DNA of 62,988 nucleotides, the filler included, from Atractiella rhizophila (Eukaryota): assembly GCA_021432655.1 (NCBI GenBank). It is 2 parts of one record of this genome, joined end to end, with 100 filler letters (N's around TTAATTAATTAA, not from the genome) between each part and the next. Parts side by side here need not be neighbours in the genome. Positions count along the whole stretch, not along the records: positions 31,993 to 62,988 come from MU271311.1; 1 more part is not named here. The stretch is one strand, 5' to 3'. Positions 1 to 62,988 of this stretch are shown piece after piece (position 1 is the first letter of the stretch; the number at the start of each line of letters is the position of its first letter). Both the position numbers and the translations under genes were made by a program. The notes under the pieces are model-generated. The model worked only from the letters and a program-made list of their open reading frames with translations, did no database searches and had not been told where the DNA came from.

Positions 1-976
1 TTTGGTGTGGCTGAAGGGTAGCAGCGAAGCCAGAGAGTTCTGACGGCGCGATGATGTGGTCTAAGAACATCTTGGAGAGAATGTTGCTGTGTGCGAGCAC
101 TTTCGTCCGCTCATCTCGATACAGCGCTGCAAGAAGACGCGAGCGTGCTGGCCCTGCAGGGGAGAGCACGGCGCAGTTGAGTGCCGCTGATCTGCGATCC
201 CAAACTCCAATCAATCTGTCTCGCATGACAAGCGGCATTGAGAGAAAGGGGACATACAAAGCCAGGTCTCTATCGCTCTCCGCCAGTTCACCCACGAACG
301 ATATTTCATGATACCTCAAACCCGCCTCCACAAACTTCCTTCTCGAATCCAGAATCTTCGCATGGTTGAGCTTGTACTTGAGATGTGTCTCTTTGTTGTC
401 CGTAGAGTTAATTAAGAGGGCAGCACGGTTATGAAATCCTTCAGCGGAGACGGTGTCATCATCCTCTAGTAACAGACGGACGATCCGGATGTAGATGTCT
501 AGCCGCTCAACATCTGAGAAGGTGCTGCACTTTCACAATTTAACTGATGAAGAATTGGGTGAAGGGGGACGAACCGGTGCCCTGACTCAAGGGGGATGGC
601 TTGCAAAACCTTTGCTGCCTCTGTCCATTCTTCATTGTTCTCGTAATAATCTGCAAGCTTGAGTCGAAGAGCGGTCGTCTGTTCCATCCGTCAGATTTGA
701 ATTAGACTCAATGAGACCCGTATAGCGAAAATGGGGTATAGATTTCAACATTCAGCTTTCTCTTTGACGCGATGTTAAGACGGTCGCATGAGAACGAAAT
801 TAACAGGCGATACGCTCGCTCAACTGAGCATATTAAGATAAAGACGCGTACCTGTTCCTCGAAGCTAGGGCCTGTAACAGCGACAAGCGATTCCTTTATT
901 ATCTCTGCCTTATTCGCAGGATCGCCTATCTTCTCTAATCCATCCACAAAGCTCTGGAGGATAGCCCGCGTAAGTA
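1..976 (-). pseudogene. 5'-truncated duplicate of CSN4 (copy of 2669-3643); continues off the left window edge
   Basis: 1-976 matches 2669-3643 with about 5 substitutions and one 1-bp intronic indel (counted by eye). It lacks the CSN4 start and first ~50 codons, which are replaced by Tra1-derived sequence. Confidence 0.85.
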
Positions 977-1843
977 CGATAGGCGTGACTGGCAGAATTC
1001 GATCCTCCAGGGTTGACAGAACTCCGATTATCAGACGGGGCAAGAGGAATATAGGTCCTGTTGATAGCAGCAAAGACATGTTGTCGCCAGGCAATCAAAT
1101 CACTCCAGATGTTAATGTCATCCCAATCATTCGGCAAGCGTTCTCTCCAAGTAGAAAGTACGTTCCTAAGTTCGACAGCTCGATTGTCTAAATTATTCTT
1201 GTCCGTGTTAGCCAGCGACATGTACACTTGGGCAGCTTCGTTGAGTTCGACGAATGACTGGAACATTTGAAGGAGCGGAATATGAGAGTCGGAAACGATT
1301 TCAGGAAGCGACCACCACTTTCGAAGGGTAAGTTGCGTCCCTTCTTCGATGGTCTTGAGGAAGGTTTGCCTATCGAAAGGAGTGCCAGAGTCTTGGGACT
1401 TGACAAGCTGCAAATACGCTTCCATAACTTTTCGACGCGGAGTGACTGGTGTATCTGCCGCCTGAAGTGCAGCCGCAATTTGATCTTTCTCTGGAGCCCA
1501 GTCTGGCTTGAGACGCCAATAGCACTCGAGGAGGAGGTCCTGATTTCCTTCCAGCTGAGCGAGCTCAGTGAGGATTTCCCACTGTTCGTAGCAGACAGAA
1601 CGTTCCTCAACCACCATGCCACACTAGAATAAAGAGTAAAGAGACACGGACGTTCTGCAGCTTTTGAGCCATATGAATCCAATGGTCCTCCCATAGCAAG
1701 TAATCAGTTTCAGGGAAGTGAAGGTATTGTCGCTTCCCCTGTAGCTGGCAGTTCTCGTACATCATTTGAGCCTCATTCCACATAGATGCCTGCTCGTATG
1801 CCAAGGCTACGCTCGTCGGCGAAGCCGTCGACTGGTTTGACAT
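977..1843 (-). pseudogene. TRA1: Internal fragment of Tra1/TRRAP (FAT domain), fused out of frame to the CSN4 copy
   Basis: Spliced translation (intron 1651-1582, GT..AG) gives ALAYEQASMWNEAQMMYE, LWEDHWI..AQKLQNWEIL, WRERLPNDWDDINIWSDLIAWRQHVFAAIN and SHAYR, recognisable Tra1 FAT-domain motifs. Only ~260 aa of a protein normally over 3500 aa is present. Confidence 0.85.
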
Positions 1844-2159
1844 GGTGGACGCGTTTCTGATAGCTCAGTTATAACGCAATAATGTTCAAAACATTGAACG
1901 TTGTTCAAAATCGTCGGTTCCGGACGTCCGCAGCAATGCATTTCTTTTCTCTGTCAGTGCAGTTTACTGCTTTATCATAGGTAGAACAATCAATTATGAG
2001 AGGACACAAGTGCTTAGAGGTTAGCATTACGCTTAGAAGTTTACAGAGCAGAAGTGGGATATGTTGACTTCAAACAGCTAATCAATTCATATTCTAACAC
2101 AATTACACAGTGAAATGGATTTTATTTTCATTGACTCTTAACGGTCCCCACGTCCTCGT

Positions 2160-3797
2160 TTAAACGGTTGCCATGATTGCTTCAACGCGGAAGGCGATTT
2201 CTTCAACCTTTAAAGCGGATTCCATCTGTCAGTATCCGATGCCTCCCCCAACAGGAGAACGACTCACGCTATTAGCAGTCTTTCGGATCTGCAAATCCCA
2301 TCTCTTCGTCTCCCTCGCTCCAAGTTCTTCCTCCTCCCCCTCTTCTCCATGTTTTGCCGCAACATTGGATACCATTCCTTCTGTTCCCACCCCCATTGGC
2401 TCGAACATGATGATCCTATCGACCTGATCAATCGAGGCTTTCAATCTGCCTTCCTGTACCATTCGTCGCGCCATCTGTTCTGCGGCCGAAGGTTTCAATC
2501 CGAGAAGAAGACCAACGCCTCCGAATGAGATGTTGTTGTAGATCCTCGATGCTGAGAGGAGATTGTGTTCCATCACGGCCTTATCAAGTAGCGTCTCAGG
2601 TCCTTTCTTCCCCTCCTCTTCCTCATCTTCAAAGCCACGAATTGGCGCAGAGGCGGCAACGCGAGCCATTTGGTGTGGCTGAAGGGTAGCAGCGAAGCCA
2701 GAGAGTTCTGACGGCGCGATGATGTGGTCTAAGAACATCTTGGAGAGAATGTTGCTGTGTGCGAGCACTTTCGTCCGCTCATCTCGATATAGCGCTGCAA
2801 GAAGACGCGAGCGTGCTGGCCCTGCAGGGGAGAGCACGGCGCAGTTGAGTGCCGCTGATCTGCGATCCCAAACTCCAATCAATCTGTCTCGCATGACAAG
2901 CGGCATTGAGAGAAAGGGGACACACAAAGCCAGGTCTCTATCGCTCTCCGCCAGTTCACCCACGAACGATATTTCATGATACCTCAAACCCGCCTCCACA
3001 AACTTCCTTCTCGAATCCAGAATCTTCGCATGGTTGAGCTTGTACTTGAGATGTGTCTCTTTGTTGTCCGTAGAGTTAATTAAGAGGGCAGCACGGTTAT
3101 GAAATCCTTCAGCGGAGACGGTGTCATCGTCCTCTAGTAACAGACGGACGATCCGGATGTAGATGTCTAGCCGCTCAACATCTGAGAAGGTGCTGCACTT
3201 TCACAATTTAACTGATGAAGAATTGGGTGAAGGGGGACGAACCGGTGCCCTGACTCAAGGGGGATGGCTTGCAAAACCTTTGCTGCCTCTGTCCATTCTT
3301 CATTGTTCTCGTAATAATCTGCAAGCTTGAGTCGAAGAGCGGTCGTCTGTTCCATCCGTCAGATTGAATTAGACTCAATGAGACCCGTATAGCGAAAATG
3401 GGGTATAGATTTCAACATTCAGCTTTCTCTTTGACGCGATGTTAAGGCGGTCGCATGAGAACGAAATTAACAGGCGATACGCTCGCTCAACTGAGCATAT
3501 TAAGATAAAGACGCGTACCTGTTCCTCGAAGCTAGGACCTGTAACAGCGACAAGCGATTCCTTTATTATCTCTGCCTTATTCGCAGGATCGCCTATCTTC
3601 TCTAATCCATCCACAAAGCTCTGGAGGATAGCCCGCGTAAGTAAGGTGCCAGCGCTGTCATTGACTACGGCAGCGAGAAAGGTGCGGAAGTCGGAAGGCG
3701 AAGCAGGCCCTTGAAATAACTCGTTGAGAAGCACTTGGTACGACGCTTGTCGTTCTCTTTGTCCCTGCTTAGAGATCGTGGAGAGGCGGTCATCCAT
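2160..3797 (-). CDS. CSN4: COP9 signalosome subunit 4 (multi-exon, complete)
   Basis: MDDRL start at 3797. Motifs SFEEQ, LADYYE..EEWTEAAKVLQAIPLESGHR, CAVLSPAGPARSRLLAALYRDER and PCI-domain AVMEHNLLSASRIYNNISF..ASIDQVD. Stop TAA at 2162-2160. Confidence 0.93.
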
Positions 3798-3951
3798 CTT
3801 GAGTGAGAGTCGCGTTTGTGATCTTGCAATGAACGGACTTGCCCTTGCGACAACTTGCGACATCGCGCGACCGGGTACGTACACCACTTCGTTCACTATG
3901 ATAACAGCTTGCCTTTCCCTACCAAACCAGTGGTGAGCTGAAGGACTGGCT

Positions 3952-4819
3952 TCAGGCGACAACACAATATTTTCCTGTTCCGCAGGTAACTGTGTTAACA
4001 GAAGGCTCCCTATAATCTTTCTTCCGTATTGTATCCTCTCCATTGTTCTGAGAGACAAAACCAATCAACGTAAACTTCGTGATTGCTTCAAAATGGACAA
4101 GAGAAGGCGTACAGAAGCAGAACCCTTAAAACGTCGAATCTCCCTCACCAACTCATAAAAAGCCTCCGCGACGTTTTCCCCTGTCAAGGCGGAAATTTCA
4201 AAATGGGCGGGCAAGGATCTGCGCCAGCTCCATGCCCTCTTCCGGTACTCTGATCAACCTTTTCTTTGCACACCTTCGATAGACAAAAGAGGACACACCG
4301 CAAACCTCCACCGCTCTCAATTGTCCAGCATCACATTTGGTTCCCGTGAGAACAATAGGAACATATTCCGCTTTCTAACCATAACAGATCATCCCAAATG
4401 TGGCGATGGAGTGGAAGAAATATCCGGTACCTTTAAAGCCAGAAGATATTGACGCACCTTGTGTACAAGTATGAAGGAGCGCCGGTCGGTAATATTGTAC
4501 AGAAGAGCATGTCCATCAGCTCTCTCAAGGTTGAGATTAAGGTCACTCCGACATTCGAGATCTCTGTTAACATCCAGTCAGCTAGGAGTGGGGACAGTCT
4601 CAAACGGCGCACAAAGAAGTAGAGCCTTCGAGTGGAAGGTCTGTCAAGTAAACAAGGTATCCTTCTTCGTCGCCATTGAAATGGCACACGGTCGACCTAG
4701 GTGACGTGTGGTCCCGTTGGATCATATCCCGTCGAATACACGCCAAAGACGAAGCGTCCCTGTGTCGTGGTGCGTCCTGAACCGAACATACCTAACAGTG
4801 TGATATTGTACATTGTCAT
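3952..4819 (-). pseudogene. Divergent Ras-family small GTPase with two frameshifts
   Basis: Manual translation: MTMYNITLLGMFGSGRT..YDPT, RADGHALLYNITDRRSF, VPIVLTGTKCD, EISALTGENVAEAFYELVREIRR and C-terminal CAAX (CGTGKYCVVA*). In-frame stops at 4699-4697 and 4200-4198 follow frameshifts. Confidence 0.75.
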
Positions 4820-5226
4820 GTTTTTAAGTTCTCAGAGAGTATTAAACCTTCCATGATGTTGCACTACGTCCCCGAGCCTGCTTGAGTATTAAAGTAAATG
4901 TAAGTTGAATGCTGAACCTTTCCTTAGACAGAACCGATACGAGTTGCGGGAGGTTAACTTGGATTCGACAATAACAGAGAGTACTGCCATGCCATTGGTC
5001 AACAAAGGTAGCGAGCGTGAAAGCGAATAACAACATAATAGTGCAGCAGGTCTTGTCTGAAACCACCGTAATGTAAGCCTTGTCTAGTCGTGTGCCTTTG
5101 TTCAGAACAAAGCTCACGACACATAGAAGTAGATCATTAAAGCAATCTTTCAGTCAATTCTGCAGCCATTTAAGTTCTAACAGCTTTCAGAGTTACTTTC
5201 CACCATTCACAAGGCAGCTAGAGAAG

Positions 5227-5724
5227 ATGCCTACAGAAGCTGCTTTGAATCAGTCTATCAATACTCCTACGCCAGCACATAATAAATCATTCACGAAAGT
5301 GGACACTCTGGCAATGCAGATGTTGACTGACGGAAGCGGATTAAGACTTGATGATGATGATGGAAGCAAAAAAGCGATATTACTCTTCCTCATCATTGTA
5401 GGGGTGATATTATTGTTGGTAACTGACGGAAGCGGATTAAGACTTGATGATGATGATGGAAGCAAAAAAGCGATATTACTCTTCCTCATCATTGTAGGGG
5501 TGATATTATTGTTGGTGCGTCAGGTTTTTCACTTATCGAATACCTGTCCTGACTTGAGGCTATAGATTGGGATTAATTGGGCTGCAAGGCTGTATTGGAT
5601 CCATAGAAAGCTAAAAGAGGACCAAGGCATGATGGCAGTGTTGCCCGCCAGTCGTAGAGAAGACAACGTTCCTAGAGCTCCTTGGAATTTAGAAAGTGAT
5701 CCCCGTTCGTTTTCATGCCTCTAG
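5227..5724 (+). CDS. Small hypothetical membrane protein with a duplicated hydrophobic segment
   Basis: ATG 5227, intron 5515-5565 (gtgcgt..ctgac..tag), exon 2 open to TAG 5722-5724; hydrophobic helix AILLFLIIVGVILLLV occurs twice. Confidence 0.55.
5326..5516 (+). repeat. Perfect tandem duplication, 96-bp period, 2 copies
   Basis: 5326-5420 is identical to 5422-5516. Confidence 0.95.
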
Positions 5725-6448
5725 AGATTTCACAATCGATATGATGGGCTATAGGGCAGTCGGTAATGACCTCCGAGTGGTCAAAAAACCTGAAGAAGCT
5801 TCGCATCGAGGTTCCCCCACAGCATTCATCAAACATTCGGCTTTCGTTCTCTGAATGAGCGCTTCAGCACAAAACACGCTTCGTTCCGGCATTTCATTAG
5901 CTTTGACCCTGTGGCCTGTAGGAGTGTAAATAAAAATAGTTGCGTCAATGCTCAAGAGGTAAAAAACGTAGGAAGAATTGCGGGAGCTTGCGGACATCCA
6001 TCACTTATCTCAGCCAGCATATCGAAGATAAGTGGAGCAATAGTGTATAGGACTTAATAGCCAATAACCCCAACCAAAAAGTGCGGAATGTCAGCGTCTA
6101 GTATCCGTTCAGAAGAGCGGTTAAAGCGGAGGCGGACGGGATATCCGTGCCGGTCCTTCCCAGAGCTCCACATCCCACAAACTCGCCCCGTTCCCACCCA
6201 TCTTCCTCCACACAAGCAAAAGGCGAATCGGAGCAAACTCCAACCGGACGTGACGATATCTGTCAGCGTTGGTGCTCTTGAATACCAGGCTGACTGTTCA
6301 AATTACATCGTTATCGCCAATCGATCCAAGAATGCTCTCTCGATCCGTCAACCACCTTCTACCAGGCGGACAACCGAAAGCTCCAACGGAGGAATGCCGC
6401 AATCGTTGGGGCCTAATTCAATGCTCGTTGAATAAAATAGCTGCAAGC

Positions 6449-7274
6449 ATGTTCAGAAACAACGCAACAGAGTGGCAAATGATCGTGCGAAATGTCAGTG
6501 AACACCGACATGAAAATGACTCCGTTATATAAGAACACCGCCTGTCTCGTCTGCAGATCGAGGAAAGTTCGGTGGGTAATATTTCCAATTCTTTTCTCTT
6601 CCAGTTCTCGAGGACAGAGTTAACCATTCCTTTCTGTTGCAACAGGTGTGATGGCGTTCGTCCAATATGCGGTAAGATACTTCCTCATTCCTCAGATTTG
6701 GGAGGCTTATCATCAGGTGGTGGGAGAAGGAACATGTGTCCGTAGCGCAAGAGCTCAACGCATACCTCCAGAAGAGAGGAACTGTACATGGCCCTCTGGC
6801 AGTCCACCTCCACCACAGTCCTCCATCCAGCCTAGCAACCGGTTGAGCAAGAAAGAAGAGCAAGAAAGGAAGATAGCTGAATTAGAAGAAAGGACGGGTA
6901 AGCTCATTCTCCCGCGGTATTTTCGAGTGTTTCTGACTAGTAATGATGGCGTAGCAAGATTGGAGGAACTTACTGAAGTCAACATTGAGTTCTTGAGACT
7001 ATTACGGTCACAACAGGCGACAATCAATGCAGCGGTCGTTCCATCTAGTAGTGCATCCCAGGTTGTAGAACAACCACCAACACGGCTGGTTCCACCAAAC
7101 AGTGCAATTGGGGATGGGGCAAACGGCGAAGCTTTTCTCCGAATTATGGGTCTGCTACCTTCCGCTCCTCTATATCATCCGATGTTTTCGGGTGAGGATA
7201 GAAAAAGTAGCGTGGAAACTTTGAAGACAAACGAAGAGCAAGGAAAAGGAGTGGAGGGCGAGTCAGTGACTTGA
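6449..7274 (+). CDS. Small Zn2Cys6 (Gal4-type) zinc-cluster protein; start uncertain
   Basis: Spliced exons give TACLVCRSRKVRCDGVRPICGTCVRSARAQRIPPEERNCTWP followed by a short coiled coil (RKIAELEER..RLEELTE). Confidence 0.8.
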
Positions 7275-7822
7275 CAGGGTAGCTTGTGGATGTTAGCGTG
7301 CATTTGGCCATTTACAACATATCGACACCGCAGAGGGTAATACAAAGGGTGACTTAAGTCACTTAAGGATCGTTATTTCAATGGTTGTTGAAAGCACACA
7401 AACATGTCTGTGTCAAAGAAATGGCTGGCGGCCATAACTGGACTGACGGAGAGCTCGCTTTTGAAGCAATCTCTTCTGCAATCCTTTCTGCAACACTTCC
7501 GTATATCGGTGGCATGCTTCTCAAATTGACGATTCAGTGCCAGCCATCGTACACGAGACAGCAAGAAAGAATGGTGACTCGCAGAGACAAGGAGAGGGGG
7601 CAAAATTGAAGAGCTCACCGTGAGAAGACACAAACTGTTACAAAATGTCCTCTGGCTCAGTTGCTGCTATAAATCCCAATATACTCTCTTGCTTAACTAC
7701 TCAATATGGTGGTTTGGCGTGATTGACATTCGACATGAGGATGAGATGAGATCACCGACGTCCTGGTGCGCATTCGATGACGACGCATTTAACAACCAAC
7801 AACTGGGCGAGCAGGCAAGAGG

Positions 7823-8542
7823 ATGCTCTCCGAATTGCTCACAAGAACACTCTCCATCCAGACCGAATCCCTCGTCTCTCTCATAATAACCATTGCAATC
7901 GCCTTCTTCCTCATCTATGCCCTGCTCCTAAGCATCTACCACACCATCCGCTCCACTTTCCTGCTCGCCAAATTCGTATTCAAATGGACGCTTGTAGCCC
8001 TCATATTCGCTGTTGTGCTTGGAGAGATGGGTGGATGGAGTGGATGGCGCTTTGGTGGTGGGAAGGTGGAGTGTGATGTGGATGGCGCAGGTGGTGGAGT
8101 TGCGAATGGTCATGTTGGCGTTGGTGGGACGGAGGGATGGAAGAATCCTTGGACTACGCATCAAGGGGAGAGATCGAACCCTTATTCTTCCCAGGCCCAT
8201 TCCCAGTTTCACGCCAGAAGTCCTGGTCATCAAGGAGAAGAAGAGCAACCGAATCCGCTCGACCTTCTGCTCCAGTTCATGAACCCCGACTCGACAGATG
8301 CGACTCCGACTTGCGATCCCAAGGACTCATCGTGTCTCAAACAGCAAGAGAAGCTAAGGAAGAATAAAGAAGGGATGAATGGAGCTGGGAGTGTTGGGAT
8401 GATGGTGATGAAGCAGGGAATGAGGTATTTCACTACACCCTTGTCGGAGTTGGTTGGTGGGTGGCGGACGAAGATTGAAGAGGTCTTGAGGGAAGAGATC
8501 GAGAAGGAAGAAGAGAGGAGAGGAACAAGAAATCGAAAATAG
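7823..8542 (+). CDS. Hypothetical membrane protein with N-terminal TM helices (possibly Apq12-like)
   Basis: 239-aa uninterrupted ORF with two hydrophobic helices and a charged C-terminus; the Apq12 resemblance is only a pattern impression. Confidence 0.65.
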   Translation: MLSELLTRTLSIQTESLVSLIITIAIAFFLIYALLLSIYHTIRSTFLLAKFVFKWTLVALIFAVVLGEMGGWSGWRFGGGKVECDVDGAGGGVANGHVGVGGTEGWKNPWTTHQGERSNPYSSQAHSQFHARSPGHQGEEEQPNPLDLLLQFMNPDSTDATPTCDPKDSSCLKQQEKLRKNKEGMNGAGSVGMMVMKQGMRYFTTPLSELVGGWRTKIEEVLREEIEKEEERRGTRNRK

Positions 8543-9185
8543 TCAGTTGGTGAGTATCTCTTTGACCGGATAAACTGATGGGGTGATGCGTCTGCTCTGC
8601 CAGAAAACGGCCAGAAAGGATTCGAGTTTCGTCGCTGTCGCTTCGTTGACTCAGCTTGGATAGACGTGTGAAAATGCTCCTTTGTGCTCTTACTCTTACA
8701 TCGTTTTTGAGCTTCTTTGAAGCTTTCAAAGTGCAGTCGCAGTGTGTTGTAGGAATAGTCAATTTGTTGTACCACTAAATTGACATCTGGCTCCTCTTCC
8801 AAGAGTCTGCTCCGTTGAATTGTCTCTCTACTCTCCATCACTATCTATCACGTTGTAGACTGATGGCATCCACCCTCGACCAAGGGTGAGATCTGTGGTA
8901 CGTCTTCCCGCTCCTGAATTTCCCAGATCCGCTTCCCGCTTTCCCAACTCGGACACTAACGAGAAAACAAGCAAAGCTTTAGCATTTGGCTATAAACACG
9001 AGCCTCGACATCGCGCTCCCTTTCCCTCTCTCGTAGCACCTCACTGTATCACAGCACACTCTTTCTTTTGCGACTTACTTTCAATCCATTTGTATCACAG
9101 CTCCCGACGAATATCATCCCAATCATTCCTAAACCACCAACTCTTAACGCTCAACGTTCGATCATCAGCCGACGATCTCTCACAA

Positions 9186-12100
9186 ATGTCAAGTCGCGTC
9201 CGTTTCTCAGTCGATGACGAAGGTCCATCCGCAACTGGAGACCGTTTCGTTGGGCAAGGAGGAGGAGGGAGAGGGAAAGTTGGTGGGCGAACTGGAGGAG
9301 TGAGAGGGGATGGATCCGATCCACCTGAATCCTACTTCTCCCCGACTACTCCTCGCGCCTCGCGGACCTCCCACATCGCTCCCCCTTCTCACCCTCGCGA
9401 ACCCGCTCCTGCTCTCGTCCTCGACCCTTACTCTTCTTTCCAACCCCAAGCTGCTCCTCTTCCTCCCGCTGGAGCTGGAGGAAGGCTGAATGCGGGTGGA
9501 CGGGTGGTCGAATATGGACCTAGAGCACTTTTGCCTGCGGACGATCCGTTCGGACCATCCCCTGTTCTTCCACATCCCCAAGGGATTGGTACGACAGTAG
9601 GGAAGCCGCAGAAACCGGCGTTGAAGCATTCGGAGACGCAGGACGTGGTCCAAAGGGCGAATGACGCAGCGAAGGATCTGGTGGCTAGTCACTCGAAGAA
9701 GGGATCGGCTGCTAATGTGAAGGTCGTGAGAGCCTATGGAGATATGGAGGAGACTAGAGTCGAGGGTGGAGGCAATGGAGTGCTGTCTACACTCCTTAAG
9801 TTGTATAATGGCCAAGAGGGCGTCATTGGTGGTGGCGGAACGAGGAAGAAAAGAAGACCTTCGTCTGATGATGAGGATAGTGGAAGTGAGGGAGAACGCA
9901 AGGATGGTGAGAAGGAGCAAGAGTGGACCGAAGGGAAGACTTCTGGATATGATTGGAGAGGTGGGAGGACGTACGATGGAGCGAGTGCAGGAGGAAGAGG
10001 GAGGAGGAGGACGGAACGGTCGTCGAGTGACGAGAATTGGAGAGAGAGCGAGTTGGATTCACACGAGACGGGAACATTCGTTGGGAAGGAAAGGAGACAG
10101 TCTATTCTCCTTTCCGACATAAGGTTTTCAGGGGGAGACAATAAGAGTTTTGAGGATCTGATCCAGAAGAAAGAGGAACAGATAACCCGTGAACTGGCTG
10201 GTTCGTCTTTTCTACGCTTCCTGTCCTGTCTTGTTATTGAGCATAATATATTGATGTGTGATGCACCGTAGACATTTTGCAACGTCAGAACTTCGTGCTC
10301 AAACTCGCCAAATCCCTCATGTCCTTCGGCTCTCCAAGTCATCGTCTCGAAGCCCAACTAAACGCCACTGCTCGTGCTCTCTCACTCAACGCTCAGTTTT
10401 TCCACATCCCTGGTGTTGTCGTCGCTTCTTTTGGGGACCAGGAGACGCACACTTCCGAGACTCGTTTGTTTCTCTCCTTTCGGAACAATCGGACAACGTG
10501 CTCAAGCGACATGGTTGGGCAATAGATTTCGTCAAAGGATCAGGAGGGTTGGCCCTCGGGAATCTCCATAGGACCCATGATGTCTACAGGATGATTTGCC
10601 ACGATGAGATTAGCGTGCAGAATGGAACGGCTGCACTTAACAGGCTGTTGAAAGCTGAGCCTTGCTACCCCTTGTGGATGGTATGTTGACTTCATATGCA
10701 TAAGCCTTTGGACTGATCGAAGAGTAGAGAGTTATTATGTCGACTATCTGCGCCGGACTTATTTCTATGATGGCGTTCGTGTTCTTCTTCTACCTCTTTA
10801 ATACAATAGTTTGACCCTATGTGTAGTTATGGAGGAAGTGTTCTTGATGCCGTTTGTCTCTTCATCAGGCGTCTTGCTGAGACTAAAGTGGAGGCACAGA
10901 TCATTTCTGCCATCTACGGAGCGGTGGTAGGATTTCTTCAGCTCAGACTAGCGAGTACAAATCCACTCTATGCTCCTATCTTCGAGTTAGATTTCGACAA
11001 ATGTTCCGAGCGCTTTTGATTAGTGATGTTCAGGATCTCGTCTGCCATGATCGTCAGCTTTGTGTCAAGGGGATTGTCTACCACCGGATACTTCTGCTAC
11101 GAGTCCCTCTCCTCCGCTGGGGTCGTCTTGATCCTTCCGGGATATTCTATCCGTGAATCGTTCCGTCGTCCACTTTGTACGTTAACTGACTCCATGTTGC
11201 TAGTATGCGGGTCACTTGAATTGGCATCGAAAAATATCGTTTGCGGTTCTGTGCGGATGGTTTATGCGATCATATTTTCCCTCTTCCTAGGCTTTGGGCT
11301 CGCCATTGGCTCCGGTGAAGATTCTCCTGCTAAAGACAGCCATCGACTGATCAATGGCTCAGATTTTTTCTACCTGCTGGCGCCGGGAGCTCGAAACGTT
11401 AGACAGAAGGACAATCAGCTTTGGGTCCTTCAGGAAAGTGGAACATTCGAATTGCGCAACGACACCGCTTACTTGTCCGGCTCATTTTCGTTCACAAATG
11501 AAACTGGCGAAATCCATGACAGCACTCAAGCGCTTCTGGAGAAAGGGAAGGTAAGATGTTTCCGCGAGCCGGAATGGCAATGGTACCGACAGAGCATCTC
11601 TGCTTGGTGGCTCATTCTCATGGTCCCTTTGTACTCACTGAACATGTCGACGAGAAATCTTCAGCACTTTAGAAGCAAGGAGTTGCCGGTTCAGGTGGTC
11701 ATTAGTTGCATAGGTTACGCCCTCAACAAACTAGCCAATGCATACGTTTGTCTCGCTCTGCACAGTCCCTTGATGCTACTTCCACCGACTGATGAAAGAG
11801 ATAGATTTTTAACCGCTCAGACGTCGTTTCCTTCCTAGGCTCTTTCATCATCGGAGTGTTGGGAAACATGTATTCTCGCGCCTTTAAAGGAACAGCCGTA
11901 ACAGCCATGGCTACCGGTGTTCTCTTCCTCGTCCCAGTTTGTCCTCCCCTCTTCGAAGGATGTCCCATAATTCGCTTTATTTCAGTCTGGTATAGCAGCC
12001 GCTGGTGGTTTAGCCATGACCAACATTCGGACTGGCAACTCTTACTCTGATGGGTGAGCTCTTTGAATTACTTTCATCTCTTGAATGATACGGCGCCGTT

Positions 12101-12310
12101 GACGCTCCCCTGCAATGGACGCGAACAGATTGATGATCGGATTCAGGATGGTCCAGGTTGCTATTGGCATCACGGTCGGACTCTTCTTCTCTTCTTTTGT
12201 TGTGTATAGCTTCGGGTCGAAAAAGAAGGGTGCCATATTTGTGAGCTTCACCACCACCCCTTCGCTCTTTAAAGGTGCTGATGCTGCTCAAATAAATGAA
12301 GGCGTTCTAG
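9186..12310 (+). CDS. ThrE/DUF1212-family multi-pass membrane protein (Prm10-like)
   Basis: Disordered N-terminus, then RQNFVLKLAKSLMSFGSPSHRLEAQL, SAGVVLILPGY, ELASKNIVCGSVRMVYAIIFSLFLGFGL and MVQVAIGITVGLF; final exon AF* ends at 12310. Confidence 0.88.
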
Positions 12311-12632
12311 CATGTCTTTCCTTGTCATATCTTTGTTTGAAGTTCGTTCTATTAGCGAGATTTGAAGAGCTGTTGAACAAATTACTCCCAACTGACTTGA
12401 TACCCATCCATAAACTGTGTTGCTGTCCTGCCTGACACATGGCGCCGACACCGACCATAGCTCGGCAATGTATCAGGAACTGAAACGCGTCCCGGCTGCT
12501 CTTTTGCACGCGTCTCGAAGCGCCTTCCGTCGATAAAACCAACTTTTTACTACTTCTCTGACCACCATCAGAGTTTCAACTTTCTCTTTCCTTCGCCCCA
12601 TCTCGCTATTGGATTTCAACATTAGGCACAAG

Positions 12633-13881
12633 ATGTCTCTCTTCACTTTCATTTTCGCAGTCCTCTCCTTTACATCCACATTCTCTTTTGCCTCTAGCCA
12701 TGACACGTTCAGAATGGACAAGAGGGCCACGTTCATTACGGGGAAGAAAGGCGCGCTTCCATCACGTAATCCGAGATATCTTGATCTGATTTCAGAGGTT
12801 GTGTGTGGTAAGGCCTGGGTTTTAACGATGTTAAGCTCACCAAAGGCTTTAATAAGACGTGAGCCGTTATCTACTTTATTAGAAGTCCTCGTCTGATATT
12901 ATTGCAACATAGTGTCGCCTGGGTCTACAATTGGGGTCAAACACACGAAGGTACTCTCAACAGCGGCGTAGAATACATCCCTATGCTCTGGAGCGATGCT
13001 GCTACGTTTACCTCCACTTGGGATAAGAATGTAAAGGCTGCTATAAAGGTGCATCACCTCTTTCAAAACAACAGTCATGGTTAGATGTACCTAAACAGGC
13101 GGGGTCCACCCATCTCCTGGCGTTCAACGAACCAGATCTCAACACCCAGGCGAACATGTCTCCCACTCAAGCGGCCAAGAGCTATAAGAAGTATTTCAAC
13201 CCTTACAAGCAGCAAATCAAACTGGTTTCGCCCGCGATCACGAATGGTGCTCCTCCAGCGATGGGGACGGGGTGAGCTTCCCCGTTTTCCTGACTAATCA
13301 GGGTTAACTTTTGTTGGAACGCTTGAAGGTGGATGGATGAATTCTTGAGCCTATGTAAAGGCTGTCACATCGACGCTATCGCCGTCCACATCGTATGTTC
13401 ACTCGATGCCTTGACCAGGAACCATGCTGATAAGGAGCAGTATGATTCTGCCACTAACATCGCCTACTTCAAAGCTTACCTCACAGACCTCCAAAAGAAG
13501 TATGCTCCTAGGAAGATTTGGGTAACAGAGGTGGGTTGTGCAAATTGGCACTCAACTAGCAATGTCACATGACTGACATCAGTTTGTGTATAGTTCGGAG
13601 CATCTGGAACGAAGAAGCAGGAGCAAGATTTCCTCAAAGAAATGTTGCCTTGGTTGACGAAGCAGAGCGGTATTGAGGTGTGCTTTCTTGCTGCCTTCAC
13701 GTGCAGATACTGAAAACTTTGCTTTCAAAGAGATACGCTTACTTTGGTGACGTTCGTCGTTATCTTCTTTTATTCCGGTGTCGAGAGCACTGAGGTCAAC
13801 TCTCAGTTCGCCGGAATGCTTGTCGAAGCTGACGGCTCCTTGAACACGCGTGGAAGGACATATGCAAAGTTTGGGAACTGA
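12633..13881 (+). CDS. Secreted glycoside hydrolase family 128 (beta-1,3-glucanase, Asl1-like)
   Basis: Signal peptide with a KR site; motifs WVYNW, EYIPMLW, LAFNEPD, IDAIAVH, IWVTEFG and RYAYFG across many exons. Confidence 0.88.
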
Positions 13882-14557
13882 TCGTTCCCAACCATTTCAA
13901 GCAGCCCTCATCACCGGGGCAAAATCTTGCTTCACTCCGCCGGTTCGCGTCAATCTGTTCCTGATCATTCGTGTCATCTCCCTTTGTCCTACCCGGTTGC
14001 CTCTAGAGGTCTCGGGTTAGACGTCTGGCATCAGAAAGTCTTGTAGACATCGATTTCGCAATGTATAATGCATGGCCGACCTTGATGGTTCTTCCGTCCA
14101 TTCATTCCCTTGGCTGTCATGTCATCGTCACAATGCCAGTGTTCTTAACCTACCCCGCTTCCGACATGTCGCAGCCAATTCTTCTGTTCCAAGGACGAAG
14201 GTGAGCGCAGCGTGACACGTTGTGGAGTTGACGAATGAATAGCTCGGGCCTCCTCCGCCTCGAATCCATCAAATTTTCCTTTCGAAAGAGCGAGGACGAG
14301 GGGTTTCGGTTCTGACCCCACGTAAAAAAATATTCTCTTTGAATTGATGATTCAATAGCGGACCTTAGGCCAAGCCCCCACTCCCCGCAATCTTGTGTTG
14401 AGAGCATTGCTGATGATCGATGCACGAAAACCTTGCCTAGACCTTGCTTCACCAGGCCAGAGATTTAAATGGGCGTGTCTTTTCCTCTGCCATCTCGCGC
14501 ACCTTTTCGCTAGCGTCCGCCCCCCCTGATCTCGCGGAGAAGCAAAGAAGTGAAATA

Positions 14558-16698
14558 ATGAGCTCTGAGCCAAGAACGTCATCGAGTGACAAGAGGTCGA
14601 GTTTCTCCGGGAAGGAGGACCACGAGGAGCTCGAGAATGCGTATGTTTCTTATTCAGTCCTAGTGTTGGATTGCAGCAGAGCTGATGATGTTGTCGCACT
14701 CAGTAACGCTACCACTGCGCACGGAGGGCAAGACTTCCAATATGTCGATTATCACTACGTCGCTGACTCCCCAGAGGAGCAAAAGTTGAGGCTGAAGCTT
14801 GATCTTCACTTGCTGCCTACACTTTGGATCATGTGCGTCTTGCTTTTCAAGGTGTATTCTATTGTGTCACTGACGGATGATCGAAAAGGTACGTTATCAA
14901 TTACCTGGACCGTTCCAATATCGGAAACGCGAAAGTTGGAGGAATGGAGAAGGACCTCAACCTTTCTTCCAATGATTATTCCCTCGCTTTGCTTATCTTC
15001 TTTGTTGGGTACTTGCTCATGGGTTTGTGTCCCCTTTTGGCTCTTATCGCGTGTCTAATAGATGGAGGCAGAGGTACCTTCCAACATGATCTTGGCCAAA
15101 GTCAGGCCTTCCCTCTATCTTCCCGGGTAAGGTATTCGTTTCCTATTGAAAAGACTTGGCTCATATTTTGTCACAGGATTATGTTTGTTTGGGTCTGCTG
15201 ATCCATTTACGTCAACGTCACGAAACTGAATAACATGGACAGGGATGCGTCGTCATCGCATTCAAAGGAGTGCACAACCTGAAAGGTCTTGTAGCCATTC
15301 GCTTCTTCCTCGGAATTGCTGAGTCTGGTTTCTTCCCTGGAGGTGTGCATTCTTCCATGCTATGTCATTTCTTATCAGAACTTACCTGTGTGTTTCAGTC
15401 TGGTTTTTCCTCGGCTCCTGGTACAAGCGCGAAGAACTCTCGAAGCGATTCGCCATTTTCTATTCCGCTTCTATCATCTCCGGAGCGTTCGGCGGTCTCC
15501 TTGCTGGCGTCATCACCGAAAATTTAGACGGCAAGGCTGGAACTAGAGGATGGCAGTGGCTCTTCGTCGTTGAAGGATTGGCGACTGTCACTTTCGCAGT
15601 CATTGCGTGCGTCTTTATCCCTTGTCTTACGCTATTTTTTGTTTGTACCTGAATACTCAAAGTTTTCTTCTAGGACTTTCATTCTACCCGATTGGCCAGG
15701 TATATCTCCCCAACTTGCACCGTTACAAAGCTCATTACAGGTTTTGCGCAGAAACCACTAAATGGCTAACCCCCGAGGAGAGAGTCCTCGCCGTTCATCG
15801 GTTGAAGGTTCAGTACAAGGCTGACGAGCACTTGAGCCACAAGGAGTCTCTGAAGCTTGCTGTGTCAGATTGGAGGACCTGGGCCTTCGTCGTGTGTTAC
15901 ATGTGCATTGCTGGCGCTGGAACCATCTCCTACTTCATCCCAACAATTGCTTCCGAACTTGGTTATAAGGGCAGGCAGGCTCAATACATGTCGGCAAGTC
16001 TCCCACATGCTTCCAAGGTTGTGAGGTGTGCTGAGCGAATCTCTAGGCTCCTCCCTATGCTGTCGCCTTCGTCCTCTCCCTCTCCAACAACTTCCACGCC
16101 GATTGGACGAGGGAGCGAATCTTCCACATCGCTGTCCCACTCATCATTTCTGGAATCTCCTACATCGTCATCGCTGTCGTGACGCACGGTGCGTTGTCTT
16201 GTTCCATTTTTTCCTGGTAAAATAACATTCATCTCCTTATTGGATGGGAACAGACAAGGTTCGATATGCCTTCCTGTGCTTTGGAGCTTCAGGAGTTTGG
16301 TCTGCTCTCCCCGTCATGTTGGCCTATGCTTCCGAATGTCTTGCACGTCCTGCTTCCAAGCGAGCTGTGGCCGTAGCCATCATCAATTCACTCGGTAATT
16401 TATCATCTGTCTACGGATCCTACTTGTGGCCGGCCACCGATAAGCCCAAATACGAGAAAGGATTCGGTGTGCGTCTTTCTTTCCTCTTCTTCGCCTGCAG
16501 CTTGAGAGGGTGGCCTAATGTGGATGTGGGAGATAGGTCACTTGTGCCTTCTGTTTCCTTGCAGCTTTCATGGTCTTTGTCATCCGCTTCTTCAATGGTC
16601 CCATCAAGACTTTGGATGAGGAGAAGGATGCGAGGGGGGCTGTGGAGAAAGATCCAGAGGTAGCTGGCCCCACAGATGATAAGAAGGCATCTGCCTGA
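14558..16698 (+). CDS. MFS transporter, ACS/Dal5 (allantoate/nicotinate permease) family
   Basis: KLDLHLLP, NYLDRSNIGNAK, RFFLGIAESGFFPG, WYKREELSKRFAIFY, GWQWLFVVEG, KWLTPEER and SLGNLSSVYG. Confidence 0.9.
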
Positions 16699-17026
16699 TT
16701 TGATCTCCTTCATTCGAGGTCGAGAATGAGTGTATTTGCTGATAAATTGCCCTTCGAAATTCACGCGTGCAATGGATTTGTTGTCCATCACTTGTATCAT
16801 TGATCATGTTCCCGATTTCGCAAGAAAAACGACGAAAAGAAGAGAGCACATTGGGACGTCCATACTCCAGTATTTTGGGTTCATATTTAGTTAGGGTCTG
16901 ACCCTAAGGTTTATCCGGCTCCGACGGAGATATAAAATCTGTCACCCCCTGAGTGCAACAACCATTCCCCTTTGGGTCGCTGTTGTTATATCCCCCCAGG
17001 CGCGTCGCGACTCGAAAATTGGAGCG

Positions 17027-18498
17027 ATGGAAGTGGAAGCCATGGAGCAGAACATGGAACCAGTGGGGAACGAAATCCCAGTTACAACAGAAGGAGAAGT
17101 ACCAGAAATTGAGACCCAACCATCCTCAGAGCCACCAGTCACTGTTCCCCTTCACCCTGAAGATCTCTATCTCTGCAATTATTGCGGTGGTCAATTTCAT
17201 CGAGGTGACTACGACTGCAACCGAATGTCCTGCATCGTTTGCGTCCGCCAACAGTCTCAGAAGGAGCCTGCACCTCCTCCCGAAAGCATTCGGACTGTCG
17301 CAGAGTTGCGGGAGCAATTGAGTGCCATGAGGGAGGCAGAAGATATTGCGATTTATGCATATTTCAATTATCAGGAATTTGCGGAAGATATTCGTCAGAA
17401 AAGGGAGCGCGGGTTACAGTGGAAACAGAGGAGAGGAAAGGCCATAATTTCGGATGAAATGAAGATTACGGATATGGAAATTCAAGAGATGATCTGGGAG
17501 ACAACTGGATATTTCTTCGTGTTCGTGTTGAATTCCTTCTCATTCCGTCCACGGCTGTCCCTGACTACTGTCATAGCTACAAAGATCGCCCTCATAAGAA
17601 GAAGTTTGCACGTTCAGTTCGATTTTCTTGCTCCCAGCGCAACTATCCATCCGACGTCTTGACGGGACGAGAGAAGGGCAAGTTTAAATCCGGTAGCAGG
17701 AGCACCACACGGTATCCATGCGTCGGCTCCCTCGAGTTCAACATCCTCAAGGAGGGTTCGGTTGGATACATAACCCTTCTTCATCGCTGTTCTCACCCTC
17801 AGTACACGGAGCAGCCGGTCGTGGTCGCATTAGGAGAGGCAACAAACATCGAGGATGAGACTTCCAGCCGTGCACCGTTGGAAGCGAGCGCACCTACGAG
17901 CGCCAGCACCAGTGCAACCCCTGCCATGGGTGCTTTGAATAGAGTAAGCGCGAGACCGCCGAGAAAGAGGAAGAAGAGGGAGGATGCCACCGGGCAACTT
18001 GTTCCCATCGATCGACCACCAGCTACAGAGGACGACCAAATCCTTATGGGAATCCACAACTACATGCAACAGAATCCGGCACCTACCGACGGTCATGCCG
18101 AAGATATCAACATATATCCTTTCAACGAGTCTGATGATCCCAACCTCCCACATTCTCATGAAAACCACGCTCATCCCCATACACACGATCCAAATTCGAA
18201 CCTAGATCCAAATCTCTCTGGCGATCCGAGTTACTACGGTGTCACAGCGAATCAGCCATATGCCACTGACATCCCTGTGCTCGAGACTACAGTGGAAGGG
18301 CAGAGTGCAGGAGGCAAAGAGACGGTATTAATGAAGTACATGCAGATGCTGAATGAGATGGCGGATCAGGAGGGACAAGATGGGGGTGAGTGGGATAAGA
18401 GGGTGGAGGGAGACTTGGAGCGGCTCAAAGGGACAGTGGACGCTTGGATAAACGGGGCAAGAGATGGACGTGAGAGGAAGAGAAGGAGAATTGAATGA
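17027..18498 (+). CDS. Hypothetical protein with a CxxC..CxxC finger and a WRKY/GCM1-like (Mutator-type) C2H2 domain
   Basis: One intron (17521-17576) joins two ORFs: CNYC..CIVC, then IWETTGYFFVYK..RFSCSQR..RYPCVGSLEF..ITLLHRCSHPQY; NLS-like RKRKKR. Confidence 0.7.
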
Positions 18499-18644
18499 AT
18501 TATCGGCTGTTTGGTTTCGGTCTTCGTTTTACGGCAAGTTCTTCAGTTTGTGAGTTTCTAACAGGCTCTGTGTCACGCGTTGCGATGCAGTTACACTACC
18601 ATTTCGATCATTTGCGTCTTTGATACATACTTTGATACACTCAA

Positions 18645-20443
18645 TCAGAATTGAACATCAGCCATGTCCTCCTCCTTTCCAAATCCTAATGCTTGACTGA
18701 TACACTGCTCAAGCTCTAGGTTACTCATTCCCAATGCCTTCTCCCTCTCAATCACCTCTCCCATGCTCTTTTTCACCTTTTCCGATGTTTCCTTCCATCC
18801 GTCCACCACTCCATGGCGCTTCACCCATCTGCCACCAATCATCACGCTCTCGACATCGCGAGGGGATGCATGCATCGTTACCGCCGCCAGAGGGTCACGG
18901 ACACAGTGCATGGATGGTGTGGAAGAGTCGAAGATGACGATGTCAGCAAAGGCACCAGGACGTAAACTTCCTATCTTTCCTTCCAAACCAACAGCTCGTG
19001 CGCCATTTATGGTAGCCAAGTTGCTTCATTGGATCTTGGTCAATCGAGCGCAAAGGAGCAAACAAAGGAGAAACATACAATACTTCCTCGATCGTCATGG
19101 CTACTTTCCGAGGGTGCTTGTTCTGTTCGCAGATTGGCTCGTGAGCGTGCGCTCTGACGCTCTGTAGCAACAACCTCATTTCTGCGAGGATCCCTCCTGC
19201 TGCGCTGGTGTGACAGTCGATTCCGAGGCTGCCGCACGATCGAAATTCCTTGTAGAGAGGGACGGGAAATCCTACAGTAATTGAACATTCAGATTGCTCC
19301 TTTGACTGGTTAGTAGCTCACCATGGGCCATTTGTAGTTCTGTGCCTGCCGTTGTGGAATACCATCCCCCAGCTTTCTTCAACAATGGAAGAGAGTTCTT
19401 GACGTCAGAAGTTGCATGAGAAACTAATATATCGGATCCAATAACGTTTGCTTTCGACAGGACAGCAATTGTTGAATTTCCATCTGTAGGTTCAGTGACA
19501 TCAGGGTGCGTGCATCACATAGGACAACAGAGTTACGAGTAAAAAGAGGGCCGCCATCATGAGAAGTAAGAGGTTTGATCCCAAGCTTGCGTGCAGTCTC
19601 GACAGTCTGGACGATGACCTCTTCAGGTAAACCACCGACTTCGAATCCCAAACCGAGTTTGGTTAACCCGCTGGGAGACTTGAAAGCCTGGTGATTGACG
19701 AGTTCTTGAAAGACATAGGCATAGAACCAGTTGACATTGAAGTCCAGCTCGAAGGGCTTAAAACTATTTGCGCCAGGAAACACTGCTGGACAGAAAAACG
19801 ACCTGATGCCTGACGTTACGTGAGCATAAAGAGCATGTTGAACTAAAGTCTCCTCGTAAGCTAGGTCTCTCAACTATGACGACAAATGGATGCTCACTCT
19901 TTTCGGGATTCTGTAATACCCCATGGCAGTGATCAACAACGGTGGTCGTTCCAGCATCAATGCACTCGAGGATTCCAGCAGCTAGGCCATAGTAGATGTC
20001 GGACGCATTGTACAGCCCCGTCTTTAGGAGGGTTGGAGAGTATTGGGAGAGAGTAACGTCAGCATGAGTCCCTAGTTGTCTGGATTCAACTTCGAAGGTC
20101 GTAATAGGAGAAACCCACCTTTCAGTTGGGTTTGCCAGAGATCTCAAAAAAATGTAATATCAGAATCTTTCCACTAGCGGAACAGAAACGAATCACGGTG
20201 GTGCGTGTCCACAAAACCTGGAGACAATATTTTGCCTTCGCAGTCGGCGACTTCATCGATACCATCTCCACTCAGGCCCCCTGCGATTTCGGCGATCACA
20301 TTTCCCTTCACTAGGATGTCGATTTTCTTGGATATGACGGTATCCCCTTCGTGAAGAAGGACAACCCCATTCTTAAGAAGAACTGTAGACGTCTGCGTAG
20401 GGGGAATGACTGCCCAATTGAGATCAATGGTTTCAGCGGACAT
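18645..20443 (-). CDS. Metallo-dependent amidohydrolase (MTA/SAH deaminase/chlorohydrolase-like)
   Basis: ILSPGFVDTHH, IDAGTTTVVDHCH, ATINGARAVGLEGKIGSLRPGAFADIVIFD and DVESVMIGGRWVKR. Confidence 0.9.
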
Positions 20444-20854
20444 GCTCGCAAGATCCTTCTTCAGCTGTACAGATGGTTGGGAGGTGAACGGCTAGGCTGG
20501 TTTATATTGCCCGTCCTCCACATCTCCGCGCACGAACTATTCCGGGTGGTTCAGCGAGAATTGAGGTCATGCCAAAAATGTGGAGAGGTAAGCAGCCAAA
20601 GAAGGTGTAGGCAAGTTCTGAGATTAGATCAGCTGATCACAAATTCGCACAAAGCATTGTGCGAGCGTGTTACGAGCTTGGATAAACGACTGATATAGTA
20701 CTGATAAGCTGCAATTTTTCTGGTATGAAGGAACCAGAGCCTTCAGACAAACTTAGGTAAGGACGGCGGTATCACGCAAGGGATAGAGATAGAAACGAAA
20801 ATGTTGTGCATTATTCACTACTACACTCCTCACGCGGGTAACTTCAGAGAAAAC

Positions 20855-23192
20855 TAAGAAGATAGAAAACGGACCAACCTGGTATGGCGGTAATATCTCT
20901 GGAGAACCTCCAAATATCGTCGCCGGCTGAGGGCAACACGTGAGAAACGAGCGTAGAAACAGAATAGGCACTGACATTGTTCAGGACAAGGCCGCCGAAC
21001 GGACTCTACGTTGACGTCCCAATTTGCATTCCGAGAGTTCCTATAATGAGAGAAAAAAGCGTTCTTGTGTCCCTGCTCTCTTTTTCTCCCCCTGTGGTCG
21101 GCCCAACGATCACTAACCCCACTCTTTATCTTCCGTTCTTCGCACAGGATCCGTTTCCGTAACCTCGTCTCCCTGGTCTTCCTCTTGACCTCAGCTTCTT
21201 CAGAATTCTCCCGTATTGAATTGTGCTCCGAAGGATGTGTGCTATCTTCTGCTGTTAAGGGGGTTGACTGAATGAGACGATCCAGTGGATAGCATAACGT
21301 GGAGTGTGCTCCTGCCCGGCGTTTGAAGAACGGAGTGTGTGAAGCCTCGCCTGACTATACGACAATCTAAGAAGGGCAACAGACACTGAAACAATACAGC
21401 CTCACTACACATCCGCAAGTCGTTAGAGGAACTCCAAAATGCCTGTTCCAAGCTTTTGCAGTCTCCTCGAAAGCATTAGCTAGCTCATTCTCTTCCACTT
21501 TGTCCTCTGAAAAGCGTATCAGTACGTCTCACTCAGTCCTTAATGCGGAATCCGAACCGTGCTTGAGAACTTGTCCAAGAAGCCGCGTACTGTCTTCTCG
21601 ATATTTGTAATGGGAGAGCAGATGTGTGTGAAGGACAAGATCGATATCCAACGTAGGGACAAGCGAAAACTTCGACGAACTCTGTTGAATATCAAGGAAT
21701 GCATGATACCTGGTTATTGCACGGATAAGAGGGTTGAAGTCTGTATCAAAGCTATGAGGTGTTGTCCATCGAAGGTCCTCAACCATGCCATTGATGAAGC
21801 GAAACTGGCGACCAATCTTGCAAGAAAGTAATCAGTGAGAAACGAAAAAGAGGGTGAGGATCAGCGCACTGCTCCGATCAGATCAATAGAAAATATCGGC
21901 TGCTTATATCGGCTTAGTGACTGTAGAAGCTGCTTTGGAGCTGAAGGATAGTATGGCGATCGGTTGAAGAAGTGAATGCCATTCGCAGGATTCCATTCCA
22001 ATTGCTCAGCAACAACCTGAACAGAACGGTCCTTCGTGATCATTTTCACCCTCGCTGCCTTCATCCATCTCTCCGCTAATTTTGCAGCCGCCATGCGATT
22101 AGGAATGCCTCTTGAATCAAGAAGTGTCCCAGCGAAGCAAGCTTCGTAAGGTATCTGAAGCTTCTTATTCAGCCTCTTCTGGTGGTCGAAAGTCATGTTC
22201 TCGACAATTGTCTTTGCAAGCGGTAGAACTCCAAATGTCGCTTTCGTAATCTTCAGACCGCAGACACACCAAAAGCTGAAGGCTTGAGCCCATCCCGTCC
22301 CTTTCCGATTGACGTACCGCTTCACATTTTTGGTGTAACATCGTGGGCATTTAAAAACGTGCTTATCGGAAGGTTTGGGAATCTAGCAGGTCCTCAAGAT
22401 GGTTAGAGTTGGGAGAAGGTTGCAACTTACAGAGGCATCGAATGGTGTGTTCGTAGACTCTTTCCAATGCTCTACAGCTTCGAGTGGGGCCGAGAAAGTG
22501 AAAGATTCGCAATCGATGTGTGCCGCCTATGGAAAGAAAGACATATCAAGTCATAAGCGTTGGGATGCGCATAACTTACGATGTACTCGATATCCAACCC
22601 TCCAAGTTCTTCAAACCTCGGGAATCGAGTCAAAGAATCTTCAAAATAAGCTCTCGGATTCAGTAGAAAGGTATGCCAAACGAGCAGAACGTCAAGTGGT
22701 GGCAATTCCGATGACTTCAAAGGCCCGCTAGAGCAGCTCAGCACTTTGATGCACCAGGTCTCGAATCGTGAGACAGCTTGACAAAGATATATTCCCCAAG
22801 TAACGTTTCCAGGCACGTAAACTGTTGAACATTCCGTCCAGGGAAATCAGAAGCTGAAGTAGGAAGGAAAGCTCACCCATTCCTTCAGGCAGACAATCCC
22901 AAATAGCCTCTCGATTTTCTGGGACATCTTCTTCTCTCTCAACGATTGCGGAACCCTTTACTCTCTCGAACAAAGAGTAAAAGGCGCCTAATAACCTCAG
23001 ATGCCCACGAACTTGATCGAGGGTGACAAGAGGCGAGACTTGGTATGGTCCAATCGAGAAATGCGCGGGTAAGTCCAACGTGGATGTTGCTTCGTGAAAA
23101 GACGGTGGCTCAGTTGTCCCTAACGGTTGGATTGGGGGACTACTTTCGACATAGCTTGGAAGAGGAACGCTGACACCTGGAGGAGGAGGCAT
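20855..23192 (-). CDS. DUF1399 / glycine-rich-domain-containing protein; 3' end approximate
   Basis: HLRLLGAF, AVSRFETW, PPLDVLLVWHTFLLNPRAY, LVPTLDIDLVLHTHLL, TCGC and THPSEHNS motifs. Confidence 0.82.
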
Positions 23193-24076
23193 GACTGCAG
23201 GACCCGTCAAGAGCTCACAAGCGCTCTTCCTGTTTTGAAGCGATTGTGCTTGGATTCCATAGATGCATTACACTGAATAGAGAACAGCTGAAAAGTAATT
23301 GCTGTGATTGACTGATCTTGAGTTGATCATGCCAATCAATCTATCAGGATGCCACAGAATTGAGTTAGTATCATTGCATCGGCACCCACTTACATGCGGG
23401 GCCAACCTGGACTATTATCATGAGCTCCTCTCCTTCATGCAAAATGTACACCAGTAGTAACAAAAGCGTAACTTCCGGTTCTAAGATTAATGAAATGGGG
23501 TTAATGGAAGAACGAACCAGGGCAGACCTCTTTTCAGCTGGAATCCACCAAATTAGTCATAACAATATGTTAATTCGTCTCCGTTTCAGTGTAGCAGGCT
23601 GGAGCAAGATGAAAATGCAAGATAAAATTGTAGACCCAGGATTAGAGCCGACTAAAGTGTCAGGCATGAAGGCACCAAAACTTGTGGTCGCGCGCAGGCG
23701 CAGGTCGTCGCAGTTGTCAGCAGCTGTTAGTGTTGGGTTATGGATTACAAAGCTGGAGGAAGATTAATAGGGAAAAGGTACTCCGGAGTGATGGATAAAG
23801 CATCCTGCTGACGAATCTAATACCTGCGAAGGATTCCCACTGGCATCAGGGTAAGCCTTCCAACTTGAAGTCGACATCTGAACGCGACGTTCCCTCATTC
23901 AGCGCTTTTCTCCTCCATGAAGTAACATATGGGAACTGTCCCAGGGCGATCTTTCATCAATTGGAAACCTTGATGTAGTGGACAGACATTCTTTGAGTAG
24001 GATGAACATGGCTTTTTACATGCATTATGACGATTTAAGGATATTAACTTCAAATACTACGCACTATGCTGCCACT

Positions 24077-24905
24077 TTAACCTATCTTTTTGTTTGTTCC
24101 GTTCTCTCTAACAGTTTCCAGACTGGTCCTCTCTGAATATTCAGAATATTCTGCCTCCGTGTTGCCAGATGGAGGAGGTGTAAAAGGCAGAAGTCCCATT
24201 ATTTGTAGCAAGACATCTACGTTGCCATCATCCTCTATGACAGCGTTTGGCGGAGCATTCGCGCTGGATGACGTAGCAGGAGACTCCCAGGTTGGTGCTG
24301 GATATGGAAATGGCATCTGGGATTCACCGTTTGGTTCAGTCGTTGACTGACTCGGTTGGATCATCCCGAGAATCCCGAGGTTGACATCTGTTAGTCTCTC
24401 TAGTCGCTCTGTTTCTTATGAACAGTGTCTCCATCTGTAGAGTGGAGAAACGCACTCGTTCTTTCTTCTAATTCAGCAAGTCTGCGCTCTTCGTCCGCGA
24501 TGATGGGATGGGAGGAGCTAGAACGATTATGGGAAGTTGGAGGTGGAGTGAGGCCAGATGGCCACGTACAGTTCATGTCTTCTGGCGGTATGCGTCGCGA
24601 TCGTGCGCTGCGTATGCATGTGCCTACAAGTTATGTAAGAAGTCAGTCCTCCAATGAGAGGAACAAAGGAGCCGCTACCACAGATAGGATGTACACCATC
24701 ACATCTGTTCACATCTGTTCAAGCGAACAATCAACCCTCTTGAACGGACCGCAGGTATTGGCGGACTTGCCTAACTTTTCTAGATCTGCAAACGAAACAT
24801 GCAGTGTTCCTGAACAGAGGAGGAGTTCTACTGTCATTATTCACAGACATTTCCGACCAACGCCGATTCGAGGCCACGACCAAACTTCAATGCGTGATTT
24901 TCCAT
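24077..24905 (-). CDS. Small Zn2Cys6 protein, paralog of 6449-7274; start uncertain
   Basis: TACFVCRSRKVRCDGVHPICGTCIRSARSRRIPPEDMNCTWP, with the same intron positions in the cluster and shared C-terminal IMGLLP and S.ET motifs. Confidence 0.75.
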
Positions 24906-26878
24906 CATCTGTTGGTTCACTTTTATCCTACACGACTCAAAACTGAGTGCCTAGGGAACCCTATCCTTTACCCGCCTTCTCCAAATGTGGTTCACGGATC
25001 TACCGTGGTTACAAATAGTCATCCCGTATTGACAGTGGTGAAGCTTACACAGGTCGGCACCTCCGACAGCATAATGGCCTCGATTCCTCTCATTTCACTT
25101 TCCCAGAGAAGAGTATGAAGTGGGAAACAATGTTTGGTTTCTCTCTGTGCGTCCCGCCTTAAACTTTGATGGAGAGCCCCGGCATCACAATTCCGCTCGC
25201 CTGTTTCTTGTACAAAGCATGTTGGCAATCTAGATTCTATTGATCATATGTGCGTCGAAGGAGGGCTCCACCATTGTCAAATTCATTGGTCATGTCCTGC
25301 TCATGTATTTCTGTTGAGCCAATTCATGCGCTGCCATTTCACCCATCGATGTTTGCGAGCCTACAAACTACATTCCAAAGTTTAGAGGACATTGGCGCCT
25401 GTGATGCGACACGTATCCAGGAATGACATGCACATGCCCGATGGGCGAGGAGGGGGCATTTCTATGCGAAGTTGGTTTAAATTCCTTGATTTATCTGTTC
25501 CATTTTGAGAGGCTGGAAGTGTAAATTCATCAGCGTGCTCTCATGATTTGATTATGAACGGCAAATCCCAGCTCTTTTCAACATTCCAGAGTGTTGTTAG
25601 AATGAGCACCACATTACTTCCGCTGTATGCTAGGGCGACGGTCTTTATCCCCATCTCTTTCGAATCGAGTGTACGCGGGCAAACCAAACGATACCAGCCT
25701 TATCCTAAGTCAGATTGTGCCTAATACGAAGCATCATTCTTACCAATGTCGCGTTTGTTGCTGCGAGGATATTATGACAGTGATGACTGTCTCGGTGCCA
25801 TGTTCTTCATTTCCAATCTGGCTGATGTTGGTCAGCTGCTTTAGGCTCATCCTGCCGACCTCCTTAGATATTGTATCGAATAATAACGTCCTAACGTCCT
25901 CGAAGGATGATCGTAGGCAGCAAGGGAAGGCAGCACAGGATCGGCCTGATGACAGGTACGGTACGGGGCGAGAGTAGCTGGATGCTTCATATTGTGTGAG
26001 CACTTGCGCAGCTGCGCTAGAATGGGGAGTGAACACGGACTTTATAATACTGTCCGATCCTTTGAATACAACATGGTGCAGGACGAACAAAGTTCGATGC
26101 AGGCCGCAGACTCTGCTTTGTTTCGTCCTCATCTACTAATTTTATTGCTAATCCACGAGCTTAGAATCGTCAGCTTGATCTCGTTGGTCCCCTTAGCAAG
26201 TAGGAACCCCCTGGATGTCAACCTTTTCATGCTTAAGCACGCTCAAGTTCTCCTCTATTAACTGATTCTGCATGGTGCGAACTCCGGCGAATAATCCTAC
26301 AGTCGCTTACTTGGCATTGATATAGGGAGACTGTTGCGTCGAGCCGTGGCTGCTCTGAAGGGTCGAGAGGATCACAAGTCTTGAGTGTACCAAACTGGGA
26401 GGATCGATGGAAATTCAAACTCCGGAGGGGTCGGCAGTCATGCACTAACCTTGAGATGGTAAAGGCCCTTTCTCACTCTGAGGCAATTATCGATAAAAAC
26501 TGATTGTGCGCATATTGTTTGGAACTTGGACTTGCAAGAATTTTTGAATAATCGACATTATTATTCGATGGTCAATGAAGCTTACTAGCTTCACTGTTTG
26601 TCCAGAATTTTGATTTGTAAAGCTCCGTCACGTGAAATTGGCAAAGCCATTGCAGAACGCCGATCCTTTCCGATGAAACGTCCAAGATAGGAAAAACGCC
26701 TTCCTTGGCCCTTCCTCCAGGCATTCTCAAATCAGCCACTAGCCACAGTCAATCATCGTGGCAACTTTCCTGCTCTTCAAATAGGCTGCGAAGTAGGTAT
26801 TCTCGTTGGGGACTTCACTCTTTTCACCTCCCCGTCGCTCCTCGCAACCGGTTCTGTAACCCCAACCAACCCACTGCG

Positions 26879-28952
26879 ATGTCGCTCGAACCACCCTCCC
26901 GCGAGGCACTCCGCCAACGATCGCACTCATCCCCTTGCTGCCGCGACGGCGCCTCTTCAGTCCTCACCCGACTCAGGGACAACTATGGCTCCAGCTCTCT
27001 CGTGTCGGCCCTTTCGCTCGAGTTTCTCAATCACGATGCAGATGGAACCCCAGGATCGCATTTCGAATTAGCTCAGATGATCATCAAGAGAATCATGGAC
27101 GAACTCAGTATCCTAAGTGGCGATTCGGATAGCGACGATAGCGATGAGGATAGTGAGAAGGGGAAGGAGAAGGTATCCATTCTCGAACTTCTTTTCTGGC
27201 CATCACTACTCTCCCAACTCCTCGGTTCAATCACCTCCTCATGCCCATCCGGCATCAAGGAATCCTTGGAGACGAAGGCTTCCGAACTCCTCCATCTCCT
27301 AGAAGAACGAAAGCTACAGGTGTACGACAAGGCCTCTCAACTCGGACATCTCAAGGACGACACATTGCTCCGTCTCTCCAAGAAGCTGGAGGATAAATCG
27401 AACGACCTCTCCGTCGCATGGGATGCCTTACCATCCTTGAAGTCTCTAGAAGATTCCGGCGCTGAGACGCTTGCTGCGTTTCGGAAGAGGAGGGACAGCG
27501 CGCTGGAGAGTCTTGAAGTGGGACTAAGCGGAGTGCTGGAGTCCCTCAGTGCTGGGAAGGATGTGTTGATGGATAAGGGCGAGGATGCACGATCGATGCT
27601 CTCCGAGGTGACGGGAGAGATGCGCATCCTCCTCTCCGCTTTCGTTCAGGCTGTAGCCACAACCGATCCCTCTGGCTCATTCTCGAACGAAGATGAAGTG
27701 GACAACGATTCAGGTCCTGGTACTCGACTCTTGGACGACCTCCCATCCATGGAAACCATCAAAGAGTACTTCTGGCTGAGAGCCAGCGCCTTTCAGCCCT
27801 CCTCCCTACTCCTCCAGGATATGAAGATGCCGCCAAGTATGCACGAGCGTTGAAGGAGGGAGCGAAGAGGATGCTCCATTTCCACGAGCTTCCAAGCGAG
27901 TGGCAACACAATCCTTTCATCCGTTCCGGATACCGATTCGTTCCTGCCGAGAATTGGGGAACATTGTTCGCTGGTGGAGTATTCGGTTTGCACAATGAGA
28001 CTCGTATGTTCTCCTAGACCTACTTTGAGCTGGTTCTCACATGAATATTGTTAGTGAATATCCACACACACCTGTTTGGAGCGGTTTCAGTTGTCATCGT
28101 CCTCCTCTCCCTGTACTGGAACGTCTTCTCCTTCCCATCCTTTATGACTCCAGCTGCCCAAACCGAACGCACTCTTCTCGACTTCGTAATCGCTTCTTTC
28201 TTCCTCCTGGCCGCCACCTACTGCTTCCTCTGCTCTTGCCTTTTTCATATCCTCTCTCATTGTTCCTCGCGGACCTATTACTACTTCGGAGCTAATCTGG
28301 ACTACCTGTTCGTCATCTCTCTGTCACTATATACTGAAGACACTGATGCATTTGTTGGTGGCAGGGGAATTTCACTCCTCATCTCCGCTTCCGTCATCTC
28401 TTACATCCACTTCTGCTTTTACTGTGCTCCTCTCTGGATCCCAACCATGTATATGGGGAGTATGTTCATTCTGGGAATGATCGGTACATCTCTCTCCCTC
28501 CACCTCCTTTACTCGCTAATGTATTTGAAGGATGTGCCCTCCCATTCCTCGGAGGCGGCAAATGGTTCAACGATCTCTCCTTCAAGCCATACCGAATCGC
28601 ATTCTTCCTCGGTCTCGCAGCCTGCAGTGTTGCCCCGCTCTGCCATGGGCGTGGCTCTACGGAGCGGGAGAGACTTGGGAGGTCTTCCGGCCCATCCTTC
28701 CCTCTATTTCCTCCTACCTCGCAGGATTGTTCTTCTACGCTTCTAATTATCCAGAGAAGCTATTCCCCGGTGGCATCTGCGATTATGTGCATTCGCACAA
28801 TTTATGGCATTTGGGTATCATCGGTACGTCCTTCGTCTGCTTCATGAGTTGGAACTGATTTCATGACGTTAGGCGGAGTTTATCTGCATTGGATCGCTCT
28901 CATTTATATTGAGCATTTTGGCAAGGAATCTTACAGTTGTAAGATCCGATAG
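26879..28952 (+). CDS. PAQR/HlyIII (Izh-like) membrane protein with long N-terminal extension
   Basis: WQHNPFIRSGYRF, LHNET-VNIHTH, HILSHCS, LDY, YPEKLFPG and HSHNLWH. Confidence 0.88.
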
Positions 28953-29140
28953 ATTTGTCTTGCATGTAAATAATCCGTGTTCTTCATTTTGACGCTCAAC
29001 TTTCCGCCAGGTTTATATAGGTAGACTTGGCTTTCTCGCACATATTAATATTCATTCACTTTCAGAGATGAATTCAGCGGTGCATTCAAGGTCGAGTATG
29101 ATTAAAAATTATCGGACGGTGTACTTTTAAATGTGAGCGT

Positions 29141-30965
29141 CTACAACCCTAGAGAGTCGCGCAGACTCCTGTCGAACATCTTTACGTTGCCGTCGCTCTC
29201 CATCAATTTCTCTAGAAATAGCTCATCCGTAGCTATATCACATCAGCCCCAGTGAGAACAGGAAACGAGAATCGAGAGAAAGCCTCACCTCCTCTCACTC
29301 CTCTCAATGCCTCCCACATCTCAAACACTCCTCTCGCCTCACTCTCCCCCAACCGCTCCTTCAACACCACCGGTATGAGGTTCTTCGCAAGCTCGTAGTA
29401 GTATTTTTGGGTTATGTTCCTGAATCTCAGAGTTGGTGGGGAGGAGGAAGTCGAAGAAGAGGGGAAGATGGGAGAGAGAAACTCCGTTGGGTGTGCGGAA
29501 GTGGAGGAAAGAACGACGCCACGTTTCTACACAAAGCATCAACTTCGTGGATACTGTGCTAGATGGAAGAAAGACAAACAAATGACCGCGTTCCGCTGAG
29601 GTAGTCTAGAAGGAGACGAGGGACTTCCAATCCCCAGCTATCTATTGGCTTATCCTCTGGATCCACATATTTCGAGGCCTTGTAGATAGCGTTCACTCCA
29701 TCAAGCGCGAGGAGGACGGGGAACCTTCACCCAATTCTCAGTTTCAGCCTCCATCTCCGTCAAATAGCTATACAATGGAGAAAGTTCATTGGGGGAAAGA
29801 CACACTGAGTCTGCGACGACAGCACCTCCATAGTCCGATGCAGCACTTCTCCAGGTTGTAAAGCCTTGGGGTCTTCTTGTTCTTCTTCCAACAGAGCGGA
29901 GCTCATGTCTTCCATGACTGCTCTCTCCCTTAGTTGTTCTTTGAGCAAACTTCCGAGCGTCTCCTTCTTCTCCCCTTCGACCACTGCGGCTTTAGGGTCC
30001 AAAGGTATCTCGTGTAACGCTTTCTGATTCGCACCGTACAGTTGCCGGAGCAGTGTTTGGCAGAGGGAAGGCTGGAGGTAGATGGACTTCGAGGGGGAGT
30101 AGACATAGGAAGAGGTGGAATTGATAGTTTTAAAACCTGAGCCATCGCTATCTGTTGTGTCGCAAATGGGAAGATAAGAGACTCTCACATTCAGGAAGAT
30201 ACAGGACAATCCAGCCCGTTTGGAGCGACTTCAGCGATGCCTGGAGTAGTGCATACGACTTCCCGATACCTGCTGGACCCTCTGATCCATCTATTATGAG
30301 GAACTACACCTATAGGAGGAGATGAGAAAGCGAACGGATGAGATAAGCTGGAGATGGTGTTGGTGGATTCGAAGGCAGAAGAGAAAGTAATTGGAGAGTG
30401 TTATGGAGAATGACTGTTGCTGGACTGGATGTAAAAGAGAACTATACGCATACAAAATGAGTTAATGCTATGGCAAATAGAGAGGAAGGCATGAAAAACG
30501 CACGTCATATTCCATCCGCTTTTGTATCCCAACCACAGATGTTAACCGCGAAAAATCTGCCTGTTCAAGAAGGTATAATCTCCCCTCTTGACCTTTCACT
30601 ACGTCTCTCGCCTGTGTTCCACAAGGTCATGATAGGTCTGTGAGATGAAGGGTTGGAACTGAAAAGGCATAGGCATACCAGAAGATGTCCCAGTTCCTTT
30701 CGCCCAGGCTTTTCCTTCCAAAAAGTCGTCGCTTCGTCTCCTCGCTGCACATTTACGGGTCCCAAGCTCGCATTTTTCTTACACCAGCCAATCAGCACTT
30801 CGAGTTGGATTGGAGAGGAGGAACACTAACTGTGCGCTTGTATCGACCAGCTGGCACCGCTGCCGCTGCATTCAAGTCAGAATAAGGCGCAACCAGAGGC
30901 CAGAGTCACATACGCGCTTGTCTTGCCAGGCTTGTGCTTGAGAATAGGCGGCGCTGCAGTGACAT
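29141..30965 (-). CDS. RSM23: Mitochondrial small-subunit ribosomal protein mS29 (DAP3/Rsm23)
   Basis: Presequence MSLQRRLFSSTSLARQA, P-loop GPAGIGKS, GWIVLYLP, YLQPSLCQTLL and FPVLLALDGVNAIY. Confidence 0.82.
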
Positions 30966-31892
30966 TTCGTCTTTCTCTTTCTTGTTGCTGGTTGCTGGCG
31001 TGCCAAAAATTGAGAATGCTCACTATGCCTCCGATCGGAGCATCACCACACGTAAATAGTTGTAGTTCGCTTCGTGGAAGAATTTTCTTCACTCATTTCC
31101 TGGTGGTCGATTATTGTAAGCAACTCTCCCTGTCCCTCCGAGATGCTTCAGGCCAGTTCCAACGCGCGATCTGTGGGGAAAGGTCCTTGCTGCTCCCTTT
31201 TCCGAGTTTCAAGTCTACATGACACGCCTAGAGAAACAGTCGTGTACACAATATACGGGTGCCTTCAGTTTCTGAAAGGAAGAAGTGGAAGGAACCTAAT
31301 GTGACCTGGTACATATCCTGGCGTGATGCAGTCGTAACTGTTGTAAGCGGTATTTTTTTATTGGCAATAGTCAGGCAATGGGATTTGAAATGGTATTCTG
31401 TTTCGACACTTCATTCCGCACTCAAGAAACCGTATCCCTCCTACCGTTGGGGACCCTTTTTTTGAATGCGTGAGATTATTGAGATGGACGCCAGCTAAGT
31501 TTGACGATTTTGACTCTGCATTGCACCAGCAATGTGTGTCACAATCGATAAATTCTGGCGAAGAATGACTTGCAGTCTTTTTTTGGGCATGGCCTTACGT
31601 CTTTTGGAACCACGATGGAGGGCCTAATCAAAATTTGATACATGTTCTTTACACGTGATGATCGAACTATGCAATAGTTATTGGTTAATTTCAATGTTTA
31701 TGTGATGGATGATAGTGAGTACTGTATTGGTCGATATAACACACTCCAGAGAGGGATGTCGCAATCTTTGAAAAGGCTAGGTCGCAACAGACTCGGAGCC
31801 TTGTTTATATTTGGTGTACCTGCCAGTTTATCCCGTGAGTTTCTTCATCGTTACAAGACTTTCACGTCATGCCATCGCCCAAACTCCTGCAG

Positions 31893-31992
31893 NNNNNNNN
31901 NNNNNNNNNNNNNNNNNNNNNNNNNNNNNNNNNNNNTTAATTAATTAANNNNNNNNNNNNNNNNNNNNNNNNNNNNNNNNNNNNNNNNNNNN
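31893..31992. other. Assembly gap: 44 N + TTAATTAATTAA spacer + 44 N
   Basis: Exactly 100 nt with a symmetric linker that has stops in all six frames, so artificial. Confidence 0.95.
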
Positions 31993-32461
31993 AGGGAATA
32001 GGTAGCAACATAGGACGCTTTTTAAGTAGCACGCACGCCTTCGCATTCGGCCCAACCGCATCTTTCCCCTTACGTATTCGCCCGATCTTTTCCTCCTGTA
32101 AGGGTAAGGGTAAGGGTACGGGTACGGGTACGGGTACATTCCTCTGTAACACAAGCAGTAATGTCCACGTCTTCTATCTCGACGGCCTCGAACTCTGCGC
32201 TAGCTTTAACGTCCTAGTTCGTCACTACGTCGACCTCGTGGCAAGTAACGAGCGTTGGCGAGGACTAACTTAGCGAGTTTAAGGTATCCTAGTTTGGGGC
32301 TCCCTGGATGTGGTGTAATGTTGTTTTGGTGTAGTAAAGGGTGAACTTTCGTATTCCTTCTGCTGCTTGGTAAGAGAAAGTCAACGTAGTAGAGGTAAAG
32401 GGAGGAGTGTAAAAGGTAGAGGGTTGGAACTACGGGATCTCTGACGACGTATCCGTAAGGT
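31993..32461. other. PEX5 N-terminal coding segment written in reverse order without complementation
   Basis: Read right to left uncomplemented it is open, contains a 63-nt GT..AG intron (32369-32307) and ends ..GAT AAG GGA, in frame with AAG GGA AAG ATG at 32462. Confidence 0.9.
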
Positions 32462-33980
32462 AAGGGAAAGATGGTTGAACTGTCGGAAACAGATTGGGAG
32501 AATGAGTTCGCCAAGTTTCAGGAAGAGGTCAAGACGGAACAACAGCAACCTTTACAACAGCCTGAGCAATGGCATACTGCCGAGGAACTCGTTAATCTTT
32601 CTAAGCTTGAGGTTCGTCTTTCTACCGGTGGTAGTTTGGGATATTTAGACACATACTGACTGAGCGATCGATGTGGCATAGGAACCTGGCGCAGATCCCG
32701 AAATTGAGAAGACCTGGAACGACATCCAAAGCATGTTACGGCAGGATGACAGTAATCTTGCAGAGTGGGAAAAAACATACGGCTCACAATTTGCAGATCA
32801 TTTCAACCTCAACGACTCCGATCACACATTTGGTCCCATCTCTGGCGACGCTCTCATCACACTCTTGCAGACAAATGTCTCGAAATCGTACCCCTACTCT
32901 CCAGCGGAACAGTTCAAAGACTCTGTGGATCCATATCTTGAAGCTGTGCGCATGATGGACGAAGGAAAACCGCTCCGCGAGGTCGCCGCAGCGTTGGAGG
33001 AAGCTTGTCGGAGAGATGAAGAGAGAGGGGAAGCCTGGGAGCTGTTAGGGAGGGTATGGGCGATGGACGAGAAAGAAACGCTGGCGATCAACGCGTTTGA
33101 ACGTGCCGTCCTTCTCAACAAACACAACGCCTGGATCGACCTTGCAATTTCCTATGTCAACGAAGGAGCGGATTCGAAATCTGTTGCTGCCTTGGAGAAG
33201 TGGCTGTCGCTAACATACCCCGATATCGCGGCCAATTTCAGGAAGGAAGATTTCGATGCGTCCAATCCATGGGCTGCCCAGGATAAGTTGAGCGAACTGT
33301 ACATTGAAGCTGCCAGACGAGGAGGGGCTGCTGGAACGATGGACAAACTGGTACAAGTTGGGTTAGGAGTTCTTTTTTACTCCAACAGCGATTATCAGAA
33401 GGCGAAGGATTGTTTTGAGGCTGCGTTGGCCGTGGACACACAGGTTTGTCTTTCTCACTTGTTATTTTCGACGTGCTAAAGGGAACGTAGGATTACGCTT
33501 TATGGAATCGGATGGGAGCGACGTTGGCAAATGGTGGGGAACCCGAACTAGCCATCGATGCCTATAGGAAAGCGCTAGAGCTTCGGCCAACATTCACTCG
33601 TGCAATCTGTGCGCACATTCTCATTATTCGCCCTGCTTAATCCTGACTTCAACGTAGACAACCTTGGCGTCTCATGTCTCAATATCAATTGTCCTCATGA
33701 GGCGGCCGAACATCTTCTCGCAGCATTGGAACTACAAAAATCAGATGTTGCCAACTCTGATGTCCTCAAAGGAAAAGGAAGTGAACTCCTGCAAATCGGC
33801 GATGGGAGTGAAAATCTTTGGGCAACCCTCAGAAAAGCCTTTCTCTGCATGGTTCGTCCCATTCGTAAGGCACGGCTGAACGACAATTGACGGGATTATT
33901 AGGGACGACATGATCTCGCAGATCGGGCACAGGTTGGAGGTGATATTGGTTCGTTCAGGAAGGATGGATTCGAATTCTGA
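32462..33980 (+). CDS. PEX5: Peroxisomal targeting signal 1 receptor Pex5 (5' part disrupted by the gap and reversed segment)
   Basis: WENEF WxxxF motif; TPR motifs [46 protein letters not shown] and [12 protein letters not shown]-terminal FRKDGFEF*. Confidence 0.92.
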
Positions 33981-34795
33981 ACCTTGTGTGCTTCTTTCAC
34001 GTAGTAAGGTCTTCTTTTTCCTCCTTTATTACAGGCGAAGAGACTTACGAGTCCCGTTTGGAAACAGGATATCATTGTTTAAACCGTCTGCTGTAGGAAA
34101 ACGACACGGAAAAGATCACTTGTGACACAGGTCTCGCTCTCTGCCCTGTTAACCTCTCATGCTCGAGCAATTCTAAGCGGCCAAAGTCTTTCACCTACAG
34201 CTGCTCTTTCGGTACCTAGTGGCCCTTCCCAACATTGAACTGAGGACCTATTAAATTCGCAAACTTCTCTAAAACACTTTCACCAGAGAGGCCATCGGAA
34301 AGAGATGGAAATCGGTGGTCAGGTAAGGGCCGCTTTATTAACTCACACCCTTCATAAAATCCTCCCATATCAAGGATCGACAGAGTCCAATGTTGCAGCT
34401 TGAAGAAGGAAGGAGCATGGCCAGGTCAAATTTGCCGATGATGATATCCATATTGCACCAGCGGCAAATCCATTCCAGATTCCCACCTCCGGTTTTTACA
34501 GAGTTCGAAATATGTGCTCAACATGTTGACTTTCAGCAGCAGGCATCCATGTGATGTGAAGCAGTAAAAATTGTGGCTAAGGGCAATGTCTCTCAGTGAT
34601 GATGAACGCAACCGAGTTATAGTTAGCTATGTATGTGGTTAGTAGAAATCGACAAAGTAGTCGCACATATTATTTTCGGGAGGTGAATTGCCTTGGCAAT
34701 CAGACGGAGATGGAGATGGGAGTGATGGCGGGGTAGGGAAGGAGTTGAGTACTGCACCGAACGAAGCAGAAACAGATAGAAAAGTAATGTACTGA

Positions 34796-36775
34796 TTAAA
34801 GCAACGAATCCATTTTCCCAAAGACCTTTCCCATTCGTTACGTCAGCCTTTCACCTCTCAAGTGTGTGGGAATTGGGGGTGATGGTATAGAAAAGAGGCG
34901 AACCTGTAAGACCCCAGCCACGACTTCGAGATGCAATTCTTTTCCCTCCGCCTGTGCCACTTCCTCCTTACACAACCTCAGGATTTCATTCAACGACGCA
35001 TTCGTGTTATCTCCCCTACTCCCCGTTCCCAATCCCGCCGCACTCCCATTACTACTTCCACTTCCGCTCGATCTACCAAAAGGCCAATTCCCGAGTTCGA
35101 CCATAAGATCGTCACATTTTCCGAGCGCTCTCTCCCTCTCTTCATACGAATAACTCGCCATTCCATTCTCCAGCACATTCGCAGCATACGCGGCGCACAC
35201 CATCGAGACTGCTCTGACGGTACGGTAGCGGACGCCGTCGGGGTAGAGTGAGGATACGGGGAGGGCGGTGGTGCGAGAGGCGAGGATGGCGTTGGAGCGA
35301 CGGAGGACTTCTTCTTTGAATGTCGGATCGGAGACCGGATGGGTGGCCATGTCGAAGAGGAGGAAGTTTTTCTTTTCGGTGCGTAGCACCCCTTTGTCTA
35401 CCAGACCTTTTGCTAGGCGCTCTCGCACCTGCTTCAATTGATACCCAATCTTCATCACGTTCCACGTCTCGCCTGGACCGATGTTTCATTGGCTACGCTT
35501 TACTTCGAGAATAGGACATAACGAACCGCTCATTAGGTCGATCCAGGTTCCAACACTCATCTTTTCGCTCACTTTCATCATTTTCAGCGCTTCATCGAGA
35601 AGCACCTCTCCGGTATTCCTATCCAAAACCACATTGGTATCAGCAATAATGACCATCGCCACATCAATAAATTACCGACCTCTCATCTACAACCTCAATA
35701 AACCTCTCGCTCACACTCCACCTTCGTCGATTCGGATCCCTAACCATTGCTATTCGATGACGGAGGGCGAGTTCGAGGAGGATACAGCCACGAAGGGCAT
35801 AGGAGATGTTGTCGTTCCAGAATGAGAGGTAGCCCTGTATACCACAACAGACAAAAATGATCAGATAAGCTAGATACAGATACGATAAAAGGTTCTCCGG
35901 GATGTTGGACAAGAACTAAAACTGTCATCCAAAAGTAGGATATCGTATGCTACATGAGCACACACGGAACACACATCCAGGAGTCACAGGTACAATTAAA
36001 CCGACGCCGGCGGAAAGAAGGGTCTGTTAGCTTTTTCGATGCAAGAAAATCGGGAACAAGCTCCGTCCCTTCAGGTGTTCTGGTCTGGTCAAGAACGACT
36101 CCGTTTGATGGTGGGCCACCATGAGTGTCGTTCCTCATCTTGAAACAAGTTCAATTAGCTTAAACCTGCGCCGGTGCAAAGACGCTGCGAATGCGGTCTG
36201 CCATTGTCTTGCTTGTGAAAGGGGAAATAAGGCAAAGCCATCTTCTCAAACTGAACCTAGAAGAAGCAAATAAGGAAACTCCAAAGATTCTTCCATCCTT
36301 TTTTGTGACAGCGATATTGGGAGTCAAAGGTGTATCGTACTACGCTAAGATATAGGCTGATGAGTATATTCATGCGTTCGCTCGTGGCGAAGTCGCCAAC
36401 CCGTCAAAAGTCTGGGACTGAACAACGCAGGACTTGTCTAAGATGTCTTAGTGGCATGTCTTCGTCGATAACAGCGTGCGACCACATCCAAAGAAGCGCA
36501 GCTCTCTCTTCTATCCTCTCAAGGAAACCACAAACCTGTCTGTCTTTCAAGCCCAACAGCAGCACCTCCTCCATAATCGTCAATTTCGGATTGAGCCTAT
36601 CTTCTCCCTGTCTCTCTGCGAATTCTTTAGGGTCATAAGCGACCTTATGGCCGGCCTCTTCCGACAGAGTGTCTCCATTGAGTGCGGGCGAGGGAGGTCC
36701 AGAGGTCGACGGTCCTGCTCCCTCTTCCTTCTTCGGTCCGCGACGGCGTGACAGTTGCGAGTTCGTTGTTGTCAT
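34796..36775 (-). CDS. VPS74: Golgi phosphoprotein 3 / Vps74
   Basis: [88 protein letters not shown]; first intron is 701 nt (36535-35835). Confidence 0.95.
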
Positions 36776-36970
36776 GATGTCGTCTAGCGCATACAAAGCT
36801 GCCTTTTCTGGGCGTAAGCTAGAGGAATAGAAGTCGATGTCGAGCTGGAGAAAGCGAATCAGGTGGCCGTAGAAGCGTGTACAATGCGGCTATACCTTGT
36901 TCTCCCACCTCCTGCTGAAACGCCGAACGGTTTTTCGAACAGAACTGCCGCACCAAGCTGAACTGCGACG

Positions 36971-37293
36971 ATGTGGCCCTTTTCTTCACCAGCGCCAGCA
37001 GAGAACACGCGCACAACGCGAGAGGCATGTTGGGAAGGACGGGATGCATACTTTGGGTGTCTGGACAAGAACAACGTTTTGAAGCCTGGAGACGAGAAGG
37101 GAGCTTGCAAAGCTGACAGGGCTGTCTATGAAAAAAATTGTGCGAAGAGCTGGGTGCGTCCTTTCCTTGTTAGCAAGTTCCGGATGTGAATAGAAGGGAG
37201 ATGTAGGTGGAATATTTCGATAAACGACGAGTGCTGGTGTTTCAGCAGAATCTCGCCAATGAGAGGGCTGCAGTTCCTCAGAAGCCGCGGTAG
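36971..37293 (+). CDS. COA6: Cytochrome c oxidase assembly factor 6 (Cox6b-like)
   Basis: REACWEGRDAYFGCLD..C....YEKNCAKSW|VEYFDKRR; one intron. Confidence 0.88.
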
Positions 37294-37531
37294 ACCGTAG
37301 CATGCGTGTGTCTCGCCCTCTGCATAAGAGCCATGCTCAAGGTCTAAATAGCTCTTCTTTACAACTCAATAATCCTTAATAGTATTCACACTTCTCACGA
37401 ATGTGCTCGCTGTATGCATCCCACAGCTCCGTCCACTCTTCCATTCAATTTAGTACCTTCTGCTTGCTTTCTCATTGTCGACTAACAAAATTCAGTCAAT
37501 TATGCGAAACCAATAAACAAGCAGACTGTCT

Positions 37532-38478
37532 TCAAGTAGTCTTGTGGGCTGTATTAGGGAAATCCATGTACAGTTTCCAAAAAGTCAGTTCGGAAACCTG
37601 CAACCCGCTCATAATTCTCTGAGACCATTCAGTGCTGATAGCATTGTTCCATTCTTCCGTCTGAGTGAACGTGGCTGGATCAAGTTGCTCGAATTCTGTG
37701 CAGCAGCCGGATGCTTAGATCTCAACAAAAGTGAAATGTTAGGGAAGGACACACCATGAATGGCGGCATATTTTGGCGCGTTACCCCTTTCATCTTCTTT
37801 CCCGGTCTGACTGAGCAAACTGTCGGTGACCTTATAACGGAAGCTCCTCCTGGAACACGCATGAGCCTTATCACTCAAGTTTCGTCGACACCCAATGACA
37901 TACCTCCAATGGGGAATTTTGGCAAAAAGCGGAATATGTTCCTCCCTATACCACTTTTCAAAATCCTCGTCGTTCCCTCCTTCGGAGTCAATCCAACCGC
38001 AACAACGAAAGGCGCCGGACCTTTGCTTTCTCTCACGCTCCCGGTATCCGTGAGCTTCACTTTACAAAACCTACGATCCACGACCGCCAGGTTTTTGAGG
38101 AGCGCGGCTTCTCTTGCTGAGGTCTGAGTCAGTAGAGAGACGTATCGGGGATCGTCGATGAATGAAGAAACGGAGAGCTCTGCTATTGTCATCCACCTTG
38201 GAGGGTTGGGGAGCATCGATTCGTAGCGCGTGAGAGTTAGAAATTCGGGCAAATTGCTAGACCAAATATCAACCATTTTACTTGGAAGGTCGATAAAACA
38301 TACTTGTCCGTTTGTAAGGGGATGTGCTCGTTATTGTACCAATCTGCCAGCAGTTCGTCACCAGTCTCACGGCGTCAGGTTACCTGAAGAGCAAAATCGT
38401 ACCGTGAAATTCTTCTAAAGCCACTCCCTCCCCTGGGTCGGTCATGATCCAAAGTAAACCTCCTTCCATGCCATCCAT
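37532..38478 (-). pseudogene. EthD-like dimeric alpha/beta-barrel protein, copy 1, with an apparent 1-bp deletion near 37970
   Basis: EFHDWYNNEHIP, DRRF and APKYAAIHEF; the second WY.EEHI motif is in a shifted frame relative to the paralog. Could be an assembly error. Confidence 0.65.
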
Positions 38479-39341
38479 AACAGATTTTTCGTGTCCTCTT
38501 AAAGTATAATGGCTGCGTTCCTCGCAGATGCCTACGATCTACTTTCTTCACCACCTCTCTCCCCTTTTATGGTATTTATGGTATTAGATGCACACATTCC
38601 CCGTTCGTACTTCCTAAGCAGCTGCTGTTTCGGTTACAAGTTGGAGGGGACGGCGAGAGGACATGGTAGACAGAACGGATGCTCCGCTCACTCCACTCAA
38701 AGTGCGAAATCTGCCTTGAATCTGCCTAGCAGCTGCCGTCTGCCCACTTCGTCCTTTGGGTGGTGGCATCCAGTACCCGCTATTTCCGAAACATCTCTTC
38801 CCATCCTGACTATGTGTCGTTCAGAAACCTGCACCCGCTCTGTCCGAACCGATGCAACCATCCTACTGCGCAGCACAGTGGCGTTTCAATCATTTTATCG
38901 CCTCGATAATTTACATCAATTTACTAGGCCATCAAAAAAAACGCCGATTACCGGTATCATGCTGCTCTATGGTTCTTTGGATTATTGGCCAAAGTCTGCC
39001 TGTTCGTCGTTTGCCCTGCTATTGCTTAAACGGGAGACATTCGAAGGAAAGTGACGATTTTCTTTTCAATTTTCTTTACTGGCAGTGAGCGGTGGTAGTG
39101 ACATTCTGCGTTCTCTAATGCCAGTGATGATCTGCAGCAACCAGTTCTGCTTTCTCGATTTGCGTTGCAGCAGAACACGTATCGCTTAAGTGCAGTAGCA
39201 ATGGCTAATCCAGACTGTACCATATTTGTTGTTCATTTGATATCAAGAAGCTTGGAAGATTGCGATTGTCCCAATTTACATATTTGCTTGATTCCGTTAG
39301 TGTTGGCAAGAGTTGTTACAAAATGTCCGATCAACTGCTTC

Positions 39342-40284
39342 TCACTTTTTAGACGTATTAGGCCAGTCCTTATACAATTTCCAAAAACCCATCTCCCGAG
39401 CTTGCAGGCTTCCCATTGTCTTCTTGGCCCAGTCCGTGGAAATGGCTTGCTGGAACGCCTCATCCTTCGGAAACGTCTCCGGATCAAGATGCTCGAATTC
39501 TAGACTTGTTTTAGTGCATCGAAGGCAGAGTAAAGAGGATGAGACGAACCGTAGATAGCAACATACTGCGGAGCTTTCCCAGACTCATCTTCTTTCCCGG
39601 TTTGACTCAAGAGGCTGTCTGTAATTTTATATCTGAATGTTCTCCTATGCATCACATGAGTTCCTCATCGCGCCACGCAAGAGCGAAGGTGAGACAGACC
39701 TCCAGCCAGGAATCTTAGCCATCATACCGATATGTTCTTCCTTGTACCACTTTTCAAAGTCGGCATCCGTACCTTGGGCAGGCGTCAAAGCTGCTATCAC
39801 GAGGAACGGCGCAGGTCCTTTCGTGTCCCTCACACTCCCGGTGTCGGCGAGCTTGACACCACAGATCCTGCGATCGAGAATGCCTAAGTTCTTGACCAAA
39901 GCGGCTTCGCGGGAAGAGCGGTTCGCTCGCAGCGTGGTGTATTTGGGGTCATTAAAGAAGGACGAAGAGGAAACTTCGTATATTGCCATCCATTTGGGTG
40001 GCTGGGGGATAAGAGATTCGTAACGTGCTCCTGTGAGGAATTCAGGGAGGTTGCTGATTTCGATTGAGTCTTGCGAGATCTTTCCAGATGATGGGAAAAG
40101 GAATGGCTTACTTGTCCATTCTTAAAGGTATATGCTCGTTGTCATACCAGTCTGTGAGGAACGTGAATCCTCTTCTTTTTTGGGGCTAATGTTGAATATA
40201 CGAACCATGAAACTCTTCCAGAGTCACTTTCTCTCCAGGGTCAGAGAATACCCAAAGTAATGCTCCTTCCAATGTTTCAGCCAT
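39342..40284 (-). CDS. EthD-like dimeric alpha/beta-barrel protein, copy 2 (intact)
   Basis: LLWVFSDPGEKVTLEEFHDWYDNEHIP, DFEKWYKEEHIGMMAKIPGWR; exon structure matches copy 1. Confidence 0.8.
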
Positions 40285-40756
40285 GATACCTAAGTTGTGC
40301 CTTCAACTATTTCACTTTGATCACCTCCCAATTCGATCGCTGACACCTTTTGAAGCTGTCTGCCTCGTCGTTCACTACTCATCAACTCCATCGGGCACCA
40401 CCTCCTACACCGAAGCGGGAGTTGTCGGGATAAACATTCCCCCGAACACCACTTCACTTTCCCTACCTTCCTCAATCTTTCCAGCCCCATCCCCCTGGAG
40501 GAAAAAAGGCAGCAATACCTCTGCAAGAGCCTGGAAACAGCCCCGGCAGCGGCAGATGTGGCCGAGTATTTTTTTGGCGACGATGTCACGATGTCACTTA
40601 CCTGTAATCAAAGTGTGACGTCACAGTCAGTCACTCTCTTCTCGTTCTAGAGGAGTTTATAAAGGGAAGACCAAGGCTCTCAGACTCCTCACATCTCTTA
40701 GCATCACCTTAGACAAGGAATAAATCTCAGCAAATTATCTACAAGCTTATTTCACC

Positions 40757-41461
40757 ATGTCAGAATCAGCCTCTTCTCCTGCCATGACCAAGGCCAGCTC
40801 GAACGTCCACTTCGAATCGCAAAACACTGGTTCAACCAATTTGAACCCCTCGGAGAGCAGAAAAGGAGCGTTCGAGGACCAGAATCAAGGTCCTAGAGCA
40901 ACGGGAGACGAGGGTGCCAGCGATGCTCCTCCACCAGGAGAAGACTATCCTCCTCAATTGCATGCTGGGTACATATTCATTTGGCGTCAGTGCCAGCAAC
41001 TGACTAAGAGCGATTAGAAAATTAGAAGGCGTTGGACCTGAATACCATAATGAACATAAATTTTCGAGTAAGATGACTGGTTCGTACTTCATTTGCGCTT
41101 GATTGCAAAACGCTAAAGGTGGACTCAAGGTGTGAAGGAGCAGATGAAAGGACACATCACGAGGAATCATGACCTCGTCAATGTGCGTTTCTGTTCTACT
41201 TCCTTCAAGAGGAGAATCTGATGCATCGCTTTGAGCAGCAAGGAAAGGAAAGGTACAGTGGCGAGCTTGCGCAGAAGGAGCGTGAGCATGAACAGAACGA
41301 GAACCCGTTCGGGAACGGTACGTCATTGGTCCAGTTTCCTTTACGTTTCCCAAACTCAGCATATGTTTCTAGCGGGAGATGATGATGATAAGGAGCAACA
41401 AAAAGCCACGGACGCACCGACTGGAGAGGAGAAGGAGAAGTCTGCAGAAGTGAAAGCTTAG
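40757..41461 (+). CDS. Small hydrophilic hypothetical protein (hydrophilin-like)
   Basis: Multi-exon EDYPPQLHAG..GVGPEY..KMTG..VKEQMKGHITRNHDLV..GKERYSGEL; TATAAA at 40658. Confidence 0.7.
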
Positions 41462-41900
41462 TTCCGCAATCAGCAGCTCTTTAAGTAACCACGTGTCGTA
41501 TTTGTTTTGTAATTAAATGCATACCGCTATTGATATCGTACGAAAAGGGCCTCCAGCGAAGAGCCAACATGGCGCCTGTGAGTCTTGAGAGGCTTCAAGC
41601 GCTCACGGCTCAAGTTTGGTCCATAGTTGGTGAGAAGCACTCCCGGAGAAGACGAGGGAGGGTTAGGAGTTCTTAAACGCGTGCGTTCCATCCGTTGTCC
41701 AATATTCGAGCGGAGGTTGCGATTCGGAGTTGGCTGTAGTTTTGCCACCAGATGTCTTTCCCCGCTCCGGGAGGAATGACTTTCTTGCGATGACATCTAA
41801 ATTATATGAGAAGCCTCCTCCAAAGTAAAATATAAACCGGGGCAGCTGGCCTCTCGCCTTCTCTGTGTCTCTTCAAGTTTCTTTGCACAACTCCACCACA

Positions 41901-44103
41901 ATGGGACAGATGCATCCCTCAATCTCGACTGCCACTGTAGGCAACTTTGTTGTCGCGGCGATATTATTGTGTTTCTTCTCTTTTTGCGTCTACTTAGTAA
42001 ATTCAAGAGTGAATTTCAATCCGAAATACCTCCCGCCTGGTCCAAAGCCACACTGGCTTTGGGGAAACAAAATCCAACCGCCCTATCCCTGGAGAACGAT
42101 GGAGGGATGGACGAAGCAGTATGGTCTGTCAATCTATTGCTCCGAGGCATCCACAAAGCTGAACATGTGCAACAAAGGGCCACTATTCACGCTTTGGCAA
42201 GGTTCTACGCCTATGATTGTGATAGGAACAGTTCAGGCAGCTAAAGACATTTTGGAGAAAATGAGCGGCATTACGGCTGACAGAGCCCCTGTGAGTACAT
42301 GTATTTTCCACACGTAGCATCGAACTTCTGACGTCGGGTATTAGAGTTGGACAGCTGCCAACATCGCTAGGTGAAACGCTCTTTCTCAAGCAAATAAGTA
42401 CTTAGTGATGTGAAGTGGTGGGATGCGAACGCTTGTCATGAGGAGGGACGAGCGTTGGAGGAAGTTTCGGAAGTAAGTCAGCTCTATACCTTACCTTCTT
42501 GTTTAAGAACGAGAATAGGATGCTACACGAGCAAATGTCTCCGAAAATGGCGGCTACGTACGCGCGCTTGCTTCCAAGGGACGGACTTGACCTCATACCC
42601 GTCCAGATACGAACCGATCCAGACGGCAGCCGTGAAAACGCACATCCTAGATAGTAAGCTCCGAAGAACTGTCTAGCGTTGATCGCTCACCGTAAAACAG
42701 TTTTGGAGCAGCCGGATGAACACCAAAACCATGCGAAAAAGTAAGTATTTTTAAACCTAAATTTGTCGAGTTTTAATCCTGGTGGACAGGTATGCGGCAT
42801 CCGTCATCATGACCATTACGTTTGTTTTCCGCCATATACCGCAGCGTCCCTTCCTCAATGGTCTTGCAGGTATGGGAAGGACACAACCACATCCTACACT
42901 GACCGTGCGTTGTTTTTGGTTCGAAAAGGCTGCACTGCTTAGACATGAGTTTAGCGGAAGTGGTGGCCATTAATGATTGCCTGTATCAACTCATGCTTTG
43001 CTTACGCCCTCCCCCAGCTGGATTTTGGGTAAACTACTTCCCCATTATGAAATATTTACCCTCTTTCGGCTGGCGATCCACTTTACAACACTATCACAAG
43101 GTGGAACTTGAGCTCTTCACACGCATGATGAATGAAGCGAGGGAGAGAATAGGTCATGGAAACATTGGAAGATGTTTTGCTACCGATGCGTGGGAAAAGA
43201 TGGCAGAGGTGGGTTTGAATGAGAAGGAAATCGCCTATGCGGGAGGTAGTATGTTTGGGGCAGGTGAGATATTCTTCCGGCTGCGAATTTTGCGGACTGA
43301 GTCCCTTCAGGTTCAGATACCACTGCTGCTGCCATCAGTATCGCCATAATGGCCGCAGCTTGTTTCCCGAAAAAGCAAGCGAAACTTCAAGATGAGCTGG
43401 ACCGAGTCGTTGGACGGGGAAGATGTCCTACCTTTGAAGATCGCCCTGAACTTCCCTACACTGAAGCATTCGTTCGAGAAGCATTCCGTTGGCGGCCTGT
43501 TAGGTGAGACAATTTCTTCCTCTCAAAACACCACGTCTGCGCAGCAAACTGACTGAGAGACCAGCTCCGGTGGCTTCGCCCATGCCGTCACTGAGCCATT
43601 TTCTTACGGCGGGTATCACATCCCAGCTTCAGCTGCCATTCTAGGCAACCATTGGGCTATCACTCGCGACAAGTCGGTCTACCCAGATCCTGACAACTTT
43701 CTGCCGGAGCGCTTTCTGAAGGCAGACGAGAGGGAGCTAAACGATTTACCACATTTTACATACGGATTTGGCCGAAGGTAAGCTGCTTTTTTATAGATGC
43801 TTGATATTGAATTGCTGTCATCTATAGGATCTGTGCTGGAAAAGAGATCGCTAATCGGAGTCTGTTTCTCAATGTGGCGATGCTTCTTTGGGCTTTTGAA
43901 ATCCGCAAAAAAATCGATCCTTCAACCCAAGAAGAAATTCCTATTGATAGTGCGCCTTTAATCCTGTAAACCGCGCCGCCACTGATTATGATGATTTAGC
44001 TTTGGCATTCACGGATACTGCCAACTCGCACCCTCAGCCATTTCAAGTGAGTTTTCAAGGGCGGATACCCCAGGACGTCATCGAACGGGAGATGAAAATG
44101 TGA
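41901..44103 (+). CDS. Cytochrome P450 monooxygenase
   Basis: N-terminal TM anchor, PPGP, I-helix AGSDTT, ExxR (EAFR), PERF and heme motif YGFGRRICAG; TATAAA at 41831. Confidence 0.93.
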
Positions 44104-44310
44104 AGCAACTTGTAATGCATGTAATACAATATTGGACTCTCTGAAACAATGACATTGACCATTCGAATCCGCGCCTGATGGTGTCTTCGGAGAGGGGAGC
44201 TCAAGTAAGGTTTGATGCAGGCTTCCATGCTTATTCTTATTGTTGTGCGCTGGACAATCTTGGACATTCAATATTCAGTTTGGACAGATTGGATTATACA
44301 GTGAAGAGGA

Positions 44311-45030
44311 ATGGAAATACAATCCCAAGTAACTTTCCTCATTTGCAAATCTAACATTTTGTTGTTTCATGCTTCCTTGACTGACTGATTCTTGTTCCAG
44401 CTTCCCGCTGCTTCCCTTGAGCTTTCAACATCACAATCCCTACCCACTCAATCCCAAACAGATACAAGTGCTGTTCCTTCGACTTATCCCTTTGCTTGTA
44501 AATGGGGACACTGCGATCAAGAGTTCGGTAGTAACAATGAGGTCCGCCTCTCTTATCTTCGTCAGCTTTTGTTCCTTCCACACTTGCCTTCATGGGCTTT
44601 GCACTGAATTCAGCCAGTGGAACAGCTTATTGAACACGTTAAAGTCCATCTTGCGAACGTGAAACCGGCGAGGATCCCGATATCGAAGCTGCGAAAGGCG
44701 ATATACGACGGTCCGTCGGCAGAAGACAGTGCGTTGGCTCTTCTCCTGTCTGTGGTCACGAACGACAAATTGACTTGATTTGGCCGTACTGCAGCGTCGT
44801 TTCGAAGCGTCGCCAAACGTGTTGAATCTCAATCGCAGGGTCACAATGTTCAACTGGAGGGCGGAGCGCCAATGTGGACAATCCAGGCAGGGATTGAGGA
44901 TGAGGCGATGGAGGACGAGGAAGAATTCGAAAAGGAACAGATTTTTGAGACTACGGTAATGGGGATGGCCGATATGGCTCAGCTCAACAGGGAGATAAAA
45001 GAAGAGAAGGAGGAGGAAGAGACCAGGTAG
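44311..45030 (+). CDS. Single C2H2 zinc-finger hypothetical protein; ends approximate
   Basis: Spliced CKWGHCDQEFGSNNE|LIEHVKVH (C-x4-C-x12-H-x3-H) plus an acidic tail. Confidence 0.6.
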
Positions 45031-45514
45031 TACCGTTGCTTGCTTTCTGTCAGGAGTATTCCCCTCGCTCAGCGCAGAAGTAGGGCGACAGAATAGAGTA
45101 AACCGAGCGTTTGATCCAAGAACGATACGACGAACCCAACCCGCTTTCATTGTCGATTCTAAAAGACTCAAGAGAAGACAGTCTACTTGTATATAGCTCC
45201 GCTCTTTCACGACTACTTGATTGGTGGATGAAAGCGCTACAAGGCCCCACTAGGTGTGTGAATTTTTCGTGATCCACCAGGGCTCTCGGTTGTCTCCTAC
45301 ATTTCTTTGATTTTGCTCGTTGAAGAAAATGAGTACCAGGTTGAAATTGCACTTCTGTATGGATGTTCAGAGCTGAGAAAATACTTTTGCCGAGAGTATG
45401 GCTGCATGCTGTCAGGCCACAGCGCTGCACTGGCAGCTCAATGGTGGTAAAACACTTTCATTGTGACATTGAGCTGTTTTGTGACATTTCAGATCCTACA
45501 ACTTTATCCAATCC

Positions 45515-48598
<3,084 letters not shown>

Positions 48599-49149
48599 AT
48601 TAAGAACTCGAGAGTCAGATCTGCTACAATTCAAGCTTTGCTGTAAGAGTTTGAGTCGAATTTTCTATGATACATTGGTATGTACTTACCGAGTTGAGCT
48701 AGTAGAGCTGATTTTCAATATTGATATTATATATATATATTGATGAGGTCAGAGCAAGCAAGTCAAGACTGTACTCGTGGTTTCTTCGATAAGACGAATT
48801 CAGTACTTTATCTGCCCTTGTCTCACTTTATCGCCAATTCAGCTTCCTCAGGAGCGACGGCCGAGCGCAACTTCGCAGTTGTTCTCAGCATGGAAGTATT
48901 TCCTGTGCACGGGGACGAGCAGGAAAGTCAGGAAACAGGCACGCCATCCTTTCTTCGTGCCCCGCAATCGCTCGCCATTCCAGCCTTCAACCCCACCATC
49001 TCCATCTTTACTTGTCACTTCCCTCGTTTAGGCATGGGCTTCGATCTGCCTGAGTCCGTATATATAAGCGCCCCTGCTAACCTCCATCTCCTTCTCCCTG
49101 CCTTTTTGTCACGATCTGGGGTTGACCAGTACAACACGAAGAGGAAAAG

Positions 49150-51504
49150 ATGGGTCTATCGCCAAAGCAACTCGGGAGATTCCGAGCTATCTACCTCACC
49201 GCTCTTGTGAGCATTGGGAGCTTTTGGTGAGTCGTTTGCTTCACTCTGAGCTCATCAACTGAAAGAACGGACAGTTTTAGGTATTGCAACTACTATTCTC
49301 CGATTTTCGGCTCATACTCACCTATTTTTGCCTAGTTATGACACTGGTATTGTTGGTATGCTTTCTTTCCTCTCAGTCAATTTGCATAATCTGACATTCA
49401 ATATTTAGGGACGGTTCTCACAATGCCTTCTTTCAAGAACGACTTCCGTTACACAACCTCAGGTAATTATCGGCTGCTTTCGAGGTTCCGGGCTAACTTG
49501 TTTTTCAGAGCAAACGGATGTCAACTCCAACGCCGTGTCCATACTCCAGGGCGGCGCCTTCTTTGGTTCGTAATTTACCTTTCAATTTATCAGTTCGTGG
49601 AAGACTGAACGTGCAACCCAGGTTGCCTCTTCATCTCCCCAGTCAGCGCTCGCATCGGCCGTCGAATTCCCCTCGTGCTCGCCTCCCTTATCTTCATCGT
49701 CGGTAGCGCTCTCCAAACCATCAATTCACACTCCATCGACCTCTTTTATGTCGGTAGAGTCATAGCTGGCCTTGGTGTTGGGGCCGCGACAGTTATCCTC
49801 CCCATTTATACTGCCGAATGTGCACCGAGAGAGATTCGAGGAACGCTCGGAGGATGCTTCCAGTTCTTCTTCACTTTGGTGAGACTACCCAGCTTTTGAA
49901 AAAGCGCTCTAGACTGAGATGACGATGAAGGGAGTAGCTGCGGCTTATTGGACCACTTATGCTTGCAAAGAGGTCTATGCTGAGACCGATAACAAGCAAT
50001 GGAGGATTCCAGGTAAGTGACACAGCGCAGATTGATGGATGGAATGCGATGTTGATTTGCGTAAATTAGTCGCCTTCCAAATGATTCCAGGTGGCTTGCT
50101 TGGACTCGGGATGGCACTCATCCCCGAATCCCCTCGCTGGCTCGCTACCAAGGACAAGAAGGAGAAGGCTCTTCAAAACCTCGTTTGGCTCCGTGGAGGT
50201 GTTCGTGAGTCACCTCCTGGCTTGTGGACCAAAGCTGAAGAATCTCCGGATGCGTGACAGTCGACAACGAGATCCAAGAGGAGTTCGATGAGATCGTTAA
50301 CGGTATTGAGAGGGAGAGGTTGGAGAGGAGCGGATTCAGTTGGAGGGAGGTTCTGGTCCCGAAGAACAGGTTGAGGATTTTTATCGCTTTCTCGATGTTT
50401 GCATGTCAGTGTCATATTTTCCCCTCCAAGGTCCTATTCTCACAACCCGTCCCCATACATAGGCCAACAAGTAAGCTTGCGTTAGGCTAGTGGGAGAAAC
50501 GAAGAAGCTGATAAGGAATTCTAGTTGACTGGAAACACCTCCTTGGCTTACTAGTGAGTATTCCTCCCGTTCAACGAACTAAGCATCTAACGAAGAAGTC
50601 CCAGTGCGCCACAAATCTTCCAAGCCGTTGGAGCTGGCGACAAGGCAACACTCATCACTGGTTTCTTCGTCTGTCTCCACTTCTAGCTCTCATGTTTCAT
50701 TCGATAACGAATGCTTCGACAGGGTATCGCAAAGATAGTCGGTTGTCTAACCTACATCCTCTTCTTCGTCGACCGTTACGGCCGTCGCAGCGGCTTCATC
50801 AGTGGGGCTGCAGCTATGTCTGCACTCTTCCTTATCATCTCTCTCGTCGTCAAATATAACCCTCCTGCCGCTAACAAAGCCGCCGCTGCCCGCTGGGACT
50901 ATCGCTCCTAGTGCCATCGCGAGCATCTTGATGGTGTACTTTGAGGCTGTATGTTACCTTCTCATTGTCGCGGATTGTGAGACTGATGGGTTGGGAAGAT
51001 CGCTTTCAATATGTCTTGGGGACCCCTTTGCTGGTTGTATTTGGGAGAAATATTCCCTAATCGCATAAGGGAGATTGGAGTCACGACTGGGGCTTGTTCT
51101 CAGTGGCTGTTCAACTTCGTATTCAGTCAAGTGTAAGGAGCCTTCTCACCATCTTATGTCATCAAGAAACTGAACGAGATCGCAGGACGCCTCACGCATT
51201 CAACAACATCGGAGCATGGAAGACCTTCCTCATGTTTGCCGTTCGTCTCCCTGCCACCTTGATCAATAGAAACTTGCGCTCATGGCATCATGACTAGATT
51301 TTCAACTTCGCCGTCATAGGTTACGCCTACATCTTCCTGAGGGAAACGAAGGGCATCTCTCTCGAGACGATGGAACAAATATTCGGCTCGAATGCCACGA
51401 CTCTGGAGGCTGTTCCGCCTCCTCCGTTCGAGGAAGAGCCAGGGTCGCCGAAGTCGGTTTCAAAGTCGTCGCTTGAGGAACAGATTGCGACAGCGAAGGC
51501 ATGA
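49150..51504 (+). CDS. MFS sugar porter family transporter (quinate-permease-like); apparent 1-bp frameshift near 50890
   Basis: YDTG, GRVIAGLGVG, AECAPREIRG, PESPRWL, QQLTG, VDRYGRR, GEIFPNRIR and ETKG. Confidence 0.88.
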
Positions 51505-51754
51505 TTGGTCATGTTATTGGAGACATGGTGATGATGATAGAATGTATTTTATGATGGATATACGCTTTGTTGGAAGATTGTTGGCAGTTTTATTGCCCAT
51601 CTTTGCCATACCACGCTTCGTCGCGTCTCGCATCCTGCCTTGCCCATTGCTCTTCATTGCGGTACTTGAACGAGAATGAGGCAATAAAGCACCAGTTACA
51701 CGAATTACAGCGACCACGAAGCACATTAAATGTCTTGTCAACAGTTGTGCCACT

Positions 51755-52714
51755 TCAACGAATGTACCGAATGCCTTTTCCCCTCAAATAATCGACACCA
51801 GACCACACCGTCGTGATTGCGACGACGACCCTACATCCAATAAATTTGTCAGCGTATTGGAACATAGGATAAGAGGAGGACAGACTGAAGGGTCTCGATA
51901 TATGGGGAGCAAGAGAATGGGAGTATTTGAGCCATTGTTGTTCCTCCGACGAGGATGAGTTGGAGGAAGGTGTTGTACTTTGAGACCGTGGTTGGAGCTG
52001 CTTCTACGGATGGGATGGACATATCCCAATACCGTTTGAACGTTTTCTTAAATGACAGTGAATAGCTTGCTACCTAAGGGCAGGTGTGTCTTACCGGTTG
52101 TGGTAGGGTCTTCCAGCGCAGGTAGAAGGCGGATAAGGCCAGGAACGCGTCCCTTCCAACGATGAGAGTGCACAGATACACTGTCCTCCTCATTAGCTTA
52201 CACGATGCAAATATACATACCAAAACGCACCAGGCAGCAACCCCTTCATGGTGAGCGTCACCGCCAAAACGGTCATGAGGAATTTATCAGCTGCAGGGTC
52301 GAGTATGGTTCCCAGCGTTGACATCATACTCCACCGCCGCGCGAGGTATCCATCTACCTACCTCCTGTCATGTTGTTTGTCAGATACGATTGAAGAGCAG
52401 CATACAATGTCTGAGACGGCAGCGACGGCCAGAAGCGATGTTGCGAGCTTGAAGTCGTTGTGGAGGATGAGGTATCCGATGACGGGAGTTGCGGCTATGC
52501 GTCCGACGGTGAGGAAGTTGGGGATGGTGTAGATGTTTTCTGTGAGTGGACGCTTTGGAGGTGGCGAGACGGGAGGGAGTTGTTTGTCTGAGGTTGATGT
52601 GGAGGGGAAGGAAACGTGAAATCGCGCCGCTGGAATCTTGAGTGGTGACCGTATCCAAACACTCGGCCTAAAATGTGCTTGGTGAAGACGAAGGAACTGC
52701 CGTGGCTGCAGCAT
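51755..52714 (-). CDS. CRD1: Cardiolipin synthase (CDP-alcohol phosphatidyltransferase)
   Basis: Mitochondrial presequence, ENIYTIPNFLTVGR, DGYLARR..GTILDPAADK and RYWDMSIPSVE..PTTVSKYNTFLQ. Confidence 0.88.
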
Positions 52715-52836
52715 TTTTATCGTTGTGGAATAATAAAATGCTGCTGAAAGTGAATGTTCAATAGGTTGAACATTGACACTGTCCAAATAGGAAAGCGATA
52801 ACTACAACCTTGAAGAAAAGTAGAAAACGACGAACA

Positions 52837-55800
52837 ATGCCTTCGTCTCCTCACTCCGTCCGCCCGCTCTACTCCTCCCCCGCAGGCCTCTCCACCCTCC
52901 TCCACGTCGACGGCCTCTCCATCCTCCTCGACTGCGGCGCCTCCCCCCTCCCCAGCACCCTCAGCCTTCTCGCCCACCTCGCGCCAACTCTCCACCTCGT
53001 CCTCCTCTCCCAGCCCACCCTCGACTGCATAGGCCTCTATCCGTATCTGTGGAAGAATGGACTGAGGTGTCACGTGTATGCCACCCTCCCAACGAAGGAG
53101 ATGGGCAGGTGGGCTCTCGAAGAACGGGTGGAGTGGAAGAGGGAGGAGGAGGGAGAGAAGGCGGGGGAGTTGGGTGTTGAGGATGTGAGACAGGCGATGG
53201 CGGATGTGGTGGAGGTCAAGTATGGTCAACCTATTCATGTTGGAGGTGGTAAGCCTTTCACTTATGATGTTCGGCGCGGCAGTAATGTATTTTGTTCTGG
53301 GGCGCCGAAAAAGGAAAGGGAAAGCCGCCAGTCACTCTCGTCGCTCTTCCTAGCGGTCACACTCTCGGAGGGAGCATATTCGCCATTCGTTCGCCTGCTG
53401 AACCTTCACCATCATCCTCTGTCGTCTATGCACCTTTCCTGAACCACATCAAAGAACGTCTACTGGACTCTTCAGGACTAGTAGTAGTACGTTCTTCCTG
53501 CATTAAACTTGAGATAAAACTGGTTTATTTATTGATGTTGGTATGTAGAATGGATGGATACCCGAAAACGTGAGGAGATGCGGCGTTCTCGTCACAGCAG
53601 CAGAGCGAGGTATGATCCACAACATGAGGCGGAAAGATCGGGACAGGTTATTCGTCGGTTCGTCCCCCTCCTCCCACCATGTATCCTCTTGTACATCTGC
53701 AATGTATCTCGTTCTCCAACTAACTTGACTCCTTGCCCTTTGCATGCGCCTCGATCGTGTGTTTGTGAGCGCAGAAGCCATCGACCATACGCTCCAGTCT
53801 TACCATTCCGTCCTTATCCCCACCGATCCTTCGGCGAGGCTTTTGGAGATCCTTACCCTACTCGAACAACATTGGACGTACCGTTATTCGTCAGCTCACG
53901 CCGTTCGTCCTTCCACCCCACTCCAAACCATCTCTCCTCATCTACTGAACCTCGGAAATAGGTACCACCTTTGTGTTTGGTCACAAAGACGGGAAAGGAT
54001 GTGCTCACCTTCATCCGATCCTTGACAGCATGGATGGGTGGACTGGTGGTCAGCCATTCAGGGGTTTCGCAAGCTACGAAGGAGGGCGAGATGGAGGGAG
54101 GAGAAGAAGGGTCCGATTCCGTGTTACGATTCAAGTGCGTTTTTCCATTTCCTCCTATCCCTCGCTCAACGTGTTGAGTGTGTCATCTTTGTTCGTCGTC
54201 GGCACAGGAACTTGAAGCACTTCTCTTCCCTCGAAGCCCTCCGTGCCGCCATACCCGATACGACCCCCAAATGCGTCCTCACCGTCTCCACCGACATATC
54301 TTACGGTCCATCACGCAACTTTCTCGCCGACACTCCCTTCGCTTCCATCTCCGGCAACCTCCTCCTCTTTCCCTCTCTCCCCTCTCCATCTACGCTCGGT
54401 CGGGAAATATTCGATTACTGGAACTCGGCCCAGGGAGGGAAGAACCGGTGGGGTGGTGGCAGGGCAGGGAAGGAGGTGGATGCACAGTTGAATTTACCGG
54501 TGGAGATTGGGAGGAAGAAGATACTTGAAGGAGAGGAGTTGAGGGCTTTTATGGATGCGAAGGAGAGGGAGAGGGAGAAGGGAGAGAAGGATAGAGCGAG
54601 GGAGGAGAGGAAGAGGAAAATTTTGGAGGCTGAGGATGACGATGAGAGCGAAGAGGAGGACGAGGATGAGGATGATGAGGAGGGTGGGAAGGAGGAGGTG
54701 GCGGATAGGATGATTGTGGATGAGGAAGAGGAAACGAAGGAGAAGAACTTCGATATTTATATTCGTCCGGATCGGAAGAAGAGAGTCAACCTCCTCAGGG
54801 AAGCCATGAAGCTTTATATTTCCGGCAACATCCAGGCGGCGGAGCAGCTACAGTCTTTGGCGTACCAGAAGTTTAGGATGTTCCCCCTCATATCGACGAA
54901 GAGAAAGGTGGACTCGTATGGTGAGACTGTGGATGTGGAGGAGTGGATGAGGAGAGGGAAAGAGGAGGAGGTGAGGGGAGCGGAGGAGAAGGAGCGAGAG
55001 GATGCGATGAGCGGGAAACGCGTCAAGAAGTCAGAGGAGAAAGAGGTGCGCGTTTACCTGACCTTTTTTACAGCGGCAAAGAAGATGACTGATGCACCTG
55101 TTGATGTCTGTAGCAAGAAAAAGGGGAACCGCCGCATAAATTCATTAAGGAGGAAAAGAAGATCGAGATGCCATGTAGCATTCTGGCTGTCGATATGGAG
55201 GGAAAGACGGATGGACCTGCTCTAAAGGCTATCATCCCTCAAATCAATCCGAAACAATTGGTACCTCTCCTTCCTTCTATATCGAACATCTGCTGATGTT
55301 TGGATTAGGTTCTCATCCATGGAGATCCTCCTTCTCTCACCGAGCTTGGGGAGTCAGTGCGAAGCTCGCCTGCTATGAGTGGGGAGATTTTTGTGCCAAA
55401 GGAAGGAGAGGAGATTGGTGTTGGCGAAAAGATGGACAGCTTGAATATTCGTCTATCCGACACATTATTAAATGGTATCAAACTGTCAAAGGTCCGTTTA
55501 TTTCTTCCTTATGTGACATAAACATTTTTACTGATAGGAGGAGCAGATAAACGACGACTACGAAATTGCCCACTTGACGGGGCAAATCACCCACTCAGAT
55601 TCCTCGTCTGTGCCGGTCCTCTCCCGCCTCTCCTTCAACCCCACAGCCGCAAATGGGAGCGATGCCTCCACCTCATTATTCCACAAGCTCCTCGCCTCTT
55701 CAACTCAAGAACAAGGGAAACGCGTCAAGAAGTCGGAGGAGAAAGAGGTGCGCGTTTTACCTAACCTTTTCTACAGCGGCAAAGAAGATGACTGATGCAC

Positions 55801-56720
55801 CTGTTGATGGCTGTAGCAAGAAAAAGGTGAACCGCCGCATAAATTCATTAAGGAGGAAAAGAAGGTGGAGATGCGATGTAGCATTCTGGCTGTCGATATG
55901 GAGGGAAAGACGGACGGACCTGCGCTAAAGGCTATCATCCCTCAAATCAATCCGAAACAATTGGTACCTCTCTCTTGTATATTGAACATCTGCTGATGTT
56001 TGAATTAGGTTCTCATCCATGGAGATTCGTCCTCTCTCACCGAACTTGGGGAGTCAGTGCGAAGCTCGCCGGCTATGAGTGGGGAGATCTTTGTGCCAAG
56101 GGAAGGAGAGGAGATTGGTGTTGGCGAAAAGATGGATAGCTTGAACATTCGTCTATCCGACACATTATTAAATGGAATCAAACTGTCAAAGGTGCGTTTA
56201 TTTCTTCCCTATGTAACATAACCATTTTTACTGATGGGAGGAGCAGATAAACGACGACTACGAAATTGCCCATCTGACCGGGCAAATCACCCACTCAGAT
56301 TCCTCGTCTGTGCCAGTCCTCTCCCGCCTCTCCTTCAATCCCACCACCGCAAATGGGAGCGATGCCTCCACCTCATTATTCCACAAGCTCCTCGCCTCTT
56401 CAACTCAAGAACAAGGCGACGGTGGAGCCATCTATCCCGACCCGGATGATCCAACGATCAAAATTCTCCCGCCTCTTAACCGCACCACCCATTTCATTGG
56501 TGATATGAAGCTGGCTGAGCTCAAGAACCGTCTGGCGGAACGGAGGATACACGCTGAGTTTGCCGGTGGTGGCACACTTGTGTGTGGCGGTTCGAAGGGT
56601 GCGGCTGAGGTCGCGGTGATGAAAGGGCAGGGAGGAGAAGTTCTGATTGAGGGAGCTGTGGGAGAAACTTATTTCACTGTGAGGAGTGAGGTTTACAAGT
56701 TGCATGCAAGAGCTGGTTAA
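52837..56720 (+). CDS. CFT2: CPSF subunit 2 (CPSF100/Cft2), containing an internal tandem duplication
   Basis: ILLDCG, VYATLP, SGHTLGG, NHIKERLLD, VLIPTDPSARLLE, FRMFP..DSYGE, DMEGKTDG..IIPQINPKQLVLIHG and FIGDMKLAELK..AEFAGGGTLVC. Confidence 0.9.
55013..56416 (+). repeat. Diverged tandem duplication, 702-bp period, within CFT2
   Basis: 55013-55716 resembles 55715-56416 with many substitutions and small intronic indels; GG microhomology at the junction. Confidence 0.95.
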
Positions 56721-57007
56721 TATTGTAGTATAATATCCGCTCGGCTGCAATTTCTTCACCTGAATACAGCCTTGATCTAACGCAAGATATAAGCTAAAAT
56801 CTTTATAACATTTTAGAGCGGATTGGATTCAGAACCGATGGTCACGTGCACGACAAAAACGCGATGTCGCGTCCATTTATCATGATATCATCTATGAACT
56901 CATCTTGCTTCATCCGCTTCTTTATAAAAGCCCTGCCGCCGCCCTACTCTCCCCTGAAGAATCGGTTTCAAATAAGGAAGAAAGTTAAGCAGCCAAGCAC
57001 TGTGCCA

Positions 57008-58099
57008 ATGTCTGCCAGTACCCCAATCTCTTTTGCAACATGCTCGATAGGGAACAACCCATCGCATACCTTGCCGAAGAAGCTCGATGCCATTTCCTCA
57101 GCCGGTTTCGCCGCCATCGAGCTCTCCATGCCTGACATACTCACCTTTGGCTCTCAACATCTGGGGAAGAAAGTAAGCGAGAAAGATTGGGAAGAGTTGT
57201 GCGCGACGGCTAGAGAGATCAAGAGGATGACGGATGAAAGAGGACTGGACATTCTGATGTTGCAGCCATTCGCGAACTTCGAGGGATGGCAAGAGGGATC
57301 GGAAGAGAGGAAGGACGCGTTTGAGAGAGCGAGAGGGTGGATAGCAATCATGGAAGCATGCGGGACAGATATGTTGCAGGTGCGTTCCTCCATGATCCTT
57401 CACACCAGCAGAAGCCATCCTCAAAAACCTGTTCAGGTCGGATCTTCAGATTCTCCCGCATCCAAAATTGGCATGGATCGAAATCGCTTCGTCTCCGACC
57501 TTCGACAGTTGGCGGATCTGCTAGCTGAAAAGAACTTTCGAATGTGCTACGAGAATTGGTGTTGGTCCACACACGCTCCGGGTTGGAAGGATGTTTGGGA
57601 CATCGTCCAAAAGGTGGATAGACCCAACGTGGGTCTTTGTCTCGATACCTTCCAAACGGCAGGTGGGGAATGGGGAGATCCCACAACGGCTTCAGGCGTT
57701 CGAGAAGACGTCTCGAAGGAAGAACTGGAGGAACGGTTTTCGACCAGCTTACAGGAACTTGGTCGAACGATACCAAAGGAGAAAATCTACTTGCTTCAGA
57801 TTTCAGACGCGTATAAACCCAAAGAGCCATTCAGCGACTCTGCAGACGAGGCAGGTCTGCGTCCGAGGGGGAGGTGGAGCCACGATTTCAGACCGTTGCC
57901 TTTTGATGGAGGCTATCTGCCAGTGGTGGAGGTCACAAAGGCTGTCATGCAGACTGGTTTCCGTGGATGGTTCTCGTATGAAGTATTTGATGGCAGAGAA
58001 GATGGGAAGGGGAAGGAATACGATCTGAAGGAGTACGCACAGAAGGCCAAGGATGCTCATTTGAAGTTGATGGATGCTGTTCGCGGGAGTGGGGTCTAA
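57008..58099 (+). CDS. Xylose-isomerase-like/AP-endonuclease-2 TIM barrel, 3-dehydroshikimate dehydratase (QutC/Qa-4)-like
   Basis: KLDAISSAGFAAIEL, MLQPFANFEG, YENWCWSTH, VDRPNVGLCLDTFQ, LQISDA, WSHDFRPLP and GWFSYEVF; one in-frame 57-nt intron (about 57380-57436). Confidence 0.85.
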   Translation: MSASTPISFATCSIGNNPSHTLPKKLDAISSAGFAAIELSMPDILTFGSQHLGKKVSEKDWEELCATAREIKRMTDERGLDILMLQPFANFEGWQEGSEERKDAFERARGWIAIMEACGTDMLQVRSSMILHTSRSHPQKPVQVGSSDSPASKIGMDRNRFVSDLRQLADLLAEKNFRMCYENWCWSTHAPGWKDVWDIVQKVDRPNVGLCLDTFQTAGGEWGDPTTASGVREDVSKEELEERFSTSLQELGRTIPKEKIYLLQISDAYKPKEPFSDSADEAGLRPRGRWSHDFRPLPFDGGYLPVVEVTKAVMQTGFRGWFSYEVFDGREDGKGKEYDLKEYAQKAKDAHLKLMDAVRGSGV

Positions 58100-58372
58100 A
58101 ATGAATTGATGCATCTCAGGCCCTAGTGCATGCAGATTCATGGCTGCAAGATCATTTCAGTAGGTACGCGTCAATGCGGTCAAACTCGCAGCGACATTTT
58201 CGGGCAGACGAGTGCTAGATCGATGACTTTTCCAATCCTCCTGCACCCAAAGAACAAATACAAGGGGGGGCTGTTCATGGATCAATGGGTTGCATTTAGA
58301 ATGGAGGGGAGACTCACATCCGAACCTCCCTTTCAAACCTTCTCCCATTCCAAATAATCACCTTAACGAAAC

Positions 58373-59875
58373 TCATAGCGTCCTCTGTGCAAACCTATCC
58401 ATCGCCCTGCCGATACGTGACACAACAAAGGACACATCAGCATCGCCTACCCGATCTCTAGACTTCCACACTCACAATTCCACCTCCTTCGACATCTCCT
58501 CCGCATCCCTCATAAACTCCGTCTTCCTCCTATTAAACATGACAGAATTGGCAGTCATGAGCAGGAGATCCCTCCTAAGTTCGTCGGGCGAAGTGATCCC
58601 TCCCTCTTTCACCTTCTTCGTGATAGTCTTCAAATCAGTAGGTCGGTGAATGACCGAATAGTAATTCGGCGCTTCCGTCCGTTTCACCGGTAGGTGGAAG
58701 ATGTGGGAGGCGGAGGGGAGCAATAGGGAGCGACAGAGAGACTCGAGCGATTTTTGGAGCGTCGCTGTGTCACGCCTAGTTTAGCTTTCCGTGTTCTCAA
58801 TGGGAAACGATGGTAGGGACACGCACGATCTGTTGCCGTTCCTGTCCCTATTGTTGAGCTTGATGGACCGCTGAGGGCGGGAGAGAGCACTTCGTCCGCT
58901 TTTGGTTTCTTCACCGACCTTTCATCCGCTTCTGAAGTCGCTCGTCGTTTCTTCTTGTTTCCGCCTATTCGCATCCATCAGAGGAGCACATATCGCACGC
59001 GACAGGGCAGCATTTCAACCGTTCCATAGCTTATTGAGTGCTAAAGGAGCAACTGTGCACGCCAACCCGCTTTCCTAGCATGAAGAAAAACGCACCAACC
59101 TTCCCCTTCCTCTTGAACCCCACACTTGGACTCCCACCTTCCTCTTCTGCCGCGTCTTCCTCCTCCATACCACCAACGCTGGGACTCGCCACGCTCACGC
59201 TCGGTGCTGGAGTGGTGGCGGTTGTGGATTCGCGTTTCTTCTGCTGCTTCTTTTCCTTCTTCGCTGTCGTCGTAGTGTTGATCATGTTGGCGTTCGCGTT
59301 GGCGGTGGTGGGAAGAGCAGCAGCGGGGAGAGCAGCGATCTCGATTATGTCTGGTGAAGGTTTGGGATTGGAGAATGTAGGCTGCACGATTTCCTTCCCT
59401 TCCCTTCCACCTCCACTCACACCCAACTGTTCGAGCGGGACGGCTCTGTTTTTGTTCCTTTTCGCCAACTCCTGTCGTATGGCCTCATCGTTCCTCCCGA
59501 ACCTGATAGCATCTATCCTCTTGACCGACACCTCGAACTCGGTCTCCTGAGCCTTGATCAAGTCCTTCAACGCTCCACCATCCTCTTCGAATAGTACATC
59601 CTGCTCATGAGCAGGAACGGCTTGGACTTGGGACCCAAATCTTCATCTTTCAGGAGGGAGAAGTCGTAGCCGACTTCGGAGAGGAGCGCTTGGAGGGTGG
59701 AGGATAGGAAGGTGGGGGTCCAGAGCGCGCCTTTTGCGTTTGCGGTGAGGAGGGGATGGTTGTGCAGCAGGGGGAGGAGAACACTGGGCTTGTTGCCGTG
59801 TGCGTACAGGAGTTGGGAAAGCAGGAGCTTATCTCTGATCTCCAGCGGGCTGCGCTGAGTTGCTGGGGCTGCCAT
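58373..59875 (-). CDS. Bromodomain protein, Brd8-like; apparent 1-bp frameshift near 59570
   Basis: N-terminal LLLSQLLY..HPLL plus coiled coil; C-terminal bromodomain IFHLPVK..APNYYSVIHRPTDLKTI..RDLLLMTANSVMFN. Confidence 0.8.
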
Positions 59876-60336
59876 ACCTTCGTATTGATATTGGGTTTGC
59901 TCTCCACTCAAGGGAAGTTGTCCTCAGTTGGTTGATGATGATGATCTGATGATGCACAGCATTGATTCGCCTGAGGATGTTAAACACTGCTTGAAGGACA
60001 CCACGGAGTAGCCTAAACACAGTACTTGTGCAATAAGTCGTGTTTTCATCTATCTGCTATGCGAAAACGTCTCCAGTCCGAATCGTGGAACGTGACATCT
60101 ATGCACTGCAGTGGCATAGATCCGAGACGATCCAAATATGGGCTTTGGCAGCCTTGATTCCGAGTTATCGCTGAAGCTACGAGATGGAAGAAACTACTTG
60201 GGAAAGTAGGTCATTTTGCAGTAAATTCGTGATCTCAAACGCCAATCCAAGATTCGCAGCCCCAAAAAACGAAAAGCTGGCGAGAATCCGGTTCCGCACA
60301 TTGTGTTCAAGGTTAATTGCACTCAATGCATGGAAT

Positions 60337-60555
60337 NNNNNNNNNNNNNNNNNNNNNNNNNNNNNNNNNNNNNNNNNNNNNNNNNNNNNNNNNNNNNNNN
60401 NNNNNNNNNNNNNNNNNNNNNNNNNNNNNNNNNNNNNNNNNNNNNNNNNNNNNNNNNNNNNNNNNNNNNNNNNNNNNNNNNNNNNNNNNNNNNNNNNNNN
60501 NNNNNNNNNNNNNNNNNNNNNNNNNNNNNNNNNNNNNNNNNNNNNNNNNNNNNNN
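60337..60555. other. Assembly gap (N run)
   Basis: Run of Ns. Confidence 0.98.
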
Positions 60556-60958
60556 CGATAACATCGACAAACACGCCTAACCTTATCTCGCGTAAATCCT
60601 CGCGAAATGGCTGGTCCAAACATTCCTTTGTCTTTGAGTTGCTTGGACCTTCTTTTCATCGTCCACTCCCCCTTATAACCCATCTCCCTTCTTCCTCCTT
60701 CTTTTTCTCTTCATCATCCTCTTTTTCCGTTAATTTACGTGCCTTAATTATCAATATTGCTTATCCAGCGCTTCCCGCTTTCCTTTGTTCCTGAGAACGC
60801 TGCCCCTTTCCCACTTTCTTCTTCGCTTGTACCTTGTTTTCAGCTGAAACCATCTTTGCAACCAACCCACCACCCCAGCATCTTCTTGATTATCTCGCAC
60901 TTTTGATTTGCTTGATTATACGTTGCTTTGCTTCGTTTTATGTTGAAGAAAGCAGAGC

Positions 60959-62988
60959 ATGGATTGCTTCGAAATTCGTCAATCTTTTGCGCCACGTCCA
61001 CAAACGGATTCGGAGATCGAGATGGAAGAGGATCCGTTCGAACTTGAGGAAGAGGAAGAGGTATTGTTGCTGAATGAAGCTGGAGAAGGAGTCGGAGAGG
61101 TGAGGGCTTTCTACTATTCTGTTGTTGTTGGGGATCGAAGTTTTGATGTGCTGGTATAGGAGGAAGAATTTTGGACATCTATGAGAGAGAAGGCAGAAAG
61201 GGATCAGACGAGGTGCAATCGATTCGAAAGGGCTCAGGTCCGTTTTCTTTCTCCTTGCCTCGAATAACTTTGTTCCTTATACAAGCAGCGTGTGCAGGCT
61301 CCCGATCACCACTTCTTCATATTGGCACCGAAGGCATCCACTGAATCCTTACAGAAACAGAAACGTCAGGACGAAGAATCGAATCACCTCGCGCCACCAC
61401 CGGCTTCCGCTGAAGATCGTAGCTTCATATCATCCTCAGAAGACCCTGAGGAGGAACTTGTGAGGCCGATGAGTCGGAATGCATTTTACCTTGATGAGGA
61501 TGACAATGATCAAAACGAACCGGAAGTGAGTACTTCTCCGTTCCTTCAGAGCAGAAACTGAGAGTGTAATACGAAGGCTGCTCTCAGAGAAGCATTGGAC
61601 GAGTCGAGTCTGTGCCATTCCAATGTGGCTCAGGTCACAGTCCATGCCTCCCACCTTTCTTTGACCTCTCCTATACCTCTGCAGGAGGGAACGGGCCGAA
61701 GGAGCATGGAGAAGAAGATGGTGCCGCTTGAAAGGAGGGATTCAGGTTATGCAGAATGTTTGGACGTGCGTCCCAACCTTCACTTAGCTTTCTTGAACTT
61801 GGATCTAAATTTTCTTCACTCTTTATTAGGAGCAGGAGAAAGCGGAAATAAATGGAACAGCATCAGTAGGTCTCCTATTTTTCGGGTTCTCCCTCCTCAT
61901 CTTTTGACCTTTGTGTCCTTTGTGCCTTGTTGACGGAGCGCTGATGTCCACGTGTCTAGGACGAAGAGAATACTATCATGGGATCGTCCTCCTCTGATGG
62001 ATCAAATAATAGCGATGAGGGTGCAACAACTATCTCGCCCATCTCGTCCGCGTCTTCGTTGCCAGAAGAAGTGGAGGAAGAGGAGGAGAAAATATGGATG
62101 ATTAGGGAACCGAGATCCCCTTCGAGCCACTTCTCCGATTCATCCGATGACGAAGACGAAGAGGAAGGGAGCGAAGATGAAGACGATGAGGACCAGGAGG
62201 GCGAAGAGGAAGAGGAGGAGGGAGAGGAGATAGATATTTTCTCTGATCCAAACGCTGTCAACTTTCCCCTCCCGCCACCGCGCACTCCATCTGTACCATC
62301 CTCTCCCTCTTCTATATACTCCCAACACGATACCAGTTCTATGGACGACGTCACAGGATACATCCCCATCTTCATTCCCACTGTCTTCCCCCCACCGACT
62401 CGACACCAGCCCCTCCCGCTCTCTCACCTAAATCGCGTGCCGCAATCCGCACCGATTTCAATGCGCTCCCTTTACATTAGAGACGGCAAGACCTTCCACC
62501 CTCTTACGAGCTTCGCGCCGTATTCTCCTCTCCTGCCCCCGGCGAGGAGCCCCAAAGGATACGTCCCTCCAGGACCACCAGACCAGCTCACGATGAGGTT
62601 GGAAACGATGGCCCACACGGAAAATTCGAGGAACGTTTGTTTGCGTCGTGCTGTACTGAACACCGCTGCACTCTCGTTCCTTTGCTCCTCCCTCCGATCG
62701 AAGAAAATCGAGTTCTTGGGACAGCAGGCCTACGTCGAAACTTTACTTGATTTACCCTTTGGTTCTCCAGGGAGAGCGAGGGTGACGGAGGAACTTGTGG
62801 AGTTGAGGAGGGCGAAGAAGGAGTTTGAGTTTGCGAAAGACAGGAAGGAGGGGTTCTGCGTGCTCGTTCAGAGGTGGGCGGCGGCGAGAGCGGATAAGGA
62901 GAGGAGGGCGAAGGAGGAGAGGACGAGGAGAGCGATCGCGAGATCGATCGCCTTAGAAGAGGCGAGATTGGAAGCTGAATGGGAGAGA
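60959..62988 (+). CDS. Hypothetical acidic/Pro-rich protein with C-terminal coiled coil; runs off the window
   Basis: Exons flanked by GT..AG introns; long open last exon from about 61960 with an E/D-rich tract, a Pro-rich region and a helical tail. Confidence 0.6.

Follow-up and report, generated by a model that had tools for sequence, protein, structure and literature searches.

A block of PEX5 sequence at a contig start of the Atractiella rhizophila assembly, almost certainly stored in mirrored order through a software error

A block of 469 nt at positions 31993-32461 of the analysed stretch of Atractiella rhizophila DNA (62,988 nt, referred to below as the window) holds part of the gene for PEX5, the peroxisomal PTS1 import receptor, in an order that is reversed without being complemented. 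The block is almost certainly real PEX5 sequence that came to be stored in this way through a software error and that was already in this state in the public assembly. It was judged not to be a biological feature but a bookkeeping error in the deposited assembly, and the gene itself is an ordinary fungal PEX5, biologically nothing new. The true order of the block places 32461 farthest upstream and 31993 as the base adjoining 32462; neither strand of the deposit carries it in readable form, and its assignment is based on frame, homology, k-mers and the loose ends of contigs from public sequencing runs. A sequence-only reading made before this analysis had claimed an uncomplemented mirror image of PEX5 at these positions, and its coordinates, frame and 63-nt intron were confirmed in every detail checked.

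The part of the gene that follows the block lies on the + strand in normal orientation. The first of these exons (32462-32611) carries a WxxxF motif and was defined by the run contigs and the gene model, and the next (32682-33443), identified by homology, Pfam and structures, contains the start of the TPR domain; between them lies a 70-nt GT..AG intron on the same strand (32612-32681). The gene model adds exons at 33491-33608, 33658-33851 and 33903-33980, which follow introns at 33444-33490, 33609-33657 and 33852-33902, respectively, the last exon ending in a TGA stop. Exon 32682-33443 matched 66 longer proteins, several of which carry the source name PTS1 receptor or peroxin-5; the best matches came from Pucciniomycotina with 39-44% identity; A. 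rhizophila is itself an Atractiellomycete within Pucciniomycotina. The whole downstream model of 433 aa aligned from about residue 209-220 of the homologues to their C-terminal ends with 45-48% identity, and Pfam TPR_2 and TPR_1 were detected in it above the cut-offs. Among solved structures the best match was 9sfw_B (E 2e-35), followed by 9fh0_G and 3r9a_B, and the top 15 were all PEX5 or PEX5-related chains. Judged by these sequence and structure matches, the downstream exons are PEX5. The WxxxF/Y motifs, which serve docking in the N-terminal half of PEX5, occur twice in the joined reading (WENEF and WEKTY), both in the normally oriented part, with none in the mirrored 135 residues.

The mirror block is flush with the start of its contig. 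Two N runs, at 31893-31936 and 31949-31992, flank TTAATTAATTAA, and these positions define an unstranded artificial linker of N44 + TTAATTAATTAA + N44 (31893-31992, 100 nt) between two contigs. The next contig begins at 31993, and the first base of the block is the first base after the linker, a site where software manipulates sequence. Exactly 100 nt is the conventional length for a gap of unknown size. The 44+12+44 layout looks like a 100-N gap with its centre overwritten by a six-frame stop string, or like a custom joiner of that length. A second gap in the window, at 60337-60555, is a plain run of 219 N without a TTAATTAATTAA core, a difference that suggests the use of two distinct joining steps.

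In the deposited order the block codes sensibly on neither strand, as had been noticed before: each of the six ordinary frames contains several stops, and the longest open stretches are 92 codons (+) and 84 codons (-). The three reverse-complement frames gave a best PEX5 match of E 2.4, and an ordinary reverse-complement inversion of the block was rejected as it does not restore the gene. When the block was reversed without complementing, frame 1 contained one stop in 156 codons and ran up to the very base 31993, which keeps it in phase with codon 1 at 32462. The sole stop sits inside a 63-nt interval, GTTCGT..GTGTAG from right to left (32307-32369), predicted from the mirrored reading as a phase 1 intron; its GTTCGT donor is also used by two normally oriented introns of the same gene. 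On the two sides of the intron, mirrored exon pieces also running right to left were assigned from the mirrored reading and alignment. The piece at 32370-32461, in which 32461 is a partial codon, holds a conserved MRRELE-like stretch, and the piece at 31993-32306 includes a (Met-Gly)6 stretch and ends with ..DKG where it joins 32462, its last 30 letters being matched by contig loose ends as well. The length of the open frame was rejected as evidence for the mirror block, as 48 of the 5551 stop-to-stop stretches elsewhere in the window, in the two mirrored readings, also reached at least 108 codons. The significance of the block therefore rests on homology, k-mer directionality and the reads, open length alone being within chance.

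To examine the homology, the block was translated in 4 orientations with 3 frames each, and the resulting 12 readings were compared with the 66 homologues by BLASTP, with neither a low-complexity filter nor a composition correction. Mirrored frame 1 gave 50 matches at E ≤ 10, the best of which (E 9e-7) covered residues 134-215 of P0027, a region directly upstream of the alignment of the downstream exons; each of the other 11 readings gave 1-14 matches at E ≤ 10, the best E among them all being 0.096. The search of the reversed string against PEX5 proteins, which the sequence-only reading had put forward as a check, thus agreed with its assignment. The joined reading was then aligned with 19 of the 66 homologues, chosen as full-length top matches. 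The mirrored part was collinear with the N-terminal region of these Pucciniomycotina PEX5 proteins, sharing with them an E-M-x-x-(V/M)-R-R-E-(M/L)-E stretch and a Gly-Met repeat, and the motif KGKG(K/R)xVEL was recreated across the junction at the position it has in the homologues. These results bore out both the PEX5 identity and the exact in-frame junction at 32462 that had been proposed. Across the 19 homologues, 11-41 of 108-128 aligned positions were identical in the mirrored part and 113-132 of 266-300 in the downstream part. As a stricter test, an N-terminus profile was built from the 32 of the 66 homologues in which more than 120 residues precede the VEL..WE motif, and was compared with 4118 open pieces from the 12 readings of the whole window. 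The mirrored pieces ranked 1 and 2 with weak scores (E 0.05 and 0.3).

A hexamer repeat, GGGTAA/GGGTAC, located at 32100-32137 becomes ATGGGN x6 when un-mirrored and corresponds to the (Met-Gly)6 stretch. P0019, P0020 and P0036 carry GMGMGM where it aligns, which shows conservation of this low-complexity stretch within the N-terminal half of PEX5. The mirrored reading starts about 25-35 residues after the start of the homologues, which show ..SEC..NPL.. within their first ~25 residues, and this Cys..NPL start lies outside the window's contig. The conserved Cys near the PEX5 N-terminus has a role in recycling by ubiquitination; it is missing from the contig, which says nothing of its absence from the organism. 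A search of the left contig end (30400-31892, 12 readings) for the 5' end of PEX5 gave a best E of 0.27 and no Cys..NPL peptide. Consequently, either the linker joins DNA that is not adjacent, or at least about 440 nt is missing between the contigs or a piece has been lost. The contig of the public runs X1 and X2 extends 437 nt beyond the block.

The direction-sensitive composition of the block was inverted as well. The observed/expected ratio of TA, the unusual frequency of which had been pointed out before, was 1.35 in the block versus a window mean of 0.60 (sd 0.13), a value reached by 0 of 259 other 469-nt windows, and that of AT was 0.51 versus 0.98, the lowest among the 259 windows. The high TA and low AT are accounted for by the swap of TA and AT that is expected from mirror reversal, and the TG/GT and CA/AC ratios were likewise swapped. 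A 5-mer Markov model was trained on both strands of the window, and 300-nt windows were scored as read against reversed in a leave-one-out manner. The mean score was +7.1 (sd 4.7, n=412 windows), and the window 32101-32400 scored -19.3, the lowest of all, with -9.7 for 32251-32550. No other mirrored block was found in the window by this score, the next lowest 300-nt window (-4.1) being within the tail. The 150-nt sub-blocks of the mirror block scored -24.7, -37.3 and -23.3, all three below every one of the 824 null windows (minimum -13.7). Directionality was normal in each 150-nt flank scored, namely at the end of the left contig, directly after 32462 and on both sides of the gap 60337-60555. 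The sequence-only reading had suggested scanning other gap flanks of the assembly for the same effect; within the window, the flanks of the second gap gave no sign of it. The cumulative directionality score declines between 31993 and about 32450, levels off until about 32650 and climbs thereafter, which agrees with the boundary at 32461/32462 without resolving it, and the exact boundary comes from the frame and the reads. The forward-versus-reversed k-mer likelihood ratio picked out the block with no knowledge of the gene, so that errors of this class can be detected at little cost, and it could be used to screen the contig ends of whole assemblies for them.

The order of the letters in real molecules was examined in independent public runs. 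A word search with 31993-34000 listed 24 runs, four of which (X1-X4) were compared over 31993-33400. These four represent three samples from three studies, X1 and X2 being one sample; X1 and X2 are DNA, and X3 and X4 are spliced RNA. The remaining runs, X5 to X24, had small shares, and some of them are labelled root metatranscriptomes. All four runs contained one contig that starts to fit exactly at 32462 and is preceded by letters unlike the deposit, namely 906 letters in the 1875-nt contig of X1 and X2, 57 letters in the 542-nt contig of X3, and 471 letters in the 1067-nt contig of X4. Intron 32612-32681 was kept in the DNA contig of X1 and X2 and skipped at its GT..AG borders in the RNA-type contigs of X3 and X4. 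The 30-letter consensus of the loose end was identical in X1, X2 and X3 and was the exact reversal of 31993-32022 (30/30), and 28 of 30 letters matched this reversal in X4. The same 30 letters as such are absent from both strands of the window. In real molecules, as this directly demonstrates for 30 of the 469 letters, the base stored at 31993 adjoins 32462 and the order runs outwards; the other 439 letters of the block rest on frame, homology and composition. The proposal of a software or scaffolding artefact was therefore upheld by contigs of four runs that carry un-mirrored letters directly before 32462. The depth over 31993-32415 (nine bins) was 0 in all four runs, and that of the tenth bin was the depth of base 32462 alone. 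Zero depth over the block counts as no evidence, and the argument rests on the loose ends and the contig pieces.

Over 939 letters, runs X1-X3 show 7-8 differences from the window, which points to a close relative or a different haplotype as the origin of X1-X4; these are probably not the reads behind the assembly. The differences common to X1-X3 (and X4), at 32771, 32786, 32981, 33107, 33149, 33353 and 33365, all fall on third codon positions of PEX5 (7/7), and these seven reflect natural divergence between strains or haplotypes, about 0.75%, and not errors of sequencing. Of the read comparison across 32461/32462 that had been suggested, the un-mirrored order was thus obtained in four runs, which probably represent close relatives of the assembled isolate and not its source reads. 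X3 also contains one contig with a 21-letter loose end before 33314, which matches nothing in the stretch; its possible origins are an alternative end of the transcript, a chimeric contig and a different locus. An exact scan of metagenome contigs for the un-mirrored 30-mer returned 0 matches, and the 10 loci returned by a protein-guided scan for the un-mirrored sequence were all distant, matching partially at 21-60% identity. In a protein search of the 'near' length range, P0067 was the sole near-identical fragment found.

P0067 is the public protein "TPR-like protein [Atractiella rhizophila]", encoded on a contig of 97,530 nt. Its sequence is 100% identical to the downstream model starting with ATG 32471, which lies 9 bases past the junction, and its length is 430 aa versus a median of 689 aa for the 66 homologues. 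Gene callers were unable to read the block, and the public model for this reason begins at the first in-frame ATG beyond it (32471). By comparison with the homologues, P0067 is without the N-terminal docking and recycling half of PEX5. The earlier statement that the block hides the PEX5 N-terminus from gene finders was confirmed by the model start at this ATG and went too far for the first ~25-35 residues, which are outside the contig. Two proteins named 'peroxin-5' by another source, P0068 and P0069, showed 46-48% identity and have 353 and 426 aa, respectively, versus the same median of 689; related genomes may thus contain truncated PEX5 models as well.

The error would have arisen at the 5' end of the contig, during assembly, contig extension, merging or post-processing. 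Either of two simple bugs would produce precisely this pattern. A minus-strand piece may have been complemented but not reversed, or its bases may have been handled like a quality string, which is reversed only. Otherwise, a leftward extension of the contig end, made base by base, may have been prepended in the order of discovery and not turned round. The choice between these two bugs is a matter of inference. Reversal applied to a minus-strand piece was also considered and rejected; it would yield the complement reading, at odds with the observation.

The time at which the reversal was introduced bears on whether the public record is at fault. The unusual linker of exactly 100 nt indicates some custom handling at this junction, and the reversal could accordingly have been added after deposition, by window preparation or concatenation or as a planted control, with the public record being correct. 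The public gene model argues against this, as P0067 begins with the first ATG that follows the block and is far shorter than the homologues, while a correct record would have permitted a longer 5'-partial PEX5 model. For this last reason the mirror block was very likely already in the public record and not added later, and a reversal after deposition is considered very unlikely.

The remaining explanations take the deposited order to be genuine DNA. It is next to impossible that the isolate truly carries 469 bp of PEX5 in mirrored order, which would need a novel chemistry of DNA rearrangement: the chemistry of replication and recombination, as far as known, yields inversions only as the reverse complement, and no DNA transaction is known to give a pure mirror reversal. 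The un-mirrored order in four runs of near-identical organisms and the position of the block, which abuts an artificial linker at the start of its contig, also speak against it, and a true mirror would destroy an essential gene that is otherwise intact and differs from its relatives at third codon positions in 7/7 cases. A chance resemblance to PEX5 of unrelated non-coding DNA would be helped by the commonness of long mirrored ORFs, by the low complexity of the N-terminal half of PEX5 and by the modest homology scores. Such a resemblance fails to account for the match of 30/30 letters to the loose ends of independent contigs, for the exact joining of the mirrored frame at 32462 or for the inverted directional k-mer statistics in 3/3 sub-blocks, and the reverse-complement and complement readings contain several stops and have no PEX5 match better than E 0.096. 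Chance and ordinary reverse-complement inversion are thus exceedingly improbable, both being refuted by the loose-end match to the reversed 31993-32022.

As a storage error, the mirror block leaves the public assembly with a stretch that is unreadable to any aligner or gene finder and that conceals some 135 residues of PEX5. As a result, the PEX5 model on public record is shortened to 430 aa and bears just the name "TPR-like protein", and comparative studies could wrongly infer that the receptor of this lineage is without its N-terminal docking half. It is conceivable, if on balance rather doubtful, that further contig ends, of this assembly or of others from the same pipeline, were mirrored by this bug and that genes there were silently truncated. 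The value of the case lies in database hygiene and in a worked example of a k-mer directionality screen, its biological interest being low.

The linker is similar to a six-frame stop separator, likewise constructed around TTAATTAATTAA, that is used for concatenating contigs in order that no genes are called across the joins (10.1101/2023.02.08.527609), in that a TTAATTAATTAA core with N on both sides is placed between contigs. It differs from the linker quoted in that source, which is a 43-mer with extra start sites, whereas the linker of the window is N44+12+N44, or 100 nt (10.1101/2023.02.08.527609). Among the literature matches listed, the TTAATTAATTAA core string also co-occurs with 'contigs' elsewhere. 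Compared with PEX5 of the Pucciniomycotina type, the downstream TPR part is alike (45-48% identity); as deposited, the N-terminal region is unreadable, and the first ~25-35 residues are absent from the contig. Literature matching by exact phrases found nothing on mirrored blocks in deposited assemblies, which is weak evidence of absence. Wrongly oriented entries in sequence databases are a known counterpart, and the rRNA aligners ARB and SINA test 'reversed' and 'complemented' orientations because such entries exist. The mirror block is like these in being a bookkeeping slip that makes real sequence unreadable to standard tools, but it differs from them in being an internal block of 469 nt, located at a contig end in a genome scaffold and seamlessly joined to correct sequence.
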